DNA of 26,540 nt, taken from IMG/VR virus record IMGVR_UViG_3300012667_000160, positions 1-26,540 of that record; one strand, 5' to 3'. Below, piece by piece: positions 1 through 26,540 of the stretch. Source of the stretch: a virus (taxonomy: Duplodnaviria; Caudoviricetes). The notes under the pieces are model-generated. The model did not search any database and was not told the DNA's origin. It worked only from the letters and a program-made list of their open reading frames with translations. Numbering within the stretch: position 1 is the stretch's first letter; each line of letters starts with the position of its first letter. Both the position numbers and the translations under genes were made by a program.

Positions 1-2
1 GT

Positions 3-326
3 GTAGCACTGTCTAAACGCTCTGCGCTGGTAGATGAGTTTCAAAGTACACCAGAGCCACGTGTGCTTATACTGCAACCAAAAAGTGCGAGTCATGGTAT
101 TACCCTTACAGCAGCTAATGTTGTTGTATGGTGGACACCAACGCCTTCTGTTGAGACATACTTGCAGGCAAATGATAGGGTTCATCGTGCGGGTCAAGAT
201 GCGCCATGCACTGTTATACACTTGTGTGGATCACCAGTGGAAGAAAGATTTTACAAAACACTTGAACATAAGGGGAATTTATTAGATGATTTGTTAGGAC
301 TATATAAAGATGTACTCACACTCTAG
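3..326 (+). CDS. SNF2-family (SF2) helicase, C-terminal fragment; 5' end lies outside the window
   Basis: The frame is open from base 3 (VALSKRSALVDEFQSTPEPRVLILQP). It carries helicase-C motifs SASHGITLTAA and YLQANDRVHRAGQ. Confidence 0.85.
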   Translation, partial: VALSKRSALVDEFQSTPEPRVLILQPKSASHGITLTAANVVVWWTPTPSVETYLQANDRVHRAGQDAPCTVIHLCGSPVEERFYKTLEHKGNLLDDLLGLYKDVLTL

Positions 327-335
327 GGAGGCTTA

Positions 336-464
336 ATGCCAATTCTTACTATAATACCCATGCTGACTATACTTGCTATGGGGGTGCTAATCGCATCACT
401 TGTTGTCTTGTATATGTTTGTTAGGGAGCTTCAAGATTGGAACGATGATGAAGAAGATATGTAG
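336..464 (+). CDS. 42-aa single-pass membrane protein with acidic tail (not in the ORF track)
   Basis: GGGAGG ribosome-binding site at 326-331, ATG at 336. Translation MPILTIIPMLTILAMGVLIASLVVLYMFVRELQDWNDDEEDM, then TAG. It fills the gap between the helicase and the promoter. Confidence 0.7.
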   Translation: MPILTIIPMLTILAMGVLIASLVVLYMFVRELQDWNDDEEDM

Positions 465-474
465 TAAATAATAG

Positions 475-503
475 TTGACAGTAGCCTAAAGTATCGATAT
501 AAT
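475..503 (+). promoter_or_regulatory. Consensus sigma70 promoter
   Basis: TTGACA (475-480), 17-bp spacer, TATAAT (498-503). It is intergenic, with AT-rich sequence upstream, and faces the downstream operon. Confidence 0.9.
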
Positions 504-564
504 AACACCATCGTTGAAAGATACGGTTCCCCCACGAAACGGGGTGGTTTAATTGGAGGCATTT

Positions 565-966
565 ATGACTGGTGTAACAGCGGAAAAGCTCGTTGAAATC
601 TATGTAAAGATAAGAGATAAACGGGCACAGATTCAAAAAGAGTACGAAAAAGAAGACGGCAGGCTTAAAGAACAGTTAGAATTGGTGACTGGAAAACTGC
701 TTGATATATGTAGGGACACAGGTGTTGAAAGTATGCGTACCAATGCTGGTACTGTATCTAGGTCTGTTAATACTCGTTATTGGACGAGTGACTGGGCTTC
801 AATGTATGAGTTTATTAGGGAGCATGACGCAGTAAACCTGCTGGAGCAACGCATCCATCAGGGAAATATAAAATCATTTTTAAACGAAAACCCAGAGAGC
901 GTCCCTAAAGGGCTGAATTCTGATAGTCGATACACAATTAGAGTAGTGAGAGCACGAAATGGATAA
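565..966 (+). CDS. Conserved phage hypothetical protein of the replication/recombination module (coiled-coil N-terminus)
   Basis: GGAGG precedes ATG at 565, a better start than 553. LVEIYVKIRDKR and SMRTNAGTV resemble a family commonly found next to phage SSB and helicase genes. Function unknown. Confidence 0.7.
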   Translation: MTGVTAEKLVEIYVKIRDKRAQIQKEYEKEDGRLKEQLELVTGKLLDICRDTGVESMRTNAGTVSRSVNTRYWTSDWASMYEFIREHDAVNLLEQRIHQGNIKSFLNENPESVPKGLNSDSRYTIRVVRARNG

Positions 967-1228
967 AGAACAATTATTAACCGTAGACCAACTAGCAAGC
1001 TTCTTGCAAGTATGCCCAGAAACGGTACGTAGGTATGTAAGAAACGGTGACATTAAAGCTGTAAAACTTGGTAGATCACATAGATTTAGCAAGGAGCAGA
1101 TCGAGGACTTCATTAATCGGTTTGCTGAAAAAGATTTAGGGGAAGAACCTAAAGAAGAAGATGACGATGTGGACGAGCAAGATTCGCACGACACTGACGA
1201 AGAAAATTTAGATTACGACAACATTTAA
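959..1228 (+). CDS. Excisionase-like (HTH_17/MerR-type) DNA-binding protein with acidic C-terminal tail
   Basis: LLTVDQLASFLQVCPETVRRYVRNGDIKAVKLGRSHRF fits the Xis-like winged HTH pattern. The start overlaps the upstream stop. Confidence 0.85.
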   Translation: MDKEQLLTVDQLASFLQVCPETVRRYVRNGDIKAVKLGRSHRFSKEQIEDFINRFAEKDLGEEPKEEDDDVDEQDSHDTDEENLDYDNI

Positions 1229-1243
1229 TACTGGAGAATTAAC

Positions 1244-2140
1244 ATGAGCAACATGACATTATTTTCAAACGGCGCTAGCGTACCTGCATACTTAAGAGAA
1301 GCAACAGACGACTTAACCGATACTCTTGCGGGTAATAGCAACCAGTACAAACGTATCTCTATTAAAGGGGGCGTTTGGCGCATGATGATTAACGGAAAAG
1401 AAATTTCGAAGAATGAAGATCGTTCAATGAACTTCATCGTAGTTGCCGCATCACCTAATAACACCAGAACATTTTATTCGAAGTCTTATGTGGAAGGTGA
1501 AGCACTCCGCCCAACCTGCTCGAGTATTGACGGTACAAAACCTGATGCAAACATTGAAGAACCTCAAGCGGCTACCTGCGCTACCTGCCCACAAAACATC
1601 GCGGGGTCTGGTGCTAACAATAGTAGAGCTTGCCGCTTTAGTCGCAGACTCGCTGTTATGCTCGAGAACGATATGCGTGAAGAAGCGGACGTGTATCAGC
1701 TTGTCGTACCAGCGCAGTCTCTATTTGGTTCAGGTGAGAATGGTAAACTGCCTTTGATTGCTTATGCACAGTTCTTAAAAGCAAACAATGTGCGTATTTC
1801 AGGGGTTGTAACAGAGGCGAGATTCGACACAAATTCACCTACACCCAAGCTGGCTTTCCGTGCGGTGCGTCCTTTAACTGAAGAAGAGTATTACTTCACA
1901 AAAGAAAAAGGCAAATCAACCGATGCACTTAATGCCATTAACTTAGACCCAACCGCGCTCGATAAAGGTGCTGCACCTACTGCTACCCCCGTGGCAAGAC
2001 CTCAGCCAAAAGCAGTAGAAGCGCCAGTTGCTCAGGTAGATGAAGCGCCAGTGGATGAACCTAAAAAGCGTGAATCAGCAGCTAAGAAAGTAGAAACACC
2101 TGCTAACCTCGAGAGCTTATTAGAAGAGTGGGAAGACTAA
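1244..2140 (+). CDS. Putative ssDNA-binding/annealing protein
   Basis: GGAG ribosome-binding site. It has RISIKGGVWR, a Cys cluster (C...CATC...C), a Pro/Ala/Glu linker and an acidic-aromatic end (LLEEWED). It lies directly before the primase. Confidence 0.6.
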   Translation: MSNMTLFSNGASVPAYLREATDDLTDTLAGNSNQYKRISIKGGVWRMMINGKEISKNEDRSMNFIVVAASPNNTRTFYSKSYVEGEALRPTCSSIDGTKPDANIEEPQAATCATCPQNIAGSGANNSRACRFSRRLAVMLENDMREEADVYQLVVPAQSLFGSGENGKLPLIAYAQFLKANNVRISGVVTEARFDTNSPTPKLAFRAVRPLTEEEYYFTKEKGKSTDALNAINLDPTALDKGAAPTATPVARPQPKAVEAPVAQVDEAPVDEPKKRESAAKKVETPANLESLLEEWED

Positions 2141-2155
2141 GCTACCCGTGAAGCG

Positions 2156-2182
2156 AGGGCGGTCAAAGCGCCGCCCTTTTTT
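2156..2182 (+). terminator. Rho-independent terminator
   Basis: AGGGCGG-tcaaagcg-CCGCCCT stem-loop followed by a T run, 16 nt after the stop at 2140. Confidence 0.8.
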
Positions 2183-2205
2183 ATACTCAAATTTTTAGGT
2201 TCGTT

Positions 2206-5022
2206 ATGGATAAGCGCGACTTTTTAGAACACGTTACTGCCAAGCAGGGTTACTACTGCATTGTAGGCATTAAAAAAGGAGTTTTGTCCCCTAGCTTTTT
2301 TCAAGATGTAGATGCGGCAGTATCACACGCTGATAAATTATTAGCTCGAGAAGAGGATGTTTACTTCGGGGTTGCAAGGTATCAGACTAACGAAAATAGA
2401 CTAGCAATTAATGCCAAGTATTTTAAATCATTCTGGGTAGACGTTGACTGCGGTCCTACTAAAGATTACCCAGACCAAAAGCAGGGCTACAATGCAATCA
2501 TGTCGTTCTGCGAAGGGGTAAATTTACCTTACCCGACAATAATAAACTCAGGCAATGGCTGGCATTGCTACTGGACACTGACAGAAGAAATATCATATAA
2601 CGATTGGAAGCCCTTTGCTGACCACCTAAAATCTGTCTGCTTATCAGTAGGGTTTAAGATTGATGCAGGGATAACAGGAGATGCGGCGAGAATACTCAGA
2701 CTACCTCAGACTAAAAACTATAAGTCTCCATCAAACCCTAAAGATGTTGGACTAGCCCTATTATCCGAGTCGAATTCCTTTTCGTCTCTCAAGCGGTGTT
2801 TAGATTTTACAGGTGGTACAGCAGTTTATTCTTTTGGCGACCCAACAGGTGATGACCCAACAGACAAGTTAGCATTTGGAGAGAAAGCTAATTTCGCCAA
2901 AATTATGCGTATGAGTGTAAAAGGGCATGGCTGTAATCAATTAGCTCACGCTTATACACACCAAAACGATATGTCTGAGCCTATGTGGAGAGATGCACTT
3001 TCTGTTGCCCAGTTCTGTGAAGACAGAGATAAAGCGATTCATTTAATGTCTCGCCAGTATGAACACTACGACCCATATGAAGTAGAAGCAAAGGCAAACA
3101 AGATTAAAGGTGGGGCGCATCGCTGTACTACTTTCCAAAGTTCTTTCGGTGCTGAGCGTTGTGACACCTGCGTACACAAGGGGAAACTAAACAGCCCCAT
3201 TCGACTTGGGATGTACGTGCCTGAAGCAACACCGGAAGATAATATCGTAGTGGCTAGGCACAAAGGGCTTAACGAAGATACGACGTTTATTATCCCGACA
3301 TACCCTAAGCCTTATTTTCGTGGTAAGAATGGTGGCGTGTACATGAAGAAAAACACACCGCTTGCAAAGAATGGGGAAACCGATGCTGACCTTGAAACAG
3401 ATATTTTAATTTACGAGAATGACCTGTTTGTCGAAAAGCGTTTGAGAGATGAAGAAGTAGGTGAGATGGCGCTTATTAAACTGCATTTGCCACGTGATGG
3501 TGTTGAAGAGTTTGTAGCTCCCCTGCAAGATATTCTGTCTCGTGATAAAGCTCGCGTTATCCTAGCGTCTAAAGGTGTTGCGGCGATGGATAAGAAAATG
3601 ACTAACATCATGGAGTACCTAGCTAACTACGTACATCACTTGCAAAAAACAGAAGAAGCTGAGATAGCCCGTGCGCAGTTTGGGTGGCATGACGATGACG
3701 AGTGTTTTGTTATTGGTACAAGAGAGATTAGCATAGAGGGTGTACGTTACAGCCCACCTTCATCATCAACGCAAGAGATAGCAGATAAGTTCCGTCCTGC
3801 TGGTGAGTTGTCTGAGTGGGTAAGAATCGCTAACCTATACGGTAAGAAAGGTAATGAAGCACGCGCTTTTGCATTAGGCGTAGGGTTTGGCGCTCCGCTG
3901 GTTCGATTCTCAGGTATTAAAGGTTTTCTAGTTCACTTAACTAACGAGCGTTCTGGGGTTGGTAAGACGACTATTCAGCATATGATAGGCAGTATCTGGG
4001 GACACCCAGAGTGCAACATGATGAGTTTTGATGATAAGTTTCTTGCACGTCAGATGTTTATGGGTGTTCTTAAAAATATGCCTATGTGCGTTGACGAGAT
4101 TACTGACTTGCCACCCGCTGAGATTGGTACGATTGCTTATATGATTACGCAGGGTAAGGGTCGTGACAGAATGCAGGCTCAAGTAAACGCGCTACGTAAA
4201 AACAGAACGACTTGGGAATTACCTTGCATCACATCAGGTAATAACAGCTTATATGATGTACTGCTCTCACATAAAGCACTTCCAGAAGGCGAGATGATGC
4301 GGGTGCTGGAGCTTTATATCCAACCTGATGACTCCATGACAAAAGAAGAGACTGACCATATCTACACAGACGTACTTCGATTCAATTATGGATTTGCAGG
4401 AGAAGCTATTGTTAAGTACATACTCAGCAATCGTGAAGAATGTACAGAGCTTTATAAAGAAACACGAGTTAGATTTGATGCTAAAGCTAAGTTCTCACAA
4501 AAGCACCGCTTCTACTCAGCCGCTTGCGCTGTATCGATTACAGGGCTTGAGATCGCAAAACGCTGTGGTATGCACAACATAGATATTGAAAGCATTGAAA
4601 ACTGGGCAGCGACTACTATCGGTAACGCATCGTCCGTGCTTAACGAAGAAAAAGACACCAGCCTCTCGATACTCGGTGACTTCTTAAATATTTATAACGG
4701 TCAGATTTTTGTGGGATTTCAAGGGCAGGTTAACGGGCTAGATAAGCACCCCACCTTTATCCCTAGTAGAGAAGTCGTTGCGCGTTACGACCAAGATGTA
4801 AGGCTGGTGTCTATTAGCTCATCAGTGCTTCGCAGATGGTGCGCGGACAAGCAGATACCGTTCAAAGGCTTTATTGATAGTGCAAAGAAAAAAGGCATCT
4901 ACTCAGGTTCTAGTGTATATCGCCTAGCTTACGGACCCAACTGCCCAGGCACTAAAGTCCGCACAGAGCAATTCTATATAGACGATATGCCTTCTCAGGT
5001 AGGTGATGTCGAATTAGTTTAA
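2206..5022 (+). CDS. Primase-helicase (AEP/RepB-like primase, Cys-rich domain, DUF927-like region, P-loop helicase)
   Basis: Primase motifs FWVDVD, SGNGWHCYW and DAARILRLP. Cys motif C...CDTC. QFGWH region. Walker A SGVGKTT and Walker B MCVDE. Confidence 0.85.
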   Translation: MDKRDFLEHVTAKQGYYCIVGIKKGVLSPSFFQDVDAAVSHADKLLAREEDVYFGVARYQTNENRLAINAKYFKSFWVDVDCGPTKDYPDQKQGYNAIMSFCEGVNLPYPTIINSGNGWHCYWTLTEEISYNDWKPFADHLKSVCLSVGFKIDAGITGDAARILRLPQTKNYKSPSNPKDVGLALLSESNSFSSLKRCLDFTGGTAVYSFGDPTGDDPTDKLAFGEKANFAKIMRMSVKGHGCNQLAHAYTHQNDMSEPMWRDALSVAQFCEDRDKAIHLMSRQYEHYDPYEVEAKANKIKGGAHRCTTFQSSFGAERCDTCVHKGKLNSPIRLGMYVPEATPEDNIVVARHKGLNEDTTFIIPTYPKPYFRGKNGGVYMKKNTPLAKNGETDADLETDILIYENDLFVEKRLRDEEVGEMALIKLHLPRDGVEEFVAPLQDILSRDKARVILASKGVAAMDKKMTNIMEYLANYVHHLQKTEEAEIARAQFGWHDDDECFVIGTREISIEGVRYSPPSSSTQEIADKFRPAGELSEWVRIANLYGKKGNEARAFALGVGFGAPLVRFSGIKGFLVHLTNERSGVGKTTIQHMIGSIWGHPECNMMSFDDKFLARQMFMGVLKNMPMCVDEITDLPPAEIGTIAYMITQGKGRDRMQAQVNALRKNRTTWELPCITSGNNSLYDVLLSHKALPEGEMMRVLELYIQPDDSMTKEETDHIYTDVLRFNYGFAGEAIVKYILSNREECTELYKETRVRFDAKAKFSQKHRFYSAACAVSITGLEIAKRCGMHNIDIESIENWAATTIGNASSVLNEEKDTSLSILGDFLNIYNGQIFVGFQGQVNGLDKHPTFIPSREVVARYDQDVRLVSISSSVLRRWCADKQIPFKGFIDSAKKKGIYSGSSVYRLAYGPNCPGTKVRTEQFYIDDMPSQVGDVELV

Positions 5023-5027
5023 CAGCA

Positions 5028-5050
5028 GGGGGCTTAACGCCCCCATTTTT
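5028..5050. terminator. Terminator hairpin between the convergent early and late operons
   Basis: GGGGGC-ttaac-GCCCCC followed by ATTTTT on +. It sits in the 26-nt gap between the stops at 5022 and 5049. The U tract on the - strand is weak. Confidence 0.75.
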
Positions 5051-8000
5051 ATTTACCCGATTGTCTTGCTATGAACTGTTGAATGAATGGATACTCTTGA
5101 GTTTCCCACGATGGTTTAGCGATACGCTCTTCTCCAGTCATACGACGTCTGTCAGTTACGTTTCTAGCTTCAGTTTCACCAGCTAGGCGTTTATACATCT
5201 CGTGCATATTAGTGTGCTTCTGCAATGCTTTTGGGTCACCTGACTGCAAATCGGTTATGTCTTTATTGAGCTTTGCCATTTCATCAATAGCTGATTGAAC
5301 CTTTTGAGGGTGAGCCATAAGGTCTAACAACTCGCGTTGCTCTTTAGAAACTTTGTAATAAGTTGCCCCAAATAGTGAGTTAGCAACTTCCTCTCTGGTT
5401 TTTGACATTTGGCTCATGGTATCGTTATGGGCAGCTTTCAAAGCATCTATATCCCCTTGTGCCCTACCCATATTAACGTCCCAATAAGCCTTAAAAGCCG
5501 CATCGTTATTAGTCCCTAAACTTTGAAGGTTATTAAATTCTGGTGTATCTCGGTATTTATCTAACTCCGCAAGTAGGTTACTTTTACTAGCTAGTTTATC
5601 AGATAGCTTACCCATAGTTTCCTTAGCCATTTCAAGCTTAGTATCGTGAGGTATAGCTTCCATTACAGTGTTAGCGTTTCCGCCTTGTGCCCAGTTTTCT
5701 TTACCTTGAATTTCATGCTGTGCTTCATGCAGTAGCGTACCTAGTGGGTCTTGTACGTAAGGTGTTAAACCTATACCTTTATCTCCGCGCCACCCTTGCA
5801 ATCCTTTACCGTAATCCATAAAACCTTCACGTACAGTAAACGGCACCTCAGCAAGATCAGGGTATGCTTTATAAAGCTCAGGATGCTCAAGCACGTCACC
5901 TAGTTTGTAGTTACCTCTTGTTGGACCAAATGTCTTAGACTCAAGCATCTCGCTCATAGGCAACTTCATTCGGGCATTAGCATCACTAATTTCGTACCGC
6001 CAGCCTTCATCAGGGTTTTTAAACCACCCAGTTGCTTTAAGTATTTCTTCTGGCGACTTACCTGCTGTCTCCATAGCTTGAGCTGTTTCGTGTGCACCTA
6101 AATCTGCTGTACTGGACTTAAGCCCTGCAAACATACCTAAGGTGCCTTTGCCTGTCATCGGGCTAAATGGCATTGCACCTGTATTGGCGAGACCTGCTAT
6201 ATCAAGACCTGCTTGAGCTTGTTCGTCGGGGGTAAACTCTTCATAAGGGTTACTTGAGGCTATACGCATTTTCTCTTGCAACCAATCACCAGCACGGGCA
6301 GTAGCTTCTTGGGGATGCATTAAACTAGAAATGATTGTAGAATCCTTTGGTCCAAAATGCTGAGCCTTAATCTTATCTATAAGTCCACCCTTCGCCATGC
6401 CTTTACCCATCACACTCGCGTATAGCTTCTCAGCCTGTTGTGCTGTAGCGGTACGTTCTCTTTTAGCTTCCTCAATACGGCGAGTCATCTCAGCACTGCT
6501 GATATTGCTATTCTGAAGCATATGTATCTTTTTCATAATGTCAGATTCGTGTTTAGCGTATCTGTCCATCTCGGTTGCAAGTTGTGCTAGCTTGATATTG
6601 TCTGGGTCAGCCTTGAAATTTTTAAATTCTTCTTGCCCTGCCTCGCCACGCATACCTAGTTGGTTATAGAGCTTACGCGCTTGGTCTGCTTTCTCTTTAT
6701 GGGCATACATATCCTCAACAGATTGACTCGCTAAGCGAGTGCCAAACGTACCTTGCGCTCCAAGTCCTGGAGTCTGTGTCCAGTGTCTATCAGGTTTTTT
6801 CACATTGTCAGCAAGACCTACAGTATCAAGTATGCCATCAGATGCCCACAACGCGACGTTACCTAGCTCACCCAAATAACCTTTAAATAGATAGTCGAAT
6901 TTAGTAGGTGATACGTCGAGCGCTTTACCTACAGCTTTACCTGTTTTTGATGCGGTGTATTGCCCTTGTGCCCACGCAGGTAGCCCTTGGTCTGCCTTAG
7001 ATACGATGTCCTCACCCGTATAGAACGATGTACCTGAAGCAAGTTCAAGAGGCGTTTTAGCGATCTGTGGGACAGGTACACCACCGGTGTAACCAATCTG
7101 TCCAGGAATCATGGTGAGCATCTGGTCTTTAGCAATCTTCCATATCTCTTGTCCATCTTTTGTGCCTAGCGAATAGTCCACCATCAAGGCAGGTATCCAA
7201 TAGAGGAACGTCATATCGGGAGGTAGGTCAAGCCCAAACAGCGGGTTATCTTTATCACCTGTAGGCACAACTACTCGGCTGTACTTGAAGCTGTTTTTTG
7301 CTTCTTCATAGTCGGGGTCACCTGACATATAGAGCGCATGAAGCCCCGAGAGCATGCCGATGGTGTAGACCTTATTTAAAAACTGCCGACGGTACGCGGG
7401 TCTATCCTCAACCTTAACGTGACCCATCGTTATATTTCTTCGCATCAATTCAAGCGCGTTAATACCAGCACCTAAGAACGGAATAAGTTGACGACCTGTA
7501 CGCTGTGCATCTGAGTTACCACTAACACTAAAGTTAATGGCTTCACGGGCTTTCATAAGGGCATAACCTTCTGCCTTTTCAGGTGCCATTCCTTTCTTAA
7601 CACCCCTGTCGTAAGCCTTCTGATATACCGCGCAACGTGTCGCACCATCCACTAGAATGTGCATAAACTCGGAGCTGTTACGTAGTTTACTTTTGAACTG
7701 GTCAAGTCCACTTTTACTAACCGTGCGTGTGCCTATTTCCTTATAAAGCATACGTGAATCTCTAGGGTCAATCGTTGGGTCTACGTGGCTGATAGCCCCT
7801 GCATCCATTAGCTTATTTAGAATCTTTCTATCACCACGCAAAATCTTAGTAATCTCATACATCGTGTGCGCAGGTGTAATCCACCCAATATCACTGGTCA
7901 TCGTCGCGCCAATAGGGTCAATAAATAACTGGCGTTTCCAAAAGTTAGGAGTGTTAGTTACCGCAGTACGCAGAACCTGTGCCGCGCCGCGAGAGGCGAG

Positions 8001-10835
8001 CATAATAGGGTTCACGCTTTGGCTTAGAATCTCCATAACGGGATAGTCTGTAGGGTCATGTAGTTCGTAAAACTCACGTTTACCGTTCTTTAAAAACCCA
8101 AAGTTACCCTGCTTCTCTTTAAGATTAGTTCGCCCAACAAACGATGCCTTACCTACTTTTTGAAGCTGCTCTGCTGTCAGCATCTTGTGGTGGTTTCTAG
8201 CACCGCCCATATAGGAGCGTATCATTTCATTAGCGATGTTTTCCATTGGGTTAATATCATGGTCTGACTTGGTACGCTCTCTAAACGAGCGCGTTGCTGT
8301 ATTGCCAATGGTTATCTTTTTACCTGAAGCGCCAAGCATATCTGTTGCTTCGTCACGTAGCGTGTAGTTAGGTACGTAAAGGTCTTGGTCTTTGAAGAAG
8401 TTGTACATGCCCTCATCAATAGTCCCAGTATCTTTAAGGTAATCAACGCGCATTTTGTTTACTTCTTTGAGCATATTCAACGCGTCTTGGTACACAGGTT
8501 TGTTCTTGAGAATCGTGTCAACATCTCGTACTTTCTTAGCAAACCCTTCAGGGTCTTTAGACACGCGCAGACTTACATTTTCTGGATTGACCTTCTGCAT
8601 ACGCTCTTGGTCTTTAGTCCATAGAATCTCATGGAGAATATCCTGCCCATCTTTCTCGCTTTTCACATGGTCAAGCATATTTTTAACAGAAGCGTTTTTA
8701 ACTGTACCATCATGCAATGTAACAGGTGATCTAACTACTTCTGATTGACCGTCAGGCATGAGCTTCATACCACCTTCCGAAAGCACACGGGGTAGTTGAG
8801 TTCCCATTTTATCCATAGCATGACCAAGCCAAAAAGCACTTAACTCATTGCCCACATAATCCCCATACTGTTCGTTAATTTTAGTGAGTCCAAGCCATTT
8901 ATCCACTTGGTTTTTGCCAAAATTATGGAACGTGTTTTTAACCGCGTCAGTAAACGATAGCTTACCAGCAGGGTCACGCACGACAGTGCTTGGGTTACTA
9001 AGTAAATCTGACTCAGCGGTTTTAACTGACTCTGCGCCTGCTTTTGCGCCTTCCTGAAGCCTGCTTGACATAAGCGGAGATCTAGGTACTTCTTGTGCTT
9101 CTGCCTTAGCGCGAAGTGACTCAGGTGCTAGAGATGGTTTAACCTCGGGTTGAGTTTGTGTTGTTTCGCCAAGAGCTTCATCAAAAGCATTATTTACAGC
9201 ATCGACTTTCTCTGCCGTTCTGGTGGCTTCAGGTTTAGGTTTAAATTGATTTATTATGTCGTCAACCGCACTTACTTTATCTTCAGCAATACTACCTTTC
9301 TCACCAGCAGTTTCTTTAAGTCCTGCTAGTACCCTTGTAGCATTAGCTAAACCTTCTTCAGAAGTGAAGTCCAAATCTTTAAGTGTGCTGTACGCAGCAT
9401 GGTTTTTACCAAGTCCTAGCTGGTCACGGATTTGTTCTGGTGTAAGAAATGATGGCGCCTCTGCGGTTGGTTGCCCTTCGACAACGGGTTTCTCTCCTGG
9501 AGCGTAGGGTTTATATTCGCCATTTTTATTTGGGTGGACTACACCTTCCTGTCGAGCAATTGCCCAGATAACCTTATTTCGTACAGCGGGGTCGTCTAAA
9601 TCAATCTTGTCGTTAACACTATCAAGCCCTAAATGCTCAGCAATATTTTTAGCATAAACCTCTGGGTTATTATGGTCTTTAGCAGGTGCATAACGATTAG
9701 TTAATTCAAGAGGTGTATCAATCTGGTGTAAATGTTTATATGCTTTTAATAAGTCATTAATACCTGTAACGCTTTCTTCTAGTGAGTCATAACTTCTAAA
9801 CCCATCACCGGACTTATTACGCACGTTCCACAAGTTGTAAGACTTAGGCATCTTGCTTAAATCAAAATTACGCGCGAGTGAATCCGTATCATACACAACC
9901 CCATAGTCTGTCTGCCCTTCTACTGGTTGTTGCTTACCTTTAACCGTAGGCACTGGGATATTGTCGGGTGTGGGTTCTCCAGCAGGGGGTTGTTCTGTAG
10001 GACTAGCTGGTTTATTTATGTGACTTAATGCAGCGTGCCCCACGCCAAATAATGGGGCGACAGTTAATACATTTTTACCTGTTTCAAGCATCTCCTCTTT
10101 ATTCATTAGAGGTTTATCTGCCGCGCTACGTGCGATGTCTTCTGAGGCTATTGCCGCTGGTGTAGCGACAGCCACGTTGGATAACGTGTTTTTAGCCGCG
10201 TTCTCAAGAAAGCTAGCTCCCGCTTTACCCGCAAGGTATTTAGGGATAAGACCTGCTGGAGCACCAAGTGTGTTTATTGCGGCAATAGGAGCAGCACCTG
10301 TTAAAGCAGCTTCATTACTCCCACCGAGTTCGTTAATATGTCCAGCACCTGCAAGATACTCGCCTGCGCCAGCCGCTCCAATAACTAAAGGATTACCCGT
10401 AGCACCCGCTGCTACAACAGGAAGAACACGCCCAATAGTTTCACCAGCAGGTTCTGTAATGTTTTTTCTAGCTTTCGCTAAATACTCAGGGATAAGCCCA
10501 TTCTTAGATGCAGCGGCTACGTCTTCCTCAGTGGTTTTCTCTGAGGCTTCTTGTGCTTTCTTTGCAGTTTCTTCACTTTTAGCCTTTAGAGATTCAGCCG
10601 TTTCAGGAAAACCTGTAGACTCCGCAACAACACCCGCACCTCGCTCTAGCTGTGACAGACCAGATTGTAATCCTGTTTTAACCGCAGGTATAAACCCAGT
10701 CTTTTCTTCATGTTGAGCGTCCTGCTCCATAAGGTGCTGAACGTATCTAAAAGCATCATCGTCCGTTGCGCTGTCAGGCACCTCGATGTTATATACCTTT
10801 TTATTAGGTGCTTCTATGCTGAGATTTTTAGCCAT
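5049..10835 (-). CDS. Giant internal virion/ejection polyvalent protein (lysozyme-like domain, LPD38-like region, LPD23-like domain with HExxH)
   Basis: AAGGAG ribosome-binding site; last gene of the late operon. Motifs: TNRYAPAKDHNNPEVYAKNIA (PM2 P5-like/lysozyme-like), AREAINFSVSG...LIPFLGA (LPD38-like region), TGWFKNPDEGWRYEISD, LEHPELYKAYPDL, LLHEAQH and YKRLAGETEARNV (LPD23-like). Confidence 0.8.
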   Translation of the reverse strand: MAKNLSIEAPNKKVYNIEVPDSATDDDAFRYVQHLMEQDAQHEEKTGFIPAVKTGLQSGLSQLERGAGVVAESTGFPETAESLKAKSEETAKKAQEASEKTTEEDVAAASKNGLIPEYLAKARKNITEPAGETIGRVLPVVAAGATGNPLVIGAAGAGEYLAGAGHINELGGSNEAALTGAAPIAAINTLGAPAGLIPKYLAGKAGASFLENAAKNTLSNVAVATPAAIASEDIARSAADKPLMNKEEMLETGKNVLTVAPLFGVGHAALSHINKPASPTEQPPAGEPTPDNIPVPTVKGKQQPVEGQTDYGVVYDTDSLARNFDLSKMPKSYNLWNVRNKSGDGFRSYDSLEESVTGINDLLKAYKHLHQIDTPLELTNRYAPAKDHNNPEVYAKNIAEHLGLDSVNDKIDLDDPAVRNKVIWAIARQEGVVHPNKNGEYKPYAPGEKPVVEGQPTAEAPSFLTPEQIRDQLGLGKNHAAYSTLKDLDFTSEEGLANATRVLAGLKETAGEKGSIAEDKVSAVDDIINQFKPKPEATRTAEKVDAVNNAFDEALGETTQTQPEVKPSLAPESLRAKAEAQEVPRSPLMSSRLQEGAKAGAESVKTAESDLLSNPSTVVRDPAGKLSFTDAVKNTFHNFGKNQVDKWLGLTKINEQYGDYVGNELSAFWLGHAMDKMGTQLPRVLSEGGMKLMPDGQSEVVRSPVTLHDGTVKNASVKNMLDHVKSEKDGQDILHEILWTKDQERMQKVNPENVSLRVSKDPEGFAKKVRDVDTILKNKPVYQDALNMLKEVNKMRVDYLKDTGTIDEGMYNFFKDQDLYVPNYTLRDEATDMLGASGKKITIGNTATRSFRERTKSDHDINPMENIANEMIRSYMGGARNHHKMLTAEQLQKVGKASFVGRTNLKEKQGNFGFLKNGKREFYELHDPTDYPVMEILSQSVNPIMLASRGAAQVLRTAVTNTPNFWKRQLFIDPIGATMTSDIGWITPAHTMYEITKILRGDRKILNKLMDAGAISHVDPTIDPRDSRMLYKEIGTRTVSKSGLDQFKSKLRNSSEFMHILVDGATRCAVYQKAYDRGVKKGMAPEKAEGYALMKAREAINFSVSGNSDAQRTGRQLIPFLGAGINALELMRRNITMGHVKVEDRPAYRRQFLNKVYTIGMLSGLHALYMSGDPDYEEAKNSFKYSRVVVPTGDKDNPLFGLDLPPDMTFLYWIPALMVDYSLGTKDGQEIWKIAKDQMLTMIPGQIGYTGGVPVPQIAKTPLELASGTSFYTGEDIVSKADQGLPAWAQGQYTASKTGKAVGKALDVSPTKFDYLFKGYLGELGNVALWASDGILDTVGLADNVKKPDRHWTQTPGLGAQGTFGTRLASQSVEDMYAHKEKADQARKLYNQLGMRGEAGQEEFKNFKADPDNIKLAQLATEMDRYAKHESDIMKKIHMLQNSNISSAEMTRRIEEAKRERTATAQQAEKLYASVMGKGMAKGGLIDKIKAQHFGPKDSTIISSLMHPQEATARAGDWLQEKMRIASSNPYEEFTPDEQAQAGLDIAGLANTGAMPFSPMTGKGTLGMFAGLKSSTADLGAHETAQAMETAGKSPEEILKATGWFKNPDEGWRYEISDANARMKLPMSEMLESKTFGPTRGNYKLGDVLEHPELYKAYPDLAEVPFTVREGFMDYGKGLQGWRGDKGIGLTPYVQDPLGTLLHEAQHEIQGKENWAQGGNANTVMEAIPHDTKLEMAKETMGKLSDKLASKSNLLAELDKYRDTPEFNNLQSLGTNNDAAFKAYWDVNMGRAQGDIDALKAAHNDTMSQMSKTREEVANSLFGATYYKVSKEQRELLDLMAHPQKVQSAIDEMAKLNKDITDLQSGDPKALQKHTNMHEMYKRLAGETEARNVTDRRRMTGEERIAKPSWETQEYPFIQQFIARQSGK

Positions 10836-10847
10836 GACTACTCCTTA

Positions 10848-13478
10848 TTATCGTTTGATATAACCTTGTTGTGCCCATTCCTCGGTTGTTTGGGGGGTTT
10901 GGCTACCGGCATTTGGCACAACAGTAGTAGGTATTTTCAGGGCGATACCTAAAGAATTTAGGTCAGCAAAAGCAGCATTAAAATCTGACGTAGCTTTAAT
11001 ATACCGCGGGTCAGATGGTTGCACCATTCCGTTTGTAAGCGATGTTAAAACGTCTTTAGCTGTTTTTGCTTTATCTGCGGCTAAGTTAACTTTACCTTGT
11101 AGGTTAGGGTCAGAACTTGCTTTATTGTACAGGTCCGCAATTTGCGCATCGAGGTGCTCCATATTTTTAAGCGCCATCTGTTTGTTTATGCCGAGCTGTT
11201 GATAGTCGATTGCGTTTTTCATCGCGTTGTTAGCCGCAGTGTCTCTATGAGCTACAGCATTATTAGCCACACTTTGCGCATATACGTCTGTTTGTTTCTG
11301 TGCTGAGATAGCGTCGAGGACGTTGTTGAGAGAATCGCCTTTTAGCTTTTTGAGGGCTAGCATGGACATTGTATTGTCCTGTGATTTCTTAGCTATCGCG
11401 GCATCCGACTCGTTAGCCATTTTGAGACCGCCCATAATACCAGCACCAGCAATAGCCCCATAACCTGGTCTAAATACACGATCTCCAACGCCTTCGTAAG
11501 AGCCTGCTTTGCTGAGCGCCGCGCCAACCCCGCCTAATATAGCGTTAAACGTACCGTCTTTTCTTTCACGAGCAAGGTCATATTCGTTCTGTGAAATACG
11601 TTTAGCGAGGTCACTATAATCTACATCCGAGTCTTTTAGTTTGCTATATAGTGAGTCTAAGATACTGCCTTGACCCATACCTGTATCACTTGATTTGCTT
11701 ACCGCTTGGTCAGCTTGAAAAAGTGCCGCCGATCTAGCAACCGCATCACCAACAGGATGCCCTTCAGTAGTATTAGTAGTCGGTCCTTGATTAAATGCCT
11801 CATCTCTAACCTGCACATTTTCCTTAGTAGCAGGCGCTTTATTAGCGCTTTTTGAATTTACTATAACTCCGTCGGGTCTTTTTACAACACCTTGTTGTGG
11901 TGTTTGAGTTGAAACTGGTGGCGCTACTTGGGTTGGAGCTGGTGGCGCTACTTGGGTTGGAGCTTGGGAGGTTGTATCGCCTGTTTCCACATTAGGTTGA
12001 GCTGAATTCGCGTCTCCACCCCATAACCCTTTAAGCCTATCTGTTACACGCTGTATATCATTTGGCTTTAAATTAGCCAAGCTTTCATACTCGTTTGCGC
12101 TTGTCGCGCTAATAGGTGAGTTAGGATTAAATGCTTTTTCGCTAGGTACATTAAAATTTACACCGCTTAGAATGTCAGGCAGTTCACCAGAAGCGAATGT
12201 GTCTGGGGCTTTATTACCAGTAATTGCTTGGTATGCTAGAGGAAATGGATTCCCAACTAAAGTTTTACTGGCCCCATAAACATCCATAGGTACAGCCGCT
12301 TCGCTTAATAGCTCACCCGCGTGTGTTCCTAAGCTTCCTAACCCTTTTTTTATAGCCCCTAACCCTTTCTCTACCATTCCAGGTGCACTTTTATATGGTG
12401 CCTCCCCTGCTTTTGGTTTTAGCCAATCATCAGCAGGTGCTTTAGTAGCTTCCATTCTAGCCGCGTTTTCCGCGCTAGTGCGAGCCATTGATTCGTTCAT
12501 ACCCGCAGTTGGGTTGGGTGTTTTAGGGATATATTCTTTATTAGCTCTTATGGCTTCTGCCATAGTTTCTGCCATAGGTGCTGTTGTTTTTGGTACAGGC
12601 GTTTCAGGAATAACGCCCTGATTAGTTGCTTGACCTAAATGCATCTTACGCGGTATGTCAGTAGCTCTTAAATTAGCTGCATTTTGAGCTTCTTGCTCCA
12701 TTAAGCGCTTAACCAATGGGTGAGTACCACGTTCTAGTTTTGACAACACCCCTCTATTAGCTGCATCACCTACGTGCATTTTTCGCACCATTTCAGTGGC
12801 TCTTAGTCTAGCTGCATTTTCTGCATCTTGGGCTTCTAGTATTCTTGGGTCAAGTCCACTGCTGTTAAGGTTAGGGTCGTAACCAAATAAAGACCCGCCC
12901 TCAGCAAAACCTCGGCTAAACACCTTTCCCGAGAATAAGTCCGCGTAGTCTTGCATAGCGTTACCAATATTAGCTTTACCCTGAACCATACCGACAATCG
13001 AGTTATCAAGCAGTGACTGAAGCATCCCGTGTTTCTTTTCTTGGGCGTTGGGGTCTTGTGAGTTAGGTGGTGTATAAGTAGGTCTTTGCCCTTGCATTTG
13101 AGGTGATTGATTAGGCATCATAATGCCGCGATACGCGCCCGTGCCTGGTTGCATAGAAGGCTGTGTTAGTCCACCATCCGCATAGCCTTGAGACGAGGAC
13201 ATAAAATTAGCAGGTATTTGACCTGAGCCAATAAGCTGTGCAAGCATCTGGGATTTATATAGGTCAGCGTTTTGTCTTTCACCTTCTTGCTCCTGCGCTG
13301 CCATAAGTTGCTGCTGGATGTTACCCGCTACGGTGCCTTGGGGGGCTTGACCTTGGGGTTGTCTCATTTTATTACGCTCTAGCATTTCTGACTGTGCAAT
13401 AAGTTTTGCCCAAGGGGAGTTGTTAGGGCTTTGTTGGACCTGATTTAACTGTTGGTCTTGTAAATATTTAATGCTCAT
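10848..13478 (-). CDS. Putative internal virion/ejection protein (P22 gp20-like position)
   Basis: 876-aa ORF that is Gln/Pro/Ala-rich and low in complexity. It has a Gly-rich hydrophobic segment (ILGGVGAAL...GAIAGAGIMGGL) and a helical C-terminus. The assignment rests mainly on synteny. Confidence 0.6.
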   Translation of the reverse strand: MSIKYLQDQQLNQVQQSPNNSPWAKLIAQSEMLERNKMRQPQGQAPQGTVAGNIQQQLMAAQEQEGERQNADLYKSQMLAQLIGSGQIPANFMSSSQGYADGGLTQPSMQPGTGAYRGIMMPNQSPQMQGQRPTYTPPNSQDPNAQEKKHGMLQSLLDNSIVGMVQGKANIGNAMQDYADLFSGKVFSRGFAEGGSLFGYDPNLNSSGLDPRILEAQDAENAARLRATEMVRKMHVGDAANRGVLSKLERGTHPLVKRLMEQEAQNAANLRATDIPRKMHLGQATNQGVIPETPVPKTTAPMAETMAEAIRANKEYIPKTPNPTAGMNESMARTSAENAARMEATKAPADDWLKPKAGEAPYKSAPGMVEKGLGAIKKGLGSLGTHAGELLSEAAVPMDVYGASKTLVGNPFPLAYQAITGNKAPDTFASGELPDILSGVNFNVPSEKAFNPNSPISATSANEYESLANLKPNDIQRVTDRLKGLWGGDANSAQPNVETGDTTSQAPTQVAPPAPTQVAPPVSTQTPQQGVVKRPDGVIVNSKSANKAPATKENVQVRDEAFNQGPTTNTTEGHPVGDAVARSAALFQADQAVSKSSDTGMGQGSILDSLYSKLKDSDVDYSDLAKRISQNEYDLARERKDGTFNAILGGVGAALSKAGSYEGVGDRVFRPGYGAIAGAGIMGGLKMANESDAAIAKKSQDNTMSMLALKKLKGDSLNNVLDAISAQKQTDVYAQSVANNAVAHRDTAANNAMKNAIDYQQLGINKQMALKNMEHLDAQIADLYNKASSDPNLQGKVNLAADKAKTAKDVLTSLTNGMVQPSDPRYIKATSDFNAAFADLNSLGIALKIPTTVVPNAGSQTPQTTEEWAQQGYIKR
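11917..11964. repeat. Exact 24-bp tandem duplication encoding APTQVAPP twice
   Basis: ggtggcgctacttgggttggagct occurs twice back to back. Confidence 0.9.
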
Positions 13479-13488
13479 TAATTACCCC

Positions 13489-15420
13489 TTATGCCGATAC
13501 TTTAACTTGTGTGTTGCTGTTGTTGCCGCTACCTACACCTGCTCCCGCAACTAGGTTTTGGAACTTAACTAGATCTACATTCCCTATCTCATTAAGCACT
13601 TTCATTAACGCATCGTATTGTGCTTGTTGGTCAGCTCTTGCACCTGCATCTGTACTGTTTAACGCGGCTCCTGCATTACCCATAGCAGTCTGATAAGCTG
13701 TTTCTAATGCACCTAGGTTCTGTACGTTATTTACACCTTGGTTAAGCGCGTTTAATTGATTAGTAAACGCTTGGAACTTATTAGCTTGGTTGTACTGCCC
13801 GGCAGAAATATCACCTGTAGCAGCCGCTTGTAGGGCTTGTTGGTTCGCGGTATATGCCGCTTGTTTAGCAGCTCTATCCGCAGCGAATTGAGCGACCGCA
13901 TCAGTGTAGGCGTTTTGGTAACCTTTAGTAGTGATGTCATTACGAGACTGATTATAGTTTCTTTCCCCTTCCGCCTCAACAACACCTTGACGATACCCAC
14001 CAAATGCACCTGATTGTGTAGCCGCTGTGTTTTCTCTTAACCTTTCTATACCTCGTTGTCGCTCCGCTTCACGCAAAGCAATATCGACCACACCTTGAGT
14101 ATAGGGACTCATATAAGTGTCCATTGCTGCCTTATTCCACGTGTCGGGCGTAAACTTATCGGGTGTGTTATAGGAGTTATAAATTTGTTTTGGTGTTACA
14201 TCTGACCCTAATCTAAATGCACTACCCGCACCACCAAGTGTTAGCGCTTGCCCTAGTAAATAAGGACTGCCCATATTCGTTGAGGTTACCGTCGGTGTAA
14301 CATTCGCTGGTGTTAGATTAGCATCCGTTATGGCTTTTTGCAGTTCTGTATCTTTAGCAGCTTGATCTGTCAATACTTTCTCGGCATCTGTTTTCTCGGC
14401 ATCTGTATCAGCTACATTTACCTTATCTTTAAGCGCATCCAGTCCCGCTCCTGTATCAGCTACATCTACCTTATCTTTAAGCGCATCCAGTCCTGTACCA
14501 GCTACATTTACCTTAGATTGGTTATTCGCATCTATAAAACTATCCATTGCGGCAGTATCTGTGTAATCACCTTGATACCCTGCATTAACTGCTTTATCTT
14601 CTAACTGCTGTTGACTGCTAGGTGCATATGTGTAAGTTACGGCTGGATTTACCTTAGTGTCGTATGGGTTTAATCCCGTAGCGTCCATAGTGTCGTATGG
14701 GTTTAATGCTTGGGCATTTGTTTTACTAGCAATCGTATTTAAATCTCGTAACCTGTTTAATTCAGCGGGGGTAATTTCTCCAGAATCTATATCTGCACTT
14801 GTCCAGTTGGTGCCAGTTAGCTGTGCATCTGTTTTTGGGGTAGGTGCAGGTGGCTCTGCTGTCCACCCCGTAGCGTCCATAGTGGTGTATGGGTTTAATG
14901 ATTGGGCATTAGGATTAGCCACTGCGGGTTGGTATGGTTCGCCCCAATCATTAGTAGGGACAAATGGAGCTTGTGGCTTATCCGTAACCGTTACTTGGTC
15001 ATAAGTTGGCGAGCTAGGTGAGGCTGCATAAGCTAAGTTTGGGTTATCAAACGCATAAGTATTGTTATAGCCTGTAGGCACCTGATCGTTAGTCATAGCA
15101 AAAGGTACTGGACCATATGACTGGTCAGACGTAGCACTAGGAGGACCTACAACAGAGCCAAGGGTTAGCCCACCATCATCGAATCGCCGCACACTAGTTA
15201 TCCCCCCCTCAGAGAACCTATTAGCCATCTTATGCGCCATGTTTTGGGCAGCGTACCAATCAGAGGTTCTACCAGCAGTTAACGGTCCTTTATATGTCGG
15301 ACCTTTATAGGTGTCTGCCCATTTGTCAAAATATCCCATCGACTTTTTTAGAGCCGCCTGACGGGTTGGGTCGAGCATTGTGGTCTGTGTAGTGCTTGAT
15401 GGTACTGATGAACCGCCCAT
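13489..15420 (-). CDS. Putative DNA transfer/ejection protein (P22 gp7-like position), 643 aa
   Basis: The likely start is MGGSSVPSSTTQTT at 15420, after AGAGGA. The C-terminal block YMSPYTQGVVD...GAFGGYRQGVVEAE is typical of podoviral ejection proteins. Confidence 0.7.
   Translation of the reverse strand: MGGSSVPSSTTQTTMLDPTRQAALKKSMGYFDKWADTYKGPTYKGPLTAGRTSDWYAAQNMAHKMANRFSEGGITSVRRFDDGGLTLGSVVGPPSATSDQSYGPVPFAMTNDQVPTGYNNTYAFDNPNLAYAASPSSPTYDQVTVTDKPQAPFVPTNDWGEPYQPAVANPNAQSLNPYTTMDATGWTAEPPAPTPKTDAQLTGTNWTSADIDSGEITPAELNRLRDLNTIASKTNAQALNPYDTMDATGLNPYDTKVNPAVTYTYAPSSQQQLEDKAVNAGYQGDYTDTAAMDSFIDANNQSKVNVAGTGLDALKDKVDVADTGAGLDALKDKVNVADTDAEKTDAEKVLTDQAAKDTELQKAITDANLTPANVTPTVTSTNMGSPYLLGQALTLGGAGSAFRLGSDVTPKQIYNSYNTPDKFTPDTWNKAAMDTYMSPYTQGVVDIALREAERQRGIERLRENTAATQSGAFGGYRQGVVEAEGERNYNQSRNDITTKGYQNAYTDAVAQFAADRAAKQAAYTANQQALQAAATGDISAGQYNQANKFQAFTNQLNALNQGVNNVQNLGALETAYQTAMGNAGAALNSTDAGARADQQAQYDALMKVLNEIGNVDLVKFQNLVAGAGVGSGNNSNTQVKVSA
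14377..14515. repeat. Nested in-frame tandem repeats (15-bp unit x2; about 48-bp unit x2.5)
   Basis: tttctcggcatctgt occurs twice (14377-14406). ctgtatcagctacat(t/c)taccttatctttaagcgcatccagtcc occurs at 14403 and 14451, with a partial copy at 14494. Confidence 0.9.
14655..14910. repeat. Dispersed in-frame direct repeats (NAQxLNPYxTMDATG)
   Basis: 44-bp copies at 14675-14718 and 14867-14910 differ at 3 positions. A further 20-bp copy lies at 14655-14674. Confidence 0.9.
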
Positions 15421-15422
15421 AA

Positions 15423-15824
15423 TTAAATCCTCTTTTCGTAAATGGTTTCGCCTTCTCTCCACCCAGGAATTTTATCTATGGCTCTATGCCAGCCTTTACG
15501 GGAGGAAGTAAATGTTATTTTGCTTGCACCAAACTCTCTGGCTATGGCGTCAACGTCTTGATGATACTTAACTAGCGCATCACCTTCTGTACTATAGGCA
15601 GCCCATACGAATAACGAAACCTCATGTGTCAAATCGTCTGTAAGCAGTTTGAATACGATAACCCCGTCTGGAGTCCTGTAGACTCTGGCTTGCCCTAATA
15701 CAGCTGCCATAAAAATATCTTCAGGAATCCAGCCTTTGGTATTCGTTTTAATTATGAGACATTCTAAAGCATTACGGATAAAATCCCAAGAATCTCTAAT
15801 GTTTTCACAGTAGATAAGTTGCAT
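15423..15824 (-). CDS. GNAT-like virion morphogenesis protein (P22 gp14/T7 gp13-like position)
   Basis: 133 aa with LFVWAAYS and AREFGASKITFTSSRKGW. It lies immediately before the first ejection-type gene. Confidence 0.6.
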   Translation of the reverse strand: MQLIYCENIRDSWDFIRNALECLIIKTNTKGWIPEDIFMAAVLGQARVYRTPDGVIVFKLLTDDLTHEVSLFVWAAYSTEGDALVKYHQDVDAIAREFGASKITFTSSRKGWHRAIDKIPGWREGETIYEKRI

Positions 15825-15825
15825 A

Positions 15826-17337
15826 CTACGCGGGTAGGACTTTGCTTGGGTCTACAGGGTTTGCCTGTTGTATATGTCCGTAAGCTTGCTGACGCACTCG
15901 ATCAAGCATATCGTAAAGTGCTTGGGCACCCGCTTTGGTTGAACCAGACCCTAATGCGGATACCACATCAGCGGGGATTACAAACTCAGAATCAGCTAAA
16001 CGCACAGGCTCTTGACTCTGAGCGCCTTCAATCAAACCAGCAATACCGTCACTCTGCCCGTCACCTACACCATGCAACAACCCTTCATCACCACCGCCAA
16101 CATCACCACCTTCAGCGTAGCCATAACCGACTTGTCCACCGTCAGCATACCCAATAACTTCATGGTGAATAGGCTGTGTGGATTGCAGAGGTTGAGCTTG
16201 TGGAATCATGCTCTGTGGGTAGAAGTTCTGCATAGGCTGCTGGTTAATATAGCCAGTTGGAATAGCACCTAAACCCTGAACATCACGAATGGTACCGCCA
16301 GCAGCAAAGCTTTTTCTTCTATTAGCAATATCGGTTAGCCCTTTGGGGAGTTCACTGGGCATAATCCCCGCTTTTTTGTATTGCCCAACAATTTCATCTG
16401 CTTGTTTTGCACTCGCTTGCTCGTTTAACCCTTGTTGTTTATATTGGTCTTCAAGCCCTGCTGCGCCTACTTGCGCGGCTAGCATACCCTGATGTTGCAT
16501 AGGGTTCGTAATAATGTCTTTTAATCCAGCAAAGCTTTGTTCAAAAGGGTTTAGGGATGCTGCTGTTGCTGTTGAAGCGCCTGGCGCTGCTCCTGGGATC
16601 ATTGACTCACCTTGTGCTGTGAGTCCTACACTTGATGAATTAAGAGCATCTGTAGGAGCTAGGTGCTCTGCAAAACTAGACGGGGTAATTGCATTCTGCG
16701 CTTGAGAAGTTAGAGTAGAACCAACCTGATTATTTAAACCTGCGATGCCGCCTTGTAAGCTGTTCTCAGTGGCTGATTTTGCCCCTTCTTCGAGAGCTGA
16801 TTTACCTACCTCGCTAAAGCCTTCTGCTGCACTATTTAGAGTTGGTGTAGCTACATTAGTTATTGTACCTTCTAAACCTTTTTCCGCTACATTACCCACT
16901 GCCGTTTCACCTACACCAGCAGCTCCACCTAGGCCTCCAAGCGCACCAGACCCAGCACCAAATGCTGCTGCCATACCAATATCTTGATCGCCTTTAATAG
17001 CGGCTTTACCTGCATTAAGCCCAGCACCAGTAGCCGCGCCAGCAAGAGCACCAAGACCTAAAGCACCCGCACCACCAGCCGTCACACCCAAAAGCGGAGC
17101 AGCGGCGGCAGCCGCGCCACCAGTAAGAGCAGCAGCGACACCAATACCAAGACCTGCTAAGATGTCAGTTAAGTCCATCGCTTCAGTCATACCTGTTACT
17201 GGGTTTTTTGAGAGAGGGCGATTGTTTACTGCATGGTTAAGCGCGTTAAGCCCAGCCACTTCTGCCTTATTCATGTGGACTAGTGTGTCATCACCTCCAC
17301 GACCATATTGTGCTAATTTATTGGCAACGCTGTGCAT
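15826..17337 (-). CDS. Putative internal virion protein with a glycine-zipper segment and conserved terminal domains
   Basis: GGAG ribosome-binding site. N-terminal GRGGDDTLVHMNKAEV...NPVTGMTEA, a long Gly/Ala hydrophobic stretch, and C-terminal GDGQSDGI...RLADSEFVIPADVVSALGSGS. Confidence 0.65.
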   Translation of the reverse strand: MHSVANKLAQYGRGGDDTLVHMNKAEVAGLNALNHAVNNRPLSKNPVTGMTEAMDLTDILAGLGIGVAAALTGGAAAAAAPLLGVTAGGAGALGLGALAGAATGAGLNAGKAAIKGDQDIGMAAAFGAGSGALGGLGGAAGVGETAVGNVAEKGLEGTITNVATPTLNSAAEGFSEVGKSALEEGAKSATENSLQGGIAGLNNQVGSTLTSQAQNAITPSSFAEHLAPTDALNSSSVGLTAQGESMIPGAAPGASTATAASLNPFEQSFAGLKDIITNPMQHQGMLAAQVGAAGLEDQYKQQGLNEQASAKQADEIVGQYKKAGIMPSELPKGLTDIANRRKSFAAGGTIRDVQGLGAIPTGYINQQPMQNFYPQSMIPQAQPLQSTQPIHHEVIGYADGGQVGYGYAEGGDVGGGDEGLLHGVGDGQSDGIAGLIEGAQSQEPVRLADSEFVIPADVVSALGSGSTKAGAQALYDMLDRVRQQAYGHIQQANPVDPSKVLPA

Positions 17338-17345
17338 GACTGCTC

Positions 17346-17573
17346 CTATACTATTTTTACGGTACCACTGTCATTCCACAAAGACCCTGTTTCAAGTCCT
17401 GCGCTGCTAGTGGGTAAATCGGTTAATGTGATGGTTGTGCCCCGCATAGGACCTGGGTTCTGTAATGCCGTAAAATAAGCGTTAAGCCCACGTAGTAATT
17501 GGTTCGCCCAGTTTTGATCATATTGTACAGGAGGTACAGGTAGAACGGGTGTTTGTATATTAGTTGAAGCCAT
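17346..17573 (-). CDS. Small tail protein (needle/plug position)
   Basis: 75 aa directly after the nozzle gene. It has LPVPPVQYDQNW and LPTSSAGLETGSLWNDSGTVKIV, a pattern common in phage tail-tip proteins. Confidence 0.55.
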   Translation of the reverse strand: MASTNIQTPVLPVPPVQYDQNWANQLLRGLNAYFTALQNPGPMRGTTITLTDLPTSSAGLETGSLWNDSGTVKIV

Positions 17574-17576
17574 AAA

Positions 17577-19448
17577 TCATTTTCTCCCATCAGCAACAAT
17601 TTCGAGTCGCGGGATACCCAGCGACCACTGTGTACCTGTTGAATCACTAGCAATTCTAAATGCTATCTGACGTCCACGTAGGCGTAGCCATTTTTGATCT
17701 GTATATTCTTCTACAGGGATTGTTGTGGTTCTTGCAATAGGCTCATCTGTCTCTTGGTTATATGGACCGCCTGGAAAGTCTCTAGCGTAGAGCGTCATAA
17801 CAACCGCAGGTGTTTCATCTGTAGACCCAGAGAACGTAATGTCAGGTATAAGGCGACGAATAAACATAAACTGATATCCATCATCAAGGTCAAAATCCGC
17901 TGACTGAATATAGGCAGCTATAGGTAGTGGAGTGCCTGTTGCGTTATCTTCAAGACCATTTTCTTGGTAGATTAAGTTTCCATCACTAGCTGCAATAGGG
18001 TAGGTTCTATCAGGGCAGTCAATCCAAGCAGTTCTGTTTATAGTGCCGTAGTACCAAATGCGTTCTTGGTAGTTGTAGACAGCATAGCGGTCAGGGGATT
18101 CTGCTTCACTAGAGCAGTAGAACCACCAAATTTCGTTAAACTCACCCACTGACCCAACAAATGTTTGAGCCTGTTGTGCATAATTAAAATCGTTAAAAAT
18201 ATACTGGCGTAGCGAGCATGGGAGTGTTTCAACGGTACCGCCATAGGTAAAGAACTTTTTATGTCCCATCCAGTAGGTAATGTTGTTAACCGAGATAGCT
18301 GCAAAGGGTGAAGCAATCGTGATATTAGTTGAGCGTGGTTGAAAACTAAACGTAAATGGTGTACCTACATACTGCGCCCCATATAATGCGCTGTTCGTAA
18401 AGATAAGTGTTTCTTGGCGTGTTTTAATAGCTGTAACAATAGCATCACCATAAGTAAGTCTATACCCGCCTGCTGAAGTGGCTATGCTTGGTGTCCAAAG
18501 CGCGGGGTTGTTCTGATCTGCCCAACGCACGAGCATAGGAGTTTTTGTGCTTTCTCCTATTGCGTTACATCCAAGTGCCATAACGTGATTTTCGTCTGTG
18601 GTAATAATACCTGTAACAACTGTAGGGCAATCCGCAGCACCACTTAAAGAGCTAAGTTTAACGGCATTAGCCGCAGGAATACCTGAACCCGCAACGCTCG
18701 TGCTTATTTTCCAATAATATATCTCACCGTTAGTGGGAGCAATAACTAAATCTTGACCGTAATTGTCCTGCGTCCAGTACCCTAAAGGTTGAACCACACC
18801 GCCTGAAGTAGCACTGCTACCCCAAGTACCTCGACTCCACGTACCCGCACCCCAACCAAGCCCTGTTACGTTAATAGGCAGACCAGCAGAGGCTTCAAAA
18901 CTTAGCGCGATTACTACCCCACCGTCGGTAGTAGTAGCTGTAGCAGAGGTAGTTACTTGAAAGGTAAACGTACTCGCGTCTAAGACTGTTATTTGGTGAG
19001 TTGTGTTAATTTCAGCCGCAGGTACACCACTAGATGTAATTACCGCACCTGAGATTGAAATATAGTCGTTTGTAGACGCACCGTGATTAGCATAAGTTAT
19101 GCTCACCGTCGTTAGCCCAGACACAAAATTAAGTGGGTTAGCTGGTGTAAGGGGTGAAACTACAAGGCGGTAGGGTGTGATGTTGTATAGGGTTCCGCTA
19201 AATTCTATAAAGAAACGGATGTTTGTGCCTACGCCTGTGTAGTTATTACCTGCAATAGAAGACCAATTTCTTAGTGTTCTGCATACATCTGTATAACTAT
19301 TAAGGCTAAACTTTTGCCACCCACCAATGTTTTCAGGAAACCCAGAGCGAAATCTAACTTTATCACAGGCGTACCATCCACCTTCGTTAGCATAGTTAGT
19401 CCCTTCTCGGGATACCCCAGGGCGAAAGGTTATTGATTTAAGTGGCAT
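17577..19448 (-). CDS. Tail nozzle/packaged-DNA stabilization protein (P22 gp10/T7 gp12-like beta-propeller)
   Basis: 623 aa, beta-rich. Motifs GWYACDKVRFRSGFPENIGGW, VRWADQ, FNEIWWFY and C-terminal RLRGRQIAFRI...DGRK. Confidence 0.75.
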   Translation of the reverse strand: MPLKSITFRPGVSREGTNYANEGGWYACDKVRFRSGFPENIGGWQKFSLNSYTDVCRTLRNWSSIAGNNYTGVGTNIRFFIEFSGTLYNITPYRLVVSPLTPANPLNFVSGLTTVSITYANHGASTNDYISISGAVITSSGVPAAEINTTHQITVLDASTFTFQVTTSATATTTDGGVVIALSFEASAGLPINVTGLGWGAGTWSRGTWGSSATSGGVVQPLGYWTQDNYGQDLVIAPTNGEIYYWKISTSVAGSGIPAANAVKLSSLSGAADCPTVVTGIITTDENHVMALGCNAIGESTKTPMLVRWADQNNPALWTPSIATSAGGYRLTYGDAIVTAIKTRQETLIFTNSALYGAQYVGTPFTFSFQPRSTNITIASPFAAISVNNITYWMGHKKFFTYGGTVETLPCSLRQYIFNDFNYAQQAQTFVGSVGEFNEIWWFYCSSEAESPDRYAVYNYQERIWYYGTINRTAWIDCPDRTYPIAASDGNLIYQENGLEDNATGTPLPIAAYIQSADFDLDDGYQFMFIRRLIPDITFSGSTDETPAVVMTLYARDFPGGPYNQETDEPIARTTTIPVEEYTDQKWLRLRGRQIAFRIASDSTGTQWSLGIPRLEIVADGRK

Positions 19449-19464
19449 AGCTTAGTCCTGTTTA

Positions 19465-19818
19465 TTATCCGTTCCAGCGTGCGATTTTACCATCACGTAC
19501 ATCAATATGGGTAAAAGATTTGTAGCGTCCAAGACCTCGGCAATCACTGTCAAAATGTTTCATGAGATAGTTTTGCACTTCGCGTGGTTCGATGTCTTTT
19601 ACTTTAATGTCGGCTGCATTACCTAAGACGTGTTGACTATGCTTTGCACCACCCACTTTCGTGTTGTGTGCTTCACATCTTCTACCGCTCATAATGGTGA
19701 TTGGCTTACCAAACGACTCACGGATGCGGTTAAGTAGCTCTACGAGCTTTGGGTTTACGTCTTTTTCACCGCACCCGCAGTGACACGCGAATTCTTCTGG
19801 TTTGAAGTATTTGCTCAT
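19465..19818 (-). CDS. Endolysin, peptidase M15A family
   Basis: The likely start is MSKYFKPEEF at 19818. Motifs CHCGCG, SGRRCEAHN, SQHVLGNAAD and FTHIDVR (Zn ligands H, D, H). Confidence 0.9.
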   Translation of the reverse strand: MSKYFKPEEFACHCGCGEKDVNPKLVELLNRIRESFGKPITIMSGRRCEAHNTKVGGAKHSQHVLGNAADIKVKDIEPREVQNYLMKHFDSDCRGLGRYKSFTHIDVRDGKIARWNG

Positions 19819-19819
19819 A

Positions 19820-20011
19820 TTACTTACCTTCTGAAACAAACAGTCCAATCATACCAAACACGACACTAGCGGCAGTTAAGCTGTCATGCACAACAGGCGT
19901 TGCATCAATATTCACACCCGCCATCGTTGCGAGTGCTGCCACACTTGCGTGAGTTGAAGGTTCTTTTAATCTTGCGTTTAAATAGTTCCACGCTTTAAGT
20001 AATTTATTCAT
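19820..20011 (-). CDS. Putative holin
   Basis: 63 aa with two hydrophobic segments, a basic N-terminus and an RLKEPST motif. It abuts the endolysin gene. Confidence 0.7.
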   Translation of the reverse strand: MNKLLKAWNYLNARLKEPSTHASVAALATMAGVNIDATPVVHDSLTAASVVFGMIGLFVSEGK

Positions 20012-20405
20012 TTGTCACCTCAACCCAGTTAATTGTTGGTTCGTCCCATTGATAGTATTTTCCATCTTGCGGATAAGGTACAGGTGGTTCAAAAGTACAA
20101 GTAGTTTCATTAAATACCCACGAGGAAAAATGATTGTTCCAAGCTGTTATGATATTTTCTTTTTTAATTTCAATTTCTTCATTCGTCATAGGACGCACAA
20201 ACCAAACATCTTTGTAGACATCGTTTATTAATTGATACTCTGGTTGCTCTGATTCCAATACTTCATACACACCTATTTCTGGGCGTTGTACACGCTCAAA
20301 CGGTTTCCAGTTTTCTGGTATATTGCCAAAGGCTTGCAGTAAATTATTTTCAAAAGCAGGGTGATTTTTAGGTTGCTCGTTTTCTATTTCAATATATAAA
20401 TTCAT
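20004..20405 (-). CDS. Tail fibre-associated/assembly protein
   Basis: It follows the Gly-rich fibre gene with a TAATG overlap. The C-terminus is SWVFNETTCTFEPPVPYPQDGKYYQWDE. Confidence 0.6.
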   Translation of the reverse strand: MNLYIEIENEQPKNHPAFENNLLQAFGNIPENWKPFERVQRPEIGVYEVLESEQPEYQLINDVYKDVWFVRPMTNEEIEIKKENIITAWNNHFSSWVFNETTCTFEPPVPYPQDGKYYQWDEPTINWVEVTNE

Positions 20406-21217
20406 TATACGTTACCAGTATTTGTTGATGGAAATGCTCGTCCAGCTCCCCAGATGATGCGGACTGCGCCGCCAGCGCCGTTACCCCCAACTGCGCCTCC
20501 GGTTTGAGACGTACTACCCCCAGCGCCGCCATATAAACCGCCGCTGCCGCCGTTGGTACCTCCTCCGCTACCACCAGTAGCACCCCCAGAACCACCACCG
20601 CCACCGGTAGAACCTGAACCAGCAGAACCGTTACCGCCCTGACCAAGCAAACCGACTCCACCACCAGCAGACGCGCCGCCGCTACCAGAATAATTAGCGC
20701 CGCCACCACCGCCACCACCGGAACCGGCAAGCCCTGAACCACCACCGTTACCGGAGTAACCCCCAGCGCCGCCGCCTCCGGCAAAGTTTGGATTAACGCC
20801 TAGCCCGGCACCACCATTCCCACCACCGTCACCTGTACCGCCGCTACCACCTTCAGATTCACCATTAAACACTCCAATTCCAGGGTTAGCAATAACGGTT
20901 GTTGAGTTAAATGTACTGGGCGTTCCGTTTCCCGGTTTAATATATGTAGTTGAACCAACACCGCCAGCACCCACAACTACAGTATAAGAATTTCCGGGGA
21001 TAACTGTAATATTGTTTTTATAACGAAGCTCTCCACCGCCACCACCATACCAGCCACCAGCTTGCGCCCCGCTACCGCCGCCAACAGCAACTACTGATAC
21101 AGAAGTTACTCCTGTAGGAGCAACCCAAGAATAAGTCCCTGCGGTTGTATATGCTTGTTGTCCGGGAGCTGCACCGAAAGAACGACCATATGCAAAGTTT
21201 TGTTGAATCCCACTCAT
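20405..21217 (-). CDS. Glycine-rich tail fibre tip/adhesin protein
   Basis: The likely start is MSGIQQ at 21217 (TAATG overlap). It has YTTAGTYSWVAPTGVTSVSVVAVGGG, polyglycine GGxGG runs and GAGGAVRIIWG. Confidence 0.8.
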   Translation of the reverse strand: MSGIQQNFAYGRSFGAAPGQQAYTTAGTYSWVAPTGVTSVSVVAVGGGSGAQAGGWYGGGGGELRYKNNITVIPGNSYTVVVGAGGVGSTTYIKPGNGTPSTFNSTTVIANPGIGVFNGESEGGSGGTGDGGGNGGAGLGVNPNFAGGGGAGGYSGNGGGSGLAGSGGGGGGGANYSGSGGASAGGGVGLLGQGGNGSAGSGSTGGGGGSGGATGGSGGGTNGGSGGLYGGAGGSTSQTGGAVGGNGAGGAVRIIWGAGRAFPSTNTGNV

Positions 21218-22038
21218 TAGGTCAACCCCGCACCAGAAATAATCCACTTGTTAAATTCAATTTTTAACGCTGTCGCTGTGCCGTACTGCGCAAGTGAGCG
21301 TGTACCTGTTGTACCTGTACCAGCTAAATACATTGTGTCTGTTGTGATTGCGATACTGACGACTTGAGATGTCATATTAACAAACGAAATAGCTGTGCCA
21401 ATTGGGTACGCCACTGAACCATTTGCAGGGATAGTAAACGTCCGAGCATTAGCGTCAGTGCTTGGGTGAAAAATATGTTTACCTGCATCCGCAGCAACGA
21501 GTGTGTAGGCGGCAGATTGACTGTTTTGCGGGATATTGATATAACCTATTCCGTTCGTTCCATCAACGGTTTGACCAGACGCAAACGTAATCGCACCCGT
21601 CATCGTACCGCCAGCTAATGGCAAATATGCTGATAAAGATGGTGTTACGCTAACAAAGTCACTACCGTTCCAAGCAACTAGCACATTAGCCCCAGTAGCG
21701 ATCGTTACCCCTGTTGTTGCTGCACCTTTAAGCACTACAGCCGCATTTGATTGGTTAATAACAAGGTATGCTTTACTTGAGCTAGGTGCAATAATATTGC
21801 GCGATACACCGGGTGAGCCTGTTGGGATAAGAATGGCTTTTCGTGCTTCGTTTGTCGCACCAGCCCCAGTTGTTGAAAGGGTCCAATTACCAGAAGCAAC
21901 AGATTGTGTAGCAACCCCCGCAACAGAGTCCTCAACAAGTTGAGTTACACTTGCGTTAACCACTGCTCCCCAAGTACCGCTTAAGTCACCTGTTTGCGGT
22001 TGAGCAAGCCCTAATAATGTTGTGTATGATGTTGTCAT
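21217..22038 (-). CDS. Tail fibre protein (proximal part of cassette B)
   Basis: N-terminal LGLAQPQTGDLSGTWG anchor-type motif, YLPLAGGTMTG fibre motif and a C-terminal YTLVAADAGK...AYPIGT domain. Confidence 0.75.
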   Translation of the reverse strand: MTTSYTTLLGLAQPQTGDLSGTWGAVVNASVTQLVEDSVAGVATQSVASGNWTLSTTGAGATNEARKAILIPTGSPGVSRNIIAPSSSKAYLVINQSNAAVVLKGAATTGVTIATGANVLVAWNGSDFVSVTPSLSAYLPLAGGTMTGAITFASGQTVDGTNGIGYINIPQNSQSAAYTLVAADAGKHIFHPSTDANARTFTIPANGSVAYPIGTAISFVNMTSQVVSIAITTDTMYLAGTGTTGTRSLAQYGTATALKIEFNKWIISGAGLT

Positions 22039-22042
22039 GTTT

Positions 22043-23035
22043 TTAACCTGTTGTATTAATCGGTGTCCAATTAGAAGTTTGTACTGTGTCTACTGCACCC
22101 CAGTTAGCATTTTGTATGGTAGATATATTACCCCAATTTGCGGTTTGTGTATCGTCAATTACTTCCCATAAGAAGCGAGAAGTGAACGTGCCATTTGCAT
22201 AAACAACTTCTAAGACGTCAACCGAATTACTACCGCCGCCGATATACACATCTTGAGCTGATACATCACCTGAAAGCGATACGTTATAAGTGCTACCTGC
22301 TGGGGTATACTCATCTGTTGCTGTAACTGTTTCAATTACTGTACTAATATTAGGTCCAACCGTTGCGTCAGATGACTCACTACTAGAAACTGTCTCTGTT
22401 AAATCAGCCGATACAGCAGATAAGTAAGTATAAACATCAGTAGCTACAGCGCTTTCAGTAAGTGCTGCAAGTAAATAAGCTAAACTATCGACACTATCAA
22501 GCGCTGCCACGCTCTCAGTTAATGTTACCGTAAATGAAGCTAAGGTACTGACGCTATCAAGAGCTGTTACGCTCTCGACTACTTGTTCTATATTTGAGGG
22601 CGTTTGCTCTACGGTATCTGTTGCAGTGACGCTCTCAGAAATTAAAACCCCATACTGAACTAATGCACTAATACTATCAGTAGCTGTAAGAGACTCTATA
22701 AGGTCTGCATAATTATTTCTACTAGGTACTGGTGTTAGCCCTGCAAATGGTGCTTCTGCAAATGCAGTAAAACCAAATAAGTTAGCTACTTCACTTGTAG
22801 GTGATTGATAAATATCAGACGCTGATACTGATTCAGTAATAGACTTACTATAAACAATGCCCGCTGAGTAAGCGTCTGAAGTCGTAAGTGACTCTGTTAA
22901 ATACCCGTGATTATCTAATCCAATGTAGGAGTCAGTTGCACTAAGCGTTTCTGTAACGCTCGCAACAATAGTAATCGGACCGCTATTGGGTAGCTGTGCA
23001 AATGGGTACTCTGCAAAAGCTAATAACCCAAACAT
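22043..23035 (-). CDS. Acidic Ser/Thr-rich repetitive tail protein
   Basis: N-terminal FGLLAFAEYPFA motif, about 12 repeats of xE[ST][VL]xAxD, and a Trp-periodic C-terminus. Confidence 0.65.
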   Translation of the reverse strand: MFGLLAFAEYPFAQLPNSGPITIVASVTETLSATDSYIGLDNHGYLTESLTTSDAYSAGIVYSKSITESVSASDIYQSPTSEVANLFGFTAFAEAPFAGLTPVPSRNNYADLIESLTATDSISALVQYGVLISESVTATDTVEQTPSNIEQVVESVTALDSVSTLASFTVTLTESVAALDSVDSLAYLLAALTESAVATDVYTYLSAVSADLTETVSSSESSDATVGPNISTVIETVTATDEYTPAGSTYNVSLSGDVSAQDVYIGGGSNSVDVLEVVYANGTFTSRFLWEVIDDTQTANWGNISTIQNANWGAVDTVQTSNWTPINTTG

Positions 23036-23039
23036 AATC

Positions 23040-23474
23040 TTACGGTGCTACTGGAAAGTCTACAGTATAAGGAAACCCTGCTTGCAAGGTAATGTCACGC
23101 AGTGATTGTCTATAAACCGCCCACGCTAAATTATCAACTGGTGCATCAGCTAATTGTGTCCAATCTGATTGTGTGAGCAAAGCGTTGCGTCTATAACGTA
23201 CTTCATTGGCTTTTTGTGTTTTCTCAGCGTCTAACTCATCTTGTGTTTTAGCTTCCACAATAACGTCAAACACTACGCCATTTTCAATATACGGCTCAAC
23301 TGAAGTGAGTTTTTCTGCTTGTGAATGCGCTTTGTCAGACTGTATCTGATACGCATTGCGTTCTTGCGCCCACATCAAGTCAAGGCCTTCTGGTGGAAAC
23401 GATACGTTAGGAAACACCTCTGTATGCTCACCATGAGATAGGATTTGGTTATTTTCAATTATGGCTATTTTCAT
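23040..23474 (-). CDS. Tail fibre assembly chaperone
   Basis: C-terminal VRYRRNALLTQSDWTQLADAP...WAVYRQSLRDIT..GFPYTVDFP is the typical phage tail assembly chaperone motif. Confidence 0.85.
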   Translation of the reverse strand: MKIAIIENNQILSHGEHTEVFPNVSFPPEGLDLMWAQERNAYQIQSDKAHSQAEKLTSVEPYIENGVVFDVIVEAKTQDELDAEKTQKANEVRYRRNALLTQSDWTQLADAPVDNLAWAVYRQSLRDITLQAGFPYTVDFPVAP

Positions 23475-23483
23475 GTTTTTATC

Positions 23484-24194
23484 CTAATAAGTTGGCATTG
23501 GAGATGTTGGCGGAAAAGGCGATGGAGTAAAATCAGCCGTATATCTACATACTCCTTTAGTTATACGAAGGTCGTAAATATAACCATTAAACATATAGAT
23601 ATTTGCTGCTAGACCTCCAGTTATAAACGGCCCTATAATAACCCAATTTGTCGAGTCTGTCCCAGTTACCACTGATTGCCCATTAACATATATCTTCGTC
23701 TGATTTGACCCAGTTGAAGCTCGACAAAATGCAATGTGCTGCCACGATGTAGCTGTTAATGTGCCGTTTCCACCAGAAACAACAGCGAGGCCTCCGCGCG
23801 GAGCTATTACAAAACCTGTTCCAACTTCATAATAAAAAACAGACCCTCCAGTCGTATCCATAGCAGCGTAGACTTGATTTGATACAGCTAGTGGATATGC
23901 CCATAATTCTACAGTATATGCCCCGACACCGAATGAAAACGCTGAGTTGCTTGGAGAAGATGTGTAATCTCCATTACCATCGTAAAGAACTGACGAGCCT
24001 GTACCAAACTTACTTTGTGCTGTGCTAATTACGGTGTTTCCGTTAACAGTAGTTGTAAAATTATTACTAGACGAATCTTTAATGTTAGTTGTTGTACCGT
24101 TAGCACCGTTACCGACAAGTAAATAAGATACATTAGCCCAGTAAGGGTCTCCAGCCGCCCCGCCAAGCGTTGCAAACCTAGATAACATAGTCAT
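23484..24194 (-). CDS. Concanavalin A-like/LamG domain tail tip protein
   Basis: The likely start is 24194 (ATGA overlap). Motifs DPYWANVSYLL, ISTAQSKFG, YTVELWAY, WQHIAFCR and GYIYDLRITKGVCRY. Confidence 0.85.
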   Translation of the reverse strand: MTMLSRFATLGGAAGDPYWANVSYLLVGNGANGTTTNIKDSSSNNFTTTVNGNTVISTAQSKFGTGSSVLYDGNGDYTSSPSNSAFSFGVGAYTVELWAYPLAVSNQVYAAMDTTGGSVFYYEVGTGFVIAPRGGLAVVSGGNGTLTATSWQHIAFCRASTGSNQTKIYVNGQSVVTGTDSTNWVIIGPFITGGLAANIYMFNGYIYDLRITKGVCRYTADFTPSPFPPTSPMPTY

Positions 24195-25240
24195 CGCACA
24201 AACTTCCCATAAATGGTTGTACCCGCATCGCGAGTCCAAAGTAAGCACCAGTCTGTACCAGACGTTTGCAGAGTTACACCGTTAGAGGCGAATGTGGTTG
24301 TCGTTGCGCCTGTAGACGTAATCCAGTTAATAGTTGGCCATGTGATTGTACCAGCCGCGCCTAAGTTAACCCCTTCAATTAAAAGCTCACCTAAGTTACC
24401 TGATGGCGGCCAGTTAGTAATTGTTAGCGTAGGACTGCTTGAAGCCGTTGGTGCCCAGCGTTGCTGTGAGCCGTTGGTAAAATCTAAAGCCGCTGTGGTA
24501 GTGCTATTGTAGTAAACCCAACCTGTATCTTTACACATTATCCGAGTCAGTGAATAATCACCGCCCGTTAAATCGCCGCCTAGTGTTGATGCGTTAAGTG
24601 TAATGCCAGAAGGTAATGTAGGCGTACCAGATAAATTACCTGCTGTACCTGTAGTGTTTTGGTTAAATGTAGGCCATGTGAATGTGCCTGAACTAAAGTT
24701 ACCGCTGGTCGGGGTTCCAAGTATAGGTGTTACAAGTGTAGGGGACGTTGCAAATACGGCAGCTCCTGAGCCTGTTTCATCTGTCAGCATTGATGCTAAA
24801 TTAGCGCTTGATGGGGTAGCTAAGAATGTTGCTGCTCCTGTACCTAAACCAGACACCCCTGTAGAAATAGGAAGCCCACTACAACTAGTTAGCGTTCCGC
24901 TTGAGGGCGTACCTAAAGGGCCACTAGAATATACAGTACGTTCGGCAGGGTAAGTTACAAACACATCCTTAGTACCTGTAAGGAATACAACCAACGCTCC
25001 CGCATTACTAGAGGCTAAAACTGTGTCTCGACTTAACGTATTTCCAGAGGTTGTGTAGGTACCAATACCTACTTCCCAATTAGGGCCACCTTGGTCTGCA
25101 ATCGTATAAAAGGTAGTGTTGCTGTTACCAATAGCTGACGAGAAAGTCTGGCAGCCTGTCGCTGCCCCTGCTAATGTAATAGCGGTTATCCCTATTGAAG
25201 TGGTTGTTTCTCTAACTCTGTCAGCTATTACTAATGCCAT
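24191..25240 (-). CDS. Tail fibre protein (proximal part of cassette A)
   Basis: N-terminal MALVIADRVRETTT...WEVGIGTY...KDVFVTYPA domain and LGTPSSGTL/TDETGSGAAVFATSPTL shaft motifs. Confidence 0.75.
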   Translation of the reverse strand: MALVIADRVRETTTSIGITAITLAGAATGCQTFSSAIGNSNTTFYTIADQGGPNWEVGIGTYTTSGNTLSRDTVLASSNAGALVVFLTGTKDVFVTYPAERTVYSSGPLGTPSSGTLTSCSGLPISTGVSGLGTGAATFLATPSSANLASMLTDETGSGAAVFATSPTLVTPILGTPTSGNFSSGTFTWPTFNQNTTGTAGNLSGTPTLPSGITLNASTLGGDLTGGDYSLTRIMCKDTGWVYYNSTTTAALDFTNGSQQRWAPTASSSPTLTITNWPPSGNLGELLIEGVNLGAAGTITWPTINWITSTGATTTTFASNGVTLQTSGTDWCLLWTRDAGTTIYGKFVR

Positions 25241-25241
25241 C

Positions 25242-25421
25242 TTAAACCTCGACTAAATCGTCTTCTGCAAACCAACGCTCGTGTGAATCACCTTCAACAT
25301 TAACCCAAGAAATCAAATACTGAATGTCACCTTCTTGACTTACGCTAAGTGCACTAATCATGCCTTGAGGAGCAGGGACGCTCACTTTAACTTCTTGACC
25401 TACTTTAAAACTTGCAGCCAT
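25242..25421 (-). CDS. 59-aa small beta-barrel protein, SH3/KOW-like (not in the ORF track)
   Basis: AGGAG ribosome-binding site. Translation MAASFKVGQEVKVSVPAPQGMISALSVSQEGDIQYLISWVNVEGDSHERWFAEDDLVEV. It fills the gap between two tail genes exactly. Confidence 0.8.
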   Translation of the reverse strand: MAASFKVGQEVKVSVPAPQGMISALSVSQEGDIQYLISWVNVEGDSHERWFAEDDLVEV

Positions 25422-25430
25422 GATAATCTC

Positions 25431-25985
25431 CTAAACTGATGCGGTGAATGTGACAAGCAACGAATCACCCGAAGTAACACTTCTGTTACCTCCAGTAAAA
25501 CTACCTGCTGAGTAGAGTACACCTGTTGTAGTAGCACGTACTTGCGTTTGACACATTAAAGCCCCTGCAATAGTAGCTGTCGCATTGATACTAAAAGTCG
25601 TTGATGTAGAAGCTAATGAGCCAGATGATGCTGAACCCCACCCAACAGTAATGCGGTTAGTGCCAGAGTACGCTGTACTTTCAGTCCAGCCAGCATGGGA
25701 AGCTAATGTATCTCCAGCAGCATAAGTAGGTGACGTTGCACCATCAACAAGCCCCATGTACCATGCAGCGGTCCAAGCAGAACCCTTGAAATATTGTGTC
25801 AATAAATCATTTTTACCTACAGTTACCACTAAGTTTTCAATTGCGTCTACCCATTTAGTGGCACCATCTGAGCCCACACAGATAACATCATAGTGACCTT
25901 TAACTTTGGTTTGTTCCTGCATATCACCAGCGCGAGCAATCTCAGCGCCACTAACATCTACAGGGTTTAGTTTTTCTGATTGCAT
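25431..25985 (-). CDS. Putative tail structural protein
   Basis: 184 aa, beta-rich, with NLVVTVGKNDLL and LYSAGSFTGGNRSV..GDSLLVTF. It lies in the tail operon. Confidence 0.6.
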   Translation of the reverse strand: MQSEKLNPVDVSGAEIARAGDMQEQTKVKGHYDVICVGSDGATKWVDAIENLVVTVGKNDLLTQYFKGSAWTAAWYMGLVDGATSPTYAAGDTLASHAGWTESTAYSGTNRITVGWGSASSGSLASTSTTFSINATATIAGALMCQTQVRATTTGVLYSAGSFTGGNRSVTSGDSLLVTFTASV

Positions 25986-26002
25986 ATTGTTTACCTAATT
26001 AG

Positions 26003-26440
26003 TTATGAAAAGCATATTAAAGCTGTATTTGGAGCTGCTACGGGCATAGTAATTGTAAAAACCCCGTCAGTTGCAGACACATCAAGCCCAAAATTAAGAA
26101 CCAAAACTGCTTTATTTGATTGCGAGCTATTATATATTAAAGCACCTCTAGCGACTATATTTGTACCCGTCCACTCGGCGTTATCAAACGTAATATATGT
26201 CTGAGGTCCTGTTTGAGGTTGAGCTACAGTTATAGATTGTCCAGTAAGTATTTTACCGCCAGCGGTATACCCAGTAGCTACAACTTGCCCTGTCGTGGTA
26301 TATACAGTTGTAGTAGCCCCAATTTGAGCTACGTCAGTGTAAAGCGCTATTTTAAAAACATCTCCGCCAATAGCAGAAAAGTTATGAACCCCTTGAAACA
26401 GTTCTTCTCGAAAGCTATTGCATAAACATTGAGTAATCAT
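26003..26440 (-). CDS. Putative tail structural protein
   Basis: AGGA ribosome-binding site. Motifs NSFREELFQGVHNF, FKIALYT, GYTAGG and ARGALIYN. Confidence 0.65.
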   Translation of the reverse strand: MITQCLCNSFREELFQGVHNFSAIGGDVFKIALYTDVAQIGATTTVYTTTGQVVATGYTAGGKILTGQSITVAQPQTGPQTYITFDNAEWTGTNIVARGALIYNSSQSNKAVLVLNFGLDVSATDGVFTITMPVAAPNTALICFS

Positions 26441-26447
26441 AACTTTC

Positions 26448-26540
26448 CTATCTCACAGCAATTCTAGTTTGACCAGAACGGTATGCGTCTTGGCGTTGTT
26501 TACCATCTCCAAGCGCTTTTAAGATACCTAGTGCTTCCAT
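26448..26540 (-). CDS. C-terminal fragment of a probable head-tail adaptor; 5' end lies outside the window
   Basis: It reads MEALGILKALGDGKQRQDAYRSGQTRIAVR then TAG. The pattern is recalled from podoviral adaptor C-termini. Confidence 0.5.
   Translation of the reverse strand: MEALGILKALGDGKQRQDAYRSGQTRIAVR

Follow-up and report, generated by a model that had tools for sequence, protein, structure and literature searches.

How podoviruses choose and load the proteins that they inject is known only in outline. The question is raised here by a stretch of 26,540 nucleotides (the window), a fragment of an HTVC023P/MinM2-like podovirus, in which four predicted internal proteins carry a recurring peptide of the form aromatic/Met-Ala-x-Gly-Gly-x-hydrophobic. 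A preliminary description of this DNA proposed that the peptide is a reusable signal, either a cleavage site or a tag for loading into the capsid. The explanation judged best, with about an even chance of being right, is an uncut docking tag that loads or co-assembles the predicted internal proteins in the head. Were five residues to serve as a common tag in this abundant phage group, they would allow cargo to be predicted by rule and reporters to be loaded; ∼19,000 IMG/VR stretches have a match to the tail-protein patterns. No description of the motif as such was found in the literature.

Occurrence of the motif in the window

All eight motifs of the preliminary description, together with a weaker LSEGG, are present in frame on the minus strand (Table 1). 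The residues that it gave for the −1 and +2 positions are correct, and the codons differ between copies as it claimed. With the pattern [FYM][ASD]xGG, the four proteins (3,964 aa) yield 8 matches, compared with a mean of 0.68 and a maximum of 5 in 5,000 shuffles, or 1.08 and 7 when GG pairs are kept together. The remaining 19 ORFs of the window yield 1 match, with 1.2–1.9 expected. The pattern was derived from these same four proteins, and the fair test is therefore one made out of sample.

Table 1. Proteins, domains, and motif copies discussed in the text, with their positions in the window.
Feature	Position	Strand	Remarks
Protein D, 1928-aa polyvalent protein	5049..10835	(-)	LPD38 aa 1173-1357, LPD23 aa 1568-1623
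Appended module of D (aa 1480-1928), LPD23 and HExxH zincin-like stretch	5052..6398	(-)	stand-alone protein elsewhere
MAKGG, protein D aa 1480	6384..6398	(-)	
LSEGG in protein D	8769..8783	(-)	
Protein C, 876 aa, predicted ejection protein	10848..13478	(-)	motif in 37/37 dereplicated family members
FAEGG, protein C aa 191	12894..12908	(-)	start of variable cassette relative to L005
YADGG, protein C aa 99	13170..13184	(-)	family-wide copy, after N-terminal segment
Protein B, 643 aa from ATG (657 from GTG), predicted ejection protein	13489..15462	(-)	
FDDGG, protein B aa 80	15169..15183	(-)	
FSEGG, protein B aa 69 (ATG numbering)	15202..15216	(-)	
133-aa gene	15423..15824	(-)	conserved position between A and B; acetyltransferase-like by position only
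Protein A, 503 aa, predicted internal/ejection protein	15826..17337	(-)	weak match to internal virion protein family, E 1e-4
Unnamed ∼80-aa C-terminal domain of A (aa 423-503)	15829..16071	(-)	related to siphovirus tape-measure C-terminal module
YAEGG, protein A aa 407	16105..16119	(-)	copy that opens the C-terminal domain
YADGG, protein A aa 397	16135..16149	(-)	first of tandem pair
FAAGG, protein A aa 344	16294..16308	(-)	conserved; no sharp breakpoint
623-aa tail protein	17577..19448	(-)	placed the phage among HTVC023P/CRP-901/DSL-LC04/MinM2-like podoviruses; context, untagged

Distribution of the motif in related phages

The out-of-sample set consists of 80 related loci chosen by the C-terminal domain of protein A and not by the motif, with families named after the window proteins (A, 503 aa; B, 643 aa; C, 876 aa; D, 1928 aa). 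Across these loci, the motif is present in 61 of 76 family A proteins (127 matches; 7.2 expected) and 42 of 46 family C proteins (63 matches; 1.4 expected). It is found in 12 of 72 family B proteins (18 matches; 5.0 expected), in 0 of 45 family D proteins by the strict pattern (0 matches; 3.9 expected), and in 15 of 800 other ORFs (18 matches; 26.4 expected). Enrichment over GG-preserving shuffles is ∼18-fold in A and ∼45-fold in C, with none in the 800 other ORFs. The excess in internal over other proteins is far above chance in A and C. Chance recurrence in glycine-rich proteins, which these values contradict for A and C, is hardly credible, even though the pattern was chosen after seeing the data and the relaxed pattern in family B stays within shuffles (58 matches versus a mean of 42 and a maximum of 59).

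As a family rule, the presence of the motif in all four proteins breaks down at family D, in which even the relaxed pattern finds it in 2 of 24 proteins. As family D is not enriched, the LSEGG of protein D is probably not the tag. Packaging of D presumably proceeds without the motif in almost all relatives. The motif is under selection at the peptide level. It is confined to families A and C, some of family B, and the small basic proteins of the head module. Close relatives preserve its amino acids over varying third codon positions, and all dereplicated members of A (61/61) and C (37/37) keep it. Two families of basic head-module proteins (50–258 aa, pI 10.0–11.7) carry 1–6 copies each, in 10/10 and 7/7 members; these small proteins look like DNA-condensing passengers. 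The head module lies outside this contig. In the related loci, the motif is absent from the portal (0/80), scaffold (0/67), and capsid (0/42). Look-alike aromatic-x-x-GG strings of structural origin occur in TerL (63/67); the TerL FRQGG was rejected as a tag, since DSL-LC04 has FRAGN and HTVC023P has YRQGS at that place, though both tag their ejection proteins.

The copies are also distinctive in their placement. Of the 111 spacings that do not exceed 20 residues, a distance of exactly 8 residues accounts for 55 and one of 11 residues for 20. In six proteins of relatives the motif lies 2–7 residues from the C-terminus, where a cut would free almost nothing. The same is true of HTVC023P, whose last ejection-region protein (868 aa) ends 7 residues after the motif. 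Such copies bear on an alternative reading as a protease site. Here a host peptidase, or the A-type domain acting on itself and on neighboring proteins, would split packaged polyproteins into channel parts and cargo, and the most probable bond is the one behind the aromatic residue or Met, so that x-x-Gly-Gly remains. This alternative is tentative and on the unlikely side. Copies at chain ends or in tandems of fixed spacing are hard to explain as cut sites, and no conserved protease is apparent. A Pfam scan of 98 proteins, many of them without a family, covered two complete relatives and the closest head module; it found no prohead protease and one M28 peptidase, in one genome only. Together, the placement of these copies and the missing conserved protease tilt the balance toward binding.

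The C-terminal domain of protein A

Protein A consists of an optional ∼50-aa N-terminal module, a Gly/Ala-rich hydrophobic stretch, a variable middle, the motifs, and the C-terminal domain. This domain is present in 8,057 protein clusters and corresponds to no Pfam or NCBIfam family. In 321 of 346 A-type domains, the motif lies ≤30 residues upstream and is followed within a few residues by GxG...SDxI...GE[FY]V; the motif is movable within the chain and is coupled to the start of the domain. The invariant residues are G, D, E, and G, with no conserved His, Cys, or Ser, which argues against the domain as the protease. Co-occurrence of the domain with tags on other proteins is a trend only (20/26 versus 4/9, p 0.10), which counts against the tag. 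A comparison of the N-terminal module of A with the C-terminal domain gave no support for the former as a second copy of the latter.

Two AlphaFold models of the domain have pLDDT values of 67.5 and 70.6, with the motif region below 50 in both, so that a hairpin at the motif is a prediction from the sequence. With these models (pLDDT 67–71), Foldseek found no PDB match for the first, VIA-align found none for the second (best Z 2.4), and no crAss chain was listed in the fold searches; these outcomes speak neither for a new nor for a different fold. A BFVD search with the A-domain model returned only uncharacterised uncultured-phage proteins at E <0.001.

Motifs at cargo joints

The preliminary description placed the motifs where domain content changes. 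This holds for three of the eight window copies (D1480, B80, and partly C191), which lie at conservation breakpoints, and not for the other five, which lie inside conserved sequence. In protein B, a variable cassette (∼aa 85–425) is inserted after the tandem motifs, and identity to 4 close relatives drops across B80 from 0.90 to 0.33 (rank 2 of 578 positions). In short relatives that have no tag, the N-terminal segment and the core on either side of this tandem follow directly on each other, with a weak N-terminal match (E 0.13). Around C191, identity to the relative L005 is 0.93 upstream and 0.23 downstream; the breakpoint is weak against L002, and the downstream part is shared with L003.

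Protein D, with matches to LPD38 (E 5e-22) and LPD23 (E 2e-16), has the motif only at the joint where the LPD23/zincin module is fused on, two residues past the end point of the 1480-aa orthologue in L002. Three other fused proteins also have the motif at the fusion joint, and in 14 stand-alone copies of the module that are nearly full-length, the motif is missing from the start. The HEAQH stretch of D lies only in the appended module, and look-alike aromatic-x-x-GG strings follow just after the HExxH helix of LPD23/zincin modules. The zincin was discarded as a general protease because the optional module cannot serve relatives that lack it. Protein D belongs with the polyvalent proteins (LPD38, LPD23, MPTase), for which MPTase-driven processing into units has been proposed (PMC5512222), but its zincin is optional. 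No junction motif was found in that paper, whose main text has 0 occurrences of "glycine".

The fusion joints favor a protease site, and against the tag stands the fact that D gains the motif exactly where a tag is redundant and a cut site useful. Conversely, the only zincin stretch lies in an optional module, and the downstream cassette ends (B ∼425, C ∼600) carry no motif. The joints can also be read as flexible linkers or recombination footprints, in which a fragment opening the A domain is copied with cassettes and has no role in binding or cutting. Such a footprint would fit the motif's place at the upstream limit of the cassettes swapped in B, C, and D, and the look-alike strings in TerL and LPD23/zincin modules do arise structurally. 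It is nonetheless unlikely, given the amino acids held over varying third codon positions, the complete retention in A and C, and the five window copies off breakpoints; moreover, a plain linker needs no aromatic, Ala, or +2 hydrophobic positions. What survives of the reusable signal is a selected peptide on predicted internal proteins that marks some cargo joints; its extension to family D does not.

Tape-measure proteins and lambda gpH

A search with the A domain matched 141 phage records, each weakly (E 1e-3 to 0.1), and among the matches listed, 41 of 60 are in annotated tape-measure genes. The 8ZDO chain matches the domain at E 4.7e-5 and has two motif copies, and a scan of genome contigs for tape-measure modules gave 1 locus. 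The motif and module lie 119–140 residues from the tape-measure C-terminus (lambda 121, 9NA 119, JBD88a 140). The C-terminal module of lambda gpH (TIGR01541 region) has the same motif twice, FATGG at 733 and YATGG at 778, and as in A the motif precedes a GE[FY]V-type module rich in Gly, which aligns weakly with the A domain (P 7.5e-4). The versions in 9NA, JBD88a, and Douge are visibly closer to the A domain than that of lambda. Neither protein A nor its domain matches the ruler families TIGR01541 and PF09718, and gpH is a siphovirus tail-lumen ruler, whereas protein A stands in podovirus gene order. No named protein family corresponds to the tape-measure C-terminal module in podoviruses.

Lambda gpH is processed to gpH* and gpHC with the loss of ∼14 kDa from a glycine-rich region, by a 2025 account in which the cleavage site and catalyst are not known (PMC12617516). 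The position of the motif and module near this loss favors a protease site; a computed cut at FATGG gives a fragment of 12.2–12.7 kDa, which is ∼1.5 kDa too small. The cut ∼14 kDa from the end, with a motif 121 residues from the end, also counts against the tag. By its sequence, the motif at 733–737 is a candidate for the lambda cut site, and the tape-measure link offers a precise and cheap test of an old question. No mapped tape-measure cut at the motif appears in the available portions of PMC1796659, PMC12724387, and PMC11447400, and a term search of the available text of bioRxiv 10.64898/2026.09.03.749273 gave 0 matches.

The tape-measure link also bears on a role at ejection, in which a beta-turn would bind DNA, membrane, or a host-envelope factor, or would order the threading of cargo through portal and tail. 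Podovirus ejection and siphovirus tape-measure proteins have the motif in common, both cross the tail into the cell envelope, and they share no head-assembly step. However, the motif also saturates the small basic head-module proteins, and a role at ejection is very improbable.

Parallels with other packaged proteins

The cargo protein C1 of crAss001 (gp45, PF25725) is packaged and ejected (PMC10172136). Like the proteins described here, it is punctuated by AxGG, and in relatives such motifs bracket the portal-bound domain. The modelled portal-bound segment 425–552 begins A-F-G-G (PMC10172136), so that this copy is uncut at or after GG in mature virions; against the tag, a segment that starts exactly at Ala also fits a cut just before Ala. 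The two modelled pieces lie ∼420 Å apart (PMC10172136), and the three AxGG-type copies between them favor a protease site. The main text of that paper makes no mention of the motif or of cleavage. Between the A domain and the C1 domain there is no profile-level link (hhalign 0.5%, within shuffles), no PF25725 candidates were found for the A domain, and an Atlas lead from one to the other reached 0.82 only.

Host OpdA trims P22 gp7 to a chain that starts K-G-G, removing a leader that is for the most part dispensable, and the P22 ejection proteins are recruited through the scaffold (PMC8402733). In gp7, a podovirus ejection protein, the dispensable leader before Gly-Gly has 20 aa; family B has similar, optional leaders, a likeness that favors cutting. 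Of 57 family B proteins, 36 have 12–53 N-terminal residues, mostly ∼20, before the first GG, and 17 start ≤6 residues from GG. Relatives of the window protein have an optional ∼20-aa leader before a GG run, and window B is leaderless at its ATG start. This leader-plus-GG feature is separate from the eight internal motifs. Against the parallel, gp7 has one N-terminal event with a different spacing, Y-P-E|K-G-G, and a profile of 30 short B proteins has no detectable homology to gp7 (E 7). P22 gp16 and gp20 contain no such motif.

In T4, ten residues of IpIII direct packaging (PMC8402733), which, like the scaffold-dependent recruitment in P22, is a precedent for the tag. The T4 capsid targeting sequence resembles the motif as a short peptide common to otherwise unrelated internal proteins, and in T4 it is sufficient for packaging. 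It differs in being N-terminal and single, whereas the motif is internal, terminal, or tandem and based on Gly-Gly, with window copies at aa 69–1480 and not at a single N-terminal position. The T4 sequence is removed by a phage protease. A protease site could likewise double as a tag.

Role of the motif

As an uncut docking tag, the peptide would form a small turn or hairpin that docks on a repeated site. Candidate partners are an A-type domain, the scaffold, and the portal, and additional copies of the motif would increase avidity. We infer that the motif-bearing proteins are packaged and ejected. As a side effect, a short conserved peptide would serve as an in-frame joint for the swap or fusion of cargo cassettes; no cut would then be needed to account for B80, C191, and D1480. 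Against the tag, 24 of 57 family B proteins lack the motif. Lambda gpH, P22 gp7, and the joint at which D is fused all leave room for cleavage.

A broader proposal, which is doubtful, is that the motif and domain form an ancient module, a common addressing and processing device for the proteins that tailed phages inject. The domain would read the Gly-Gly peptide on itself and on its partners, gather cargo in podovirus and crassvirus heads, and mark or make the siphovirus tape-measure cut, including that of gpH at ∼733. If this were true, a five-residue graft would load any protein into these virions.

Genomic context

The acetyltransferase label of the 133-aa gene was unconfirmed (E 0.33 to CRP-901 gp34). 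Beyond the tail protein, an M15 peptidase at 19465–19848 matches endolysin families.

Enrichment of the motif

The eight five-residue Gly-Gly motifs of the preliminary description were confirmed at their coordinates in the predicted ejection proteins A (503 aa), B (643/657 aa), C (876 aa), and D (1,928 aa), where 0.7–1.1 are expected; the other 19 ORFs of the window hold 1 match versus 1.2–1.9 expected. Because the pattern was derived from these same proteins, it was retested on 80 other loci, selected by the C-terminal domain of A, with identical sequences removed and similar ones retained. Under strict scoring, in which a hydrophobic residue at +2 is obligatory and the shuffles preserve GG pairs, A yielded 127 matches (7.2 expected), C 63 (1.4), B 18 (5.0), and D none (3.9), with 18 in 800 other ORFs (26.4). 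When the second position was relaxed and sequences were dereplicated, the motif was present in all A (61/61) and C (37/37) proteins, in 33 of 57 B proteins, a count not above shuffles, and in 2 of 24 D proteins. The proposal that all four internal proteins share the motif therefore holds for the window; as a family rule it holds for A and C and fails for D.

A logo of 289 sites reads Y/F/M, mostly A, any residue, G, G, any residue, V/A/L, and in close relatives third codon positions differ while the motif residues stay fixed. The motif is real and under selection. No description of it was found among the papers listed, by title or opening lines of the abstract, in literature searches outside most subscription journals, and it is apparently undescribed so far. 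New elements of the present analysis are the per-family out-of-sample test, the D copy as a fusion joint, the motif–domain coupling count, and the caution attached to the TerL look-alike.

Genomic context and occurrence in relatives

In the record (26.5 kb, about 42% complete), the plus strand encodes the replication functions; the tail genes and those for the predicted ejection proteins lie on the minus strand. The 623-aa tail protein is 28–32% identical to those of the podoviruses MinM2, DSL-LC04, CRP-901/902, and HTVC023P/027P over 95–100% of its length. From the position of A–D after the tail gene, the usual ejection-protein slot of podoviruses, a weak PHROG match of A, and LPD38 and LPD23 in D, we infer that A–D are packaged in the virion. 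A role of the motif at the ejection step is very improbable. D belongs to the polyvalent proteins as characterized in PMC5512222, and weak matches suggest a muralytic domain within its variable N-terminal part.

Head-module genes were compared between the closest relative and 80 loci anchored on the portal. Every member of two small, basic protein families bears the motif (10/10 and 7/7), and portal, scaffold, and capsid lack it. A C-terminal look-alike in TerL occurs in 63 of 67 sequences (closest relative plus 66 others). The second glycine is missing in the cultured relatives DSL-LC04 and HTVC023P; a consensus match alone is therefore no proof of a tag. The 563-aa head-module protein may be further cargo. 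Three loci (L012 of CRP-901, L271, and L300) have ejection regions without tags and no detectable A domain, and constitute natural negative controls.

Coordinates of features in the window and in the closest relative (L096) or DSL-LC04 (L011)
Feature	Location	Observation
TerL of closest relative (G001)	L096:13732-15243	FRQGG-hydrophobic look-alike, C-terminal
563-aa head-module protein	L096:3391-5082	degenerate KAAGG near C-terminus
Opposite-strand ORF	L096:16613-17431	eight or so TPTAT-like repeats
825-aa PcfJ-like-annotated protein, gene after TerL	L011:1-822	three motifs in N-terminal part
D, variable N-terminal part (aa 331-444)	window 5049-10835 (all of D)	weak glucosaminidase/tape-measure-type matches
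D, aa about 1712-1730	window	WAQGG
133-aa gene between A and B	window 15423-15824	same place in most relatives
A and B N-termini (also L016-L095)	window 15420-15462	shared interchangeable ~20-aa leaders, ending at Gly run

Position relative to module boundaries

The motifs had been described as falling where composition or domain content changes, which applies to three of the eight copies. The FDDGG of B separates a stretch with 0.90 identity to four relatives from one with 0.33 (rank 2 of 578 positions). The D orthologue in locus L002 ends two residues ahead of MAKGG, and the motif is also present at this joint in three other fused proteins; 14 near-full-length stand-alone LPD23/zincin modules start without it, many of them on short contigs, and P0123, whose first residues coincide with the joint, may have been truncated by the end of its contig. 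The D copy is a fusion joint and not a family trait; that the motif is a passive joint is improbable. FAEGG of C opens a variable part relative to L005, weakly relative to L002, and not relative to L003. The other five copies (three in A, C99, and B69) lie within conserved sequence, and the downstream far ends of the cassettes lack the motif in the conservation comparison.

Many LPD23/zincin modules (P0127-P0204) have aromatic-x-x-GG directly after the HExxH helix, which may be structural or the source of the tag. Long B variants (L094, L070, L027, L089, L044, L056) carry a tandem typical of family C downstream of the B core and may be B–C-like fusions joined at the motif.

The C-terminal domain of A

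The conserved domain of ∼80 aa that ends A matched no Pfam or NCBIfam family, and occurs in 8,057 clusters (E up to 0.001). Of 346 copies, 321 are preceded by the motif at a distance of at most 30 residues. A compact copy matches 141 phage records; of 60 matches listed, 41 are annotated tape-measure genes, each with a weak E-value. Two copies are present in the PDB chain of the Douge tape-measure protein (E 4.7e-5). Counted from the C-terminus, the motif is at a distance of 119 residues in 9NA, 121 in lambda, and 140 in JBD88a. The lambda profile link is modest (score 25; column shuffles of other pairs reach 22). Lambda-like tape-measure proteins have the motif-plus-module in common with A, which is not itself a tape-measure protein. 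Two AlphaFold models are confident in the helical half only, fold searches with them gave no clear match, and follow-up comparison did not confirm the link to crAss cargo protein 1 that an atlas lead had suggested. Where the domain is present, 20 of 26 loci have tags on other ejection proteins; where it is absent, 4 of 9 do (p 0.10; 35 of 84 loci usable, those with 5 kb of sequence following the tail gene).

Half of the domain is found in 13 proteins (P0084, P0085, P0089, P0104, P0121, P0226, P0237, P0240, P0274, P0307, L039, L042, L079), where the second half follows the motif almost at once and another residue replaces the invariant Glu. The L-A-D-G-E-F-V core of the domain is itself similar to the tag.

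Binding or cleavage

Between the cleavage site and the capsid-loading tag proposed in the preliminary description, the evidence leans to binding. An uncut docking tag has about an even chance of being correct, and would involve a hairpin geometry, a binding partner, and avidity. Binding is favored by copies near C-termini (2–7 residues before the end in six proteins, and likewise near it in an 868-aa HTVC023P protein), by fixed spacing (8 residues in 55 and 11 residues in 20 of 111 short spacings), and by tandem motifs within the core of B. Two further points favor it. A Pfam scan of 98 proteins (44 from G004 and 43 from G005, both complete relatives, and 11 from G001), a set that excluded most ORFs below ∼120 aa, some G005 tail proteins, and genes split by region cuts, revealed no prohead protease. 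In PMC10172136, a crAss001 cryo-EM segment is modelled from A-F-G-G on, and a cut at or after GG is therefore excluded for that copy.

That the motif is a protease site is rather unlikely, although the same segment begins exactly at the Ala, the motif marks the D joint, and family B has optional ∼20-aa leaders ahead of GG. Also in favor of cleavage, lambda gpH sheds about 14 kDa at an unmapped site (PMC12617516), where the motif predicts 12.2–12.7 kDa, and OpdA trims P22 gp7 to K-G-G (PMC8402733). The T4 capsid targeting sequence is most similar in working; the motif does not share its positional feature.

Leaders of A and B

Many A and B orthologues are leaderless and begin M-x-x-G-G or M-G-G, and the optional leaders recall the dispensable leader of P22 gp7. 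At the position of the 133-aa gene, the CRP-901 annotation lists a GNAT, to which profile comparison of the gene gave no link. A module of ∼50 aa takes the place of the leader in 33 of 61 A proteins by a pattern-based count.
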